DNA from: Nitrosopumilaceae archaeon
GTDB taxonomy: Archaea; Thermoproteota; Nitrososphaeria; Nitrososphaerales; Nitrosopumilaceae
DNA: 64,000 nt
Reading direction: 5' to 3'
NCBI GenBank assembly: GCA_965207375.1
Contig: OZ242274.1
Location: 768,001 to 832,000 of the forward strand
Below the pieces are notes generated by a model. That model had not been told where the DNA came from, made no database searches, and saw only the letters and a list, made by a program, of their open reading frames with translations. Shown piece after piece: positions 1 through 64,000 of the stretch; positions within the stretch are counted from its first letter, which is position 1; every line of letters starts with the position of its first letter. Position numbers and translations under genes: made by a program.

Positions 1-141
1 ATACAAAATAATACGATAAAATCATGTTTCAAGTGTAACATTACACCTAGATTTTGCTCTATTTTTTGTCGATTACGAAAATACGCCTGATATCATAATG
101 TCAAAACAACATTAACAGATACGCAGGCGGCATAGATTAAA

Positions 142-1500
142 TTGTTCAAAATTACAAGCAACCATGTGAGCCTCAAATCCCTAATCCAGGACGGAAAAAA
201 AATCATTACGATATACGGACTAGGAAACGTAGGGGGTCCAATTGCAGCTGCATGGCTCAGAGCAGGTGCCACAGTCATCGGCGTAGATATTTCAAAAGAC
301 CTTTTGTCACAAATAAAAGACGGCACCTCGCACGCAAAGGAGCCATTTATTTCAGAAACCTTTACAAAATCACTAAAACAGCAAAAATTCACAGTTACAA
401 ATGATGGTATTGCAGCATCTACAAAATCACACATAAAGTTTATTGCAGTGCCAGTAGACATGCAAAAAGACAAGATAAATCTAGATTTCCTGCTTGCAGC
501 TACTGCATCTGTGTCGCACGGCCTAAAAAAAAATGACACAGTAATAGTCTGTCCGTCACTGCCTCCAGGTGTTACCTCAAATGCAGTAAGGACTATACTA
601 GAAAAAAACAGCAAGCTAGAGGCAGAAAAGGACTTTATGCTGATATACAACCCTGAACGAATCTTTGAGGGACAGGCCTTACAGGATATAGAACAAAACT
701 ATCCTGCCATTATATCCGGATACGGAAAAAAGAGTCTCCAGTTTGCAGATGAGCTACTAAAAATTATTTCTAAAAAGGGCACAGTCAAAATGTCCTGTAT
801 CGAAAACGCAGAGGCAGAAAAGCTGTTCGAAGGCGTTTACCGCGACGTAAATATCGCACTTGCAAATGAGCTTGCAGATTACTGCGAGTCTGCAGGTGTC
901 GATTTTTGGGATGCACGAAAGGGGGCAAACTCACAGCCTTCCTGCCACCTTCACTATCCTGGTACAGGAGTAGGCGGACTATGCATTCCGGTATATCCAA
1001 AATTCATCCTAGAATCCTCATCAAAAATCGGCAAGTCCATGAAAATAATACAACACTCTAGACAAACAAACGACCTTATGCCCAAAAAATGCGTCAAAGA
1101 CGCAATAGATCTTTTGATACAAAACAAAATCACACCCCAAAATTCAAAGATAGCAGTCTTAGGACTAGGCTTTCGCGGCGAGGTCACAGATTCGCGCCTT
1201 TCTCCTACATATGAGGTGGTCAGGCAATTTCTAAAGGCACGATGTATAGTAACGGTACATGATCCGTTCATACGATACGACTCGCAGCTTCCATCTACAG
1301 TACAGCTATACGATAATCTTAAAACCGTTACCGAGGCAGCAGATCTAATTTTTGTTTCATCGGATCATCTCATGTATTCAAAGCTTGCACAAGGAGATTT
1401 TGAAAATGCAAAAAAACCTCTCTTGATCTTTGATGGCAGAAACATACTTGATAAAAGTAAATTCAAAAAATCCTCAATTCTGACCATAGGTGTCAGATGA
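142..1500 (+). CDS. Nucleotide-sugar dehydrogenase (UDP-ManNAc/UDP-GlcNAc dehydrogenase, WecC-like)
   Basis: GLGNVGGP Rossmann motif, YNPERI, KLFEGVYRDVNIALANE, GVGGLCIP; start could be GTG at 166. Confidence 0.85.
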   Translation: MFKITSNHVSLKSLIQDGKKIITIYGLGNVGGPIAAAWLRAGATVIGVDISKDLLSQIKDGTSHAKEPFISETFTKSLKQQKFTVTNDGIAASTKSHIKFIAVPVDMQKDKINLDFLLAATASVSHGLKKNDTVIVCPSLPPGVTSNAVRTILEKNSKLEAEKDFMLIYNPERIFEGQALQDIEQNYPAIISGYGKKSLQFADELLKIISKKGTVKMSCIENAEAEKLFEGVYRDVNIALANELADYCESAGVDFWDARKGANSQPSCHLHYPGTGVGGLCIPVYPKFILESSSKIGKSMKIIQHSRQTNDLMPKKCVKDAIDLLIQNKITPQNSKIAVLGLGFRGEVTDSRLSPTYEVVRQFLKARCIVTVHDPFIRYDSQLPSTVQLYDNLKTVTEAADLIFVSSDHLMYSKLAQGDFENAKKPLLIFDGRNILDKSKFKKSSILTIGVR

Positions 1501-1688
1501 TCTTTTTGTAAAATATCGTAACAGATGGAGTTTCTAAAATGTTACGCCTGAATCTGATGTAAAAATTACTAGTTTTGCATTTTTTATACGCGCAATTGCA
1601 AAAAGTCTGTATATTACAAAATATCTGACTTGATCAAATCGTATTTTGCAATAGATTTATCTAAAATTATGAATGTAAGAAATTACTT

Positions 1689-3038
1689 TTGACCAAACAT
1701 TCTTACAAATTAAATAAAGTTCCAGAGAGAAAACAGGGAGATAAAATAACCCATGTAATGGATCCTATTCACAATTTTATAGACATTTCAGAATATCCCG
1801 TAATTCAACAGCTAATAGACACACCATATTTTCAAAGACTGAAGCGATTGAGTCAATTAGGACTCACCTCATCAGTATACCCAAACGCAACTCATTCTAG
1901 ATTCGCACATAGCATAGGCGTAATGCATGTGTTTCTTGTCCTATTTGATTCGATAGTGCAAAGATCTACCCTTACAAAACACGCCATTGATCATCTCAGA
2001 CCTATAGGTGCTGTTGCTGCCCTATTGCATGACATTGGGCATGGTCCATTTTCACATATTTCAGAAAAATTCCTAGATAATGGAAGTTTTGATCACGAAT
2101 CTATGACCCAAAAAATCATACTAGATACAGAAATACACGACATCCTAAAGGAAAACAAAATCGAATCAAGAATCATATGTGATGTGCTAAAACATCAAGT
2201 ATCTGGAGATTTACGCTTTGTGTCACAGCTGATCAGCAGTCAACTAGATGCAGATAGAATTGACTATCTCATGCGTGATGCACTGTTCACAGGAGTACCA
2301 TATGGAAAAATAGATATCTATAGAATTGCAAACACAATGTTCTTGTGGGACAAAACCACCTCAACAAAATCGCTACAGGGTACGGTGGTGATCTCTCAAA
2401 AAGGAATAGAAGCAGTAGAAAACTATCTCATAGGAAGATATCACATGTACAAGGGTGTCTACTATCACAAGACTGTTCGTTGCATGGAAAGCATACTAGT
2501 TAAAACATTCAAGCGCGCATCGGAGCTCAAAAAAGAATGCACCCATATAATGGATCTCGGCAAGAAGGTCACTCCAAAGACTATGCTCCAACTTGACGAC
2601 TATGTGTTTTATTCTGCAATCCACAAGTGGTGCAACTCATCTGATAAAATTCTAAAAGATCTATCATCACGCATCATAAACCGGAATCTGTTTAAGGCGC
2701 ATCGACTCACAAAGGATAACGTAATAAAGTCAGGTCTAGGTAAAATAGCTGACATTAAAAAACATCTCAAGACAAAACACTTTGATCCAAAATATTATTT
2801 TATTGTCGACTCTGAAACAAAACATGGATACGAACCGTATGTGGCCACAGAGCAGGACAACGAAACCTCCTCAATCAGTCACATAATGGTGAAAACAAGA
2901 TCCGGAGAATTAAGTGAGATATCACAGGTTTCCCCACTAGTCAGGGCCATAAGTTATGATGATGAAAATTCTATCAGCATATTTGTTCCAAAAATCAGCT
3001 TACCAACAGTTCAAGAATTGCTCAAGAATACTAATTAA
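1689..3038 (+). CDS. HD-domain phosphohydrolase, SAMHD1/YwfO-like putative dNTP triphosphohydrolase
   Basis: DPIH, FQRLKRLSQLG, HSRFAHSIG, LLHDIGHGPFSH, LDADRIDYLMRD, VYYHK motifs. Confidence 0.88.
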   Translation: MTKHSYKLNKVPERKQGDKITHVMDPIHNFIDISEYPVIQQLIDTPYFQRLKRLSQLGLTSSVYPNATHSRFAHSIGVMHVFLVLFDSIVQRSTLTKHAIDHLRPIGAVAALLHDIGHGPFSHISEKFLDNGSFDHESMTQKIILDTEIHDILKENKIESRIICDVLKHQVSGDLRFVSQLISSQLDADRIDYLMRDALFTGVPYGKIDIYRIANTMFLWDKTTSTKSLQGTVVISQKGIEAVENYLIGRYHMYKGVYYHKTVRCMESILVKTFKRASELKKECTHIMDLGKKVTPKTMLQLDDYVFYSAIHKWCNSSDKILKDLSSRIINRNLFKAHRLTKDNVIKSGLGKIADIKKHLKTKHFDPKYYFIVDSETKHGYEPYVATEQDNETSSISHIMVKTRSGELSEISQVSPLVRAISYDDENSISIFVPKISLPTVQELLKNTN

Positions 3039-3040
3039 TA

Positions 3041-3577
3041 ATGGCGACTAGGGATAATTTTGTGGAACTTGTTGACAGAGTCGGGCTTTTATGTGTTATA
3101 ATAGACGGCGGCAATGATCACAAGATAGTCGGAAGAACAATGTTGCAAAAGATAACCTATTTTTGCAGGTACTTGGGATGGGATGTTGGCCATTATCGTC
3201 TTCATTACTATGGTCCTTTCTCCTTTGAGCTTACAGATACCATAAAGACTGCACAACATGCAGGATTGATAACAGAGGGTGATGATACACCGCATACCTT
3301 TGAGCTCACCAAAACGGGACGCGATACCATGAAGCAATTTACAAAAAACATCTGCGATTCTGACAAGTTAAAAAACACATGCAATTTGATAGCAAAGCTG
3401 TCAACTTGGGAAAAGACAGAAATTGAGCTTGCCGCAACAATAGATTTTGTGTCTGGAAACACGCCTGACTTGAAAAAAGATGACCTGCTTGACAAGGTGG
3501 GCAAAATAAAAGAGAATTTTTCTGCCCGTGATATCCAAAATGCATATCGCATGTGGAAAAAACTCAATATTTCATAA
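3041..3577 (+). CDS. YwgA-like / DUF4065 (SocA-Panacea)-like winged-helix protein
   Basis: GRTMLQKITYF...YYGPFSFEL motif; starts 2 bp after the HD gene stop. Confidence 0.65.
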   Translation: MATRDNFVELVDRVGLLCVIIDGGNDHKIVGRTMLQKITYFCRYLGWDVGHYRLHYYGPFSFELTDTIKTAQHAGLITEGDDTPHTFELTKTGRDTMKQFTKNICDSDKLKNTCNLIAKLSTWEKTEIELAATIDFVSGNTPDLKKDDLLDKVGKIKENFSARDIQNAYRMWKKLNIS

Positions 3578-3631
3578 TTTAATACAACCAAATGAATCTA
3601 AGGGATGGGACAAGACACTGAGGAATTAAAG

Positions 3632-3919
3632 CTAATGTCTATTCACATATAATCGGGCTCTAGATACCTTGAAACTGTTAGGTTTCTTAAAATCACGTAA
3701 CTGCTTTTTGAATTTGTTGATTTGACCATCCTCCACTATTGCCGTTGCTGATACGCAGTAAACCGTGTCTAGAACTGTTCTTGTTGTATATGCCTTTGTA
3801 ACATTTTTGAAATTTTCCAAAAGGGAATCTCTTAGAGCTGCACAGTTTTCGTGTTCTTTTTTGGAACAACGCAACAAAATGTCTGCAATATGTATTTTAG
3901 ATTTAGCTGTTTTTGTCAT
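3632..3919 (-). CDS. Hypothetical protein, possibly ferredoxin-like (Lrp/AsnC ligand-binding-type) fold
   Basis: 95-aa ORF with ATG; apparent beta-alpha-beta-beta-alpha-beta pattern; fold is an inference. Confidence 0.5.
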   Translation of the reverse strand: MTKTAKSKIHIADILLRCSKKEHENCAALRDSLLENFKNVTKAYTTRTVLDTVYCVSATAIVEDGQINKFKKQLRDFKKPNSFKVSRARLYVNRH

Positions 3920-3970
3920 AATCTCTTACCAACAATTAATGTAAAAGAACTCACTCCAAGATTACCTCTA

Positions 3971-4315
3971 TTAGATCCGACCTTGTTTATCAACTAGTTT
4001 GCAGGAATAATCCATCAACAAAATTTTTTCCCTGTCGATGATTTTTTTAAAATTAACACCTACGGATTTTAAATCTATCACATCTACAGTATATGGAAGA
4101 TCAGAGTCATCAAATGCAATACTAAGATCGGTCAGGATTCCACGATCTAGGGGCTGTGTTCCCTCGCAGGCAAGATCCAAGTCCGATGCGTGGGTCGTAG
4201 TACGTTTGGCCCTGCTCCCAAATACCCAGACCCTAACATCGGGTGGCAGATATTTAGACAGAATTTCACATACAATATCCAAATTAGCACTACTTGTGTC
4301 AACAGTGCTAGTCAA
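3971..4315 (-). CDS. Minimal nucleotidyltransferase (MNT) antitoxin
   Basis: VWVFGSRAKRTTTHASDLD (GS-X10-DXD) and VDVID. Confidence 0.9.
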   Translation of the reverse strand: MTSTVDTSSANLDIVCEILSKYLPPDVRVWVFGSRAKRTTTHASDLDLACEGTQPLDRGILTDLSIAFDDSDLPYTVDVIDLKSVGVNFKKIIDREKILLMDYSCKLVDKQGRI

Positions 4316-4739
4316 GTGACCTGTTCAGCTCCTGTAAACTTGACAATACATGTTCTGCCTCTACTAGGAATTCTGGTGCTATCCCAAACACATCTTGTGC
4401 CTTGTCTTCATCATATGTGTGACTTGTAATACAGCGTTTTTGACGATATTTTTTCCATACAACAAGATCAGATCCTATTATAGTTTTTTTGTATGCTTTA
4501 CGAATTATATTGTTAAAAGACATGATATTGACATTCAGGGTGCCCTGAGAGGAGGCATTTAGATAACGTACAATCATTTTGAATGTGGATTCATATGTGA
4601 ACTCAAAAGCCTGAATGACTGCACTGCGCATCTGCTTTTTGTAAATGGGATTGTTATGGATCACGTCATCATTATACGAATTCAGTGCCTGTCTGAGCTG
4701 GGCAATTGCACTTTCTAACGATGTAAGATCAAGTGTCAT
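4308..4739 (-). CDS. HEPN protein, HI0074 family (nucleotidyltransferase substrate-binding / RNase toxin)
   Basis: IQAFEFTYE and RCITSHTYDE (R-X4-H); overlaps the MNT gene by 8 bp. Confidence 0.88.
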   Translation of the reverse strand: MTLDLTSLESAIAQLRQALNSYNDDVIHNNPIYKKQMRSAVIQAFEFTYESTFKMIVRYLNASSQGTLNVNIMSFNNIIRKAYKKTIIGSDLVVWKKYRQKRCITSHTYDEDKAQDVFGIAPEFLVEAEHVLSSLQELNRSLD

Positions 4740-5121
4740 ATTTCAAACTCCGTCATGTCATATTTTTTATCGTATTTACAGTCGGTCTTGGATTTAAGAG
4801 AAAATATACTATATCTGTGCATACGGTGGATCATCTCATATGATTCTGTATGTTGCTTTTTCACATCGTAATTAACTCCATGAATTAGGAACATTTTTTG
4901 CATGATTTTCTATATGCAATCAGACATTTATTTTTCACTCTTTACAGTACCGCAGACCTGCATGGTACAAAACATTCTTTGATGACTGGATTCTTTTTGT
5001 GACAGTTAACAAAGGCAAGATCTGTATATCTTCTAGACTGTAGACGAATTCACACATCCAAATTACAGGTAAACATGGATCATTTTGATGCTGTAGGTTC
5101 TGGCAAAGGTTATTGTACCAT

Positions 5122-5169
5122 GATCGACTTTCTAAAGTTACTCTAGTTTTTAGATGATCCATGAAACTG
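5122..5169 (-). repeat. 48-bp dispersed repeat, copy 1 (inverted relative to 15797-15844)
   Basis: Reverse complement matches 15797-15844 at 44/48. Confidence 0.85.
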
Positions 5170-5416
5170 CATGCAAAACCTCTTGTGCAGTTTACAACAA
5201 TTGATGCATACTTGCGAATCATGACAAGACTGTAAATGTATCATAATCAATGGGTCGTAATTAATGCAGAATGTGAATTTGGATTGGATGACTCGTGTGG
5301 AATTTTATTTGTCACACTTTAGTTTAAAATTGCAATTATATCCGAATCTCAGATCAATCCAAAGCCTCGGCCGGATATTGCAGCAGATTCTGCATTGCTG
5401 GTGGGTTAACTGGTAT

Positions 5417-5504
5417 TGGTATGTTGTGTAAGTTGTGTCGGATTTTATCCATGTACATAATCTACTGGTTTTGTGATGTTCAAGAACTTTTACGTGCCAC
5501 TATA
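5417..5504 (+). mobile_element. Solo degenerate right end of the IS630-like element
   Basis: ttgtgtaagttgtgt...tctactg.ttttgtg...aagaactttt.cg..cc.ctata aligns with 17499-17586. Confidence 0.75.
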
Positions 5505-5690
5505 CCACGAGTGCAGGCTGCACTTTTTACCCGACATTGAGCACTGTGAGGTTCCCACTCTAGGCGTTTAGAAACAAAAAAGTACCCGATGTGATCAGAA
5601 AAAGTGATCCAAAATGGATGGAGAAATGTATTGATGACTAGTGAATTTGGTTTCGATATAAAGTACTTTTATTAGTAGATATTTGTAAAT

Positions 5691-5927
5691 ATGATCATGT
5701 CAGTACAGGAAAAACCGAAATACTTCCCTCCATTGATAATCACTAATTCTAAAAAATTGATTGAATTGACCCATAAAAGCCAAACATCTTACATTGATAT
5801 TTTTATAGCAAAACAATTTCAAACATCAGAACTAAAGTTGGATCTGAACAAAACACAACAAAAAATAATGAATCGAGTATGGAGTAACGAGGCAGATAAT
5901 GTCTGGGATACATATCAGTCCACGTAA
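5691..5927 (+). CDS. Putative antitoxin (DUF2281-like C-terminus)
   Basis: C-terminal VWSNEADNVWDTY motif; overlaps the start of the MazF-like ORF. Confidence 0.55.
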   Translation: MIMSVQEKPKYFPPLIITNSKKLIELTHKSQTSYIDIFIAKQFQTSELKLDLNKTQQKIMNRVWSNEADNVWDTYQST

Positions 5928-6189
5928 TGTTGTTTTCATTCCCTTTACATTTACAAATGGTGACACAAAAAATAGACCCGCGTTAATAATATCTAGTGTG
6001 TTTACAATCTCAAATTCAAATATTTGTACCATAGTACCAATCACCACCTCTAGCGCTCAAACAAATCCTTACAAATTACCAATACATCAAAGAGATTTCG
6101 AGAGTCATCGTGTATGTCTGTGCATTAGTAAATTGCATTGTGTCTCATCAGGACATGGAATAAGTCATACCCATCAAAGAACTGACTAA
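5899..6189 (+). pseudogene. PemK/MazF-family toxin, C-terminally truncated
   Basis: RNVVFIPFTFTNGDTKNRPALIIS and IVPITT; resemblance ends after QRDFES (~6105). Confidence 0.7.
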
Positions 6190-6310
6190 TTCTGGGTACA
6201 AATTCTGAGTACAGGTGTATAATTTTACAGCTAAACGAAAGTTGGCCCAAATTCTTATCCCAACTCTGTTGCTCTGTTTACATTTCGTGGTAGATTTTGG
6301 TGGAATACTC

Positions 6311-6340
6311 TAGTTTTATGAATCATCTGTACCGAAAGTC
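6311..6340 (+). repeat. Internally deleted third copy of the 48-bp repeat
   Basis: tagttttatgaatcatct (15/18 to the repeat start) followed by ccgaaagtc. Confidence 0.5.
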
Positions 6341-6568
6341 TTCAAATTTGTTCTCTAGGTACTACAAAATAATGAATAATTGTTTCATGTAAATTATATA
6401 CTAAAATTGAGAAATAAACTAAATGGTAACACTTTGACTTTTTGAAATTGCATGCGTAAAAAATATCGAATCTATCATTTTTACATTTGATTCATGCATG
6501 GCACTTTGTAAAATTGATCAGTTACACTGTGATATCTTGATGGGATAATGAATAATTGATCCATTTAG

Positions 6569-6577
6569 ATTATATAC
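6569..6577 (+). promoter_or_regulatory. Probable TATA box of slaA (leaderless)
   Basis: ttatatac about 27 bp upstream of ATG 6604; an alternative tttataa lies at 6582. Confidence 0.4.
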
Positions 6578-6603
6578 TTACTTTATAACCATAAACTAAT
6601 AAC

Positions 6604-9600
6604 ATGTACAACGAAATATATAAAAAATTAACTAGTCTAACACTAATGGCAATCATGGTTGCTGGTGGTATGACCTTTGCAGTACCAGGAATGGTACCAG
6701 AGGCATATGCTGCCAATGCAAACCTGTTTGTCTCCGCAGAAAACTCACTATTTGACAATTACATGTCCGGACCTCAAGTAATTGAGGTTGCAATTATCGA
6801 CTCTTCTATTTCTGACACTGATGAAGGCAAAGGAGAACCTGACGTTACTGTTAATGGCAACAACCTGAGAATGGTGCAAGCCACTGACGGTAACTGGTAT
6901 GGTTACTTTGCTGATTATGAGATGGCAACAGAAGCCGCAAAACCAGGTAATGGATTGTACTTTGGTACATCCGGTTCTGCTAGTGATATTGGTCTTACTG
7001 AATTTGAAGCTGATGGATTATTTTACAACAACAAGACTAACGATAATGTTAAACTTAACGTTGTAAGAGAATCAAAGAACGTAAACGACTTTAAGGGTGG
7101 TCAAATCGGCATTGCCGAAAATAATTGGCCATTTATTCAACTATACACTCTAAATCCAACAGGCAATGTTGTGATACAGTACAATAAGGGAGGCGGTGCA
7201 CAAACCACCACATTAACCTTTGACACTGTTGATGACTTTGCAGGTATAGAATTGGACAGAACTTCTTATCCACAAGGAGCACAAGTTCATGCAACTGTTA
7301 CTGATGTATGGTTAAACATTGACCCAACAGATGAGGATTCTTGGACGTTTGCCACAAATGATGGTACTGCTTTCTATCATATCTTCAATGACAATGGTGG
7401 AAACGGTACCAACAATGCTGACGTACCTGTAGATCCTACTGAACTGATGTGTTCTGACTGTGCCTTGCTACTAAATCCTAATGTTCAAGGTGCTGATAAA
7501 CACGTCATTACAATTCAGGGCAATGCAGATTCTATGGTTGCTAATGATGGTCCTACCGTTGCCACAGCAGATGCTTGGAGAGGTAGTGCCGTAATTGAAA
7601 ACTTAGATGAAGGTACTCAGCCAGTTACTATTACAGAACAAGGACCAAACAGTGGAATCTTTGGTACTTATGACGAAGCCGACAAATCTGTACTCAAAAT
7701 TATCGATGATGCAGCTAGAGGCACGTCAGCTACTTTAGATTACAATGATAGCCCAGTATCTGTCCTAGTAACTCACGCATTTGCTGAAATCGACATTCAA
7801 CCAACATCTGATACCTGGAACAGCGGTGAACTAATACCAGTTGTTCTTGTCGATGCTGATATTAACAAAAATACCAGAGCAGACGAGAACATTTCATTAA
7901 GTGATCCTAGCTACCAAATAATTCCAAGTCTTAGGACTGGAAACCCAATTACATTGGGTAGTGGCGATATTATGGTATCATATGATGGCAGTGCCATGCA
8001 AGGTACTGATGTAGATGCCTTTAGCGACAGAGCAATTCTTGACGATGCTATGGGTGGTGACACAGTAAGTTCCGTACTAATTGACCTTGGTATTACTGGA
8101 GGAGACTTGAAAGGGTCTTTGATTAACAGCAATGCCGACAATACATATGGATACAACCTGTTCAACTATAACATCGACTCATTGACTGACGAAAACGTAA
8201 ACATATCCCTAGTTCATGGTGACGATCTTGCAGCTCCTGATGGCACAATCAAAATTGTTTGTGACGCATCAAACAGCGGCCTAGAGTTGTTACCTCATGA
8301 AAATTGTAAACAAGACATAAGACCAAGTGAACCAACTGCTCTTTCTGCAAGTCCAAGATCAGCTACTAGCGTAGCACTATCATGGACTGCATCAGAAAAC
8401 GCAGGAAGTTCATCAATCACAGATTACAAGGTAGAATATAGAATCGCAAATACCAACAACTGGATGACATTTGATGATGGCGTATCAACTAGTACCATGG
8501 CAACCGTGACTGGACTTACTGACGGCACAGAATATGCCTTTAGAGTAAGTGCAGTAAACAGCGTAGGTACAGGATATTCATCCGATGAGGACAAGGCAAC
8601 TGCAACTAACGTACAAAACAAACCAGATGCACCATCAGACTTGATGGTAACATCACAAGGTGATACTCAAATCATGCTATCATGGGCTGCACCATCAGAC
8701 GGTGGTTCACCTATTACTAGCTACACGATTCAACAAAGTAACGATTTAGGTTCTACCTTTAAGAACGCTAATACTACGTCTCCAGTAACTGGAATTACCG
8801 CAACTGTAACTGGACTTGATCCAGAAACAACATACATCTTCCAAGTAAGTGCAGTAAACAGCATAGGACCATCAGATTATTCTGATAGAGTCAGTGCAAA
8901 AACTACGCCTGCAAGTAACGGCGGTCAACAACCAAATCCTAACACACCAAACGTAGCTCCAGTAATCACAGCAATTACACCTAAAGCAGCAACAGTAGGT
9001 CAAGCATTGACATTCACTGTTGTAGCAACTGACGCTAATCCAGCAGACACTACTTTCACATACTCATTCAGTCAACCACAAGGACAGACATTAACATCTA
9101 CTCCTGATTGGACACCTACTACTGGTGTCTTTACATGGACTCCTGATGCAGCCGATATAGGTGACAAAATCTTTACCTTTATTGCAATGGACGATGGCGC
9201 TGCAAGATCAGCACCAGTATCTGTTACAATAACAGTAAGTGCAGCAAGCAACGGTGGTTCTAACAACGATCCAGTAGTAACACCAGGACAAGCTCCATCA
9301 GGTATAGCAGGTACAGCACTAGAACATCAAATCCTTGCAACTGATGATGATGCAGGTGACAGTCTTACTTACACTCTAATCAATGGTCCAGGAACACTAA
9401 CAATAAGTAGAACTGGTCTAATCGAGTGGGATGCACCAAGTGCAGGCTCACACGAAGTATCGTTTAGAGTAAGTGACGGCACATCTACTGTAAGAGGAAC
9501 TATCACAATAACGATAACTGCACCTACACCAACTTCAATAGTAATTCCATTACTATACAACTCTGGCAGTGCTTACGAATCACAACACTTTGGAGCAGCA

Positions 9601-12600
9601 TTTGATGAAGCAGTTTCAGATTATGACACCGATTCTCCCAAGACATTTAGCTCACAAAAGCTAAACTTGGGAACAACTCCTATACAGGCTGTACTAGATA
9701 CAGGCGCTAAAGGAGCAGTCGGTACTTATACTTCTGAACAGTTGAGGATTCTTAACGACACCGATAAAATCGGTACAGGCGTTGGCGACATCGTCTTGTT
9801 AAGTTACTCTTCAGCAGCAACATCATTTGCAGAACCAGGTGACGGTATCTTTAGATTGACTACAGATACATCTCGTCAGGTGGAGCATATAGTAACAGAA
9901 CTGATTCCATCTAACTTTGACAATATCATATCCATACACCTTGATGATGCATGGAGTAATGATTATGTTGATGCATTAGAGACTACATACGGTAACAATC
10001 ATAGAACTATCGCATACGATACTGCATACGACACTACACCAGCTAACATGACAGCACAGTTTGCAAGCGTACTAAGCGACACTACTACCGGATTATCAGG
10101 TCTTGATGCACAAACTGCAATCGTGATCCTTGAATTTGATCATGATAGACTTGATGCACTGGTAACAGAACTTGCTAGGACGAACGGTTATGCCAACATT
10201 GAGACCACAAAGTTCATCATTCCTGATGTTCCAAGTGGTGCTTTTGGTTCTACTTTACACGCTGATGCTCTTACATTGCTAAAATCCACAGACATGAAGA
10301 CGATAAAGTTTGCACTAAGTGACAATGAACAAGGTCAAACAGCATTAAAGGCAGCTCTGCAAGCTCAGAGTCCTAACAATGAAGTAGACCTTGACAGTTT
10401 CGGTAACATCTTTGACAGACATGCATATGCCGCATATGACGCAGGTCAAATCCTAACACGGGCAATAGATGCTCTTGGAACAGAATATACATCTGCTCAA
10501 CTAGATGCAGCTATACCAACTGCAGCAGCAGCTTATAGCTCTGATGCTTTGATATACAATACAGTGCTAAACGCCAATGGCGATTTGCAATGTATGATAT
10601 ATGACATATTTGAAATTGATGACACCCAAACAGGATTTGCACTTTCAGAGCCAACGCAAGCAACTACTGACGCTACTAACTGTGCTATAACCTACCCACC
10701 AACTATCAATGCAATCTCACCAGATGCACAGATAGTATACGTAGGTGATGAAAAACGCATTACACTAACCTCAAACGCTGACGGTGCTACATACAGTCAC
10801 GACTATGACAATCCAGCAATTTTGTTTAATGAAAGAACTGGAGTCTTTTCATGGGACGTAACTACTAGTGACTTGGATGATAAACCAATAAACATCGAAA
10901 CTATAGAGTTTACAGTCACTAACGGTACAGGTTCATCTTCTACATCTGTAGAGTTTGTAATAGTACCAACACGTGGAGTTGATGACCAAGACAGACCTCT
11001 TCCAGAGCGTGTCTCCGTACTATACGATAATACCTCAGAACTTGAACAAAAATTCGCTGAGGTAGTTCGTGTGGCAGTCTTTGATTACAATGCAGATAGC
11101 AATCCAGACAAGGTAAGTGACGCAGATGTTGAATTTGATGGACAGTCAGTTCCTCCAAGTACTCCAATAACTGATACATTTGAAGGAGTTGCACAACTGA
11201 TGAACGGTACAACATTCGAATACACCGGTGACACTATCAAGCGTGAAGGTACAACTATTACCAAAGGCGCAATTTACAACTACGCCGGTCCAGACACCTT
11301 CACCTTCAACGGTACAACATTCAACCACGACAGTGCAACACATACATTTGGACCTCAATTCTACAACGCTACAGTAGGAACATACACTTCTGCACAACTA
11401 GAAACGTTCAACACTGAACAATGGGCAGATGACATGGTGTTCCTAAGTTATGCATCAACTGCATCAACTCTATCACTTGACGACCACATATTCAGACTCA
11501 CGGCCGATAACGCATATCAGGTCGAAAACGTCCTAAAACCAGAACTAGACAAATATGACGGCAAAATCATAACCATACATCGTAATGATACATGGAGTGC
11601 CGATTATGTCGATATTCTAAAGGGCGAATATTCTGATCTCGTCGAGATACAGTATAACGCATCATTGTATCACAGAATCAACAATGCTGACTATTACAAC
11701 GATACGATAGGTGAGGTATATGAGGCAGAATTTGGAACAGACGGAATACCTGCTGACTCTGCAATTGTTATCTTTGCATTTGACGAATCAAGAGAAATAG
11801 TTCAAGCACTTGCAAGAGCAGGTAGCAATGACGGTTGGCAATTTAAGGACGTCAATGATACAAGGATTATCATTCCTGACTTGTCAGGTGACTTTAATGA
11901 CTTGACCGATGACGCACAATCAGACCCGGTACAACTACTCAAAGACACAAATGCAACAACAATCAGATTTGACGTAAAGAATAGCACTCTGCTAGCTGGA
12001 CAATTCCATAATAACCCAGATAGTTCTGATGAAGCAAACTTTAGCAAGTATAAAGAAATAACTGACGTCGCATATCCGGGTAGCGTTAACCGCAACTTTA
12101 CAGACGTTGCAGATAACAGGCACATATTTTCTGCATACGATGCAGGATATATCATGGCCAAAGCACTTGACATAATCGGACCAGGTCCAGACCAGGTAGA
12201 GCAACTCAAGGAGTTAATACCATGGGTAGCAAACCAGTACAGCGACCATGCACTGATTCACAACACCAAGATAGGTGCAAACGGCGACCTTGAAGAGATG
12301 AAATATGTCTTTGTAGAGATTAACGATAACTCAACCACAGGTGATCTAGAATGGATGGTCACAGTAGCACATGATCCTGACGCAGGCACTACAGCATCTG
12401 TACAGATGTTTAACAGTCCGCAGCTAGTATCATGTATTGACTGTGCAATTAATTCATTTGGTGAAATCTTTGGACAAACAGTTCAGATACAGCAAACACA
12501 GTCAGTTGATGCAGATACAGTCACAGAGCTATTCAACATTCCAAACAACGCCAAAGTAGGACTCCTCATAGAATATGACCGTTCTGATACTGATGCAGTA

Positions 12601-15474
12601 AATGACCCAATTGTATTGGACTTTTTCTCATTTGGATTCACAAATGATGGAACAGCTGCCTCAGATAGAGTATCAAACCAAATAGTCAGACTTGAATTGG
12701 AAGAAACTGGCGATAACACTGACACCTTCATAGGTGGCCTTGAATATGTCATGCTAAACCAACTCAACATTCTGGACAAAGAAACCTATACCGGACTAAG
12801 TCCAATATCTGACGAGCCAACATTTATCGTAATGGAGGACTTGACAGACGAGGACTCTCCAAGAGTCAATTATCTTGATCTAGGAGCAGACGGTGTATCA
12901 ACACAGATTGCTGACCAACAAGAGGCACCATCACACTCTGGTGTGGTAGCACTTGATTCAGACAACTACAAGGTTGCTGATACAGTGATTATCACATTGA
13001 CTGATGCTGACCTCAACGTGGACAGCGACTTGATTGATATTTTCACTACAGTCGCACCTGGAAATGGCGACATGTCTGATACAGTAGGTAAGGATGTAAA
13101 GTTCAATGACGCATCAGTCAGTATTGGTGATGCTCCATTAGGACGATTACTTGATGTTACCATTGACGACAAGACATGGACTGTAAACAACTGTGATTTG
13201 AGCAACATTGACGACGGCCTGCATGATACAGGTTTCACACTAATTGAAACCAGTACTGCAAGTGGTGTCTTTACGGGCTCATTCCAGATACCATCTGAAT
13301 ATTGTCCAGAAGGTGAAACAGAACGAAAATCTGTTACCGGTAACGATTTAGAGGTAAACTATGTCGACTTTAGAGATGCATCTGGTGAAATCATCGAAGT
13401 TGGTGATTCAGCAGGTGTACGAGCCAGCACTGGTTCAATATCTCTTGACAGAACGGTTTATCCAGTTCCATTTGGTGAAAACACATTCAATTTGCATGCT
13501 TCAGCAGGCGATGACGAATATCTACCAGAAGGTACTGTATCACTTCACGTTAGGGTCTCAGATCCTGACTATGATATATCAGCCTCTGGTGAGGATGTAA
13601 TCGCAGAAGGAACAACAGGACCTGTAACGGTAACAGTATCTAGAGGATCTGATAGTAAAGTAGTAGCAACAGCAGGTGCAGCATCTGCAAATGCTAATCA
13701 AGTACTTGAGATAGACGGTGAGAATGTAACCGTACCTGAATATGGACCAATCACAGAAATTGCACCTGACGCTGGAATCTTTGAAGCAGACATTACAATC
13801 AGTTCTACTGACGGACCTTATACAAGGGAATGTCCAGATAGTAACGGTTGTGTCTTGCAAGGAGACATTATTACTGTACAGTATGAGGATCCAACAGATG
13901 CATCTGGTGACGCAAACACAATTACCGATTCAGCTACATTTGATTTGAGAAACGCCGTATTGCAATCTGATAAATCAGTCTACATCATTGGAAGCGACAT
14001 GATTTTGACTCTAATAGAGCCAGACTTTGACCTTGACAGTGATGGAGCAGAAACATACTCACTTGATCTAATCGAGTGGGATTCAGATGCAGCAACTACG
14101 AGTATGGGCCCACTTGGTGGAGATAATGCAGCAGCATTTGATCCAGAACCAAACGCATTTAGAGAAACAGGCGACAGCACTGGAATCTTCCAGGTTGTAG
14201 TCGAAATTCCTGAAGCACTTAGTGGCGACAAACTCGAAAGAGGCGAAGAAATCGAACTAGAGTATACCGATTGGGGCCCATCCGGTTCTAACTATGTTGG
14301 TGAAGAAGACGAAGACATTAATCTTACAGTCTTCACATCAAACTTTGGTAGTACGGTGGAGCTAGACCAAAAGGTCTACACTTGGACTGATAAGGTCTAC
14401 ATTACTATTGTAGCACCTGACCACAACTTCGATTCTGACTTGATAGATGAAATAGGTAACAGTGATGACGATCCAATAAGGGTTGCAACTAGAAGTGCAG
14501 ATCTTGACAACTACAAGTTGGTAGAGACAGGCACCGATACTGGAATCTTTACTGGTGAGGTAATCCTTACAGGATTTGCACACGATGCTAATGGTGACGG
14601 AGAAACTGACGACTCAAACCCACGTACCGGTGACGGTACTGGCAACATTAAGGGCTTGGGCCCAACCAACGGATTCCTAGAAACTGAGGATGATGACGGA
14701 CTATCAGTATCCTTTGAATTTTCAGAGGATGAAACTGTGATAGGTTCATCATTAATCAGATGGAATATCGGTGAGGTTCAATGGCTTGAAGCAAGCTATG
14801 CAGCTAGCGGTACAGGTTTGGTAAGAGTAGTAGACCCCGACATGAATTTGAACCCAGAATCAGTTGACAACTTTGAGATTGATATTTGGTCAGATACACA
14901 TGCCGGAGGTATTGACTTGACTGTAACTGAGACAAACCAGGCTACTGGAATCTTTGAGGGCACAGTATTCTTTACTGTGACTGACGAGTCTTCCGGACAC
15001 AGACTGCGAGTCTCAGAAGGTGACACTGTAACTGCAGAATATGCAGACCGTACACTACCTGACCCACACGATACAACAGATAAGATTGATATTTCTGCCA
15101 CAACCCAGATTGGCTCACTCATACCTCCACTCGAGAGAGCACCAGCTACCAACTTGAGAGTAGTTGATGCATTTAGCAACACGCTAGATACTATTTCAGT
15201 GGACTCACAGGTACAGATTACAGCCGACTTGGCAAACGGTCAGGATAAAGATCAGCCATTTGCATACATCGTACAGATTCAGGATAGTAGCAGTGTAACT
15301 GTAGCCCTTGCATGGGTTTCAGGAACATTGACACCTTCACAGTCGTTTAGTCCAGCATTATCATGGACCCCCTCAGAAGCAGGAACATACACTGCAACTG
15401 CATTTGTTTGGGAATCTGTAGATAATCCAACTGCACTATCACCACCAAACGAACTCACAATAACTGTCAACTAG
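6604..15474 (+). CDS. slaA: Thaumarchaeal main S-layer protein (SlaA-type) with a ~1,400-aa insertion (2x FN3, 3x Ig/cadherin-like, 2x type-1 periplasmic binding protein)
   Basis: N-terminus KLTSLTLMAIMVAGGMTFA..ANANLFVSAENSLFDNYMSGPQVIEV, repeated ETGDNT/STG.F.G motifs and C-terminal QSFSPALSWTP..AFVWESVDNPTALSPP, as in Nitrosopumilus S-layer proteins. Confidence 0.9.
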   Translation: MYNEIYKKLTSLTLMAIMVAGGMTFAVPGMVPEAYAANANLFVSAENSLFDNYMSGPQVIEVAIIDSSISDTDEGKGEPDVTVNGNNLRMVQATDGNWYGYFADYEMATEAAKPGNGLYFGTSGSASDIGLTEFEADGLFYNNKTNDNVKLNVVRESKNVNDFKGGQIGIAENNWPFIQLYTLNPTGNVVIQYNKGGGAQTTTLTFDTVDDFAGIELDRTSYPQGAQVHATVTDVWLNIDPTDEDSWTFATNDGTAFYHIFNDNGGNGTNNADVPVDPTELMCSDCALLLNPNVQGADKHVITIQGNADSMVANDGPTVATADAWRGSAVIENLDEGTQPVTITEQGPNSGIFGTYDEADKSVLKIIDDAARGTSATLDYNDSPVSVLVTHAFAEIDIQPTSDTWNSGELIPVVLVDADINKNTRADENISLSDPSYQIIPSLRTGNPITLGSGDIMVSYDGSAMQGTDVDAFSDRAILDDAMGGDTVSSVLIDLGITGGDLKGSLINSNADNTYGYNLFNYNIDSLTDENVNISLVHGDDLAAPDGTIKIVCDASNSGLELLPHENCKQDIRPSEPTALSASPRSATSVALSWTASENAGSSSITDYKVEYRIANTNNWMTFDDGVSTSTMATVTGLTDGTEYAFRVSAVNSVGTGYSSDEDKATATNVQNKPDAPSDLMVTSQGDTQIMLSWAAPSDGGSPITSYTIQQSNDLGSTFKNANTTSPVTGITATVTGLDPETTYIFQVSAVNSIGPSDYSDRVSAKTTPASNGGQQPNPNTPNVAPVITAITPKAATVGQALTFTVVATDANPADTTFTYSFSQPQGQTLTSTPDWTPTTGVFTWTPDAADIGDKIFTFIAMDDGAARSAPVSVTITVSAASNGGSNNDPVVTPGQAPSGIAGTALEHQILATDDDAGDSLTYTLINGPGTLTISRTGLIEWDAPSAGSHEVSFRVSDGTSTVRGTITITITAPTPTSIVIPLLYNSGSAYESQHFGAAFDEAVSDYDTDSPKTFSSQKLNLGTTPIQAVLDTGAKGAVGTYTSEQLRILNDTDKIGTGVGDIVLLSYSSAATSFAEPGDGIFRLTTDTSRQVEHIVTELIPSNFDNIISIHLDDAWSNDYVDALETTYGNNHRTIAYDTAYDTTPANMTAQFASVLSDTTTGLSGLDAQTAIVILEFDHDRLDALVTELARTNGYANIETTKFIIPDVPSGAFGSTLHADALTLLKSTDMKTIKFALSDNEQGQTALKAALQAQSPNNEVDLDSFGNIFDRHAYAAYDAGQILTRAIDALGTEYTSAQLDAAIPTAAAAYSSDALIYNTVLNANGDLQCMIYDIFEIDDTQTGFALSEPTQATTDATNCAITYPPTINAISPDAQIVYVGDEKRITLTSNADGATYSHDYDNPAILFNERTGVFSWDVTTSDLDDKPINIETIEFTVTNGTGSSSTSVEFVIVPTRGVDDQDRPLPERVSVLYDNTSELEQKFAEVVRVAVFDYNADSNPDKVSDADVEFDGQSVPPSTPITDTFEGVAQLMNGTTFEYTGDTIKREGTTITKGAIYNYAGPDTFTFNGTTFNHDSATHTFGPQFYNATVGTYTSAQLETFNTEQWADDMVFLSYASTASTLSLDDHIFRLTADNAYQVENVLKPELDKYDGKIITIHRNDTWSADYVDILKGEYSDLVEIQYNASLYHRINNADYYNDTIGEVYEAEFGTDGIPADSAIVIFAFDESREIVQALARAGSNDGWQFKDVNDTRIIIPDLSGDFNDLTDDAQSDPVQLLKDTNATTIRFDVKNSTLLAGQFHNNPDSSDEANFSKYKEITDVAYPGSVNRNFTDVADNRHIFSAYDAGYIMAKALDIIGPGPDQVEQLKELIPWVANQYSDHALIHNTKIGANGDLEEMKYVFVEINDNSTTGDLEWMVTVAHDPDAGTTASVQMFNSPQLVSCIDCAINSFGEIFGQTVQIQQTQSVDADTVTELFNIPNNAKVGLLIEYDRSDTDAVNDPIVLDFFSFGFTNDGTAASDRVSNQIVRLELEETGDNTDTFIGGLEYVMLNQLNILDKETYTGLSPISDEPTFIVMEDLTDEDSPRVNYLDLGADGVSTQIADQQEAPSHSGVVALDSDNYKVADTVIITLTDADLNVDSDLIDIFTTVAPGNGDMSDTVGKDVKFNDASVSIGDAPLGRLLDVTIDDKTWTVNNCDLSNIDDGLHDTGFTLIETSTASGVFTGSFQIPSEYCPEGETERKSVTGNDLEVNYVDFRDASGEIIEVGDSAGVRASTGSISLDRTVYPVPFGENTFNLHASAGDDEYLPEGTVSLHVRVSDPDYDISASGEDVIAEGTTGPVTVTVSRGSDSKVVATAGAASANANQVLEIDGENVTVPEYGPITEIAPDAGIFEADITISSTDGPYTRECPDSNGCVLQGDIITVQYEDPTDASGDANTITDSATFDLRNAVLQSDKSVYIIGSDMILTLIEPDFDLDSDGAETYSLDLIEWDSDAATTSMGPLGGDNAAAFDPEPNAFRETGDSTGIFQVVVEIPEALSGDKLERGEEIELEYTDWGPSGSNYVGEEDEDINLTVFTSNFGSTVELDQKVYTWTDKVYITIVAPDHNFDSDLIDEIGNSDDDPIRVATRSADLDNYKLVETGTDTGIFTGEVILTGFAHDANGDGETDDSNPRTGDGTGNIKGLGPTNGFLETEDDDGLSVSFEFSEDETVIGSSLIRWNIGEVQWLEASYAASGTGLVRVVDPDMNLNPESVDNFEIDIWSDTHAGGIDLTVTETNQATGIFEGTVFFTVTDESSGHRLRVSEGDTVTAEYADRTLPDPHDTTDKIDISATTQIGSLIPPLERAPATNLRVVDAFSNTLDTISVDSQVQITADLANGQDKDQPFAYIVQIQDSSSVTVALAWVSGTLTPSQSFSPALSWTPSEAGTYTATAFVWESVDNPTALSPPNELTITVN

Positions 15475-15490
15475 ACTAGAAAACAACACA

Positions 15491-15510
15491 TTTCCCCTTT
15501 TCTTTTTATT
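15491..15510 (+). terminator. Oligo-T archaeal terminator after slaA
   Basis: tttccccttttctttttatt starting 17 bp after the stop. Confidence 0.55.
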
Positions 15511-15796
15511 CTGAAACATCAACAATTCATGTCTACATACACAAAAGATCATCACGGTGTTTGAATTCATCTGCAACAGAATCACAGATAGAGTGTGCTT
15601 TGGATTCTGCTTGAATCGCATCTGCGCGGGTGGGATTCGGCCAGTCGCCTAGATATCTTGCCACATCCACTCATTGGATGAGATCATTCCGGTAGCCGTG
15701 CTTGTCCAAGATACTCCATTCGTTTGGCAGTAGGCTTCTTAAGATGTTCAGATTGTGTAATAGTGAAAACTCAATTTTTTCTAGTATGAAATCTAA

Positions 15797-15844
15797 CAGT
15801 TTCATGGATCATCTAAAAACCAGAATAACTTCCGAAAGTCGATC
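15797..15844 (+). repeat. 48-bp dispersed repeat, copy 2
   Basis: cagtttcatggatcatctaaaaaccagaataacttccgaaagtcgatc. Confidence 0.85.
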
Positions 15845-16128
15845 TGTTACAAATCCGGCTTGTTTCATTCTTGAATTGACTTGTCGTCTTTTATGGCAAG
15901 TATAGCGGTGCGCAAAAGTTCTTACCCGGCGATTCTACACATGACTCCCCCCTCACGTGAAAATAATGAGAAATCACGCCTGATTTTTTTGAAACTGTAC
16001 AAAAAAACACACAAGGTAAAAAAATATCTGCAAGAACAGTAAAAGATCGGATCGATTTAATCCAAACATGAAAGAGGCTAAGCTCTTATCGAATATACGC
16101 AGAACCGAAAAGGAAGGTGGGAATGATG

Positions 16129-17210
16129 AGAGGTGATCCGTAATTATTTGTCATGCGTGTCTGCTGCCATCCAGATGCCCTGCCTCAATCAGGCCATCTG
16201 ATCTAACCGCCACAATATGCTGCGGTTTACCAAACCGCACACAATATCGTTGATCCGGTCGTATTTTATGAGTGGATTCCTGTATACATTTCCCATAATA
16301 CGCCATGTTTTGACCCTGCGTATTGCATGTTCTACATATACACGAATCTTTGAGTGGATTTTGTTGTATTCTTTTTGCTCTTCTGTGAGCTTTGCACCCT
16401 TTTTCTTTTTGATTGGAGTGCACAGTATCCCTCCAGGAACCTCAGGTGCCCCTTGGTATCCTCTGTCTGCATATATGGTGACCTGTGCCTCATCAGGTAT
16501 TTTCTCTGGAAATGTTGGAGGTTTTTTCTTGTATACTGTAACGTCATGTATTTTTCCTGGCGAATGACGTGTCTTGTGCACGATTAGTCCATGCGTGTTA
16601 GTCGTATATTGTATCTTAGAGGTGTGCGCTCCTGCTTTGCCCGAATAGTGAGACTTTTCCATGTCCTTGCGTCCTGGTCTTTGTATTTTCTGTTCTGAGG
16701 CATCAACAAGACATCTAAGACCTGGAAGAATCTCTTCTAATTCCTCTATGGAGGAAATTCTTTGCATCTTGTCATGTATTTTGGAAGGTATAGGAATGCA
16801 TAGTTTGAGGATGGGCTCTATATGGGTAATAGAGCGCGATACTGATGCTTGTCCTATTTCAAACATGACTGCTGCTACATCTTGTGTGCAGTATGTACGA
16901 TAGTAAAACAAAAGTAGCATCACCTGGTCTCGTACATTTAATGCGAATCTGCGGCCTGCACCTATTGCGCGCACTCTGTTTTCTCTAGAGAGTCTCTTTT
17001 TTTCTGCTCTTGGATACTTTTTTTCCACCTTAGATACTAACAAATCAAATTCTTTGGCAGACATGCCTGTTATGGCACGAAATCTTCTGGTATTTTTTAC
17101 CAGTTTTTCATAGGACATCATGAGTTGTGGTAGATTCGGGTGATATTTGGATCTTTTTGGTATTGCTAGGCGTGAAATTTAGGGAAATTTGCTAATTACG
17201 AATCACCTCT
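16129..17210 (-). mobile_element. IS5-family (ISL2-like) insertion sequence, 1,082 bp
   Basis: TIRs agaggtgat(c/t)cgtaatta; 3-bp target duplication ATG at 16126-8 and 17211-3. Confidence 0.88.
16189..17121 (-). CDS. IS5-family DDE transposase, apparently intact
   Basis: FRAITGMS N-terminus, LVDASEQ, YSGK, HD, YADRGYQG, RVYVEHAIRRVKTW. Confidence 0.9.
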   Translation of the reverse strand: MMSYEKLVKNTRRFRAITGMSAKEFDLLVSKVEKKYPRAEKKRLSRENRVRAIGAGRRFALNVRDQVMLLLFYYRTYCTQDVAAVMFEIGQASVSRSITHIEPILKLCIPIPSKIHDKMQRISSIEELEEILPGLRCLVDASEQKIQRPGRKDMEKSHYSGKAGAHTSKIQYTTNTHGLIVHKTRHSPGKIHDVTVYKKKPPTFPEKIPDEAQVTIYADRGYQGAPEVPGGILCTPIKKKKGAKLTEEQKEYNKIHSKIRVYVEHAIRRVKTWRIMGNVYRNPLIKYDRINDIVCGLVNRSILWRLDQMA

Positions 17211-17435
17211 ATGGTGTTGTTTTTGGGTGAGGTACCTTGGCATGTATCTCTTGATGCACAAGACTTTTTCAATGCACGAGATATCGTATTGATATGGTAT
17301 CCTGTGGGGCATCCATATCTTAATCCCGTAGAAGAGGTCTGGAGTATACTCAAGCGTTCAATTGATTACTCTACGGTATGCCGACATCAAGACACATCTA
17401 GCAGTATACAGATTTGTCAAAAAACACGAGTTTGA
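17211..17435 (+). pseudogene. IS630 transposase C-terminal remnant
   Basis: Degenerate DNA.WH and P..PELNP.E..W motifs; the frame joins 16100-16128 once the IS5 is removed. Confidence 0.75.
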
Positions 17436-17829
17436 TTATAATTTTAAAAAGCATTGTAAGAGAAAGCCTTCTGCTGGTATGCTGTCTTTGCTTAATCTTG
17501 GCGTATTGTGTAAGTTGTGTAAGATTTTATTCCTGCACCTAGTCTACTGATTTTGTGCCGAGTAAGAACTTTTGCGCACCGCTATATCCATATTATGCTG
17601 CCTGCATAGTTTTCTATCATTTCATAGGAAATATTGTCAAGCCGTAGCCTGTCAAGCATGTTACCTGAAATATCTGCGTTTGCTACATTAATTATATCGC
17701 CTGATTCTCATCTTGGACTATTGAAATTTCAAATTATGATTATCTAACTGTGTTTTTCCTCATGCGACCATCATTCTAGTCCACCTAAACCGTGTATTTT
17801 TCCTCATTTACCACACATAACAATACAAG

Positions 17830-17913
17830 CGCAGAGAGAGGGATTCGAACCCCCGTGTGATTGCTCACACAGGCTCTCAAGGCCCGCGCCCTACCAGGCT
17901 AGGCGACCTCTGC
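17830..17913 (-). tRNA. tRNA-Ser(TGA)
   Basis: GCAGAGG acceptor, CGGGC-CT-TGA-GA-GCCTG anticodon arm, long variable arm, GGTTCGAATCC. Confidence 0.95.
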
Positions 17914-17991
17914 AAAATTTGAAACAACTAGGTGATTAAAATTTGTTAGTGTATGAGACCTTTTGAAAAATAAGAAAAAAGAAAAATTTCT

Positions 17992-18528
17992 TTAATCGTG
18001 TGCGTGTGGGTTTGCAGAACCGCTTTCCATTTTTACAAATGAACCATCGGCTTTTTCATGATGTTCTAGGTATGAGGGCTCGATTAGAATTGCCTTTTCA
18101 GGACAAGCCTCTTGACAAGCCATACATTGAGTACAATCATGCTCCCTTATTGGTTGTGATTTGTCAGAATAATCTAGACGCTCATCTTGTTCAGTTAAAC
18201 CTGTTCCTTCAAAAGTCTCATCCAGGCAGTCTGCTGCCGGTATGTCTTTTTCGGTTCTGTACCATTGAAATGTCTGGACAGGACATACGCTCATACATGA
18301 GCCTTGTGCCGTACATTCGTCCCAGTCAACTGCAACAGTTGTTCCATGAATACCTAGGGGAACCTGTTCTTCGCCATGTGCTTCATAAGCTGCCTTTACC
18401 TCATCGTTAGAAAATGCATTGCCATCGGTTTTGCCTTTTCCCCAAATGAAGTGTTTGTTCTCACCATCAGAATGGTTTGTTTTTCCAACAACTTCTAGAT
18501 TTTCAACAAATTTCTCATCTATTGGCAT
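17992..18528 (-). CDS. 4Fe-4S dicluster ferredoxin (thaumarchaeal type)
   Basis: CTAQGSCMSVCP and CTQCMACQEACP. Confidence 0.9.
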   Translation of the reverse strand: MPIDEKFVENLEVVGKTNHSDGENKHFIWGKGKTDGNAFSNDEVKAAYEAHGEEQVPLGIHGTTVAVDWDECTAQGSCMSVCPVQTFQWYRTEKDIPAADCLDETFEGTGLTEQDERLDYSDKSQPIREHDCTQCMACQEACPEKAILIEPSYLEHHEKADGSFVKMESGSANPHAHD

Positions 18529-18620
18529 GTCCTAATTATTTTGAGGATTATATTTAAAGCTAAACAAAATTAGTCGAGACTAAATACATTTGAGTGATTT
18601 TCATGTACAAAAAAGAAAAA

Positions 18621-19151
18621 TTAGTCATGAGCATGTGGATTTTCGCCACCCTCAATTTTTGTGAATGTACCGGCTGCTTTCTCGTGTGCTTCCAAATTTG
18701 ACTGGTCAACTTTGATAGCTTGGGGAGGACATACAGATACGCATGCCATGCACCAAATACAATCATGTTCTCTAATCGGGTCTGCCTTGTCTGTGAAATC
18801 AGTGCGTTCCTCTTTTTCAGAGCTTCCGGTACCGTCAAAGGTCTGCCCCACAACATCTTTTGCAGGAATGTCCTTTTCGGTTCTGTACCATTGAAAGACC
18901 TGCACAGGACATGCTTCAATACATGCACCATCTGCAACGCAAGAGTCCCAGTCAACTGCAACCATAGTTCCACTAACTCCTAATGGTTCGTATGTCTCAC
19001 CACGAGCTTTGTATGCTGCTTGCACATCTTCACTTGTTGAAGTTTCAGCATCAGCTCTTCCAGGGCCCCACATAAAGTGGAATGAACCATCAGAATTGTG
19101 AATCTTCCCCTTTGGCTCTAAACCGGATGGAAAATTTTCTGGAATCGGCAT
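18621..19151 (-). CDS. 4Fe-4S dicluster ferredoxin (thaumarchaeal type)
   Basis: [12 protein letters not shown] and [12 protein letters not shown]. Confidence 0.92.
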
Positions 19152-19264
19152 GGTACAAATTTTTTCAGATCTTATTTAAACCTAGACAGCCAAAATTACT
19201 CATAACCTCTGCATAAATGTCAAATTTCCTTACGTTCATATCGTTTAATGTATCTATACAACAA

Positions 19265-19930
19265 GTGAACATAATCAAATATGACATTTACAGGGGGCCA
19301 AATATAGGAATTTACACTAGTGTAAACGACGAATTTGTCTTCATGCCTGCAGGCTTTGTAAAAACAAAGGCCGAGGTTCTAGCAAAACATCTTGAGGTAG
19401 ACTATCTTACTATTTCTGTGGGAAACACACGGGTCCTAGGAGCCCTTATGGTAGTAAACAATCACGGCCTGTTGCTGCCACAAACATCATATCCAAACGA
19501 AATTGAATTTTTGAAAAAATCCACCGGTCTAAATGTAGATGTTTTAGAAACAAAACACAATGCACTAGGAAACATGATGTCAGTAAATGACAGAGGTGCA
19601 ATAGTCTCACCCCTAATAGAGAAGGAAAACCTCAAAAAAATACAACAAGTACTTGATGTGGAGGTAATTCAAAGGAGGATTGCCGGATACAATCAGGTGG
19701 GAGCCATGACCTGCTCAAATTCATACGGCGGAATCATTCATCCTGAAACCGATGAGGAGGATCTTAAGACATTTTCCAATATAATGGGAGTAAATTTGGA
19801 GCCTGCCACTATAAACGGCGGAGTCCAATTTCTCTCATCAGGTGCACTAGTCAACAACAAATGTATAGTTGTAGGCTCATTTACAACAGGTCCAGAAATT
19901 ATGATGTTGACACGTGCTTTTGTTAATTAA
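19265..19930 (+). CDS. eif6: Translation initiation factor aIF-6
   Basis: PNIGIY, ALGN, GIIHPE, ATINGG, TTGPE; GTG 19265 preferred over 19217. Confidence 0.9.
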   Translation: MNIIKYDIYRGPNIGIYTSVNDEFVFMPAGFVKTKAEVLAKHLEVDYLTISVGNTRVLGALMVVNNHGLLLPQTSYPNEIEFLKKSTGLNVDVLETKHNALGNMMSVNDRGAIVSPLIEKENLKKIQQVLDVEVIQRRIAGYNQVGAMTCSNSYGGIIHPETDEEDLKTFSNIMGVNLEPATINGGVQFLSSGALVNNKCIVVGSFTTGPEIMMLTRAFVN

Positions 19931-21203
19931 ATATGCAATGCGGATAGTCTGTAATTTTTTCAAGCTCCATCTGATTCTCTGTACCGTCTGCCATGTTGCG
20001 CAATATGACATTGCCTGACTCTAATTCCTTGGGTGCCACAATTATTGCAAATTTGGACTCTGTTGCTGCCTCCATCTGTTTTTTCAACGGCTTTCCTGTC
20101 AAATCAACATCGGTTATAATATCGTAAAGGCGCAAAGTAGAAGCAAGGCGCATTGCAACTTTTTGCATGTTGCTATCTGTATATACCACTGAAACTCGAC
20201 GCTTTTCTGTTTTGGGCCAAACCTGCTGTTCATCCATGGTTAAAATGATTCTTTCCACGCCTCCTGCCACACCTGTTGCACCAATATCGTCTCTGCCAAA
20301 TGCACTAGTCAGCGAATCATATCTACCACCTCCTGCTAATGCACCTAGCGTTGAGCTTTTATCAAAAACCTCAAAAACCATTCCAGAATAATAGTCTAGT
20401 CCCCTGACAATTCCAAAATTAATTCGCACATTAAAAACACCGCGATTTTGAAGTGATAAAATCAGCTGTTTTAGCTCCGTCCAAGATTCAAGCTGTGCTG
20501 TATCAAATGTTGACTCTATCTCATCTATTGTGCCAGTTATCTGGGCAAACTCTAGAATTTTCTCCAATTTGAAGGTGTCATATCCCTTTATTTCAAATTC
20601 CTTTATGATCTGCTCTTTTGGTTTTTTTTGTATCTTGTCTACTGCACGTAAGATGTCTCCGACTAGATGTTTCTCTGTTGATTCAAAAATTTTGTTAATG
20701 TAGGATTCTACAAGATTCCTATGGTTTACATCGATTGTAATATTTTTAAGATTAAGAGAATCAAACAGTCTTGATGCAAACTCTATAATTTCTGCCTCTG
20801 ATTCTAATCCTGATTTTCCATATATTTCAATGTCCCACTGGTGAAAGTATCGGTATCTGCCTTTTTGAGGCTCGTCATATCTGAAAACACCTCCAAAGCT
20901 GGAGATTTTTGCAGGAAGTCTCACTGATTTTTGGGTAGCCATATAACGCGTCAGTCCTATTGTGAAATCAAAACGCAATGCGATCTCCCTGTCCCCCTTG
21001 TCTTTGAAAAAGTAAATTTCATCACGTATTGCCGAACCTGATTTTGTCTCTAAAACAGAAAGAGACTCTATGGGCGAGGGGTCCATCAGGGAAAAGCCAT
21101 ACAGGTCAGAGATCCATGTAAATTCATCTCTAATAAATTCAATTTTAGAAAACTCTTCTTTTTCAAAATCCTTCATGCCTCGAGGAAGTTCCAACGATAT
21201 CAC
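19923..21203 (-). CDS. hisS: Histidine--tRNA ligase
   Basis: PRGMKDF, ALRFDFT, FRYDEPQKGRYR, RGLDYYSG, GGGRYD. Confidence 0.96.
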   Translation of the reverse strand: MISLELPRGMKDFEKEEFSKIEFIRDEFTWISDLYGFSLMDPSPIESLSVLETKSGSAIRDEIYFFKDKGDREIALRFDFTIGLTRYMATQKSVRLPAKISSFGGVFRYDEPQKGRYRYFHQWDIEIYGKSGLESEAEIIEFASRLFDSLNLKNITIDVNHRNLVESYINKIFESTEKHLVGDILRAVDKIQKKPKEQIIKEFEIKGYDTFKLEKILEFAQITGTIDEIESTFDTAQLESWTELKQLILSLQNRGVFNVRINFGIVRGLDYYSGMVFEVFDKSSTLGALAGGGRYDSLTSAFGRDDIGATGVAGGVERIILTMDEQQVWPKTEKRRVSVVYTDSNMQKVAMRLASTLRLYDIITDVDLTGKPLKKQMEAATESKFAIIVAPKELESGNVILRNMADGTENQMELEKITDYPHCIFN

Positions 21204-21280
21204 AAATCCAAACTAATGATTTAGACTTTGCGTTATGGTACGCCAATTGAAATCATTATTTACAGGTACGGCAGGCATGA

Positions 21281-21703
21281 ATGCAATTGAGCTATAGACT
21301 TCTTGAACATGCCACAGATGCCATAGTGGAATTGGAGGCAGATACACTACAAAATGCTTTTCAAATTGCGGCTCATGCAGTAATGGATATTACTCTAAAT
21401 ACAGACTCTGTAGAAGAAAAGCAACAGCGAGAATTTGTTGCAACAGGAAAGGATTTGAGATATCTGTTGTATAGTTGGCTAGAGGAGGTCATCTATGTGC
21501 TAATAACTGAGGGATTTGCAATAAAAAAACTAACTCCAGTTATTTCAAAGGATAATGGTTACAAAATTACATGCCACTGCACAGGGGAGCCTATAGATAT
21601 ATTCAAACACGGATTTAAGGTGGAGATCAAAGCGCCTACATTTTACGACATGCAAATCAAAGAAAAATCTACGGTATACATGAGATTCTTGCTGGATCTG
21701 TAA
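21281..21703 (+). CDS. Archease
   Basis: EHATD...EIKAPTFY..FLLDL. Confidence 0.9.
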   Translation: MQLSYRLLEHATDAIVELEADTLQNAFQIAAHAVMDITLNTDSVEEKQQREFVATGKDLRYLLYSWLEEVIYVLITEGFAIKKLTPVISKDNGYKITCHCTGEPIDIFKHGFKVEIKAPTFYDMQIKEKSTVYMRFLLDL

Positions 21704-21736
21704 ATGAATTAATAACTGGATAAAAAATCATCCTCT

Positions 21737-22132
21737 GTGGAAGACGAGGAACTCCAGAGACTAAAAGATAAAAAACTGCAAGAGATGATAAACGCTAGTC
21801 AAAAGCCACAAAATAGAGTCATAGAACTAGATGATTCAAATTTTGATAAAACAATTTCTGGCAATAATTTAACACTGGTAGATTTTTGGGCGCAATGGTG
21901 TGGTCCATGCAAGCTAATGCATCCCGTATTTGAAAGAATGGCAAAAAAACACAGCCAAATAAAATTTGGCAGGGTAAACGTTGATCAGAACCAACCAATT
22001 GCGGCAAGATTTGGAGTGCAGGCAATTCCGACCTTTATAATGTTTAAAAATGGTCAAGAGATTGACAAAATGATGGGCGCAGTAGGTGAGCCTGGAATCA
22101 ATATGATAATTAAAAAACACTCTGAAAACTAA
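21737..22132 (+). CDS. trxA: Thioredoxin
   Basis: DFWAQWCGPC, AIPT. Confidence 0.93.
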   Translation: MEDEELQRLKDKKLQEMINASQKPQNRVIELDDSNFDKTISGNNLTLVDFWAQWCGPCKLMHPVFERMAKKHSQIKFGRVNVDQNQPIAARFGVQAIPTFIMFKNGQEIDKMMGAVGEPGINMIIKKHSEN

Positions 22133-22263
22133 AGATTCACTGTACGTGTCTAATTCTACGCCTGACTCTGTCTCCAAAACTTGGTTTTTTGTTAATTATT
22201 ATTACCTATTTATCAGAAGAATTTATGTTTGTTTTTTAATAAAAAATATCTAAAGATAACACC

Positions 22264-23397
22264 GTGATATACAAAGCCCTAGTTGCATTTTTTATGATAT
22301 CAATACTAGTTGTACCGCCTTTAGCGCATGCAGATGTGCTGACCTTAAAAACAGACAAGCAGGTTTATGATAGAACCGATAAAATACGATTTTTGGGCAC
22401 AAGTGATGGTGGCGTACAACAAGTCACGTTAATTATTAGGGATTCCTCAGGCGACAAGGTTGAGATGTATACTGCTTATTCTGATGCAGATAGTGATTTT
22501 GAAATAAAGATGCCAAAGTCAATTAGGCATGTTTTTGACGATCCTGGAGTGTACGAAATAAGTGCGTTTACAAGCAAACAAGCAGTTGCTAGTGCAATCA
22601 GTATCAACTTACAATTTGACAAAAGTCAGGTCAAGGTGGTAAAAGTTTATGATTTAGAGCTAGAACCGATAAAAAACAAGGTAATTGACGAGGGCAAAAA
22701 ATACTCGTTTACGGCAAGAATTTCAGATAATACCATTACCGACGAAAAGTACAGGCTAGGTGTAAATACACCAGAGGGAGCAAAAATTGATTCAAAAACA
22801 GGCAAATTTACATGGACGCCCACCGAAGCACAAGGTCCAGGATCATACCTTATAGAAATTATAGTTACTGCAGGAATCTCACAAGTAAAAGAGACAATCA
22901 CCATAACCGTAAATGAAACACAAGATCCAATTATAACAAAGACACCACCAAAAACTGTACAAAATACACTAGCCTCATTTGTTGACCCAAACCAGGATCC
23001 ACAACACTATGTAGACAGATACAACAATGAAAAAGCCTACAAGCAATGGTTTGATGCAAACTTTGCACAATACTCTACAATTTATCAGGCAGTCGGACTA
23101 CCAGAGCCCTTCAAACTAGCCTCATTTGTTGACCCAAACCAGGATCCACAGCACTATGTAGACAGATACAACAATGAAAAAGCCTACAAGCAATGGTTTG
23201 ATGCAAACTTTGCACAATACTCTACAATTTATCAGGCAGTCGGACTACCAGAGCCTGATATTGGCATATGTGGAGACGGCACGAATCTTATAGACGGAGT
23301 ATGTACTGTAGTCAAGACCTCCTTTGAAAAACCGACACCGCCACAGCCAACTGTACAAGAAGAGCCACAAACATGCTTTTTGCTTTGGTGCTGGTAA
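22264..23397 (+). CDS. Secreted/surface protein with an Ig-like domain and a duplicated 49-aa module
   Basis: Signal peptide; PEGAKIDSKTGKFTWTP Ig motif; ASFVDP..YVDRYNNE..WFD..IYQAVGL twice. Confidence 0.8.
   Translation: MIYKALVAFFMISILVVPPLAHADVLTLKTDKQVYDRTDKIRFLGTSDGGVQQVTLIIRDSSGDKVEMYTAYSDADSDFEIKMPKSIRHVFDDPGVYEISAFTSKQAVASAISINLQFDKSQVKVVKVYDLELEPIKNKVIDEGKKYSFTARISDNTITDEKYRLGVNTPEGAKIDSKTGKFTWTPTEAQGPGSYLIEIIVTAGISQVKETITITVNETQDPIITKTPPKTVQNTLASFVDPNQDPQHYVDRYNNEKAYKQWFDANFAQYSTIYQAVGLPEPFKLASFVDPNQDPQHYVDRYNNEKAYKQWFDANFAQYSTIYQAVGLPEPDIGICGDGTNLIDGVCTVVKTSFEKPTPPQPTVQEEPQTCFLLWCW
22968..23255 (+). repeat. Intragenic tandem duplication, 141 bp x2, period 147 bp
   Basis: 22968-23108 vs 23115-23255, one synonymous mismatch. 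Confidence 0.92.
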
Positions 23398-23417
23398 TTT
23401 AGTATATAATTAAACGG

Positions 23418-25199
23418 TCAATAGCCATAAGCTGCATCGTTTTTCCGCTGGATTTGTACAATTTCATTTAATGTCTCTACCTGTTGTGGAGTTAATTTAT
23501 GGGTAAATTTTGTAAGCAGATCTTTTGCTTCTCTTGGATGTGGAAGCGTGTAAAATTGATCCTCTTCATTTATCTGTCTTCCAACGGTAATGCCTTGAAC
23601 AGAGCAGGCAACCTCTTCTCCTACCCTTACCTCCTTTAGAGGCTTTTTATCATCTTGCAGCTGGTGAATGAATCCTATTCTTTTTCCATTTTTGTTCATA
23701 AACTGTATTTTTTGTTTTAAAATTCCTGACTCTACCCGAATTCCAAAAACTGCCGGATCTTTGTTTCTAAACACGTATCCCTTTAGAAATGTAAACTTTG
23801 CAATCGGAGTTATTTCTGCAAATATGGCATCCTCTTGGTGGGCAGTATCATCTGTTACCCATGTGCGATAGTTGTCAATTAGGCTGTAAATCACCCTGTC
23901 CTCAAAAAATCTAATGTGGTTTTTTTCTGCCTCTTCTTTGGCATCAGGCAGTACTTTAACGTTAAATGCCAAAACTACGCCAAGATGCCTGTCATTTTCC
24001 TTTATGGCCCTAGCCTCTATGACATCTCTGCGTGTAACAGGGCCGACATCTGCTTTAGCAACAGGTACCTGTTCACGCTTTAACATTTCAGTAATTGCTT
24101 CTAGGGAGCCAATAGTATCACATTTTAAAACTATACCATTTGATTCAGTATCAATAAAGACGGATTTCATTTCATCTTGGAGCTGTTGCTTAAAGTTTGC
24201 AATTTCGTCAGATTTTGATGAAACATATAGTGTACTGCCTGGAAGAACTCCTTCTAACTCTGGAGATGCTATTTTGATACCTGATGCGGCAATAACTTTG
24301 TCAACGGGCTTGAATTTGTCTCTGGGATCACGCATCTCATCTAGCGGCTTTGGCAACAATATTGCCTTGGGTTTTGTTGTAATTACAGAATCACGTTTTG
24401 CAACTATAACTGTGTCATTTTTACTCATTGTACCGTCAATTAAAATTACATTGGCAGTCTGTCCTAGACCTATCTCGTCATTTACCTCTAAAACTATGCC
24501 TCTGCTAATTTTTTCCTGTTGATCCAATTTTTTATTGAGAAATTGCTGGGTAAGTCCTACCAAGACAGTTAGCAATTCTGGAATACCGACTCCACTTTTA
24601 GCAGATATCGGAACGATGGAAATCTCTTTTTTAAAATCCCGAACCCTGTAAAAGGCCTCTGAACTATATCCCAAAATGGAAAGTGAACCTACCACGTCGT
24701 AGATTTTCTGATCCAAATCTGCCTGAATCGAGGCATCCTGTTTTTTGATGGCCTCAGATATGAAATTACCATCTGTATTGCGCCATCCTGAAATCTGATC
24801 ACATTTGTTTAGTGCAACAACAAAGGGAACCTTTCGGCTTTCAAGAATTTTCAAACTCTCATTTGTTTGGGGTTGAAAACCACGATTTACATCAATGACT
24901 AGTATTGCAATATCTGCAGCAGAGCCCCCCCTTGCCCTCAAATTGGTAAAAACCTCGTGCCCCGGCGTATCGATAACTAAAATTCCTGGAATTTTTGTTT
25001 CTGAGGATTCTAATTTTGAATACAGCATACCGCAGGTTTCTTTGATGGTCTCTGTTGGAAGAAAGCTTGCACCTATGTGCTGTGTAATTCCGCCTGCCTC
25101 TCTGCCCTGAACGCCTGTTCCGCGAATTCTATCTAAAAGTGAGGTTTTGCCAGAATCGACATGACCTAATACGGCCACAATTGGTTGACGGATTTTCAA
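23418..25199 (-). CDS. infB: Translation initiation factor aIF5B (IF-2)
   Basis: GHVDSGKT, GGITQHIGA, DTPGHE, NKCD. Confidence 0.96.
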   Translation of the reverse strand: MKIRQPIVAVLGHVDSGKTSLLDRIRGTGVQGREAGGITQHIGASFLPTETIKETCGMLYSKLESSETKIPGILVIDTPGHEVFTNLRARGGSAADIAILVIDVNRGFQPQTNESLKILESRKVPFVVALNKCDQISGWRNTDGNFISEAIKKQDASIQADLDQKIYDVVGSLSILGYSSEAFYRVRDFKKEISIVPISAKSGVGIPELLTVLVGLTQQFLNKKLDQQEKISRGIVLEVNDEIGLGQTANVILIDGTMSKNDTVIVAKRDSVITTKPKAILLPKPLDEMRDPRDKFKPVDKVIAASGIKIASPELEGVLPGSTLYVSSKSDEIANFKQQLQDEMKSVFIDTESNGIVLKCDTIGSLEAITEMLKREQVPVAKADVGPVTRRDVIEARAIKENDRHLGVVLAFNVKVLPDAKEEAEKNHIRFFEDRVIYSLIDNYRTWVTDDTAHQEDAIFAEITPIAKFTFLKGYVFRNKDPAVFGIRVESGILKQKIQFMNKNGKRIGFIHQLQDDKKPLKEVRVGEEVACSVQGITVGRQINEEDQFYTLPHPREAKDLLTKFTHKLTPQQVETLNEIVQIQRKNDAAYGY

Positions 25200-25205
25200 T
25201 ACAGA

Positions 25206-25607
25206 TCACGAAAATGCTACCCTCGATTCATGTTTAAAGCTTTGTTGAGAGTCTGATGCGTGAATGATATTTTCACTAAAACCTAAGCCAAAATCACCAC
25301 GTATGGAGCCAGGTGCTGCCTCAAAGGATTTTGTTGCCCCGATCATAATGCGAGTGGTAGCAACTGCATTGTTTCCCTCTATGATGCATACCACTACAGG
25401 CCCTGATGTAATAAAGGAGGCAAGTTCTCCAAAGAATGGTTTGTCTTTGTGAACATTATAGAACTGTTCTGCCTGATCCTGTGTAAATTGAAACATTTTT
25501 AATTTTTGAATTGTAAATCCCTTTTGCTCAAATCTAGATACAATGGATCCAACTAGTTTTCTTTTAACTGCATCGGGTTTGATGATAAATAGTGTCTGTT
25601 CGGTCAT
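25206..25607 (-). CDS. ndk: Nucleoside diphosphate kinase
   Basis: IKPDAV, PGSIRGDF, NIIHASDS; start at MTEQT. Confidence 0.95.
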   Translation of the reverse strand: MTEQTLFIIKPDAVKRKLVGSIVSRFEQKGFTIQKLKMFQFTQDQAEQFYNVHKDKPFFGELASFITSGPVVVCIIEGNNAVATTRIMIGATKSFEAAPGSIRGDFGLGFSENIIHASDSQQSFKHESRVAFS

Positions 25608-25807
25608 TTCTTGTGTTTGATTCCGCCCTTGACGTATTTTTTTGTCCATTTTAACTTTCTTGGATCACGCTTGAGTTCTAGCATGTTCTTTTTGCATTTT
25701 GCAGAACAAAACCACAGCACGGTTCCGTCATTTTTTATCATCATAGTGCCTGAACCTTTTGCTACGGGTCTATCACAAAAATTACACGGTTTTACTAAAA
25801 GACTCAT
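25604..25807 (-). CDS. rpl24e: 50S ribosomal protein L24e
   Basis: CNFC...FCSAKC, PRKLKWT. Confidence 0.95.
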   Translation of the reverse strand: MSLLVKPCNFCDRPVAKGSGTMMIKNDGTVLWFCSAKCKKNMLELKRDPRKLKWTKKYVKGGIKHKK

Positions 25808-25816
25808 CTACAACAC

Positions 25817-26029
25817 CTACTTTATCTTCTTTGCCTCTCTTTCTGTTTCGCGTAACATCAGAGTGTCTCCCATCCTAACGGAGCCTTTGACATTTCTTGT
25901 AAGAATTCTACCCTTGTCCTTGCCTGTAATTATTTTTACTCTGACTTGGATGACCTCGCCTGCAATACCTGTTCTTCCAACAATCTGGATGACCTCAGCT
26001 TGTGTCACTGTTTCATTTTCTGTACTCAT
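25817..26029 (-). CDS. rps28e: 30S ribosomal protein S28e
   Basis: [23 protein letters not shown]. Confidence 0.95.
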
Positions 26030-26412
26030 TGATCAGTCTTGCCACCTTTGATTTTAGCAATTGATGAAATAACTTGGTCAATAATGTGCTGTGCATCGCC
26101 AGAGTCTAAAATGGCAGCTGCAGCCGATGTGATATCGATTCCAAGGGCCTTTCCAAGGTCTTGCTTGCTTGGAACAAACGCATATGCTGCATTTTGTTCT
26201 TCACATAAAATTGGTAAATGTGCAACTACCTCTGGAGGTTCTACGTCCTCTGCAATCACAATTAACTTGCTAGATCCTCTCTCTATTGCCTTTGTTGCCT
26301 CGTTTGTGCCCTTTTTGACCTTGCCACTTTGTGCAGCAACACGAAGTGCCTCATAAATTGGATTTACCAGATCTTCAGGCGTCTCAAATTTTACATAGTA
26401 AGCTTTACCCAT
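26026..26412 (-). CDS. rpl7ae: 50S ribosomal protein L7Ae
   Basis: [28 protein letters not shown]. Confidence 0.96.
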
Positions 26413-26442
26413 AATACATCACCCTAAGGGATCATCTCCATT

Positions 26443-27822
26443 TCAACTCTGCACGCGATTGGTTTTAAAAGTGTTATTCGCAACGAGTGTTTTGATTTTT
26501 TGAACATATTGGGCAATTAGTTGTTCCAATTCTGCTTGTGAGGGTGCCTCTGCATATACTCGAACTATAGGCTCTGTACCGCTTGGTCGAATCATGACCC
26601 ATTGCCTGGTTCCGAGTGTGATTTTTATCCCATCTGTAACGTCTGCACCTGCAAATTCCTCACTTAATTGCACAATTAGGGACTTTGCCTGCTCGGCGGT
26701 GCAACAAATTCGGTCTTTTGTAGTAAAAGAATCAGGTAAGGATGCTACCAAATCTGTAATGGACTGATTTGAAGATGCAAGCAGGTCAAACATCAATCCC
26801 AAAGTCATTACACCGTCACGCACATGGTTGTGTTTTCCAAACATAAATCCACCGTTTTCTTCAAATCCAAGTATTGCATTTTCTTCAACCATGCGTCTTG
26901 ATACTTCTACGCTGCCCACCTTGGTTCTGATTACAGTTGAATCAAATTTCTGGGCTATGCCTTCAATTGCAGCTCCTGAATTCAAACACGTTACAATTTT
27001 TGAATTTGCATTTGTTAAAAGTATGTGACGTGCAAGTAAAAGTGCAGACCTCTCACCTGACAAAATATTTCCCTCATTGTCACAGAAAATACTTCTATCG
27101 CCATCACCATCAAATGCAATTCCTAGATCAGCATTGTTTTTAATTACTGCATCTGATAAATCACAAAGATTTTGTGGTGTAGGTTCTGAACCTCTGCCGG
27201 GAAAGTTCCCATCAATGTCCTCATTGATGGTAATGACATTGCAGTGCAAATCTTTACAAAAATCAGGTGCTGTAACTGATTGTGCGCCGTTGCCTAAATC
27301 TAAAACTATGGTAAATTTTCTAGATTTAATTTGCTCAGAATTTATCAGGGCAGTGATATTTTCAAGATACGTCCTTACCGCATCAGTCTCATCAGACGTA
27401 TCTCCAAGGGACGTTTGATATTTTGACCATGATTCATCAAAGTAAATATCTTCAATTATTTTTTCATCTTCTCTGGAAATTTCTACACCGTCGACTGCAC
27501 ATATCTTTATTCCGTTGTATTGCGGAGGATTGTGAGAGGCAGTAACCATGATCCCACCTGCATATTTGAGTTTTTTTGTCGCATACTCTAAACAGGGAGT
27601 GGGAACAAGACCTGCATTTTTGCAATCTATTCCACAAGCATTCAAGGTGGCACAAACGGTTCTAGCTATTATGGGACTTGATATACGCCCGTCATAACCT
27701 ACCAAGACAGGCCCTTTTTGTAGATATGTAGCAAATGAGGCTGCAAGATCGTGAACCATCTCCAAATCCAAATCCGTAGGAAAAATCCCTCGTACCCCAT
27801 TGGTTCCAAACAATTTTTTCAT
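26443..27822 (-). CDS. glmM: Phosphoglucosamine mutase / phosphohexomutase
   Basis: LFGTNGVRG, TASHNP, DGDGDR, RPSGTEP; true start MKKLFG at 27822. Confidence 0.9.
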   Translation of the reverse strand: MKKLFGTNGVRGIFPTDLDLEMVHDLAASFATYLQKGPVLVGYDGRISSPIIARTVCATLNACGIDCKNAGLVPTPCLEYATKKLKYAGGIMVTASHNPPQYNGIKICAVDGVEISREDEKIIEDIYFDESWSKYQTSLGDTSDETDAVRTYLENITALINSEQIKSRKFTIVLDLGNGAQSVTAPDFCKDLHCNVITINEDIDGNFPGRGSEPTPQNLCDLSDAVIKNNADLGIAFDGDGDRSIFCDNEGNILSGERSALLLARHILLTNANSKIVTCLNSGAAIEGIAQKFDSTVIRTKVGSVEVSRRMVEENAILGFEENGGFMFGKHNHVRDGVMTLGLMFDLLASSNQSITDLVASLPDSFTTKDRICCTAEQAKSLIVQLSEEFAGADVTDGIKITLGTRQWVMIRPSGTEPIVRVYAEAPSQAELEQLIAQYVQKIKTLVANNTFKTNRVQS

Positions 27823-27869
27823 AATGTATATCAACAATAGATAAATTTGTGTGTAAAGGCGTCTTCCAT

Positions 27870-27957
27870 GCGGAAGTTGCCAAGCCTGGTCAAAGGCGCA
27901 GGGCTTAGGACCCTGTCTTTTAGAAGTTCGTGGGTTCAAATCCCACCTTCCGCACCA
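27870..27957 (+). tRNA. tRNA-Leu(TAG)
   Basis: GCGGAAG acceptor, CAGGG-CT-TAG-GA-CCCTG, GGTTCAAATCC, CCA at the 3' end. Confidence 0.95.
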
Positions 27958-28449
27958 TACGTTTACTATCCAATATGTCAATTCATAAAATACTCACGCA
28001 TGGCTTGACAATGCTAGTCTTAAGATGTGTGCACGAAAATCTACGAGAGTCAATAAAACAGATTGTGCAGTTGCAGTATCGGGTCAGTTCAAATAAATTC
28101 AAATTGATAAAGATTGTAAATGAGTCATGTTGTTTATCTTGCAGCTGTTTTTTTGCATAACTGCCTTGTAATTCTAAATTATGCAGATTTTAAACAAACT
28201 GTAACGATGTAATGTTTTAAGAGAATTAACCATGTACTAATATCATACTGACTAGTTGCATTCACAGTATATAGTCAAACTCCTGACATTACTATACATG
28301 CCAAAAAATCTTTTGTATTTTATAATGTGATTTTCAAACCGTACAAGTGACGCTTTAGATGAATCGGCATTTTATTTTTTTTGTGCTGTTTGCAAATCAA
28401 CACTGTTCAACATAGAAAGACTATTAAGAATAATAAAAATTAACTAAAC

Positions 28450-28758
28450 ATGAGTAAAATTATAGTAGGCAAGTCTACAGATATCCCTCCGGGTCAAATG
28501 AAAAAGGTACCAGTCAACGGACAAGACGTTTTAGTATGTAACATTGATGGAAATTATTTTGCAATAGATGACACATGTACTCATGCAGGTGCAAGTTTGT
28601 CTGAGGGTAATCTAGATGGGTGCAAGCTAGTTTGCGGATGGCATGCAGCCGAATTTGACTGCAAAACAGGAAGATTAGAGAAATTTCCTGCCAAAATCCG
28701 GGATTTACAGGCATACAATGTGGTTGTCGAGTCAGATGACGTTTTCATAGAGATATAA
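28450..28758 (+). CDS. Rieske [2Fe-2S] ferredoxin
   Basis: CTH...CGWH. Confidence 0.92.
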   Translation: MSKIIVGKSTDIPPGQMKKVPVNGQDVLVCNIDGNYFAIDDTCTHAGASLSEGNLDGCKLVCGWHAAEFDCKTGRLEKFPAKIRDLQAYNVVVESDDVFIEI

Positions 28759-28792
28759 ACAGAAATACCACTCAAAATAATGGTAATAAGAA

Positions 28793-29062
28793 ATGGCTGA
28801 TAATACACAAAACAAGGAATCAATGAAGGACGCAGTTGATACCCTAAATCAGATAAACTCAAATCCGTCTACTCCAAAAACAATCAAAAAAACAATAACG
28901 GATTTGATTGCCGAGCTAAATCGTGAAGAATATGCATTATCTGTAAGGGCAGCCAATGCAATTAGCATGCTAGACGACATTACACAAGATCCAAACATGC
29001 CATCATATGTTAGGACACAATTGTGGCAAGCAGTTTCAAAGTTAGAAGGCATAAGAGAATAA
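28793..29062 (+). CDS. UPF0147 family protein
   Basis: SVRAANAISMLDDITQDPNMPSYVRTQLW. Confidence 0.88.
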   Translation: MADNTQNKESMKDAVDTLNQINSNPSTPKTIKKTITDLIAELNREEYALSVRAANAISMLDDITQDPNMPSYVRTQLWQAVSKLEGIRE

Positions 29063-29087
29063 ATTCACCAAAAACTTTTAGTTATTT

Positions 29088-29840
29088 GTGAAAATTGAAG
29101 ACTATCTAGATTCGCTTCCACACAATATCATATCGGGAGAAGATGTGCAGTTGCCTGATGACTCATTTAGGGAGATTTTTGATTTTGTCAATTTGGGAAA
29201 AGACGACGTTTTTTATCATCTAGGGTGCGGTGATACAAAGGGAATCGAAATTGCGATAAATGAATATGGCATCAAAAAGGCAATAGGCATAGACATCAGC
29301 CAAGAAAAAATTTCAAGATGTAAAATAAAATCGATAAAAAATTCGGAATTCATATGTGGTGATGCTGTACATCAAGAATACAAAGATGCTACCGTTATTT
29401 TATTTTGGTTTGCAGACCAAAGGATAATTGATTCCATGACAGAAAAATTCCAAAGACTGTCTCCCAATTGTAAAATTATCACGATATTAGATCCGTTGCC
29501 TAATTTCAAACCTGACAATGTAAGGTTTCCGTATCTTGTTTATATCACGCCTTTTACAAAATCCGAAACTATACAAGATCAATTGTTGTCAATTTTTGGC
29601 GTCAACTGCATTGACTTTGTTACTGCATGGGAATTTGCAGAAAGGTACACAAAAGCCATAGGTAGTCCCAAGGCACAAAACGACAGATTTCTTACCATCA
29701 TGCAATCAGTAATCATGTGGATTAACGCCAAAAATCTCGGCGTTGCCTGCGATGAGAAAATGCCTGAATCAATTAAAACATACATTTCAATTTTGAGAGA
29801 ATTTTTTAATATAGAGGTAGAACACCTTTTAAAAAAATAA
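29088..29840 (+). CDS. SAM-dependent methyltransferase
   Basis: FYHLGCGD, GIDIS. Confidence 0.78.
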   Translation: MKIEDYLDSLPHNIISGEDVQLPDDSFREIFDFVNLGKDDVFYHLGCGDTKGIEIAINEYGIKKAIGIDISQEKISRCKIKSIKNSEFICGDAVHQEYKDATVILFWFADQRIIDSMTEKFQRLSPNCKIITILDPLPNFKPDNVRFPYLVYITPFTKSETIQDQLLSIFGVNCIDFVTAWEFAERYTKAIGSPKAQNDRFLTIMQSVIMWINAKNLGVACDEKMPESIKTYISILREFFNIEVEHLLKK

Positions 29841-29879
29841 ATGTGCAATCTTTTTATTTTGTGAATTTAAGACAAAGGT

Positions 29880-30227
29880 GTGAATGCAAGATTACACATC
29901 AATGTATCTACAGTGGATTATGACAAAACCAGCAAGGCCATAGGCAAAACACTGTCATTGCTAGAGCAAAGGACTCGTGGAGAAGACGAGTTTGTCATGA
30001 CGGACTCGGAGTTTGCATTCGGATGGCATTTTTTCGTGGTAAGTGTGAATCTAGAGATGATTGAAAAGCTATCAGAACAGATGGGTTCTGACTTTGAAAA
30101 ACTAAGGGGCAAGGGAACCGACAAGAAATTCCTTACTTGGCTTACAAGCCAAATTGGATCAGAAATTCCAAGATTTAAGCTAGCAATCAAAGAGGAGATG
30201 GAATCTAGTAAATTTGGAATATTTTAG
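29880..30227 (+). CDS. Hypothetical protein
   Basis: 115-aa ORF co-directional with neighbours; DSEFAFGWHFFVV. Confidence 0.7.
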   Translation: MNARLHINVSTVDYDKTSKAIGKTLSLLEQRTRGEDEFVMTDSEFAFGWHFFVVSVNLEMIEKLSEQMGSDFEKLRGKGTDKKFLTWLTSQIGSEIPRFKLAIKEEMESSKFGIF

Positions 30228-30420
30228 ACAAAATGACGCAAATTCTGTAATGTGCCTTTGTATAGTTGGGTGCCTAACTTCTTGACCGGCAATTATCATC
30301 TGATTTGGCTTTTGCACCTGATAAATTTGATTTAGTTGCCAAATCTTAAAAATTACTCTTAAAATTATGGCTGATTTCATAGATAAGAGTTAAAATGCCT
30401 ACCTTTACTAATTCAATAGA

Positions 30421-32592
30421 GTGCGCTTGAAGAAAATACGATTACTTGTCTTTACTATTCTGATATTATCTATAGTATCAGTTACGATGCCGGGAACTCT
30501 TGCTGCACCACTGACAGACAACGATGACGACGGGATTCCAAACAATATGGACAAATGTCCGCATTTGAAAGAAGACTATGATCCACAATACGGCAACATT
30601 TTAGACGGCTGTCCTGCAGACTTTGTACCTTGGTATGATACTGATTATGATGGAATACAGGACCACCTTGATTTGTGTCCTACAGTTAGGGAAAATTACA
30701 ACCAGTATCAGGATGAGGACGGATGTATAGACATTGCACCTAATACGGGAAAAGAACTGCCAGATTCTGATAATGACGGCTTTATTGACAATTTGGACTC
30801 GTGTCCTAACCAGCCTGAAACATTTAACGGCATAGATGATAAAGACGGATGTCCTGATGAGGCAAGCGCAGTAGATTCTGATCAGGATGGTCTTTCAGAC
30901 GCAAATGATGCATGCCCTCTTCAATCTGAAACCTATAACAAATTCCAGGATGATGATGGCTGTCCAGACTTTGTAGTTGAGTCTTCTAGTCAGTACCAGT
31001 TCCCAGATACTGACGGTGACGGAATACCAGACAGATGGGACAGCTGCATCAACGAGGCTGAAAACTTTAACGGAGTATTAGACACAGATGGTTGTCCTGA
31101 AAAACCAGGATTTGCATCAGAGGGACTAGTCGATTCTGATTATGATACAATACCTGACAATCTAGATAAATGCCCAACAGTTCGGGAAAATTTCAATAAA
31201 TTCCAAGATGAGGACGGATGTCCTGACACCATAGACAGTGTGTCCACAGGTGACACTGACTTGGATGGAATTTTAGATTCTTTAGATTTGTGTCCGTATC
31301 TCACAGAAACTTATAACAAGTACAAAGACGGCGATGGATGTCCTGACAGTATAAGTGAAAAACCAGGTGTTATAGATGCAGACGGCGATGGAATAATTGA
31401 CAATTTGGATTTGTGTCCTGGTCAGCCTGAAACATACAATGGATTTCAAGACACTGATGGATGTCCTGACAAGTCTGTATTGCTCGCAGATGCAGATGCA
31501 GACGGGATTATAGACCTGCTAGATGAATGCAAAACAGTACCTGAAACCTATAACAAATTCCAAGATGAGGACGGCTGTCCAGACTCTGTAGATACGTCTT
31601 CTAGTCAGTACCAGTTCCCAGATACTGACGGTGACGGAATACCAGACAGATGGGACAGCTGCATCAACGAGGCTGAAAACTTTAACGGAGTATTAGACAC
31701 AGATGGTTGTCCTGAAAAACCAGGATTTGCATCAGAGGGACTAGTCGATTCTGATTATGATACAATACCTGACAATCTAGATAAATGCCCAACAGTTCGG
31801 GAAAATTTCAATAAATTCCAAGATGAGGACGGATGTCCTGATTTAATAATATTGGAATCAACTGGAGATGCAGACTATGATGGAGTACCTGACAATATTG
31901 ATCAGTGTCAATATGCAAGAGAAACTTACAATTTGTTCCAAGACGATGATGGATGTCCTGACAATAGGGGCATAGCACCTACAATTCCAGATTCAGATGG
32001 AGATCAAATACCTGATTTCCAAGATTTGTGTCCGATTCAATCCGAAACATACAACAATTACAAAGATGATGATGGTTGCCCTGACAAAAATCTCTCAACA
32101 TCTGACTCTGATTTGGACGGAATTGCAGATGTAGATGATCTCTGTCCGATATTGCCTGAAAACTATAACAAATTCCAGGATACAGACGGCTGTCCAGACT
32201 CTGTAGTTGCATCTTCTAGTCAGTACCAGTTCCCAGATACTGACGGTGACGGAATTCAGGATAGACGGGACAGCTGCATCAACGAGGCTGAAAACTTTAA
32301 TGATTATCTAGATTGGGACGGCTGTCCTGATGTAATTCCTGCAGGAAATACAGAACCAACACGCATTGATACTGACGATGACGGAATCGTGGACGGATTA
32401 GATTCGTGTCCAAATCATAAGGAAACATGGAACAAATACAAAGATACCGACGGCTGTCCTGACATATTCCCAGAACAATCACGATTCATACACGACAATG
32501 ACCTAGATGGTATCATCAATGAGGATGACATGTGCCCAGCCGTTGCAGAGGATTATGACGGCATCAAAGATACCGACGGCTGTCCAGAATAA
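30421..32592 (+). CDS. Secreted thrombospondin type-3 repeat protein (paralog A)
   Basis: Signal peptide followed by many DxDxDGIxDxxDxCP..E..N...D.DGCP units. Confidence 0.9.
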   Translation: MRLKKIRLLVFTILILSIVSVTMPGTLAAPLTDNDDDGIPNNMDKCPHLKEDYDPQYGNILDGCPADFVPWYDTDYDGIQDHLDLCPTVRENYNQYQDEDGCIDIAPNTGKELPDSDNDGFIDNLDSCPNQPETFNGIDDKDGCPDEASAVDSDQDGLSDANDACPLQSETYNKFQDDDGCPDFVVESSSQYQFPDTDGDGIPDRWDSCINEAENFNGVLDTDGCPEKPGFASEGLVDSDYDTIPDNLDKCPTVRENFNKFQDEDGCPDTIDSVSTGDTDLDGILDSLDLCPYLTETYNKYKDGDGCPDSISEKPGVIDADGDGIIDNLDLCPGQPETYNGFQDTDGCPDKSVLLADADADGIIDLLDECKTVPETYNKFQDEDGCPDSVDTSSSQYQFPDTDGDGIPDRWDSCINEAENFNGVLDTDGCPEKPGFASEGLVDSDYDTIPDNLDKCPTVRENFNKFQDEDGCPDLIILESTGDADYDGVPDNIDQCQYARETYNLFQDDDGCPDNRGIAPTIPDSDGDQIPDFQDLCPIQSETYNNYKDDDGCPDKNLSTSDSDLDGIADVDDLCPILPENYNKFQDTDGCPDSVVASSSQYQFPDTDGDGIQDRRDSCINEAENFNDYLDWDGCPDVIPAGNTEPTRIDTDDDGIVDGLDSCPNHKETWNKYKDTDGCPDIFPEQSRFIHDNDLDGIINEDDMCPAVAEDYDGIKDTDGCPE
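30981..31841 (+). repeat. 246-bp identical direct repeat, period 615 bp
   Basis: 30981-31226 = 31596-31841. Confidence 0.88.
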
Positions 32593-32626
32593 TCAAAATT
32601 CTCAGATTTTTTCATTAATGAAAAGG

Positions 32627-32699
32627 GGCCCTCGAGGGGAATCGAACTCCTGTCCGGGGATCCACAATCCCCTATACTAACCACTGTACTACGAGGGCC
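32627..32699 (-). tRNA. tRNA-His(GTG)
   Basis: G-1 GCCCTCG acceptor, GGGGA-TT-GTG-GA-TCCCC, GTTCGATTC. Confidence 0.93.
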
Positions 32700-32792
32700 A
32701 CAGAGAATCTAGGGGTTTTTCCTGTAATAATCTTTGATTTTTGGCAGAATCAGGCACTGTAGATTTATTATTGAGCGTATATCATTTGACGT

Positions 32793-32873
32793 ATGAGATA
32801 CTGGTGGCTAGGTATGGCATTGGCGTCTGGAATAGTTTGGTATGGAATAAACTATCTACTTCCTTGGAAATAG
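32793..32873 (+). CDS. Candidate 26-aa membrane peptide
   Basis: MRYWWLGMALASGIVWYGINYLLPWK; tttatta box at 32764-32770. Confidence 0.45.
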   Translation: MRYWWLGMALASGIVWYGINYLLPWK

Positions 32874-33071
32874 GACTCGATTTTAACAGATGCTAGTGAT
32901 TTCAAAAAATAGTTCTTGATTAGATAGTGATTTTTGTGCGATATTAGGTAAAACGTGGACCTGACGGGATGAGGCCGTATTTGCCGCTCTATAGTCCCAA
33001 AAGTAGTTCACCCCCCTCCGGTTTTGACTGTGCCAATCTAGACTGCAACAATCACATTACGTCCATATACT

Positions 33072-33545
33072 ATGTATGGAGTAGAAATGATGACATGTGC
33101 CTTGCTCCCAAAACATGACAAGCATAAACCAAGACGCAGTAAAAGATGGCGACATGTCAGCAGGCAGAAGTTACAGATAGTGAGCAAACTAGACGAATCC
33201 CAAGTCGACTGGATATTGCGGGAAAAGCGCAAGATTACCTCCAACAAGGAGATAACCGAATCAATTGGTAGGATTGCACACGACTTTTGCATCTTCTTTA
33301 TGGGACACAAGTGCTCGATGGAGATAAAATACACCACCAACAAGAGGATGTTGCCTTAGATTCTGACTCTGGAGATGTGCGAGTCGTTTGTAAGATCTGA
33401 AGAGTTCCTAGATTTGGAGAATCGCATGAACAGCACTACGTGATGCAGGACCACAAGCAGGAGCTGTAGGATGCAATACAGAGCACGACGCTAGAGCAGC
33501 TGGACCTGATGCTAGAGGCGCTAAGAAATGGTGCAAGCAACATAC
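33072..33545 (+). pseudogene. Chimeric remnant: IS-type transposase N-terminus joined to a tyrosine integrase C-terminus
   Basis: SKLDESQVDWILREKRK then IAHDFCIFFMGHK..KYTTNK..LP*..EMCESFVRSEEFLDLE; in-frame stops; GC-rich relative to the window. Confidence 0.6.
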
Positions 33546-33718
33546 AAGGTCTGACTCGCCACCAAGGCAGCGGCAAACTGTTGCAGACACCGATGCCGCA
33601 GAGCGTCTGATTGTACAGCACGGCTGGGTTGTACGCATGCACGCTGCCAAACGGCAAAGTGGTGTTGCATTAGCCACCGCAGCGACAACCAAAAAAGAGC
33701 TCGCCCCAAGTGTAGTAG

Positions 33719-33793
33719 TGGGCCCGGAGGGCTTCGATCCCTCGACCATTGGATTAGAAGTCCAACACTCTATCCATGCTGAGCTACAGGCCC
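33719..33793 (-). tRNA. tRNA-Arg(TCT)
   Basis: GGGCCTG acceptor, TTGGA-CT-TCT-AA-TCCAA, GAGGG-ATCGAAG-CCCTC T arm. Confidence 0.93.
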
Positions 33794-33941
33794 AAAAACT
33801 TGGGGAGTTTTTACCATTTTAAGGGTTTAAACCGTCATGTGTAATTCCAAGTTTTACCCAAAATCATCTGCAACACTTGTAAGCCAATTATACAAATAAT
33901 GACACCATTGTCAATGTACTCACTGTTCCAGTCAAAGCAAG

Positions 33942-34772
33942 TTACCATCCTCTCAGGTTTTGATCTCTGATTGACTTGAACAAAAATTGCTGAGACAGTC
34001 CTGCAAAAGCTCCAAAATAACTTACAACCTGATTGTGCAGCATTTCATATTTTTTTGTTGTGATACTTTTTGTCTTGATTGAAAACCTTTTTGCATAAAA
34101 TTCCTCTAGTGCCTTTAACATCCACGTGTCAAGCGGAAACGCATCTAACTTTTCTAATGAAAACAACATGATACAGTCTGCAACCTTGTTTCCTATACCG
34201 GGAACCTGCACTAGTGTGGATTTTACTGTCTGATAGCTTTGCTTTTTTAGATCATCAAAATCTATTTGCCCATCTGCGATTTTTTGGGATGCCTGCTTTA
34301 CAAATTTTGTCCTGTACCCTAACCCGCATTGCTGTAATTGGCCCAAAGGTGCATCTGCAAGCTTTTTTGGATTTGGAAACACATAGTACGTGTCATTTTT
34401 GAAACTTTTCTTTTTTCCAAACTTTTGACACAGTTTTTTCAGCCGTAGTCTGATGTTTGGTATATTTGAGTTTGATGAGACTATAAATGAAATATAGCAT
34501 TGAAACGGATCCTGTCGTAACAGCCTGAGACCTCTGTATTTTTTTACTGCCCGTCGTATAACCGGATCCTTTGAGATGCTTTTTAGCATCATGTCATAGT
34601 TGTCGCTTAATCTAAAAAATTCATATTCTGATTCACTAGATGAATCCTGTTCAAAATTTTCACTTACCTGTAAAATCGATTCCCCGTTAATTCCATACCA
34701 ACTGCCGTCGTGCCTTTTCCATAAAAACACCTGCCCGCTGTTAATCGAGTCTGTTACATTTACACTTGACAT
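33942..34772 (-). CDS. 8-oxoguanine DNA glycosylase (OGG1-like, HhH-GPD)
   Basis: SGQVFLW, LRLLRQDP, SSNSNIPNI, GLGYR, PGIGNKVADC, FPLDTW. Confidence 0.9.
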   Translation of the reverse strand: MSSVNVTDSINSGQVFLWKRHDGSWYGINGESILQVSENFEQDSSSESEYEFFRLSDNYDMMLKSISKDPVIRRAVKKYRGLRLLRQDPFQCYISFIVSSNSNIPNIRLRLKKLCQKFGKKKSFKNDTYYVFPNPKKLADAPLGQLQQCGLGYRTKFVKQASQKIADGQIDFDDLKKQSYQTVKSTLVQVPGIGNKVADCIMLFSLEKLDAFPLDTWMLKALEEFYAKRFSIKTKSITTKKYEMLHNQVVSYFGAFAGLSQQFLFKSIRDQNLRGW

Positions 34773-34774
34773 TT

Positions 34775-36040
34775 TCAGACATCAAATGTCTCATTTATTT
34801 TGGGCGCATGCGCCTCAAAACCAAACCTTTCATGAATTTCCTGTGCAAATTTTGTGCACGACTCTGAATCGCCGTGAACAGTCAATACCTTGGGATTGCC
34901 CTGTATAGTCTTTATCATGTCAAACAACTCTGTCCTATCTGAATGTCCAGAAAATTGAAACTGTCGTACCTCTGCTGCTACCTTTAGTTCCTTGCCCCTT
35001 GTAGATACCTTGCCCGTATCTAGTAGCATTTTTCCAGGAGTTCCCTCCCCTTGATACGAAACTAGGGCAATGCCATTTTTATCATCAAATGCTAACTGTT
35101 GCAGGAAAAATACAGCATTTCCACCCACAAGCATACCTGCAGGAGATATTATTACACATGGCTCTTCAATTGATTTTTTGCGCTCTTGATGATTTCGAAT
35201 TGCAATCGAGTCATTAATTGAATCTGCAAATACTTGGGGATCCCTGAGATAACTTGGATGTTTAAACATTATTTCGTTTACCTTCAGTGCCATGCCATCC
35301 ATGTATACATTGTGTTTGAAATTGGCATTTTTTAATATACATGCAATCTCTTGTGATCTTTCAACGGAAAATGAGGGAATAAAACACACTCCTTTTCTGT
35401 CCATTATTTCATTTACAAATTCTAACAGTCCTTCTTCTGATTGGCGTCTTGGTGGCTGGTTTGTTTGCGAATATGTACTTTCAGTAATTAGCAAATCTAT
35501 TTCTCCAATGTCCAAATCCGCCTCGCGCAACATTCTAGAGCCCTTTACATGTATGTCGCCCGTATAGAACATCTTTTTGCCTTCTGCTTGTACCAAGACT
35601 GTACTTCCTCCAAGCACATGACCCGATTCCCTAAACTCAAATGACATTGAACCTCGTTTTACTTGTTCTTTGTATCCTATCTCCTTTACATTTCTCATCA
35701 TATTGTTTACCTCAGGCAGATCAAATGCATGAAAATTTTTTTCAATTTTTAACATGTCCTCAATGAGCAGCTGGCTCAAATCCATGGTTGGCGGTGTTGC
35801 ATATACGTTGGTATTTCCACTTACAAATAGAGACGGAACGTTTCCAGAATGATCCAGATGTGCATGAGTAATGATAATTGAATCAATATCTTTGGGCTTT
35901 ACATGTAGGGGATACTTTGGCGGAGTACCTCTTCTTGCAAATAACACGCCATAATCTAAGAGGAGCGTAGTTGAGCCGCTATTGACAAGAAATCCGGACC
36001 TGCCAACCTCGTTTGCTGCACCTAAAACATTTACCTTCAA
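34775..36040 (-). CDS. Beta-CASP MBL-fold ribonuclease (aCPSF2-like)
   Basis: EVGRS, THAHLDH, GHVLG, YTGD, ESTY, FSGH, VHG. Confidence 0.9.
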   Translation of the reverse strand: MKVNVLGAANEVGRSGFLVNSGSTTLLLDYGVLFARRGTPPKYPLHVKPKDIDSIIITHAHLDHSGNVPSLFVSGNTNVYATPPTMDLSQLLIEDMLKIEKNFHAFDLPEVNNMMRNVKEIGYKEQVKRGSMSFEFRESGHVLGGSTVLVQAEGKKMFYTGDIHVKGSRMLREADLDIGEIDLLITESTYSQTNQPPRRQSEEGLLEFVNEIMDRKGVCFIPSFSVERSQEIACILKNANFKHNVYMDGMALKVNEIMFKHPSYLRDPQVFADSINDSIAIRNHQERKKSIEEPCVIISPAGMLVGGNAVFFLQQLAFDDKNGIALVSYQGEGTPGKMLLDTGKVSTRGKELKVAAEVRQFQFSGHSDRTELFDMIKTIQGNPKVLTVHGDSESCTKFAQEIHERFGFEAHAPKINETFDV

Positions 36041-36153
36041 TATCGTGACTGATTCAGAGTCTACGTTAAAATCTTGTTACGATTGTACCGATCATTCCTC
36101 AAGACTCATAATCTACAAAAGCTTTAATTAGTGTAAGCTAAGATTCGATCTTC

Positions 36154-36366
36154 ATGGGAAGAAGCTTCCAAGAATGGTTAGGTCAACAAGACCAAAAACT
36201 AGTCAGTAAAACGCGTGCTGGTGACGAGGCAAATAAACCCCTTCTTAATCAGGTAAACTGGATTTGGGTACAGAATCTTATGAACAAGAAAGCTGAGCTT
36301 AATCCATCATCTGCAGAATTATTAGATTGGGTAACCTCTGGTCAGATAGACGCAATGAGAAAGTAA
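36154..36366 (+). CDS. Small hypothetical protein, thaumarchaeal type
   Basis: TATA-like tttaatta upstream, T-rich tract downstream; LNQVNWIWV..ELLDWVTSGQI. Confidence 0.8.
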   Translation: MGRSFQEWLGQQDQKLVSKTRAGDEANKPLLNQVNWIWVQNLMNKKAELNPSSAELLDWVTSGQIDAMRK

Positions 36367-36504
36367 TACGTGAAACCCACGTTTCTTTTTGTTTTTTATT
36401 ATTTATCGACAAATTGGAGTGTTTATCCGATCAGATTTTTTCTATAACCCTGTTATGAATTTCGATTATGGTTTAAATAGCAACCAAGCATTGATTATAT
36501 CGTA

Positions 36505-36807
36505 ATGCCAATCGCAATACTTCCAGACATTGACGAGCAAAGATGTATCGGATGTGCACTATGTGTAGAAATCTGTACAACACTTGGTCCAGATGTCCTT
36601 AGAGTAAAACCTGTTGAAGGCTGGAAGAGAGGTAAAGCATTTGTATTTTATCCAGAGAGATGTATCTCTGATGGTGCATGCATCGGTGTATGCCCAACAA
36701 AGTCAATCTTTTGGATGAGACCAATGAACTACACTGCTGGACAACCAGTACCTCTTCACAAAAACGGTGTCTTCATCAAGGGCTGGGCAGAAGACGCAGC
36801 ATTATAA
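36505..36807 (+). CDS. 4Fe-4S ferredoxin
   Basis: CIGCALCVEIC and CISDGACIGVCP; TATA tttaaata at ~36472. Confidence 0.93.
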   Translation: MPIAILPDIDEQRCIGCALCVEICTTLGPDVLRVKPVEGWKRGKAFVFYPERCISDGACIGVCPTKSIFWMRPMNYTAGQPVPLHKNGVFIKGWAEDAAL

Positions 36808-36838
36808 GCAGAGTCTTTTAGCACACATTTTTTTCTTT

Positions 36839-38350
36839 TTAAATTTTTAAGGACTTTTTTTTGATAGATTTAGAAAGTGTCTTTACAAAAAACTTGATAA
36901 ATTCGTCGTTTTTGTCAAAGATGATTTCCTCAAATTCGTTATTTTCAAAGAATTTCTTCCAGGTCTGTTCAAAGACTGGAAATTCCCTCGGATTTTGTTT
37001 GATTCTTACTGACACATAATGTGCAGCAGGAAACACATCTGAGATCTCTATGGGTATTAACCCCAAAAATGGATTGTATTGGCACACCTGAATGTCGTCT
37101 AAATTTTTCACACTTGCTAGTTTTTTATATTCGGGAGACAGATATGCTGGTTTCTGGCCGGTTTCTGGCATTATTAACAGAGTTCTCTTTTTTGTTTTAA
37201 AATTTCGAACATTTTGATTGTATGAAATCACTTCGGGTCTGAATTGATCCTCTTTTGAAAAAACAAAGATTGCCTTTTCCTTAAATTTTGGCGTGGTTTT
37301 TTCCAAATAATCTACATTTGCAACTAGCACGTCAATTACCTCATACAATTTTGGATGTGCCCTGCATTTTTTGATTACATATTCCCACAGCCTTCCTTCA
37401 TGTATTGCCTCTTTTACCCTGTCCACTTCTGCCTTTATAGAATACAGATTATGCAATGCAATCTTGTTTATTCTATCAGTTTGTTCTAGCATAGATATCT
37501 GCTTGGGCGTATATTTGGTGCAAATTTCACACTGGCATGCAAAATACATCATTTCTGAAATGCGTCTAGTACCGTCCTCTGTAATGTATCTGTCATGTTT
37601 GGCATAGAGCATGTATGAGGCAGAATCAAAGGTATCACATCCTAATGCAACAGCAAACGGAATTGTCAGCGGATGACCGGCACCAAACAGGTGCAATGGA
37701 ACCGAATGCGGCATCTGCTTTTTGGCAGCAATTATCATCTCTGCTAACAGTTTGTACTCGTAAGACTCCATAAATTCAACCGGACTTCCTAGTGCAAGCA
37801 TTGGAAACCCCATATCTAGGAGGGACTTTGTGGATTTTTTTACTAGTTCAAAGTGTTCGCCTCCCTGAATCGGACCAATCCAGATTTGTCCATTATCTGT
37901 ACTTGTCTCAAGTGTTTCCTTGCAGACCCTTAGCGTATGGTCTACGTATTGTTTTGCAGTATTCTTTGATAGTCCAAACCCTGTAGGCTTGTCCAACGGA
38001 ATTGCAAAATCAGTCATAATGTCAATTTCAAATTTTTTCATCTGTTCTGGAGATACGTCCACGTTTCCATACTCTAGAACCTGATAGCCGCCCGAATCCG
38101 TCATTACAGAGCCCTCATAGTTGATTATCTTGTGTATGCCTTTTTTTACTGCCTCGTCTCCATAACTGTTTCTTGAAATGTATGCATTTGTAATGACTAC
38201 ATCAAAGCCCATATCTTGGATCTTTTTTGCGGCGATAGATTGCTTGACAGGATGTATTACAGGAACAAATGACGGAGTTTGGATTACTCCGTGATTGGTT
38301 CTAATCTTTGCTATCCTTGCTGCCAGATCAGTCTTGATAATTTCAAACAT
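36839..38350 (-). CDS. tgtA: tRNA-guanine(15) transglycosylase (archaeosine pathway)
   Basis: MTDSGGYQ, PIQGG, HLFGAGHP, GCDTFDSASY, CQCEIC, HNL. Confidence 0.93.
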   Translation of the reverse strand: MFEIIKTDLAARIAKIRTNHGVIQTPSFVPVIHPVKQSIAAKKIQDMGFDVVITNAYISRNSYGDEAVKKGIHKIINYEGSVMTDSGGYQVLEYGNVDVSPEQMKKFEIDIMTDFAIPLDKPTGFGLSKNTAKQYVDHTLRVCKETLETSTDNGQIWIGPIQGGEHFELVKKSTKSLLDMGFPMLALGSPVEFMESYEYKLLAEMIIAAKKQMPHSVPLHLFGAGHPLTIPFAVALGCDTFDSASYMLYAKHDRYITEDGTRRISEMMYFACQCEICTKYTPKQISMLEQTDRINKIALHNLYSIKAEVDRVKEAIHEGRLWEYVIKKCRAHPKLYEVIDVLVANVDYLEKTTPKFKEKAIFVFSKEDQFRPEVISYNQNVRNFKTKKRTLLIMPETGQKPAYLSPEYKKLASVKNLDDIQVCQYNPFLGLIPIEISDVFPAAHYVSVRIKQNPREFPVFEQTWKKFFENNEFEEIIFDKNDEFIKFFVKTLSKSIKKKSLKI

Positions 38351-38378
38351 TTTATCATAGTGAAATTGCTGATTATAT

Positions 38379-38933
38379 TTAATTAGTTGGAAAGAACCTT
38401 TCTGTGTCTTGCTTTGCGTATACTAGTGCAAGCCAGTCAATTACGTCCTCGACCCGATGGCCAGATAATGCATTGTTGATGACATTTACGGTTTCTCTAA
38501 TTGAGCGTTTGCTGGTATCTATTTGAATGATTTTTTTGTATCCGAATTTTTTTATCGAGTCATGTGCAATAATTCCAAGTATCTCACTTGCCTGGTTTTC
38601 TATTCTTTTCTGCTTTGAATATTTTCGTTTTCTATATATGGAATCTAGTTTGTATGGATTTTTGCGCAACACTATGACAGTCTCTGCCTGCCGTTTTGCA
38701 AGTACGTAGGGGGCAAGATGACCCACCACTAGCGTGTCTTTTGAAATTTTTTCTTTAATTATATTTTGTAATTTTTTGACATCCACATCAAGTGTTTCTT
38801 TTGACGGCTCGACAATTTTGTTTTGTATTGCCGTTTCGTTAAGATCTAAAATGGTCAGATTTTGACTTTTGGCAATTTTTTCAGATAATGTGTGCTTTCC
38901 TACGCCCGGATTGCCTGTTAATACGATTGCCAT
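38379..38933 (-). CDS. Adenylate/NMP kinase (AK6-like)
   Basis: P-loop TGNPGVGKH, VVGHL, RKYSKQKRIEN; start MAIVL. Confidence 0.85.
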   Translation of the reverse strand: MAIVLTGNPGVGKHTLSEKIAKSQNLTILDLNETAIQNKIVEPSKETLDVDVKKLQNIIKEKISKDTLVVGHLAPYVLAKRQAETVIVLRKNPYKLDSIYRKRKYSKQKRIENQASEILGIIAHDSIKKFGYKKIIQIDTSKRSIRETVNVINNALSGHRVEDVIDWLALVYAKQDTERFFPTN

Positions 38934-39004
38934 AAATTTCAGATTCTGTAACACGGCTGGTAATTTATGCAATACTAATATGGACAAATAGAATCTTTAT
39001 GTTC

Positions 39005-40195
39005 ATGCAGATTGGACTGTTGGGAAAGGCAAATGTAGGCAAATCTACATTTTTTTCGGCAGCCACACAAACCCCTGTTGCAATTGGGAATTTCCCATTT
39101 ACTACAATAGAGCCCAACGTCGGAGTCGCACATGTCAAAACAGATTGTGCATGCAGGCATTTTGATATCCAACATGAGAGTCAATACTGCGTTTCTGGAA
39201 CTAGGTTTATTCCGGTAAAGCTAATTGACATTGCAGGCTTGGTGCCAGGAGCTCATCAGGGGAAGGGACTTGGAAACCAATTTCTTGATGATGCAAGGCA
39301 GGCACAGGTCTTGATTCATGTTGTCGATATTGCAGGTGCCACAGACATACAGGGACAGCCGGTAAGGCCTGGTTCACACGATCCATTAGAGGATGTAGAG
39401 TTTGTTACAAACGAGTTTGAGCAATGGTTCAAGCAGATACTTGATCGGGAGTGGGACAAGTTATCCAGAGAGGTTGAAATGAAAACTGTAAAGTTAACTC
39501 TGGCAATTGCCAACAGATTCAGCGGATTGGGCATTTCTGAAATTACAATTCAAAGCGTGATGCAAAAACTCAACCTAATTGCTAAACCGCCACAACAATG
39601 GTCACCAGATGACTTGACTGCCTTTGTAAAAAAATTACGTTTTGAATCAAAACCGATTTTGATAGCTGCAAACAAGGCAGATTTGTGTAATGATTTAAGC
39701 ATTGTTGAAAAGATATCTGAATCCAAAGTTATTTTGTGTAGTGCAGAAACTGAGCTTATTCTTAAAAAAGCAAGCAAGTCCGGCCTAGTACATTATGTGC
39801 CAGGCGCAGATCAATTCCAGATAAATGACGAGTCAGATGTAAAACCCGAACAGCAAAAAGCATTAGGTCTTGTTTCCTCAGTACTTGAAAAGATCAAGTG
39901 TACTGGTATACAAAACGCACTTGAAACGGCAGTGTTTGACCTGTTGAAATTAAGCGTGGTTTATCCTGTAGAGGATGAAGCTAAATTATGCAACAAAGAT
40001 GGCCAGGTTTTGCCTGATGCAAAATTAATGCAGCCTGGGTCTACTGCAAAAGACCTGGCACAGTCAGTACATGCAGATATTGCAAAAGGATTTTTGTTTG
40101 CAATAGACTGCAAATCCAAACAAAGAATTGGTGCAGATCACATACTAAAAAACGGTGACGTTATCAAGATAGTCTCTAGTATGAGTAGGGGATGA
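39005..40195 (+). CDS. ychF: YchF/OBG-family ATPase/GTPase
   Basis: GKANVGKST, FPFTTIEPN, DIAGLVPGA, NKAD, C-terminal TGS domain. Confidence 0.9.
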   Translation: MQIGLLGKANVGKSTFFSAATQTPVAIGNFPFTTIEPNVGVAHVKTDCACRHFDIQHESQYCVSGTRFIPVKLIDIAGLVPGAHQGKGLGNQFLDDARQAQVLIHVVDIAGATDIQGQPVRPGSHDPLEDVEFVTNEFEQWFKQILDREWDKLSREVEMKTVKLTLAIANRFSGLGISEITIQSVMQKLNLIAKPPQQWSPDDLTAFVKKLRFESKPILIAANKADLCNDLSIVEKISESKVILCSAETELILKKASKSGLVHYVPGADQFQINDESDVKPEQQKALGLVSSVLEKIKCTGIQNALETAVFDLLKLSVVYPVEDEAKLCNKDGQVLPDAKLMQPGSTAKDLAQSVHADIAKGFLFAIDCKSKQRIGADHILKNGDVIKIVSSMSRG

Positions 40196-40196
40196 C

Positions 40197-41180
40197 ATGT
40201 TAGGTTTAGGAATTGAGAGTACGGCACACACCTTCTCCTGTGCAATTATTGAAAAAAAACGACAAAAGGGAGTCATAAGGTCAGACGTACGTAAGATATA
40301 TCGGCCTCCGGATGGTCAAGGAATTCATCCACGTGAGGCATCGCGGCACCATATTGAGAATAGCTCAAGTGTCGTATCTCAATGTCTCAGCGAGGCAGAT
40401 GTAAAGATTGATAATTTGGATCTAGTCTCATATGCAGGCGGTCCGGGCCTTGGCCCATGTTTGCGTGTGGGTGCAGTTGTTGCCAGATCTTTGGCATCAT
40501 ATTATGACATTCCAATTTATCCTGTAAATCATGCAGTAGGACACATTGAGCTTGGAAAATTATTGACAGGTTCTAGGGATCCCTTGGTTTTGCTGGTTTC
40601 TGGAGGCCATACTATGCTTCTTGCATTTTTAATGCAACAGTGGCGGGTTTTTGGCGAAACACTAGATATTACATTGGGACAGCTGTTGGACCAATTTGGA
40701 CGCTATCTGGGATTTGCCTCACCGTGCGGAAAAATGATAGAGGAACTGTCCCTAAAATCTCAAAGATACATTTCGTTGCCATATGCAGTTAAAGGAAATG
40801 ATGTTTCATTTTCGGGCCTGTTGTCTGCTGCAAAATCTATCACATCCGAGGGCAAATCCGATGCATGCTATTCCCTACAGGAGACTGCCTTTGCAATGAT
40901 TTGTGAGGCAGTAGAGCGGGCACTATCTTTTACAAAGAAAAAAGAGCTGATGATAGTAGGCGGTGTTGCTGCCAACAAAAGACTGTCTGCCATGTTACAG
41001 GATGTTTGTAAACGTCAGAATTGCAAATTGTTTGTGGTCCCTTTAAAATATGCAGGAGATTGTGGTTCACAGATTGCATGGACTGCACTATTAGAATCCA
41101 CAGTTAAACAGGGAACCCCAATTAGTGATGCATTTGTCCGTCAATCATGGCGACTAGATACTGTTAAGATACTTTATTGA
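40197..41180 (+). CDS. kae1: KEOPS Kae1 (t6A threonylcarbamoyltransferase)
   Basis: LGIESTAHT, GPGLGP, NHAVGHIE, LVSGGHT, GGVAAN. Confidence 0.94.
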   Translation: MLGLGIESTAHTFSCAIIEKKRQKGVIRSDVRKIYRPPDGQGIHPREASRHHIENSSSVVSQCLSEADVKIDNLDLVSYAGGPGLGPCLRVGAVVARSLASYYDIPIYPVNHAVGHIELGKLLTGSRDPLVLLVSGGHTMLLAFLMQQWRVFGETLDITLGQLLDQFGRYLGFASPCGKMIEELSLKSQRYISLPYAVKGNDVSFSGLLSAAKSITSEGKSDACYSLQETAFAMICEAVERALSFTKKKELMIVGGVAANKRLSAMLQDVCKRQNCKLFVVPLKYAGDCGSQIAWTALLESTVKQGTPISDAFVRQSWRLDTVKILY

Positions 41181-41520
41181 AATCCTCTATTGCATCTTGT
41201 ATATTTTCTAGCCAGTTTCCTGTACTGAAAACTCCAAACTTGTACGTCTTTTCTCCGTTTACATCTTTTGTTGAAAAACAGACCTTCTTCATCAGCCTTC
41301 CCTCCTTCCAAACCTCAGAGACATCCCCTAGTGAAACATCCAAGACTGTATCTTCGAATTTTTTGGTAAAGTCCATTATTCGCCCCCTTGATTTATCAAA
41401 TGCCAGTCTTTTGGTTGTAAGTGTAAGAATGCCCGAACCTAGAGAATCCTCAGAGCAGTCTTCTTGTTTTATCTTCTCCTCGCCTTGCTCCTTCATGAAG
41501 ATTTTAATCACATTGCTCAA
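41164..41520 (-). CDS. Hypothetical protein, PH/GRAM-like
   Basis: GILTLTTKRLAF motif and a C-terminal Trp-containing helix; start uncertain. Confidence 0.65.
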   Translation of the reverse strand: MSNVIKIFMKEQGEEKIKQEDCSEDSLGSGILTLTTKRLAFDKSRGRIMDFTKKFEDTVLDVSLGDVSEVWKEGRLMKKVCFSTKDVNGEKTYKFGVFSTGNWLENIQDAIEDFNKVS

Positions 41521-41531
41521 TTTTAATTTTG

Positions 41532-42152
41532 ATGAATATAATCAAGCGGGGGGCCGAAGCCGACATAATCTGCCTTGACTGGAATGGAATCTCTGCTATA
41601 TCCAAGATTAGAAAGCGCAAGGGCTACAGGCATCCGGATTTGGATGATAAAATCCGCAGGCAGCGCACCGTACACGAGTCGCAAATTATTTCAGAGGTAA
41701 AGGGTTTTGGAGTTTTGACTCCTCTGATATATCTTCTTGATACCAAAAGACACGAAATTATAATGCAAAATATTGTTGGAGAACTAGTACATGACCTGCC
41801 AGAATCGAAAATAATTTCTGTCTGTAAGGAGATAGGAAAAATTGTAGGTACCTTACACAAAAACGGAATTATGCACGGTGATTTAACCACCTCTAATTTC
41901 ATTTATTCAAAAAACAAAATATTTACAATTGACTTTGGGCTTGCAGTAAAAACTACCAAACCAGAAGATCATGCAGTCGATTTGCGACTGTTAAAGGAAA
42001 TTCTCAATAGTGCACATGCAAAAATTATGAGTGAGTCTTGGAAAAATTTTCTTGTTGGATATAAAAGGACGGTAGGAACAAAACGTTTCTCAGAGATTCT
42101 TAAACTAGTGGCCATAATTGAGAGCAGGGGCAGGTACGCCACAGTTGTCTAG
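41532..42152 (+). CDS. bud32: KEOPS kinase Bud32
   Basis: GAEA, YRHP.LD, HGDLTTSN, IDFGL, AVDL, RGRY. Confidence 0.94.
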   Translation: MNIIKRGAEADIICLDWNGISAISKIRKRKGYRHPDLDDKIRRQRTVHESQIISEVKGFGVLTPLIYLLDTKRHEIIMQNIVGELVHDLPESKIISVCKEIGKIVGTLHKNGIMHGDLTTSNFIYSKNKIFTIDFGLAVKTTKPEDHAVDLRLLKEILNSAHAKIMSESWKNFLVGYKRTVGTKRFSEILKLVAIIESRGRYATVV

Positions 42153-42684
42153 GGTATACTTTGCATCCTCGAATCTACACAAGTTCGATGAGGCTAGATC
42201 GATTTTGGCATCTAGTGGAATAGATTTGGAATTTTTCAGATGCAGTCTAGAAGAGATTCAGTCAGACAGTCTCAAAGACATTGCGTCTCACAAAGCTAGG
42301 GGTGCGTTTAAACTGTGTAAAAAGCCAGTAATTGTGGAGGATGCAGGATTGCAGATATTTTCCCTAAACAAATTTCCAGGACCCTATTCTTCATACGTCT
42401 TTGAAACTATTGGCAACCGAGGAATTCTCAATCTTGTGGGACGTAACAGAAGGGCAACATTTGAATCAGTTACTGTATATTGTGACAGGCAGCAGCTGCT
42501 TTCTTTTACTGCAACAGTGCATGGAAAATTATCCAAAACAGTACAAGGCCGAGGCTGGGGATTTGATCCGATTTTTGTACCAAATACAAAAAATCAAACC
42601 TTTGCAAATCTCAAAGATAAAAATTCCGTATCCCACAGATACAAGGCATTGAACAAATTTTCTAAGTGGTTTCTAAATAGGTAG
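42118..42684 (+). CDS. rdgB: Non-canonical purine NTP pyrophosphatase (RdgB/HAM1)
   Basis: SSNLHK, EIQ, EDAGL, FPGPYS, GWGFDPIF, SHRYKA; start uncertain. Confidence 0.92.
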   Translation: MRAGAGTPQLSRVYFASSNLHKFDEARSILASSGIDLEFFRCSLEEIQSDSLKDIASHKARGAFKLCKKPVIVEDAGLQIFSLNKFPGPYSSYVFETIGNRGILNLVGRNRRATFESVTVYCDRQQLLSFTATVHGKLSKTVQGRGWGFDPIFVPNTKNQTFANLKDKNSVSHRYKALNKFSKWFLNR

Positions 42685-43690
42685 GAATCTGTCTGTCTAC
42701 GAATCTTTGGCGGTTTTGCAAGACGACAATTCTTGAAACTTGACTTTTATCCATAACTGAAAATATTCTGCTTTGTTTTGCCAATTCGTATGAAAACTCT
42801 TCAACTTCATGCATTTCCAACATGTTGTCTCGCTGTAGCCGGTTAGTTGATCTGCCTATGTGCATGTATGATTTTATTTCAATAAAGTTTGCACTTGCCT
42901 TTTGTAACATTTTTGCAAATGCGGGAATCATCTGCTTGCTTGTGTTATAACCTCTGATCAGCGTGATTCTAATTACAGTTCGTGTATCTAGTTCTTTTAA
43001 CATGGCAAGTGTCTGATTCCACCGCTTCCACGAATCCTCATATCTTGGATGATTAATTTTGATAAAAGAATCATAGTCTGCTGCATTTGTTGACAGATAC
43101 AGCTGGGTGGGTAGTGCATCCTCTTCTTGCAGTCTTTTAATCATGTCTGGTTCTTGACCGTTTGTTACAAGAAAAATTGATTTTGTATCTTTTAGGTCTC
43201 TTAGATATTTTATCAGGTCAGGTAATTTTGGATACATTGTAGGTTCTCCAGACAATGAAATTGCATAATGGGTAGGATACAGTGACTCGTCTAGTTTTTT
43301 GACATCCTTTGTCGAATCTCCATAGTGTCCCATGATCAGTTTTTTGCGTTCCTGCATTAAATTATCCATAATTTGTTTTGGTTCTGCAACCCTTTGAGGT
43401 TCCATTTTTAACGAATCATAAAATTCCATAGGTCTCCAACAATACACACATCGATTTTCACAATGCATTCCGGCAGGAGAAAATTCCATACATCTATGAG
43501 TTAAAATTCCATAAAACTTGTGCTTGTAACAGTCTCCCTCATTGCTAAATGACTTTTTTGTCCAGTGGCAAAGCTCAACCGTTGAGTGATCTGATACTCC
43601 ATATTTTGCCTTTTTTAGCTGTTGTAATGTACCTGGCCTGATCTGAATTAACTGTTCATCTTGCTCATATGTCTCTCCGGAGCAACTCAT
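42662..43690 (-). CDS. tyw1: 4-demethylwyosine synthase TYW1/Taw1 (radical SAM)
   Basis: CHWTK, CYK..FYGI, CENRCVYCWR, LSGEPT. Confidence 0.94.
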   Translation of the reverse strand: MSCSGETYEQDEQLIQIRPGTLQQLKKAKYGVSDHSTVELCHWTKKSFSNEGDCYKHKFYGILTHRCMEFSPAGMHCENRCVYCWRPMEFYDSLKMEPQRVAEPKQIMDNLMQERKKLIMGHYGDSTKDVKKLDESLYPTHYAISLSGEPTMYPKLPDLIKYLRDLKDTKSIFLVTNGQEPDMIKRLQEEDALPTQLYLSTNAADYDSFIKINHPRYEDSWKRWNQTLAMLKELDTRTVIRITLIRGYNTSKQMIPAFAKMLQKASANFIEIKSYMHIGRSTNRLQRDNMLEMHEVEEFSYELAKQSRIFSVMDKSQVSRIVVLQNRQRFVDRQIPTYLETT

Positions 43691-43869
43691 TGAAGCAACT
43701 CGTGTTTTGGTTTACTTAAAGCTAGTCTAGAAATTTGTGCCAGAATCTAAATACCCCGCCTAAGATGCCAAATTTCTACGTAGGATTCAAAAATTGGACA
43801 CATATTTAGGAACGACTCGTCAAATTTTTGTACATTCAGATTCGGATATCTTTATCAATTTTGTACAAT

Positions 43870-43896
43870 TTTAACGCGAGGTTTAATAACGTCTTG
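43870..43896 (+). promoter_or_regulatory. BRE/TATA element shared with paralog C
   Basis: tttaacgcgaggtttaataacgtcttg identical at 46825-46851; ggaga SD-like element before the ATG. Confidence 0.75.
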
Positions 43897-43917
43897 ATAA
43901 TACACGATTCGGGGAGA

Positions 43918-46368
43918 ATGAATAAGCTTCACACTTTGGGATTTTTACTTCTTCTAGTATCTACTCTAGGATCTATTCCAATCGCCAATGTTTATGCAGA
44001 TGCAACCGATTTAGACGGCGATGGGGTTCCTGACGACATTGACAAATGCCCAAATCTGCTTGAAGACTATGATCCAGAATTTGGTGGCGTAGTCGATGGC
44101 TGCCCTGCAGACTTTGTTCCATGGTATGATGAGGATTTTGATGGAATTCAAGACCATATTGATCTTTGTCCTGATTTAAAAGAATTTTACAATAATTTCC
44201 AAGATGAAGATGGCTGTCCTGATAATGCACCGTTTGCAGGCAAAGGTGGTCAGCCCGATTCTGACAATGATGGCTTTATTGATGTGTATGATCGGTGTCC
44301 TACACAACCTGAAACCTTTAACGGGGTTTTAGATCTTGACGGCTGCCCTGATGATGTCTCCTCCACACACGATACTGACAGAGATGGAATTCCAAACAAT
44401 GAAGACGATTGTCCAATAAGTGCAGAAATTTATAATAAATTTGAAGATACTGACGGCTGCCCTGACAGCATCGGTTCAGACTTTATGGATGCAGACAATG
44501 ACAGCATAGAAGACAGATTTGATCTGTGTCAGACCGAACCTGAAACCTTTAACGGTTATTTTGACGACGACGGTTGTCCGGATATGGTCTCAGATGCCAA
44601 TCTGTTAGACTCTGACAAGGATGGCATTGCAGACAAGTTTGACATATGTCCAGACAATGCTGAAACTTACAACAGGTTTGCAGACTTTGACGGATGTCCT
44701 GACTCTTTACCAAATTTTGCAGCAGTACAAGATGATTCAGATGGTGACGGAATAGTCAATGTAGATGATGCATGTCCGATTGCACCTGAAAGATACAATG
44801 GATTCGAAGACGACGACGGCTGCCCCGATATTCCTCCATATTCTATAGACAGGGATTCTGATCAGGATGGTCTTTTAGACAGCATAGACAAATGCCCGCA
44901 AGCAAGGGAAATTTATAATAATTTTGAAGACGACGACGGTTGTCCAGATTATGTCGGTAGCACAGGATTGATGCCTGACTCTGATGGCGACGGCATAAGC
45001 GACTTTGATGATCTTTGCCCAAACCAACCTGAAACACTAAACGGCATGTTTGATACAGATGGTTGCCCTGACAGCGAGTCTACTGCCGACTCTGATGGCG
45101 ACGGTATTCCTGACTCTTTAGATCAATGTCCGATTGCACGTGAGACTCACAATCGTATTCAAGATACAGATGGATGTCCTGACGATAGTGGCGTTTTAGG
45201 AATGTCAGACTCTGATGGTGACAATATTGCTGACCTGCATGATTCTTGTCCATTAAGTGCAGAAACTATCAATGGATATCTTGATACTGACGGCTGCCCC
45301 GATGTTTCCATAGTTGACGGAGATGGCGACGGCATTCCTGACGGATTTGACAAATGTCCTGCAGAGGCAGAGACTTGGAATTATTATGCAGATCATGACG
45401 GTTGTCCTGATGACCCCACCGTAATGGATGCTGATAGAGATAATATTTCAGACGATGTTGATCAATGTCTTACAGAACCTGAAAGATACAATGGATTCGA
45501 AGACGACGACGGCTGCCCCGATATTCCTCCATATCTTACAGAAAAAGATACCGATAAAGACGGCATATCAGACAGTGCAGACAAATGTCCACTGATTGCC
45601 GAAATTTACAACAAATATCAAGATACCGATGGTTGTCCAGATTATGTAGGTGACAGCAGTACATTGCCAGATACTGACGGTGATGGAATAAACGACTTTG
45701 ATGATAGTTGTCCAAATCAACCTGAAACACTAAACGGCGTTTTAGATCAAGACGGCTGTCCAGATGATTATGCTGTTTTGGCAGACGCAGACGGCGACGG
45801 CATTGCCGATATAGTTGATCAATGCAGACTGTCTCCTGAAACTTATAACAGATATCAGGACACAGATGGCTGTCCTGACAGCATTTTAGAATCAAACATT
45901 GTAGACTCTGATAATGACGGCATTGGAGATGTCAAAGATGACTGTCCATTAGAGGCCGAGACGTATAACGGAATCAACGATGTAGACGGTTGTCCGGATG
46001 CACAAACAATCCTGCCAGATACTGACGGTGACAAGGTTCCTGATGTGATGGATGTGTGTCCCGATAAAATGGAAACATGGAACAGATATTATGATCATGA
46101 CGGCTGTCCAGATGTCGTACCTCAATTCCCAGACAAGATAGATACTGACGGTGACGGATATCTAGATGCAGCAGATCAATGTCCGACCGAAAAAGAATCA
46201 TGGAACAAGTTTGAGGATAACGACGGCTGTCCAGACATCATACCTGAACAGTCAAGATACAAACATGACTTGGATCTAGATGGCATCATCAATGATAGCG
46301 ATATGTGTCCGGAGGAAGCCGAAGATTATGATGGCGATCGTGACACAGACGGCTGTCCAGATATCTGA
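43918..46368 (+). CDS. Secreted thrombospondin type-3 repeat protein (paralog B)
   Basis: MNKLHTLGFL signal peptide; DxDxDG/DGCP units; start 43918. Confidence 0.9.
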   Translation: MNKLHTLGFLLLLVSTLGSIPIANVYADATDLDGDGVPDDIDKCPNLLEDYDPEFGGVVDGCPADFVPWYDEDFDGIQDHIDLCPDLKEFYNNFQDEDGCPDNAPFAGKGGQPDSDNDGFIDVYDRCPTQPETFNGVLDLDGCPDDVSSTHDTDRDGIPNNEDDCPISAEIYNKFEDTDGCPDSIGSDFMDADNDSIEDRFDLCQTEPETFNGYFDDDGCPDMVSDANLLDSDKDGIADKFDICPDNAETYNRFADFDGCPDSLPNFAAVQDDSDGDGIVNVDDACPIAPERYNGFEDDDGCPDIPPYSIDRDSDQDGLLDSIDKCPQAREIYNNFEDDDGCPDYVGSTGLMPDSDGDGISDFDDLCPNQPETLNGMFDTDGCPDSESTADSDGDGIPDSLDQCPIARETHNRIQDTDGCPDDSGVLGMSDSDGDNIADLHDSCPLSAETINGYLDTDGCPDVSIVDGDGDGIPDGFDKCPAEAETWNYYADHDGCPDDPTVMDADRDNISDDVDQCLTEPERYNGFEDDDGCPDIPPYLTEKDTDKDGISDSADKCPLIAEIYNKYQDTDGCPDYVGDSSTLPDTDGDGINDFDDSCPNQPETLNGVLDQDGCPDDYAVLADADGDGIADIVDQCRLSPETYNRYQDTDGCPDSILESNIVDSDNDGIGDVKDDCPLEAETYNGINDVDGCPDAQTILPDTDGDKVPDVMDVCPDKMETWNRYYDHDGCPDVVPQFPDKIDTDGDGYLDAADQCPTEKESWNKFEDNDGCPDIIPEQSRYKHDLDLDGIINDSDMCPEEAEDYDGDRDTDGCPDI

Positions 46369-46824
46369 TCTGCAAGTTCCATTCGTTAATTTGTTTAAAA
46401 ATGAGCTACTATTTTGGTACAAGCTCAGATCCCCAATTGCAACAAGCACAAAATAAATAATCGATTTATTGGATTAGGCGTGAATTTGAGCGGGATCTAA
46501 AGTTATGCCGATCCTGTAAATCAATATGATGAACTGATCTGGCCCACACAACATACTTGCAAAGATGGTTCTGTCTGGCTTGTTTTGTGTCTTGTTTACA
46601 AACTCATTACCATCTAGCATCCATTATGGATACTTGAAATGATCTTTTTGTGAAACGTCTAGACTGACAAAATATGACTCCATCGATGCCCTCAATTTTA
46701 CGGCTTTGTGTTTTGATTGCATTGTTTTTTAGAGAGTGGAAATCCTATAGAATTAGATCTTGTAGAACCGGAATCATCACTATTATCTAATTTCCTTGAT
46801 CGGGACACATATGATTACGCATAA

Positions 46825-46851
46825 TTTAACGCGAGGTTTAATAACGTCTTG
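46825..46851 (+). promoter_or_regulatory. BRE/TATA element shared with paralog B
   Basis: 27-bp identity with 43870-43896. Confidence 0.75.
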
Positions 46852-46871
46852 GTATACTCGTTTGTGGGAGA

Positions 46872-49037
46872 ATGAACAAACTTCACACTCTAGGATTTCT
46901 ATTTTTGCTATTTTCTATATCTGGACTAATGCCAGGATTGGCAGATGCTGCCCAAATAAATGACAATGACGGAGACGGCGTGCCCAATGACCGAGATGAA
47001 TGTCCCAATCTGCTTGAAGATTATGATCCCCAATATGGTAACAATTTAGACGGCTGTCCTGCAGACTTTGTACCTTGGTATGATACCGATTATGATGGAA
47101 TACAGGATCATATTGATTTGTGTCCAACAGTTAGGGAAAATTACAACCAGTATCAGGATGAGGACGGATGTGTTGACACTGCACCTTACACAGACAAGGA
47201 ACTGCCAGATACTGACGGTGACGGCTTTATTGACAATTTGGACTCGTGTCCTACACAGCCTGAAACATTTAACGGCCTCGACGACAAAGACGGATGTCCT
47301 GATAAAGCAAGCGCAATAGATTCTGATCAGGATGGTTTTTCAGATGCAAATGATGCATGTCCTACTGTACAAGAAACCTATAACAAATTTCTTGATGATG
47401 ATGGATGTCCTGACTCTGTAGATACGTCCTTCAACCTGTACCAGTTCCCAGATACTGACGGTGACGGAATCCAGGACAGATGGGACAGCTGCATCAACGA
47501 GGCTGAGAACTTTAATAATTATCTAGATTGGGATGGATGTCCAGATGTTGCAGGCTATGATGCAGGTCAGGCACCAGATTCAGATTATGACGGCATACCA
47601 GATGCAGAGGACATGTGTCCAGATGATCGTGAAAACTATAACAAATTCCAAGATGATGACGGCTGTCCTGACACTGTAGAATTATTAACAAATGGTGATT
47701 TGGACAATGACGGTATTTTAGATAATAATGATTCGTGTCCATTTGCTCCTGAAACTTATAACAAATTCCAAGATGCAGACGGTTGTCCTGACCTGATAGC
47801 AGATAACAAATATTCAACAGATACTGACGGTGACGGAATCCAGGACCGCATTGATTTGTGTCCTACCCAGCCTGAAACATTTAACGGCCTACAAGACACA
47901 GATGGATGTCCTGACAAAAACCTACCAGTTTCAGATTCAGATAATGATGGCATCTTAGACGTAGATGATGCATGTCCTACTGTACCAGAAAACTATAACA
48001 AATTCCAAGACACAGATGGCTGTCCTGATACATCAGTTGGAGAGTCATCGGCATACCAGTTCCCAGATACTGACGGTGACGGAATCCAGGACAGATGGGA
48101 CAGCTGCATCAACGAGGCTGAGAACTTTAATAATTATCTAGATTGGGATGGATGTCCAGATGTTGCAGGCTATGATGCAGGTCAGGCACCAGATTCAGAT
48201 TATGACGGCATACCAGATGCAGAGGACATGTGTCCAAATCTTGCTGAAAGGTACAACAAATTCCAGGATGCAGACGGTTGTCCTGACTCTGTAAATTCGA
48301 TATTTGTAGGAGATACTGACGGTGACGGAATTTTGGATGATGCAGATCAGTGTCCTCTGAATCCTGAAACTTATAACAAATTCCAAGATGCAGACGGTTG
48401 TCCTGACCTGATAGCAGATAACAAATATTCAACAGATACTGACGGTGACGGAATCCAGGACCGCATTGATTTGTGTCCTACCCAGCCTGAAACATTTAAC
48501 GGCCTACAAGACACAGATGGATGTCCTGACAAAAACCTACCAGTTTCAGATTCAGATAATGATGGCATCTTAGACGTAGATGATGCATGTCCTACTGTAC
48601 CAGAAAACTATAACAAATTCCAGGATGCAGACGGTTGTCCTGACTCTGTAGATACATTCTTCAACATGTACCAGTTCCCAGATGCAGACGGTGACAAAAT
48701 ACCTGACATACGGGACAGCTGCATCAACGAGGCTGAGAACTTTAATAATTATCTAGATTGGGATGGCTGTCCTGATGTAATTCCTGTAGGAGCCAGCACG
48801 GTCATACAATCAGATTCAGATAATGATGGCATTGCTGACGAAGTAGATTCATGTCCAAACAGTCCAGAAACATGGAACAAATACAACGACGCAGATGGCT
48901 GTCCTGACATATTTCCAGAGCAATCACGATTCATACACGACAATGATCTAGATGGTATCATCAATGAGGATGACATGTGCCCAGACGTTGCAGAGGATTA
49001 TGACGGCATCGATGACGCAGACGGCTGCCCAGAATAG
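46872..49037 (+). CDS. Secreted thrombospondin type-3 repeat protein (paralog C)
   Basis: MNKLHTLGFL signal peptide; DxDxDG/DGCP units. Confidence 0.9.
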   Translation: MNKLHTLGFLFLLFSISGLMPGLADAAQINDNDGDGVPNDRDECPNLLEDYDPQYGNNLDGCPADFVPWYDTDYDGIQDHIDLCPTVRENYNQYQDEDGCVDTAPYTDKELPDTDGDGFIDNLDSCPTQPETFNGLDDKDGCPDKASAIDSDQDGFSDANDACPTVQETYNKFLDDDGCPDSVDTSFNLYQFPDTDGDGIQDRWDSCINEAENFNNYLDWDGCPDVAGYDAGQAPDSDYDGIPDAEDMCPDDRENYNKFQDDDGCPDTVELLTNGDLDNDGILDNNDSCPFAPETYNKFQDADGCPDLIADNKYSTDTDGDGIQDRIDLCPTQPETFNGLQDTDGCPDKNLPVSDSDNDGILDVDDACPTVPENYNKFQDTDGCPDTSVGESSAYQFPDTDGDGIQDRWDSCINEAENFNNYLDWDGCPDVAGYDAGQAPDSDYDGIPDAEDMCPNLAERYNKFQDADGCPDSVNSIFVGDTDGDGILDDADQCPLNPETYNKFQDADGCPDLIADNKYSTDTDGDGIQDRIDLCPTQPETFNGLQDTDGCPDKNLPVSDSDNDGILDVDDACPTVPENYNKFQDADGCPDSVDTFFNMYQFPDADGDKIPDIRDSCINEAENFNNYLDWDGCPDVIPVGASTVIQSDSDNDGIADEVDSCPNSPETWNKYNDADGCPDIFPEQSRFIHDNDLDGIINEDDMCPDVAEDYDGIDDADGCPE
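47439..48622 (+). repeat. Identical direct repeats at 615-bp period
   Basis: 47439-47621 = 48054-48236; 47747-48007 = 48362-48622. Confidence 0.88.
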
Positions 49038-49083
49038 ACATACTGAAAACCTCTTTAACCGTCTTTTTCAAATTTGATTTACG

Positions 49084-50052
49084 TTGAGCAAACTTCCAAC
49101 ATTTTCTAGCAAGGCATTTTTGGCACCCATGGCAGGTGTCAGTGATCCTGCATTAAGACTAGTCTGTAAAAAACGCGGTGCAGGATTAGTTGTCACCGAA
49201 TTTACAAGCATTCACAGTATTGTGGCAAAACAAAGGGAACTTGCATCAGAGGACTCTGACATTACTGATTTTCTTCAATTCTCCAAGCGAGAACGCCCAC
49301 TCTCGGTCCAGCTGTTTGGCTCAGATCTGAACGCATTATCAAAAGCTGCAACCATTGTAGAGCCTCACTTTGACATAATTGATTATAATATGGGATGCCC
49401 CGCACCGCACATTACACAGCAAATGGCAGGCGGAGCATTACTTGCAGAGTCAAATCTTACAAGACGCATCTTTAGAACCTTAGTTGAGGCAGTTGATAAA
49501 CCAGTTACACTGAAAATGAGGGCAGGCGTTACTGATGCTAGCAAACACTTGTTTTTAGATATTGCAAAAATTGCAGAGGAAGAAGGAATTCAAATGATAA
49601 CACTGCATCCTAGGACCGTAAAACAGGGATATTCTGGAGTGGCAGATTGGTCATTAATTGAAGAGCTAAAGTCTGTATCCAGTATACCAATTGTTGGCAA
49701 CGGCGATATTGATTCTCCTCAAAAGGCAAAAGACATGCTAGAAAATACGGGATGTGATTATGTCATGGTAGGCAGGGGCGCAATGGGAAATCCGTTGATT
49801 TTTGAACAGATCAATGATCTTCTAAATACGGGAACGTATACTGATTATTCTATTGGCAAACGCCTAGAGGCGTTTTTTGAATATCTTACATATGCAAAAC
49901 AATACCGAATCAAGTTCTCAAAAATCAAAGGTCATGCGATGAATTTTACTAAAGGTGCAACCGGTGCATCCAAACTGCGTGCAAAAATAACACAGGCAAA
50001 ATCCATCAACGAACTGCAAGACATTATGAAAATACCAGTGCCAGCATTATGA
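49084..50052 (+). CDS. dus: tRNA-dihydrouridine synthase (DusB-like)
   Basis: LAPMAGVSD, VQLFG, NMGCP, TLHPRT, GNGDI, VMVGRGA.GNP. Confidence 0.92.
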   Translation: MSKLPTFSSKAFLAPMAGVSDPALRLVCKKRGAGLVVTEFTSIHSIVAKQRELASEDSDITDFLQFSKRERPLSVQLFGSDLNALSKAATIVEPHFDIIDYNMGCPAPHITQQMAGGALLAESNLTRRIFRTLVEAVDKPVTLKMRAGVTDASKHLFLDIAKIAEEEGIQMITLHPRTVKQGYSGVADWSLIEELKSVSSIPIVGNGDIDSPQKAKDMLENTGCDYVMVGRGAMGNPLIFEQINDLLNTGTYTDYSIGKRLEAFFEYLTYAKQYRIKFSKIKGHAMNFTKGATGASKLRAKITQAKSINELQDIMKIPVPAL

Positions 50053-50840
50053 AGACGCGTCTTTACGTCATTGCTATAATTGCTGCCTTTGTCCTGATTT
50101 TATCAAACGCATTTTATGGTCACGAGCTGTTTTCTGCAAATCATCCCGAAGATATCAGCAAATATTCCATCTATGTTCATTTGCAACCAGAATGGTCTAG
50201 CCATCCAAGCAATCTGCTCTTTGAGGTCACCAACGTATGGAACAACAAGAATGCATCTGAGACGATATACTATGATGAGTTATCTGAGATTCCAGCATTA
50301 GATGAGCACAATTACAACCAATTACAATACATTGGAAAAAAATCATTTGTTGAACTAAAACACAGATTTAGTGACTGTCACAGTAATTGGCAACCCATTT
50401 TGTACAGATATGCCATTGATTCTCTACAAAATCAATTTGCGATTATGGGCGGTGCTGCAATCGATGAACACCCTTATGCAATAATGTATACCAATGTTTC
50501 TTTGATCTCTGGATTGTACGATTATGCTACCGGATATGTTCAATTCATTCCAATCTGTACCTCTGAAGAGACTACCTCCTACAAATATAGTGTAAAAATT
50601 AATGATGCAGATGTTGCTTTTGATGTTTTTTTTGTAAACGACACTATTAGCTATACAAAATTCATTGAAAATCCCGACACAATTGATCATTTTTACACGC
50701 AGGGATGTTTTGGCCTATCGCGTACAAGCTTTAGTGGACAATGCCAAGACATTTCAAAGGATGCGGGTCTTTTGATATGGATTCCAGACGATCTTAATCT
50801 CTCCTTGACTAAAATCATTGTCAATCTGCGTGAGGTCTAG
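50049..50840 (+). CDS. Hypothetical exported or membrane-anchored protein
   Basis: N-terminal hydrophobic helix; 4-bp overlap with dus. Confidence 0.72.
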   Translation: MKTRLYVIAIIAAFVLILSNAFYGHELFSANHPEDISKYSIYVHLQPEWSSHPSNLLFEVTNVWNNKNASETIYYDELSEIPALDEHNYNQLQYIGKKSFVELKHRFSDCHSNWQPILYRYAIDSLQNQFAIMGGAAIDEHPYAIMYTNVSLISGLYDYATGYVQFIPICTSEETTSYKYSVKINDADVAFDVFFVNDTISYTKFIENPDTIDHFYTQGCFGLSRTSFSGQCQDISKDAGLLIWIPDDLNLSLTKIIVNLREV

Positions 50841-51851
50841 CTATTTTCCTATCCATCCCAGCCTTCTAAAGTAAATTATCATTAAAATGGCAGGTATTGC
50901 CGAAGCTAAAATTATCAAAATAAATGTCTGATATCCACCCAACTCTGTCTCATCGTCTGCACCTCCGGGTAAGCTTACATTCATTCCATAAAATGTTCCA
51001 ATTACTGTAGCAGGAATGGCTAGTGTAAAAATTATTGTCAATGCTGCTAGTACCTTGTTTGTCTTTTCTGTACTGAGCATAAAGTCAGTATCCTTGTAAA
51101 TTTCCATTGTTTCCCTTGATTCTTCTAATGATTCAATTACTTTGTTAATGTGGTCTATGACGTCATCAAAGTATAGTTCCAAATCTTCTTCAGTCTCTGA
51201 GAAATGCTTTATCTTTTCTCCTATTTCCAAAACAAATCGCTTTAGCGGATTTACAATCCTTCGTACCATGTTTATCTCCCTTCTTAAGATTGAAATGCTT
51301 CTTGCAGCAGATTTTGTTTCATCAAATACTCCATCTTCGATATCATCTAGATTTGCAATTATTCGGCGTGAGGTGTGAAGCAAATCATCCACTAGTACAT
51401 CGATAATCTCATGAAGCAGCACTCCTGGGGATTTTCCCAATAACCTCTCTTTTCTTTCTGGATCAACTTCGTTTTGACAGATATCTGCTATATCCACTAG
51501 GGGTTTTAGATCCCCCTGATGAATCGTAACTAGAAAATCCCTACCTACAAATATTGATAATTGACTGTATCTTTGCATTCTTTTTCTAGTCAATGGGGGA
51601 AAATGTAAAATTACAAAAAAGTGATTGTTATAGCTATCAAGCTTTGGCAATTCAAATTTTGTCATACAGTCTTCTATGTTTAATTCATTGAATTGATATT
51701 TGGCTGCAAGCTCTTCTACATCCTTTCTGTCTGGATTCTGTAAATTGATCCAGGAAAATTTAGAGCCTGAAATGTTTTCGATTTTTCTGTCGATTATGTA
51801 GTTTTCTGATTTTTTTCCAGAACGTAATCTGTCAGTAAAACTGCGTTTCAA
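50841..51851 (-). CDS. corA: CorA-family Mg2+/Co2+ transporter
   Basis: FYGMN motif and two C-terminal TM helices. Confidence 0.93.
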   Translation of the reverse strand: MKRSFTDRLRSGKKSENYIIDRKIENISGSKFSWINLQNPDRKDVEELAAKYQFNELNIEDCMTKFELPKLDSYNNHFFVILHFPPLTRKRMQRYSQLSIFVGRDFLVTIHQGDLKPLVDIADICQNEVDPERKERLLGKSPGVLLHEIIDVLVDDLLHTSRRIIANLDDIEDGVFDETKSAARSISILRREINMVRRIVNPLKRFVLEIGEKIKHFSETEEDLELYFDDVIDHINKVIESLEESRETMEIYKDTDFMLSTEKTNKVLAALTIIFTLAIPATVIGTFYGMNVSLPGGADDETELGGYQTFILIILASAIPAILMIIYFRRLGWIGK

Positions 51852-52012
51852 GTTGTCTGGTAGCTTTATACTACAAATTTAAAGCGATCGTTTTGATCAT
51901 GCCTAAATTTCCATATAAAAAATCCCTTGGTTGATATGTTGCATTATTTGGGGGAAATGCATTTGTAGATCTTAGGGTGTTGCAATGGCAGTATCTGGTA
52001 TTGAGTATAGTG

Positions 52013-52263
52013 ATCAGATAATCAAAATGTGGTCAAAATCCACCCAAAAATGTAGAGATCAATAGGGGTGACTCGATGATTTTTGTTGTCAAGACAAAAA
52101 ACCAGATCCTGTGAACTATAAAACAATCCACGATTATATCAAGATGCGAAATAGAATCAGGATACGGCAAACTAGTTTTCAAAGTACAAATAGATTTTGA
52201 ATTAATATGTCAGTCCAAGCCGCCGTTAGTGTAAGGATTTAGCTCACATTTTGCTTAACTGAT
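52013..52263. mobile_element. MITE-like element, 251 bp, 29-bp imperfect TIRs
   Basis: 52013-52041 vs reverse complement of 52235-52263: 24/29; no ORF; related ends at 55019, 55559, 6228. Confidence 0.6.
52123..52221 (+). repeat. 99-bp inverted repeat, left arm
   Basis: 97/99 to the reverse complement of 55060-55158. Confidence 0.92.
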
Positions 52264-52434
52264 TACAAAGTAGAAAATACAGAATTTAGATGTGGCATTA
52301 ACATTTTTTTGATTATGTTTTGAATTTGTTCCCAAAGTCATCGGGACTCTAGAATTACAGTACCCATCTGTTTTATTGACAAACTCGTGGCAGTTAGTAT
52401 AAAAAAGCCGTTATAGACATGATTTGCAGGTAGA

Positions 52435-54138
52435 TTGGACGAGATAAAAAAGGAAATACGAAGGTTTGCCTTACAGAATGCTTCAGAGCATGATGGCAAG
52501 ACCAAAGACAAGGTAATTTTGGCAAAGATCCTAGGCACATTGCCAGAATTTAGAACAAGGGTTAAAGAAATTTCAATTCAAATTGCGCCAATAGTTGAGG
52601 AAATAAATAATTTAACAGTGTCACAACAAAAAGAGCAATTACAAAGGGATTTTCCAGATAGGGTTGAAAAAGAAAAACCCAAGCAGCAGACCCCGTTGCC
52701 TCAGTTAGAGGAGGCAATAAAGGGAAATGTCGTCACGAGATTTCCTCCGGAACCAAATGGCTATCCACACATAGGACATGCCAAGGCTGCAATAATTAAT
52801 TCAGAATATGTCAACATGTATGGAGGGAAAAAGATTCTCAGGTTTGATGATACAAATCCAGAAAGTGAAAGAAGAGAGTTCTATGCTGCAATCAAGGTAG
52901 GCTTGGACTGGTTGGGAATAAAATACGATACAGAAAAAAATACTTCAGATGACATTAAATTGATTTACCAAAAGGGATTGTACCTTATCAAGCAAGGCAA
53001 GGCCTATGTCTGCACATGCAAGCGTGACGATATGAGTAAAAACAGACGGGAGATGAAATCCTGTAAATGCAGTACATTAGATGATGGCAAAACACTAGAC
53101 AGATGGTACAAGATGTTTGAAAAATTCAAGCAGGGTGATGCGGTTGTAAGATTTCGCGGAGACATGCAATCAGACAATACTGTCATGAGAGATCCAGTGC
53201 TGTTTAGAATAATAGATGCAAAACATCCCCTAGTTGGAGAGCAGTACAGAGTCTGGCCCAGCTACGATCTAGCAGTTGCAATTGAGGACAGTATCGAAGG
53301 AGTTACACATGCATTTAGATCAAAAGAGTACGAATTAAGAAATGAGCTATACTATGCAATTCTTGAGGCTTTAGATATGAGAAAACCAAAAATGCTAGAA
53401 TTTTCACGCCTAGCATTTAAAGGGATGCCGGTATCCAAACGGGTTTTAAAACCACTCATAGAGGAGGGAAAGGTTTCATGGTATGATGATCCAAGATTGC
53501 CCACACTAGAAGCAATAAGAAGAAGGGGGATCAGACCAGAGGCGGTAAAAAAATTCATCCTATCTTTGGGCTTTACAAAATCAGATACCTTGGCACCATT
53601 TGATGCATTGGAGGCCTTTAATCGAAAAATAATCGATGCAGATTCTATCAGACTCGGCATGGTACAAGACCCGAAAAAAATAATTATTTCAAATCCGCCT
53701 GATTCAGCAATCCAAGTACAGAATCACCCTACAGCAAATATGGGAAAAAGACAGATCAATGTTGGAAACTCTGTACTTGTTTCATCAAAAGATTGCAGCA
53801 ATATTAGAACAGGCGATAAATTACGATTGATGGGATTTGGCAACATAGACATTACAAAAACAGGAATCGACTTGGAGGCACGATACATCGGAGATGACAC
53901 AAGCATTGATTGTCCAAAAATACAATGGATTCCCTTTGAGACTGCACATAAAATCAGGATTTTAATTCCAAAGCCACTGTTCATAAACGACGAATACAAT
54001 GAGAATAGTCTAGAGGAAATTGACGCATACGTTGAACCTCACTATTTGGAGCTAAAAGATGACGCCTCGATCCAATTTATCAGGTTTGGCTATTGCAGAC
54101 GAGATTCTAGAAGCCAGGCAATATATACGCACAAGTGA
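52435..54138 (+). CDS. gltX: Glutamate--tRNA ligase
   Basis: RFPPEPNGYPHIGH, RFDDTNP, VSKR, DDPRLPT, QFIRFGY. Confidence 0.96.
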   Translation: MDEIKKEIRRFALQNASEHDGKTKDKVILAKILGTLPEFRTRVKEISIQIAPIVEEINNLTVSQQKEQLQRDFPDRVEKEKPKQQTPLPQLEEAIKGNVVTRFPPEPNGYPHIGHAKAAIINSEYVNMYGGKKILRFDDTNPESERREFYAAIKVGLDWLGIKYDTEKNTSDDIKLIYQKGLYLIKQGKAYVCTCKRDDMSKNRREMKSCKCSTLDDGKTLDRWYKMFEKFKQGDAVVRFRGDMQSDNTVMRDPVLFRIIDAKHPLVGEQYRVWPSYDLAVAIEDSIEGVTHAFRSKEYELRNELYYAILEALDMRKPKMLEFSRLAFKGMPVSKRVLKPLIEEGKVSWYDDPRLPTLEAIRRRGIRPEAVKKFILSLGFTKSDTLAPFDALEAFNRKIIDADSIRLGMVQDPKKIIISNPPDSAIQVQNHPTANMGKRQINVGNSVLVSSKDCSNIRTGDKLRLMGFGNIDITKTGIDLEARYIGDDTSIDCPKIQWIPFETAHKIRILIPKPLFINDEYNENSLEEIDAYVEPHYLELKDDASIQFIRFGYCRRDSRSQAIYTHK

Positions 54139-54144
54139 TCAGAT

Positions 54145-55014
54145 ATGAAGATAGCCAGATTAGGATATGAAAATAAGGAAACCTATGGCATTGTAAGGGG
54201 AGACAAGGTTGCAACAAGGGATGAGATAATTTATTCCACAGGAGTTCCAATTCCTACAAGCATTAAGGATTTTTTATTTGACGGATGGCTAGAAGAGATC
54301 AAATCAAATCTATCAGAGATCAAATATGCAGCCGAGCTGTCCAAATACAGAATTTTACACCCCATTGCCAATCCTGCAAAGATTGTGTGTCTAGCGTTTA
54401 ACTATGTTGACCATGCAAAAGAGCAAAATCTGAGTCCCCCAAAAGACCCCGCACTAGTCATCAAACCAAGAACTGCACTGACAGGTACAAATTCAGACAT
54501 CGTCTATCCAGAATTTGTAACGAAATTAGATTACGAGGTGGAACTAGCTCTAGTCATGGGTAAAACCGTCAAAAATATAGAAGTATCAAAGGTAGAAGAT
54601 GCCATATTTGGATACATGGTATTCAACGATGTGTCTGCAAGAGACCTGCAATTCAAAGACGGGCAGTTTACAAGGGGAAAGGGATGTGATACGTTTGCAC
54701 CATGCGGGCCATGGATTACAACAAAAGACGAGATTGTAAATCCGCATGAGCTAAAACTTGTGACAAAGATTAACGGTAAGTTAAGACAGAATTCATCCAC
54801 AAGCAACATGTTTATCAAAATTCCAGAAATCGTTTCAAAGATAAGTAAATGCATGACAATTGAGAGAGGAGACATAATTTCAACTGGGACACCTGCAGGA
54901 GTAATGTTGAACAAGCCTGGTGCGGTATTTTTAAAAGATGGGGACGAAATAGAGATGGAGATAGAAAATTTGGGAAAGCTGTACAACACGGTAAGAAAAG
55001 CAAGTGCATCTTGA
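54145..55014 (+). CDS. Fumarylacetoacetate hydrolase family protein
   Basis: NYVDH, DYEVEL, NDVSARDLQ, GDIISTGTPAGV. Confidence 0.93.
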   Translation: MKIARLGYENKETYGIVRGDKVATRDEIIYSTGVPIPTSIKDFLFDGWLEEIKSNLSEIKYAAELSKYRILHPIANPAKIVCLAFNYVDHAKEQNLSPPKDPALVIKPRTALTGTNSDIVYPEFVTKLDYEVELALVMGKTVKNIEVSKVEDAIFGYMVFNDVSARDLQFKDGQFTRGKGCDTFAPCGPWITTKDEIVNPHELKLVTKINGKLRQNSSTSNMFIKIPEIVSKISKCMTIERGDIISTGTPAGVMLNKPGAVFLKDGDEIEMEIENLGKLYNTVRKASAS

Positions 55015-55059
55015 GTTAATCAGCTAAGCCAAATGTGGCCCAAATCCTACCATAGCTGA

Positions 55060-55158
55060 GGCTTGGACTGACATATTAATTCAAAATCTATTTGTACTTT
55101 GAAAACTAGTTTACCGTGTCCTGATTCTATTTCGCATCTTGATATAATCGTGGATTGT
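55060..55158 (-). repeat. 99-bp inverted repeat, right arm (weaker similarity extends to 55019)
   Basis: See left arm. Confidence 0.92.
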
Positions 55159-55190
55159 ACCATGACACAATGGTAGATACTGTATTTTAG

Positions 55191-55261
55191 TGGACTAGCC
55201 GGGTATCGATCCCAGATCTCCTAGGTTTCAGTTAGGGACATGTCCTTCATGCTACTAGCCC
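55191..55261 (-). tRNA. Atypical tRNA-like gene: Ala-type acceptor (G3:U70, A73) with GAA anticodon
   Basis: GGGCTAG TA GCAT-GAAGGAC-ATGT C CCTAA-CTGAAAC-CTAGG AGAT CTGGG-ATCGATA-CCCGG CTAGTCC A; 71-nt cloverleaf with an A31:C39 mismatch. Confidence 0.72.
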
Positions 55262-55300
55262 ACACGATTTTATGAAAAACAGTGTAAATGTATTAGGTTC

Positions 55301-55405
55301 CAATTGACGTACATACTCAGGTCGTAAATTTTTCAGATATGAAATTTTCATGCCTGTTCAAAATCTAGGCATAGAATCATAGGCGACCTGAGTATGTGCC
55401 AATTG
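55301..55405. repeat. Long imperfect palindrome / hairpin
   Basis: acatactcaggtcg (55311-24) / cgacctgagtatgt (55384-97); inner atgcct/aggcat; outer caattg at both ends. Confidence 0.7.
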
Positions 55406-55904
55406 ACCGTATTGTAGAATATAGTAAATCAAAGACATATATCATAGATTAGATAACATATCATAAGGTTTCAGTTGGGGTTAGTCAACGTGCTAATCTC
55501 TTTTTTCAGTTTTACTTGGTTGATAGTAATTGTATAAACTCCAGACATCAATTTCAGACAGCTAAGCAAAATGTGGATAAAATAGGTCAAAATCTACCAC
55601 AAAGTGCAAAGAACAACAGGGATAGATTAAGAATTTGGGTTACATTTCGCTAGCTACACACAGCTATTGTGTTATATAATGGCTCATCTTCACTATGATC
55701 TCTCCGTTACGTAACATCTTCAATATGTATTTCTTAATTTCATTTGCAGCATCGTGTAATAATTTCAAAAAAATTGAAATTGTAGATTCTCCTATTATGG
55801 TGTTTCTCATGCCTGATTGCGCAGATTCTGGGTTCAATTCTTTTTTAAAATTCTTGCCCATACTATATAGAACTTGTATGTAATCAGTTATACTAGATGC
55901 AATA

Positions 55905-56726
55905 CTAGACAAATTTGGCAAAAATATACGGCGTGTCTTTGGACTCTCTAAATGTCCATGCAGTTGGCAAGGACAGCATCTTGATGACTTTAAGACTGTT
56001 ATCTTTTATCAGATTTCCCCATCCTGCTGTATACTCACTATTTGCATATTTTCTAGAATGCGTGCCTGCAAACACAAATCCTACATTCTGTTTTAAATTC
56101 AAATTTGTAATTTTTTCAATTATACTGCATGCTAAAATAGTTCCTCCCATCTGAGCTAATCCTCCAATGAAAAACACTGGTCTTTCTAATTTTAACTGCT
56201 CTAAGTCCATTATTACTGCATCCTTACAATGAGGCCTGAAATCAACACTCGTCTCTTTTGATATGGTCTTTTGCAGCTCTACTAGTTGTTGGTCTATTTC
56301 AACACTATATGTGTCAAGACCTAAAACTTTGGCACAATATGCAATTCTTCCATCTCCAGAACCTATGTCTACAATTTCATTAAATCCAAACTCTTTTGCC
56401 TGCAATACTGCAATAAATGCAGAAACAATCCATGTAGGTGAAAACGGCGCATGGCTGGCATCATGGCTTATGCTGTTTAGCCAGTATCTGTTAATGTCTC
56501 CCTCATATGCTGTATATTTTCTCCCCGCAATGTCTTTTTCATACGATTCATAATAGATAGGATTTTTTGACGCAAACAAATGAAGCATCTTTAGAAATTT
56601 TTCCTCTATGAACAGCTCATTTGACTGTTGTGCAGGAATTACCTCCCAAACGTTGCCGCCTCTGTCATGATTTTTGACAAATTCTGTCTTTATGCTACAT
56701 AAATTCTTGGATGCCTGTTCAATCAT
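55905..56726 (-). CDS. Putative SAM-dependent methyltransferase
   Basis: VDIGSGDGRIA, SVEID. Confidence 0.72.
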   Translation of the reverse strand: MIEQASKNLCSIKTEFVKNHDRGGNVWEVIPAQQSNELFIEEKFLKMLHLFASKNPIYYESYEKDIAGRKYTAYEGDINRYWLNSISHDASHAPFSPTWIVSAFIAVLQAKEFGFNEIVDIGSGDGRIAYCAKVLGLDTYSVEIDQQLVELQKTISKETSVDFRPHCKDAVIMDLEQLKLERPVFFIGGLAQMGGTILACSIIEKITNLNLKQNVGFVFAGTHSRKYANSEYTAGWGNLIKDNSLKVIKMLSLPTAWTFRESKDTPYIFAKFV

Positions 56727-57147
56727 GGCCTAATTCTTTGTCATACTGTTTAACAAATTCTTTTGTACTTAACATCTCTCTCAACCTGTCAAATGCTTTG
56801 CCCTCATCTTTTATCTCCTGTTTTGTTTTTGCCTGACTATTCGTACTCAGCTCCCTTGTGAGGGTCTTGATTTTTTCTGACAGTTGCTCAAGAATTCTTG
56901 GATGAATCTGCACATCAAACTCTTTTTTAATTAACATATTCGCACCTGTAATTCTTTGTAAAATTTCTGTCTGTTTATCTGATTGCGGCTTTAAGGCCTT
57001 GATGATACAGGATATGCTGATTACCTGATAATAGATCTGTACAATTTCATCGATTTTTAACTCTACATTAGATGCCTTTTTGATAGAGTCTCTCAAACCT
57101 ACTAACTGTTCATCAAGCATCTCAGCTGTTTGTCCTTTTGGTGTCAT
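56719..57147 (-). CDS. Hypothetical helical protein
   Basis: 142-aa ORF tightly coupled within the operon. Confidence 0.72.
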   Translation of the reverse strand: MTPKGQTAEMLDEQLVGLRDSIKKASNVELKIDEIVQIYYQVISISCIIKALKPQSDKQTEILQRITGANMLIKKEFDVQIHPRILEQLSEKIKTLTRELSTNSQAKTKQEIKDEGKAFDRLREMLSTKEFVKQYDKELGHD

Positions 57148-57149
57148 TT

Positions 57150-58127
57150 CTAAACACTTCTTTTTACAACAAAATCTAGCAGTGATACCATGTCATTTTT
57201 TGCAGTATTGTCGTATTTTTCTAGAGACCTTTGTGCCCTTTTGGCATACTTTAGGGCCTGTTTGCGTATTGTATCCTCTATGTTTAATGTTCGTATTGCA
57301 TCTACTGCAGCTTCCAGATCCTGTCTGCTAGCTTTTGAGTTTCCAAAACAGCCCAAAATTGTTTTTTTACTATTTCCTGTTGCCTTGTTAATTGCCATAA
57401 TTATCGGAAGTGATTTTTTACCCTCCCTCAAATCATTGCCCACAGGTTTTTTGGTAATTTTTGGTTCTCCCATAACTCCAATCAAATCATCTGTAATCTG
57501 AAACGCTATCCCCAGATTTCTTCCAAACAAAGACATCTTTGTAATGTCATCTGATTTTCCATTTGCACATATTGCCCCCATTGCACATGAGACATCAAAC
57601 AATGCGGCAGTTTTTTTACTGATCATGGTGATGTATTGTGATACCGTTGGAATTTTTTTCTCCTTGGACATTTTGATGTCAAGAACCTGACCCTCACAGA
57701 CCTGCACACATGCCTTTGACAATCTTGAGAGCAACTCCATTGAATTTTCCGGAGATATTGATGATTTTGATACAGTTTGAAATGCCTTTGAAAATAGTAC
57801 ATCTCCTGCAAGTATTGCAAGTGCATCATCATATTTTTTATGCACTGTTGCAACCCCGTGCCGCACATCATCATTATCCATTATATCATCATGAACTAGT
57901 GTGAAATTATGCACCATTTCTATTGCGCCTGCTGCAAACATGGCCCTGTTGGCAGAACCTCCCAAAATTTGACAGCTTTTAATTACCATAAACGGACGCA
58001 GTCTCTTACCGCCATTTTCAATCAGGTGTGCTGCTGCCCTGTAAAGTATCTTAGGCTCTCCCTTTATTTTTGATAAGATATATCTATTTACCGTTTTTGC
58101 ATTATTCTTTATAGCCTCTTCATTCAT
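57150..58127 (-). CDS. idsA: Geranylgeranyl diphosphate synthase (polyprenyl synthetase)
   Basis: GGKRLRP, HDDIMD..RHG, GQ..D, KTA, FQITDD, DLREGK. Confidence 0.94.
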   Translation of the reverse strand: MNEEAIKNNAKTVNRYILSKIKGEPKILYRAAAHLIENGGKRLRPFMVIKSCQILGGSANRAMFAAGAIEMVHNFTLVHDDIMDNDDVRHGVATVHKKYDDALAILAGDVLFSKAFQTVSKSSISPENSMELLSRLSKACVQVCEGQVLDIKMSKEKKIPTVSQYITMISKKTAALFDVSCAMGAICANGKSDDITKMSLFGRNLGIAFQITDDLIGVMGEPKITKKPVGNDLREGKKSLPIIMAINKATGNSKKTILGCFGNSKASRQDLEAAVDAIRTLNIEDTIRKQALKYAKRAQRSLEKYDNTAKNDMVSLLDFVVKRSV

Positions 58128-58758
58128 GTACGTGCCTCCACTGTGACTCTGGCAAATGTACTTTTATTGATTCTGCTATTTTTTCTTTGATTTGCGGCAC
58201 CCTCCAAGACTCTAAAACCTTTTTGTGCTTTTGCATAACTTTTGACTTTGAAATATCTAGAAAATACAATGCTATTAGCATCCACGGACAGTAGATTTCT
58301 GGCTGCTTTTTTAACTCGGTAATCAGTTGCTCTGCTGAAACCCACCTTATTTCGCTGATTTCATCTTCAATTATGTCAAACCTTGTATCTTCTGCTATGA
58401 TCCCCATTAGCGTACCGCATATTTCATTTTCCGAACCCACATCCTTGTATGGCACATGATATTCAAATTTGAATAAATAATCCATCTTGCACTCTAGTCC
58501 CATCTCTTCGGGCATTCTTCTTTCTGATGATGATACATAAGTTTCACCCTCCCTTGGATGACTAGCAAATGTTCCATCCCAGTATCCTGGCCACAGCATT
58601 TTTTTCTGGCTACGCCTTGTCAAGACCAGCCTACCATTTTGATCAAAAAGCAATGCAGTAAAGGCACGATGCAGTTTTCCATCAGGAAGGTGACATGCCA
58701 CCTTTTCCTCTGTACCTATTTTGCAGTCTTTGTCATCTACTAGAATCACATATTCCAT
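58120..58758 (-). CDS. idi: Isopentenyl-diphosphate delta-isomerase, type 1 (Nudix)
   Basis: CH..GKLHRAF, WPGYWD..ASHP, ENEIC, CPW; start MEYVIL. Confidence 0.92.
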   Translation of the reverse strand: MEYVILVDDKDCKIGTEEKVACHLPDGKLHRAFTALLFDQNGRLVLTRRSQKKMLWPGYWDGTFASHPREGETYVSSSERRMPEEMGLECKMDYLFKFEYHVPYKDVGSENEICGTLMGIIAEDTRFDIIEDEISEIRWVSAEQLITELKKQPEIYCPWMLIALYFLDISKSKVMQKHKKVLESWRVPQIKEKIAESIKVHLPESQWRHVHE

Positions 58759-58759
58759 T

Positions 58760-59497
58760 TTATCCAAATACGGTTCCCTCAAATCTGTTGTTTTTAACTG
58801 CATTTATGATTCTCTGCGGCTTGTTGCCGTTTACAAAAAAGACCCTCAACCCAAGCCTTGAGATATTTTCTGCCTCCTTGATTTTTCTGCTCATTCCTCC
58901 GGTAACATCTCCTTTGACCTCTGAGACCTTTATTTTTTTATCCCCAATCTCAGCAATTAGCCTTTTTGACTTTGGATCCGAATAAACCCCGTCAACATTT
59001 AACGCAAATATGGACAATCTAGGACGCACAACCCTTGCAAGCAGCGTCATGATTTTATCCCCCGATAATATGTATGATTTTTTCTGCCCATACCATATTG
59101 CATCGCCATATGTGACAGGTACTAGTCGTGCATCTGCAATTTTTTCAACCTCTAAAATCTTTTTTCTAATTGGTTTGTTGCCGCTCATAAAACATGCAGG
59201 AGGAATCGAATACGGATTGAGCCTGTTTTTTTCAAGGGCATCTAGTATTAGCTTATCTAACTGTATCATAGAGTTTTTTACGACTGAGACGCCGTGCAAA
59301 TCGTATCTTGCAGGCTTTGTATGCATGTCATATTTTACCGACCAGTAATGCCCATACGAGCCCCCGCCGTGAACAATTATGAACGGCTCGTCTATTTTCT
59401 TGAAGCTTTTTACAAGCAAGTCAATGGCCTTTCTTCGTGCCGATAGCGCCCTTTGTTTATTTGTAATTACAGAACCTCCTAATTTTACGAGAATCAT
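58760..59497 (-). CDS. ipk: Isopentenyl phosphate kinase
   Basis: KLGGSVIT, VHGGGSYGH, SGD, DVTGGM..K. Confidence 0.9.
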   Translation of the reverse strand: MILVKLGGSVITNKQRALSARRKAIDLLVKSFKKIDEPFIIVHGGGSYGHYWSVKYDMHTKPARYDLHGVSVVKNSMIQLDKLILDALEKNRLNPYSIPPACFMSGNKPIRKKILEVEKIADARLVPVTYGDAIWYGQKKSYILSGDKIMTLLARVVRPRLSIFALNVDGVYSDPKSKRLIAEIGDKKIKVSEVKGDVTGGMSRKIKEAENISRLGLRVFFVNGNKPQRIINAVKNNRFEGTVFG

Positions 59498-59521
59498 ATT
59501 TTTACTAGATTTTTGTGTTAG

Positions 59522-60454
59522 TTAAAAAGTATCCAATCCGATATAATCAATCTTGGCATCAAAGCACTGTATTTGCTCTTTTATCTTTTTTATTTCATCG
59601 GTGTCGTATGTGTCTGCAATTGCAATAATGCATCCGCCGCCACCTGCTCCTGTAATTTTTGCACCCAAGCTTACCTTGTCTAGTCTGTCAATGATATTTT
59701 CCAATGTCTCATTTGAGACACCTATCTCTCTTAGATATGCATGATTTTGTTTCATCAATTCTCCCAATTTTGTGATATTTTCTGACTCGATCTCCTTTTT
59801 GATGCTTTGAACAAGTTTTGCCTCTTTTTTGCACAGCTGTTCAAACCTTTGCTGATTGTTTTTTTTAAATTCTGAGACCTTTGATACAATCTTGTCGGTA
59901 CGATGAATCATTTTTGAATTTGCTATAATCAGATTCAGATTCGGAGCAGATTCAATCCTTTCAAATCCCTCTTTGCTGTATCTGATAATGCCTCCAAACG
60001 TACATGCGGTACAGTCTGCACCCGAGGTGTTTTCAAAAATTGTTTTTTCAGCATCTATTGCCAGCTCACAAATCCTTTGTCTGTCATATTTTGCAAACAG
60101 GCCCGAAATTGATGCAGCAGCTGCCACACATGATGCAGAAGATGAACCCAATCCTACCCCGTGAGGTATTTCTGACCTTATTTGGATTTTTATTCCACCC
60201 GTATATTCAAACTCGCTGATCATTTTTTTTGCAAGAAACTCAAATGGGCGCAACTCTCTACTAGTCCCCTCCTCTGATATCTTGATTTCTGTGCTGTCAA
60301 GATGTGATTTTATTATTATGACAGGCTCTGATACCTTTTCGGAGGCAACTGTAATTCGTTTGTCAATGGCAGCTATGACTGCATCTGTGCCGTATACTAC
60401 AAAGTGCTCACCACACAAAATTATTTTGCCTGGTGCAGATGCCTTAGATATCAA
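59522..60454 (-). CDS. mvk: Mevalonate kinase
   Basis: PGKIILCGEH, GLGSSSA, SGAD, KITGAGGGG. Confidence 0.94.
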   Translation of the reverse strand: MISKASAPGKIILCGEHFVVYGTDAVIAAIDKRITVASEKVSEPVIIIKSHLDSTEIKISEEGTSRELRPFEFLAKKMISEFEYTGGIKIQIRSEIPHGVGLGSSSASCVAAAASISGLFAKYDRQRICELAIDAEKTIFENTSGADCTACTFGGIIRYSKEGFERIESAPNLNLIIANSKMIHRTDKIVSKVSEFKKNNQQRFEQLCKKEAKLVQSIKKEIESENITKLGELMKQNHAYLREIGVSNETLENIIDRLDKVSLGAKITGAGGGGCIIAIADTYDTDEIKKIKEQIQCFDAKIDYIGLDTF

Positions 60455-61284
60455 GTAAATACAACCGATCCGTATCCTACCACCGAACTTTTATCTCCCG
60501 TAATGTCTCCGCTTGTTGCATATTGCAGTATTTGGCCTTTAGTGGCACCCAATTTTTTACATGCAGTCATCGTGGCAGCAATTGCCCCATATCCGCACGC
60601 AGAAACACCTTTCTTGTGCAGTACCGAATAAAATTCCTCTACATCTAACTCCTTGACAGTCTCTAATAATGCCAAATCCTGCCCATGGGCATATTGATTT
60701 GGCTCGTAATGCGTAAGATCTGATGATCCAACAATTATTGCCTTTTTCTTTGATGCAACCTTTGCAACTGCGTTGCCTATTTTTTCTGCCGTATCTTTGT
60801 CTTGATCCTTTAGCAAAATTGGCAGTATCTTGATATCTTGATATATTGACTGTAGCATAGGAATCTGCACCTCTAGACTATGATCCTTTGTATGTGAATC
60901 AAAGTCTACCTCTATGATTTCATCATACATTACTATGTCTTTTACGGCTTTAGAGTCTACCTCTATGTCTCCTAATGGAGTCTGCCAGATGCAATCTTTT
61001 AGAGTTGCAATGTCTACTCCAATCCCCCAGTGATTTGGGCCTATAATTATTGCTAGATCATACTTTTTTTTTGATATTGCATGATACGATTGAGCAGCTA
61101 CGGGCCCCGAATATGCGTATCCTGCATGTGGACTTAATATGCCGTAAACTTTTTTTGAATCAGTTACAGGCAGTCTGTCTTTTGGACCAAACTCATTTGA
61201 AAAGCAATTTTTAATCTCCTGATTTAGTTGATTTTTTTGATCTGAATAGAACGTGCCGGACACTGCCGGTGTCCTAATCTGCAT
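60451..61284 (-). CDS. MEMO1-family protein (AmmeMemoRadiSAM protein B)
   Basis: PHAGYAYSG, GPNH, DHSLEVQ, SSDLTHY, SACGYG, VVGY. Confidence 0.92.
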   Translation of the reverse strand: MQIRTPAVSGTFYSDQKNQLNQEIKNCFSNEFGPKDRLPVTDSKKVYGILSPHAGYAYSGPVAAQSYHAISKKKYDLAIIIGPNHWGIGVDIATLKDCIWQTPLGDIEVDSKAVKDIVMYDEIIEVDFDSHTKDHSLEVQIPMLQSIYQDIKILPILLKDQDKDTAEKIGNAVAKVASKKKAIIVGSSDLTHYEPNQYAHGQDLALLETVKELDVEEFYSVLHKKGVSACGYGAIAATMTACKKLGATKGQILQYATSGDITGDKSSVVGYGSVVFT

Positions 61285-61907
61285 TATTCAGTATCCTCTT
61301 CTGTGATTTTTGTTTCAAAATCCTCGATTTCATATTTCATTGGCTCTTCTTGTTGTAGCTTTCCCTGCTCGATTAAAATCTCACGAGCCAGCAACCAATA
61401 TACTGTTGCAAGTGCCTTTCTTCCCCTGTTGTTTGCAGGAATTATTAGGTCTATCTTTGATGTGAGATTGTCCGTATTTGAAATTCCAATTACTGGAATT
61501 CCTGCATTTGTAGCTTCTACAATTGCCTGCTCATCAACTTGGGGATCCGAAATCAAAACTAATTTTGGTTCAATGTAATATGGCAGTGACGGATTCGTCA
61601 ATGTTCCGGGCATGAATCTGCCAAGTAGATATTTTGCATCTGTCATCTCTGAAAATTTCTCAATTGGCATGTTTGCATACTGTCTGCCCGAGCAAACAAT
61701 GATGTTTTCTATGCCTATTCTGTTTACAAATTTTGCAGCAGTTTTTATTCTGTCTAGTGTTATGTCCAAGTCAAGCATGTAAAGTCCTTCCGGACTTGCC
61801 TTTGTGATAAATGACTTCATGAATGTAGTTTTGACCGGAGTACCTACCCTGATTCCGGTAGTAAGTATCTTCTTTTTAATGTCTTGGCCTTCTGTCTGTT
61901 GACTCAT
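61284..61907 (-). CDS. rps2: 30S ribosomal protein S2
   Basis: GRFMPGTLTN, PANNRGRKAL. Confidence 0.95.
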   Translation of the reverse strand: MSQQTEGQDIKKKILTTGIRVGTPVKTTFMKSFITKASPEGLYMLDLDITLDRIKTAAKFVNRIGIENIIVCSGRQYANMPIEKFSEMTDAKYLLGRFMPGTLTNPSLPYYIEPKLVLISDPQVDEQAIVEATNAGIPVIGISNTDNLTSKIDLIIPANNRGRKALATVYWLLAREILIEQGKLQQEEPMKYEIEDFETKITEEDTE

Positions 61908-61913
61908 CGATTT

Positions 61914-63152
61914 TTAAATTTCTATCATACCGCATATTAAATCATGCTCTGCTAGTCTTAGCAATTCGTTGAGTTTTGCCACTCTTTCGCCCCCTACCAC
62001 ACCTACTTTGAGCATTTTTGATTTTGTGGCAATGCCTATGTGTGAGATCTGCGAGTCATTTGATTCGCCTGATCTATGCGATGTGACTAGTTTGACATTG
62101 TTTTGATTTGCAAGATCGGCAAATTCTAGCGCATCAAACAAACTGCCTGCCTGATTCACCTTTAAAATCGCAGCGTTGCATGATTTTTTATCTATTGCCT
62201 TTTGTAAAATGTCTTTGTTTGTAACTGTAAGGTCGTCTCCAGTTATCATTGTGTTTGGAAATTTGGTAGCAATTACACTCATATCATCAAAGGCCTCCTC
62301 ATGAACCGAATCTTCTGCATAGATTAGTTTGTATTTGTCAATTAGTTTCGATGCAAATTCAATCTGTTCCTCTGCAGTATTTTCAAAGCCTGCCCTGTCA
62401 TAAAGATATTTTTGTTTTTGTTCACTCCACTGCGTTGATGATGCAAAATCAACTCCCAATGAAACTTCTCTTCCCAATGTGTATCCAAGATTTTCAATTG
62501 CTTCTGCTGAGACATCTAATGCTGTTTCGTTGTCTAATTTTGGAGCCCATCCGCCCTCGTCTCCTCTACCGTTTGTAAATGTAGGATCCTTTTTTTGCAG
62601 AATTTTTCTCAATTCTGTGTGTACTTGTAGATTTGTCTCTATTGATTCTTGTATTGTTTTTGCACCATTTGAACAAACTAGTATCTCCTGTATGTCTGGA
62701 GTGCCGGGACCTGCATGGGCACCTCCGCCCAAAATATTGCCTAACGGATACGGAAATTTATAATTCTGATCTTTTGTCAGAGTCTTAAACAGTGGCTGTC
62801 CTAGTGCCTTTGATGCCGAATCCATTGCAGCAATGGTAACTGCAAATGCAAGTGCTCCCCCGCATATTGCGTAATTTTGCGTATCATCAAATGTTTTGAT
62901 TGTATCATGTATGGATTTTAGATCATCTGAATCTAGTCCGATAAATTTTTGTGCATTAGCATTTAAAATCTGCAGACTCTTTTGCGGCTCTGAGTTTGGG
63001 AAACCTATTGCCTCATATTTTCCAACACTTGCACCAGAGGGGGAACACACCCTTGCCAGAAATTTACCATCTGACTCCACATCGACCTCGATGGTCTTGC
63101 TGCCTCTGCTGTTAAATAATTCCCTGCCCTTAACTGATGTAATCTTTGGCAA
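61914..63152 (-). CDS. eno: Enolase
   Basis: NSRG, PSGAS.G..EA, GDEGG, GDDL, ILKVNQAG, SHRSGE, ERVAKLNEL. Confidence 0.95.
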   Translation of the reverse strand: MPKITSVKGRELFNSRGSKTIEVDVESDGKFLARVCSPSGASVGKYEAIGFPNSEPQKSLQILNANAQKFIGLDSDDLKSIHDTIKTFDDTQNYAICGGALAFAVTIAAMDSASKALGQPLFKTLTKDQNYKFPYPLGNILGGGAHAGPGTPDIQEILVCSNGAKTIQESIETNLQVHTELRKILQKKDPTFTNGRGDEGGWAPKLDNETALDVSAEAIENLGYTLGREVSLGVDFASSTQWSEQKQKYLYDRAGFENTAEEQIEFASKLIDKYKLIYAEDSVHEEAFDDMSVIATKFPNTMITGDDLTVTNKDILQKAIDKKSCNAAILKVNQAGSLFDALEFADLANQNNVKLVTSHRSGESNDSQISHIGIATKSKMLKVGVVGGERVAKLNELLRLAEHDLICGMIEI

Positions 63153-63155
63153 AAT

Positions 63156-63392
63156 TTATTCTAACTCAGATTGAACTTCCTGATGTCTTTTGTGTATTGC
63201 CTCATAAAACGGAATAATCTGCTGTATGGTCTCCATAGATGTCAATAACATACGTCTACAACAATATCTTTTAATTCCAACTGCATCAAGTACTTTGTCT
63301 GGATCTTCACCTGACTTGACCCTATTCTGATAATCCTCGTGCTTGTCTGATATCAAATTTCCACATGTAAAACATCTCACAGGTATTAACAT
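63156..63392 (-). CDS. rpoN: RNA polymerase subunit N (Rpo10)
   Basis: MLIPVRCFTCG, RYCCRRM. Confidence 0.96.
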   Translation of the reverse strand: MLIPVRCFTCGNLISDKHEDYQNRVKSGEDPDKVLDAVGIKRYCCRRMLLTSMETIQQIIPFYEAIHKRHQEVQSELE

Positions 63393-63443
63393 ATTGCCAA
63401 AAAGCAATCAAGGATTATAAAAACCATGCAAGAAATTTCTATT

Positions 63444-63528
63444 GCGGGTGTCGCCCAGCCTGGCCAAAGGCGCTAGCTTGAGGGGCTAGTCTCTTAGGAG
63501 TTCGTGGGTTCAAATCCCATCGCCCGCA
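63444..63528 (+). tRNA. tRNA-Leu(GAG)
   Basis: GCGGGTG acceptor, CTAGC-TT-GAG-GG-GCTAG, GGTTCAAATCC. Confidence 0.95.
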
Positions 63529-63538
63529 TTTTTTGGAA

Positions 63539-64000
63539 TTATTTTGTTATTTTTTTGATTGTATCAATTAATGCCTTTCTTCTAATCTCTTCGGTAATTA
63601 CCATTCTGACATCTTCTACAAGTATTCTGTTGACATCTAACTTTCTCCGTGTTTCCTTTATGACTTTGTCCAAGCTTGCAAAAGGATACAGCAATGAAAA
63701 CAGCTCTTCCATAATATCAAAGACATCTAGTGCCTCTTTGAGATTATCCTTGCGAATATTATCTAATACAAACCGTTTTAGCTCTCCTATGCAATCTAAC
63801 AGTCCCAAAACGTAGCTTTCCGGAGATACATTTAGTGTATCTATTGAGGGAATCTGCTTTTTTTCAGCAATTGCAATTAATGCACTTGCCTCAACAAATT
63901 CCTGCTCTGGAATAATCAGATGTCTTTTTAGATCACCTTTTGATTTTTTTCTATATTCGTTGAGCAGCTTGTCTGCCATTTGCAGGTTAGATTTTGCATT
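63539..64000 (-). CDS. Translin-family RNA-binding protein (partial; 5' end beyond the window)
   Basis: QEFVEA, YVLGLLDCIGELKR, RRKLD. Confidence 0.85.
   Translation of the reverse strand, partial: NAKSNLQMADKLLNEYRKKSKGDLKRHLIIPEQEFVEASALIAIAEKKQIPSIDTLNVSPESYVLGLLDCIGELKRFVLDNIRKDNLKEALDVFDIMEELFSLLYPFASLDKVIKETRRKLDVNRILVEDVRMVITEEIRRKALIDTIKKITK

What the first reader, a model, noticed from the sequence alone, without database searches (positions are those of the whole stretch)
55191..55261. tRNA-like gene with alanine acceptor identity (G3:U70, A73) but a Phe (GAA) anticodon
Seen: a complete 71-nt cloverleaf on the minus strand with acceptor GGGCUAG/CUAGUCC-A, paired D and T stems, a 4-nt variable loop and anticodon loop CU-GAA-AC. 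Deviations are G14, an A31:C39 mismatch, A37 and an AUCGAUA T-loop. Known: AlaRS recognises G3:U70 and ignores the anticodon; archaeal tRNA-Phe has G37, the TYW1 pathway substrate. Inference: either a mistranslating Phe-to-Ala tRNA, a non-ribosomal Ala donor whose anticodon drifts freely, or a decaying tRNA-Ala. Intact acceptor and T arms with a defective anticodon arm fit the donor idea, but a pseudogene cannot be excluded.
Basis: partly seen in the sequence, partly recalled or inferred. Interest (0 to 1): 0.78.

Follow-up and report, generated by a model that had tools for sequence, protein, structure and literature searches.

The report
Alanine-type tRNA paired with antisense RNA
The odd tRNA is real and belongs to a scattered archaeal family of alanine-type tRNAs with anticodons for other amino acids, each next to a small gene for an RNA that can pair with its anticodon arm, which looks like an all-RNA poison-and-antidote pair.

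Summary
The 71-nt cloverleaf at 55191-55261(-) is real: ARAGORN calls it Phe-GAA and Rfam tRNA gives 38.9 bits against a cut-off of 29. It is not a lone decaying tRNA-Ala. The genome holds seven more copies. Relatives (Nitrosopumilaceae) and at least one DPANN MAG carry dozens of tRNA-likes with G1-C72, G2-C71, G3:U70 and A73, and anticodons GAA, AAG, GAG, CAG, GAU or GUC. Their stems covary strongly.

This gene has a 15-17-nt 5' stretch complementary to that copy's own anticodon arm, then a hairpin and a T6-9 run. The finding's partner is at 55464-55506(+). It lies 202 nt away instead of about 35 because of an insertion that holds a MITE.

Best reading (inferred, confidence about 0.4): an alanine-charged mistranslating tRNA held in check by a cognate antisense RNA, like a toxin-antitoxin pair. 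Transcription, charging and toxicity are untested, because no RNA run was listed for this organism. The canonical Ala and Phe tRNA sets are complete.

The parts
55191..55261 (-). tRNA-like gene: alanine identity set (G1-C72, G2-C71, G3:U70, A73), anticodon GAA, A37, A31.C39 mismatch, T loop AUCGAUA, no encoded CCA
   Evidence: family alignment and covariation
55262..55299 (-). 38 nt directly upstream of the tRNA-like. It is A/T-rich and corresponds to the shared spacer that holds both promoter-like boxes in intact modules. On the + strand it ends in TTAGGTT (55293-55299), which resembles the first 7 nt of the antisense gene.
   Evidence: Best TATA-like 8-mer scores 7/8 at -18, not at the usual -31
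55300..55409 (.). MITE-like insertion with about 25-nt terminal inverted repeats (CCAATTGACGTACATACTCAGGTCG ... CGACCTGAGTATGTGCCAATTGACCG). Its 91-nt core (55309-55399) has dozens of copies on contig C1.
   Evidence: blastn of the flank against the genome; sequence; raised summed contig depth in bins 55303-55395
55410..55463 (.). 54 nt of unexplained extra spacer between the MITE and the antisense gene
   Evidence: no TATA-like box at the usual -28 of the antisense gene
55464..55506 (+). Antisense small-RNA gene. The seed UAAGGUUUCAGUUGGGG (55464-55480) is complementary to the tRNA-like's anticodon arm. It is followed by a 9-bp hairpin (55477-55500) and a T6 run (55501-55506).
   Evidence: It is the only terminator-like site in 55000-55700. 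The fold has a free 13-nt 5' end, a hairpin and U6, z -2.86. Duplex with the tRNA-like is -39.0 kcal/mol, the best of 60 ARAGORN tRNAs of the genome, with the next at -27.3.
55017..55109 (.). Second short repeated element, about 80 nt downstream of the tRNA-like
   Evidence: query 3153-3245, many copies on C1; depth
55558..55655 (.). Third short repeated element, beyond the antisense gene
   Evidence: query 2607-2704; depth

Best explanation
The finding is one copy of a two-gene RNA module. Gene 1 is a tRNA with the alanine identity set and an anticodon for another amino acid, here Phe (GAA). Because AlaRS does not read the anticodon, the tRNA would be charged with alanine and would insert Ala at UUY codons. 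Gene 2 is a roughly 45-nt RNA with its own promoter-like box and oligo-T terminator. Its 5' end is complementary to the anticodon loop and stem of its own partner, and more loosely to nucleotides 8-13 and the rest of the 5' half. Pairing would mask the anticodon and unfold the tRNA. I read the pair as a toxin-antitoxin-like (addiction or abortive-infection) module: a stable mistranslating tRNA restrained by a cognate antisense RNA. Shown here: the cloverleaf, the family, the partner gene, its cognate complementarity and its promoter and terminator signals. Inferred: transcription of both genes, charging by AlaRS, decoding, toxicity and neutralisation. In this window the module is damaged. An insertion holding a MITE separates the antisense gene from its usual promoter position, so this copy may be partly or wholly inactive.
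For: 1) Family. Pattern searches in 401 genomes of the family gave 17 GAA-type matches in 12 genomes. With position 36 open to A, G or T they gave 28 matches in 14 genomes. The reversed-pattern control was 0 throughout. A covariance model on 141 Nitrosopumilus genomes gave about 33 hits above the tRNA-Ala(UGC) plateau of 69.3-69.4 bits, in 15 genomes.
2) Selection on the fold.
3) Partner gene. The tRNA-like's own 15-nt arm core recurs at 12/15 or better in 27 of 31 loci. It lies at -46..-50 (direct) in 18 loci and at +32..+52 (inverted) in 6. Non-cognate arms average 9.7/15. The same holds in 17 of 19 model-found members and in 21 of 32 metagenomic cloverleaves. Among 60 ARAGORN tRNAs of this genome, only 6 Ala-type odd ones reach 14/15 or better, and all C1 canonical tRNAs score 7-10.
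4) Transcription-unit signals. A TATA-like 8-mer sits 27-31 nt before the core in 27 of 27 modules, against 171 of 5000 random positions. Canonical tRNAs have their mode at -31. A T5-9 run follows 16-32 nt after the core in 26 of 27.
5) Specificity. Cognate duplexes average -44.9 +/- 7.0 kcal/mol and non-cognate -25.4 +/- 5.9. The cognate partner ranks first for 25 of 27. Pairing potential is 1.00 for the loop, 0.93 for 27-31 and 0.79 for 39-43, but 0.48 for the acceptor strand (38 modules). Four near-identical paralogues in G004 differ mainly in the anticodon arm, and each partner copy tracks its own arm.
6) Identity. 18 of 19 model-found members keep G3:U70 and 19 of 19 keep A73.
7) Habit like TA or mobile modules. 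Distribution is sporadic and multi-copy. DDE_3 and IS240 transposases lie within 5 kb of 13 of 32 loci. A Pacearchaeota MAG carries a module too. In this genome 3 of 8 copies have a damaged tRNA-like. Two of them (c, e) keep a matching partner gene, and in the third (h) both parts have diverged.
8) Precedent. [quoted passage not shown]
Against: There is no expression, charging or toxicity data at all. My patterns fixed G1-C4, U70-A73, U33 and A37, so those features are partly circular. Only the covariance-model set is less biased, and the model was itself built from pattern hits. The 31:39 mismatch (23 of 34), A37 instead of the archaeal G37, and C33 or G32 in several model-found members could mean poor or no decoding. 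The anticodon set includes GUC (Asp), so a simple rule of 'hydrophobic residues only' fails. Some intact tRNA-likes lack a detectable partner: L072, L087, and L052 and L093 at contig ends. Ser-type tRNAs with Phe, Ile or Leu anticodons occur in 18 of 401 genomes without a detectable antisense partner, so such tRNAs may be tolerated unguarded. In this window an apparently intact tRNA-like coexists with a partner that has lost its usual promoter geometry. This is awkward for a strong toxin unless the copy is silent or other paralogues' RNAs cross-protect. One member has A3:U70 (L266).
Confidence: 0.4

Rival explanations
1. This is a regulated mistranslation or translation-tuning device and not a poison. 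The Ala-charged tRNA is used in small, antisense-controlled doses, for example under stress, to alter the proteome or slow decoding at chosen codons. This would resemble the bacterial tRNAPro variants with non-proline anticodons.
For: The architecture is the same as in the best explanation. The weakened anticodon arm (31:39 unpaired in 23 of 34) would lower decoding efficiency. Natural mistranslating tRNA families are in print for bacteria (PMC10404621, search listing and start of abstract only).
Against: Distribution is sporadic: 12-14 of 401 family genomes by pattern. Other features that fit selfish or defence modules better than a housekeeping regulator are the multi-copy state, decaying copies, transposase neighbourhoods and presence in an unrelated DPANN lineage. 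No conserved protein partner was found in the +/-5 kb contexts.
Confidence: 0.15
2. The tRNA-like has a non-decoding role. It could be an alanine donor for a non-ribosomal reaction, a decoy or sensor for an anticodon-directed nuclease, or a processing or recombination signal. The antisense RNA would then regulate its amount or fold.
For: The anticodon arm departs from decoder norms (31:39 mismatch, A37, some C33 or G32). 3' fragments of the tRNA-like plus about 100 nt of downstream sequence recur in this genome, as at recombination sites. Copies b-h lie beside a repeated secreted poly-Q protein gene.
Against: No aa-tRNA-dependent transferase, nuclease or integrase recurs next to the modules. 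The anticodon is not free: six types were seen, and the antisense RNA complements all seven loop bases in 38 of 38 modules. The alanine identity set is kept in 18 of 19 members found by the model, which a decoy or recombination site would not need.
Confidence: 0.15
3. This particular copy (55191-55261) is a dead remnant. The family may be functional elsewhere, but here the MITE-bearing insertion has inactivated the module and both genes are drifting.
For: The pair is 202 nt apart instead of about 35. The antisense gene has no TATA-like box at -28, and the tRNA-like's best box is at -18. Three short repeated elements crowd the 650-nt intergenic region. Same-genus relatives have no tRNA at this site.
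Against: Both genes are structurally intact. The cloverleaf has every stem, the seed, hairpin and T6 are present, and the two still pair best with each other among all tRNAs of the genome. This reading is compatible with any of the functional readings for the family.
Confidence: 0.3
4. The apparent partner gene is only a neutral leftover of a local duplication of the tRNA's 5' half, with no function.
For: The partner is, on the other strand, a diverged copy of nucleotides 1-43 of the tRNA-like.
Against: Conservation within the copy is uneven in the way a seed predicts: loop 1.00 against acceptor 0.48. Promoter-like and terminator signals sit at fixed distances in 27 of 27 and 26 of 27 modules. 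Two layouts (divergent and tandem) give the same RNA product. Paralogues with different anticodons each have a matching copy. The arrangement persists across genera and in a DPANN lineage.
Confidence: 0.05

Closest known systems
Engineered and natural tRNA-Ala anticodon variants (mistranslating tRNAs), e.g. yeast tRNA-Ala(GAA) in PMC10543346
   Same: It combines the alanine identity set with a non-alanine anticodon. AlaRS ignores the anticodon. The GAA variant is dose-dependently harmful in yeast (passages read).
   Different: Those variants are laboratory constructs or human variants. This is a natural, conserved, multi-copy archaeal family with a weakened anticodon stem and a dedicated antisense partner gene. 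Charging here is untested.
Bacterial allo-tRNAs (Mukai et al., PMC5389517)
   Same: They are natural tRNAs with anticodon-blind identity (Ser, Ala) and anticodons for other amino acids. They are harmful when expressed in E. coli and lie near toxin-antitoxin loci and transposon genes (passages read).
   Different: Allo-tRNAs have 8/4 or 9/3 acceptor/T geometry, and these have the standard 7/5. Allo-tRNAs are bacterial. The word 'antisense' does not occur in the main text of that paper.
Bacterial tRNAPro variants with non-proline anticodons (PMC10404621)
   Same: It is a natural tRNA family proposed to mistranslate on purpose (search listing and start of abstract only).
   Different: As I recall, not from a call, those depend on a dedicated ProRS paralogue. 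No synthetase paralogue or other conserved protein recurs beside these modules.
RNA-RNA toxin-antitoxin pairs such as CreTA (type VIII), and antisense-controlled type I systems
   Same: There are two adjacent small genes, with an RNA that neutralises a harmful partner, sporadic distribution and cognate specificity. CreT toxins act on translation by sequestering a tRNA (PMC8501985, abstract seen).
   Different: Here the presumed toxin is itself a tRNA. The antitoxin would act by direct base pairing and not through Cascade (CreA) or on an mRNA (type I). No toxicity has been shown.
tmRNA tRNA-like domain
   Same: It has an alanine acceptor with G3:U70 on a non-canonical tRNA-like RNA.
   Different: tmRNA lacks an anticodon arm, carries a reading frame and is bacterial. 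This RNA is a complete 71-nt cloverleaf with an anticodon.

Membership tests
tRNA (Rfam RF00005) | Score at or above the curated gathering score of the covariance model | tested here: met
   38.9 bits against 29, model positions 1-71. It was missed by the filtered whole-window search.
tRNA-Ala (canonical decoder) | [quoted passage not shown] | tested here: met
   Read from the sequence. Kept in 34 of 34 pattern-found members by design, and G3:U70 in 18 of 19 model-found members.
tRNA-Ala (canonical decoder) | Anticodon NGC | tested here: not met
   The anticodon is GAA. The genome's three true tRNA-Ala genes carry CGC, GGC and UGC.
tRNA-Ala (canonical decoder) | Charged with alanine by AlaRS | not testable with these tools
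   No RNA run was listed. This needs biochemistry.
Archaeal tRNA-Phe | GAA anticodon with G37, and the body of the genome's own tRNA-Phe | tested here: not met
   GAA is present, but position 37 is A. The genome's canonical tRNA-Phe is GCCAGGG..., loop CUGAAGA, with encoded CCA. The acceptor and arms are unlike.
Toxin-antitoxin module with RNA antitoxin (type I/III/VIII-like) | Two adjacent genes, one product able to bind and neutralise the other specifically | tested here: inconclusive
   Adjacency and cognate complementarity are shown. Binding and neutralisation are not tested.
Toxin-antitoxin module with RNA antitoxin (type I/III/VIII-like) | The toxin harms the cell when unopposed, and the antitoxin is less stable | not testable with these tools
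   There is only indirect precedent from yeast tRNA-Ala(GAA) and allo-tRNAs.
allo-tRNA | 8/4 or 9/3 acceptor/T-stem geometry | tested here: not met
   The geometry is 7-bp acceptor and 5-bp T stem.
tRNA pseudogene | Substitutions spread without regard to pairing, and no conservation in relatives | tested here: not met
   95.4% of cells are paired, 14 of 21 pairs have double changes, and homologues occur in several genera.
MITE / tRNA-derived repeat | The tRNA-like itself lies inside a multi-copy element with repeated flanks | tested here: not met
   For this copy, no other genomic match covers the tRNA-like. The repeats are separate MITEs beside it. Copies b-h do share about 110 nt upstream and about 100 nt downstream.

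The most novel reading that the evidence does not exclude
Ammonia-oxidising archaea and some DPANN archaea carry an all-RNA addiction or defence module. Its toxin is a genuine, alanine-charged tRNA that misreads Phe, Leu, Ile or Asp codons. Its antitoxin is a roughly 45-nt antisense RNA that masks that tRNA's anticodon arm. Paralogues have diversified their anticodon arms and antisense seeds together so as to stay orthogonal. As far as my searches went, this would be the first tRNA acting as a toxin and the first tRNA with a dedicated antisense regulator gene.
Probability: 0.35. Interest if true: 0.9.

Novelty: new variant of a known kind. Interest (0 to 1): 0.8.

Why it matters
Natural tRNAs whose charging identity and anticodon disagree are rare and debated. 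Here a whole family keeps such a mismatch under selection. Each member also comes with a gene for an RNA complementary to its anticodon arm, an arrangement my four topic searches did not find in print (one search was swamped by an ill-chosen term). If the pair works as proposed, it adds a new toxin mechanism (proteome-wide mistranslation by a tRNA) and a new kind of RNA-RNA control to the toxin-antitoxin and defence repertoire. It does so in abundant marine and soil nitrifiers that have few known systems of this sort. It would also supply orthogonal tRNA and anti-tRNA pairs for synthetic biology. If it does not work that way, the conserved tRNA/antisense pair still needs an explanation.

Tried and rejected
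- Synteny. The two genes left of the finding (GluRS and FAA hydrolase) are conserved at about 70% DNA identity in same-genus genomes G001 and G004, but ARAGORN finds no tRNA in the loci L037-L040. The finding is therefore not a decayed resident tRNA.
- An nhmmer profile of copies b-f did not hit the finding's copy at E up to 1. It belongs to a separate sub-lineage whose closest relatives are G017:C1:1564349-1564419, G481:C2:457938-458008 and metagenome loci L200, L202 and L249.
- My first flank test was limited to 160 nt and scored the finding as lacking a partner (10/15). Widening the flank found the partner.
- C/D-box guide reading of the partner RNA: I compared copy b by eye with the box consensus as I recall it, and ran no tool. 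The CUGA is not placed next to the anticodon complement, so I dropped this idea.
- Integrase att-site reading: no integrase recurs in the +/-5 kb contexts, only DDE transposases.
- Pfam gave nothing for the repeated 683- and 709-aa poly-Q secreted proteins beside copies b and g.
- One search used a pattern mis-framed by one base. It hit only the normal tRNA-Ser(UGA), which wasted 400 genomes of the budget. One search is the corrected search.
- RNAduplex of Ser-type tRNAs against 170-nt flanks was uninformative: own and control energies were alike.
- Expression: no RNA holder was listed for this stretch, so nothing can be said on transcription. Read laying was used on DNA contigs only.
- Viral contigs: 2 stretches, 1 of them a cloverleaf of bacterial type without a partner copy.
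- Of 58 genome contigs stretches, 45 were non-cloverleaf chance matches, mostly bacterial.
- Literature: searches found no paper on such a pair. One search was swamped by the ill-chosen term 'CreT'. Supplementary files were not consulted.

Full report
**The observation**

On the minus strand, 55261-55191 reads GGGCUAG UA GCAU GAAGGAC AUGU C CCUAA CUGAAAC CUAGG AGAU CUGGG AUCGAUA CCCGG CUAGUCC A, and no CCA follows. ARAGORN reports tRNA-Phe(gaa). Rfam's tRNA model gives 38.9 bits against a gathering score of 29 when the region is searched on its own. The filtered whole-window search had dropped it. The minimum-energy fold is the cloverleaf, but its z-score (-1.18) is unremarkable. The case that it is more than chance rests on comparison with homologues.

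**Organism and tRNA set**

The window is C1:768001-832000 of a 4.30-Mb, 4-contig assembly. Contig C1 carries a near-complete tRNA set. It includes tRNA-Ala CGC, GGC and UGC, and a canonical tRNA-Phe (GCCAGGG..., loop CUGAAGA, encoded CCA).

**Not a lone gene**

ARAGORN lists five more 'Phe-GAA' genes on C1 with acceptor GGGCCUG/CAGGUCC-A, which I label b-f. A profile search adds g (ARAGORN: Leu-AAG), a degenerate copy h and two 3' fragments.

Outside this genome I used three searches:
- The pattern GGGC...U8...YUGAAA...UCRA...UCCA found 17 matches in 12 of 401 family genomes.
- With position 36 open to A, G or T it found 28 matches in 14 of 401. The reversed pattern found none in either search.
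- A covariance model built from 34 members was run on 141 Nitrosopumilus genomes. It put about 33 hits above the uniform tRNA-Ala(UGC) scores of 69.3-69.4 bits, in 15 genomes.

I read 19 model hits that the patterns had missed:
- 18 of 19 have G3:U70 and one has A3:U70.
- 19 of 19 have A73.
- The anticodons are GAA (6), AAG (6), GAG (2), GUC (3, plus one ambiguous) and GAU (1).

A scan of one genome per species across prokaryotes gave 58 stretches. By my pairing check only 13 are cloverleaves. Ten are Nitrosopumilaceae, and one each is from a Methanosarcinales, a Nanoarchaeota and a Pacearchaeota MAG.

The closest relatives of the finding's own copy share its D arm, AGAU variable loop and, in part, its A54 T loop. 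They are G017:C1:1564349-1564419, G481:C2:457938-458008 and metagenome loci L200, L202 and L249.

**Selection on the fold**

On the 34-sequence alignment the cloverleaf has 95.4% of cells paired, against 73.4% in shuffles and at most 51.7% when partners are slid. Fourteen of 21 pairs change on both sides. Pairs 1-4 never vary, but the patterns fixed them. The 31:39 pair is unpaired in 23 of 34, and A37 is invariant.

**The partner gene**

Copies b-f share about 110 nt upstream. This stretch contains what looks like a second, degenerate 5' half of the tRNA, whose anticodon-arm part matches the downstream tRNA in each locus. I then tested this systematically.
- The 15-nt core of a tRNA-like's own anticodon arm recurs at 12/15 or better within 160 nt in 27 of 31 loci. 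It is direct at -46..-50 in 18 loci and inverted at +32..+52 in 6. Arms of other loci average 9.7/15.
- Read on the strand that makes the copy complementary to the tRNA, all 25 modules, plus two more added later, show the same order of parts. A TATA-like box comes first, then about 25 nt, then the complementary core, then a hairpin, then an oligo-T run.
- The TATA-like 8-mer lies 27-31 nt before the core in 27 of 27 modules, against 171 of 5000 random genome positions.
- This genome's canonical tRNAs have their box mostly at -35..-29, with the mode at -31. This would place the small RNA's 5' end at about the complement of positions 39-40.
- A T5-9 run follows in 26 of 27 modules.

The divergent and tandem layouts both yield the same product.

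Predicted duplexes favour the cognate partner. Cognate pairs average -44.9 +/- 7.0 kcal/mol and non-cognate pairs -25.4 +/- 5.9, and the cognate partner is first for 25 of 27.

Across 38 modules the share of tRNA nucleotides that can pair differs by region:

| tRNA region | Share that can pair |
|---|---|
| Anticodon loop | 1.00 |
| 27-31 | 0.93 |
| 39-43 | 0.79 |
| 8-9 | 0.91 |
| 5' D-stem strand | 0.93 |
| Acceptor strand | 0.48 |

In this genome, only the six Ala-type odd tRNAs reach 14/15 or better among 60 ARAGORN tRNAs. Canonical C1 tRNAs score 7-10. In G004 (same genus) four near-identical paralogues carry AAG, AAG, GAG and GAA, and each partner copy carries the matching sequence. A neutral leftover of a duplication does not predict this.

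**The finding's own partner**

The partner lies at 55464-55506 on the + strand. Its seed is UAAGGUUUCAGUUGGGG. A 9-bp hairpin follows at 55477-55500 and a T6 run at 55501-55506.
- It is the only terminator-like site the scan reports in 55000-55700.
- It folds with a free 5' seed.
- It pairs with the tRNA-like at -39.0 kcal/mol. That is the best of all 60 tRNAs of the genome, and the next is -27.3.

It sits 202 nt from the tRNA-like instead of about 35. The gap holds a MITE with about 25-nt inverted ends and dozens of copies on C1, plus 54 unexplained bases. The usual TATA-like box at -28 is missing. This copy's regulation is therefore probably impaired. Contigs of three DNA runs show the same arrangement, and no MITE-free joint was seen.

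**Mechanism**

Established knowledge: G3:U70 with A73, G1-C72 and G2-C71 marks tRNA-Ala in all domains, and AlaRS does not use the anticodon (PMC9976931, passages read).

Inference: these tRNAs would be charged with alanine and would read UUY, CUN, AUY or GAY codons. The partner RNA, by pairing with the loop and stem, would block decoding and unfold the tRNA.

The following features are those of toxin-antitoxin or defence modules:
- sporadic, multi-copy distribution;
- transposases near 13 of 32 loci;
- spread to a DPANN lineage;
- matched diversification of paralogues;
- in this genome, three of eight copies with a damaged tRNA-like, two of which keep a matching partner.

Experimental precedent comes from two papers:
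- Yeast tRNA-Ala(GAA) is harmful in a dose-dependent way (PMC10543346).

Nothing about transcription, charging, decoding or toxicity has been shown here. No RNA run was listed.

**Points against**

- The pattern-based sets are circular for the acceptor, U33 and A37.
- The anticodon arm is atypical for a decoder.
- GUC (Asp) occurs beside the hydrophobic anticodons.
- A few intact copies have no detectable partner.
- Ser-type (type II, G73) tRNAs with GAA, GAU, UAU, UAA, CAA or AAG anticodons occur in 18 of 401 genomes without a detectable partner. One in this genome has a partial upstream antisense copy.

These points keep my confidence in the toxin-antitoxin reading near 0.4. I hold the existence of the conserved tRNA/antisense pair at about 0.9.

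**Comparison and novelty**

The module works like a mistranslating tRNA (tRNA-Ala anticodon variants, allo-tRNAs) combined with antisense control of the toxin-antitoxin kind.
- It is not an allo-tRNA, because its geometry is 7/5.
- It is not a canonical tRNA-Ala or tRNA-Phe.
- It is not tmRNA.

Four literature searches returned no description of a tRNA gene with a dedicated antisense partner. One search was swamped by an ill-chosen term, and supplements were not seen. I file it as a new variant of known kinds. The boldest reading the evidence allows is a tRNA acting as a toxin.

Noticed in passing
G000 C1:1677242-1677326(+) and C1:1996875-1996976(+); relatives' loci L152-L171: Type II, G73 (serine-type) tRNAs carry anticodons for Phe, Ile or Leu. 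There are two in this genome (GAA with G37, one with a 14-nt intron). In relatives there are 24 matches in 18 of 401 family genomes: GAA 14, GAU 4, UAU 3, and UAA, CAA and AAG 1 each, with reversed control 0. SerRS is also anticodon-blind. None of the relatives' copies shows a nearby copy of its anticodon arm (at most 11/15). The C1:1677242 copy has a partial upstream antisense copy of its anticodon and variable arms, ending in T5.
   Followed up: partly
G000 contigs C2, C3, C4: The three smaller contigs (2.1 Mb in all, 36.7-36.9% GC) carry only 14 tRNA genes, partly in clusters (Thr x3 with Gln; Arg x5). One tRNA-Ser looks eukaryote-like to me. None of the listed rows of the (cut) blastn output for the C1 repeats matched them. 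They may belong to another replicon or organism.
   Followed up: no
G000 C1, e.g. L001:4575-6626(-) and L006:2815-4944(-): A family of at least 8 genes encodes 680-710-aa secreted proteins with long poly-Q tracts and internal repeats, with no Pfam match. They lie beside tRNA-like copies b, c and g, partly in tandem.
   Followed up: partly
window 55017-55109, 55300-55409, 55558-55655 and many places on C1: At least three families of 90-110-nt MITE-like repeats are present, each with tens of copies on C1. IS630-type (DDE_3) transposases occur near tRNA-like modules in relatives.
   Followed up: partly
metagenome and viral loci L173, L177, L210, L216, L231, L233, L244: These are bacterial-looking tRNA-Phe genes (GCUCAG...GAGC D arm, loop CUGAAAA) whose acceptor stem has G3:U70 and A73. 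One lies on an IMG/VR viral contig. They have no antisense copy nearby. I did not look at whether they are mischarged.
   Followed up: no
G017 L077, G518 L079, G481 L071/L073: Small reading frames with two CxxC pairs, which look like zinc ribbons to me (read by eye, no tool), end just upstream of the tRNA-like in several Nitrosopumilus loci.
   Followed up: no
G000 C1:1344852-1344933(-) and C1:1437742-1437829(-): Two 3' fragments of the b-type tRNA-like (from the T arm onward) are each followed by the same conserved downstream sequence of about 100 nt. One lies 3.6 kb upstream of copy b in direct orientation, like the ends of a duplicated or integrated segment.
   Followed up: no
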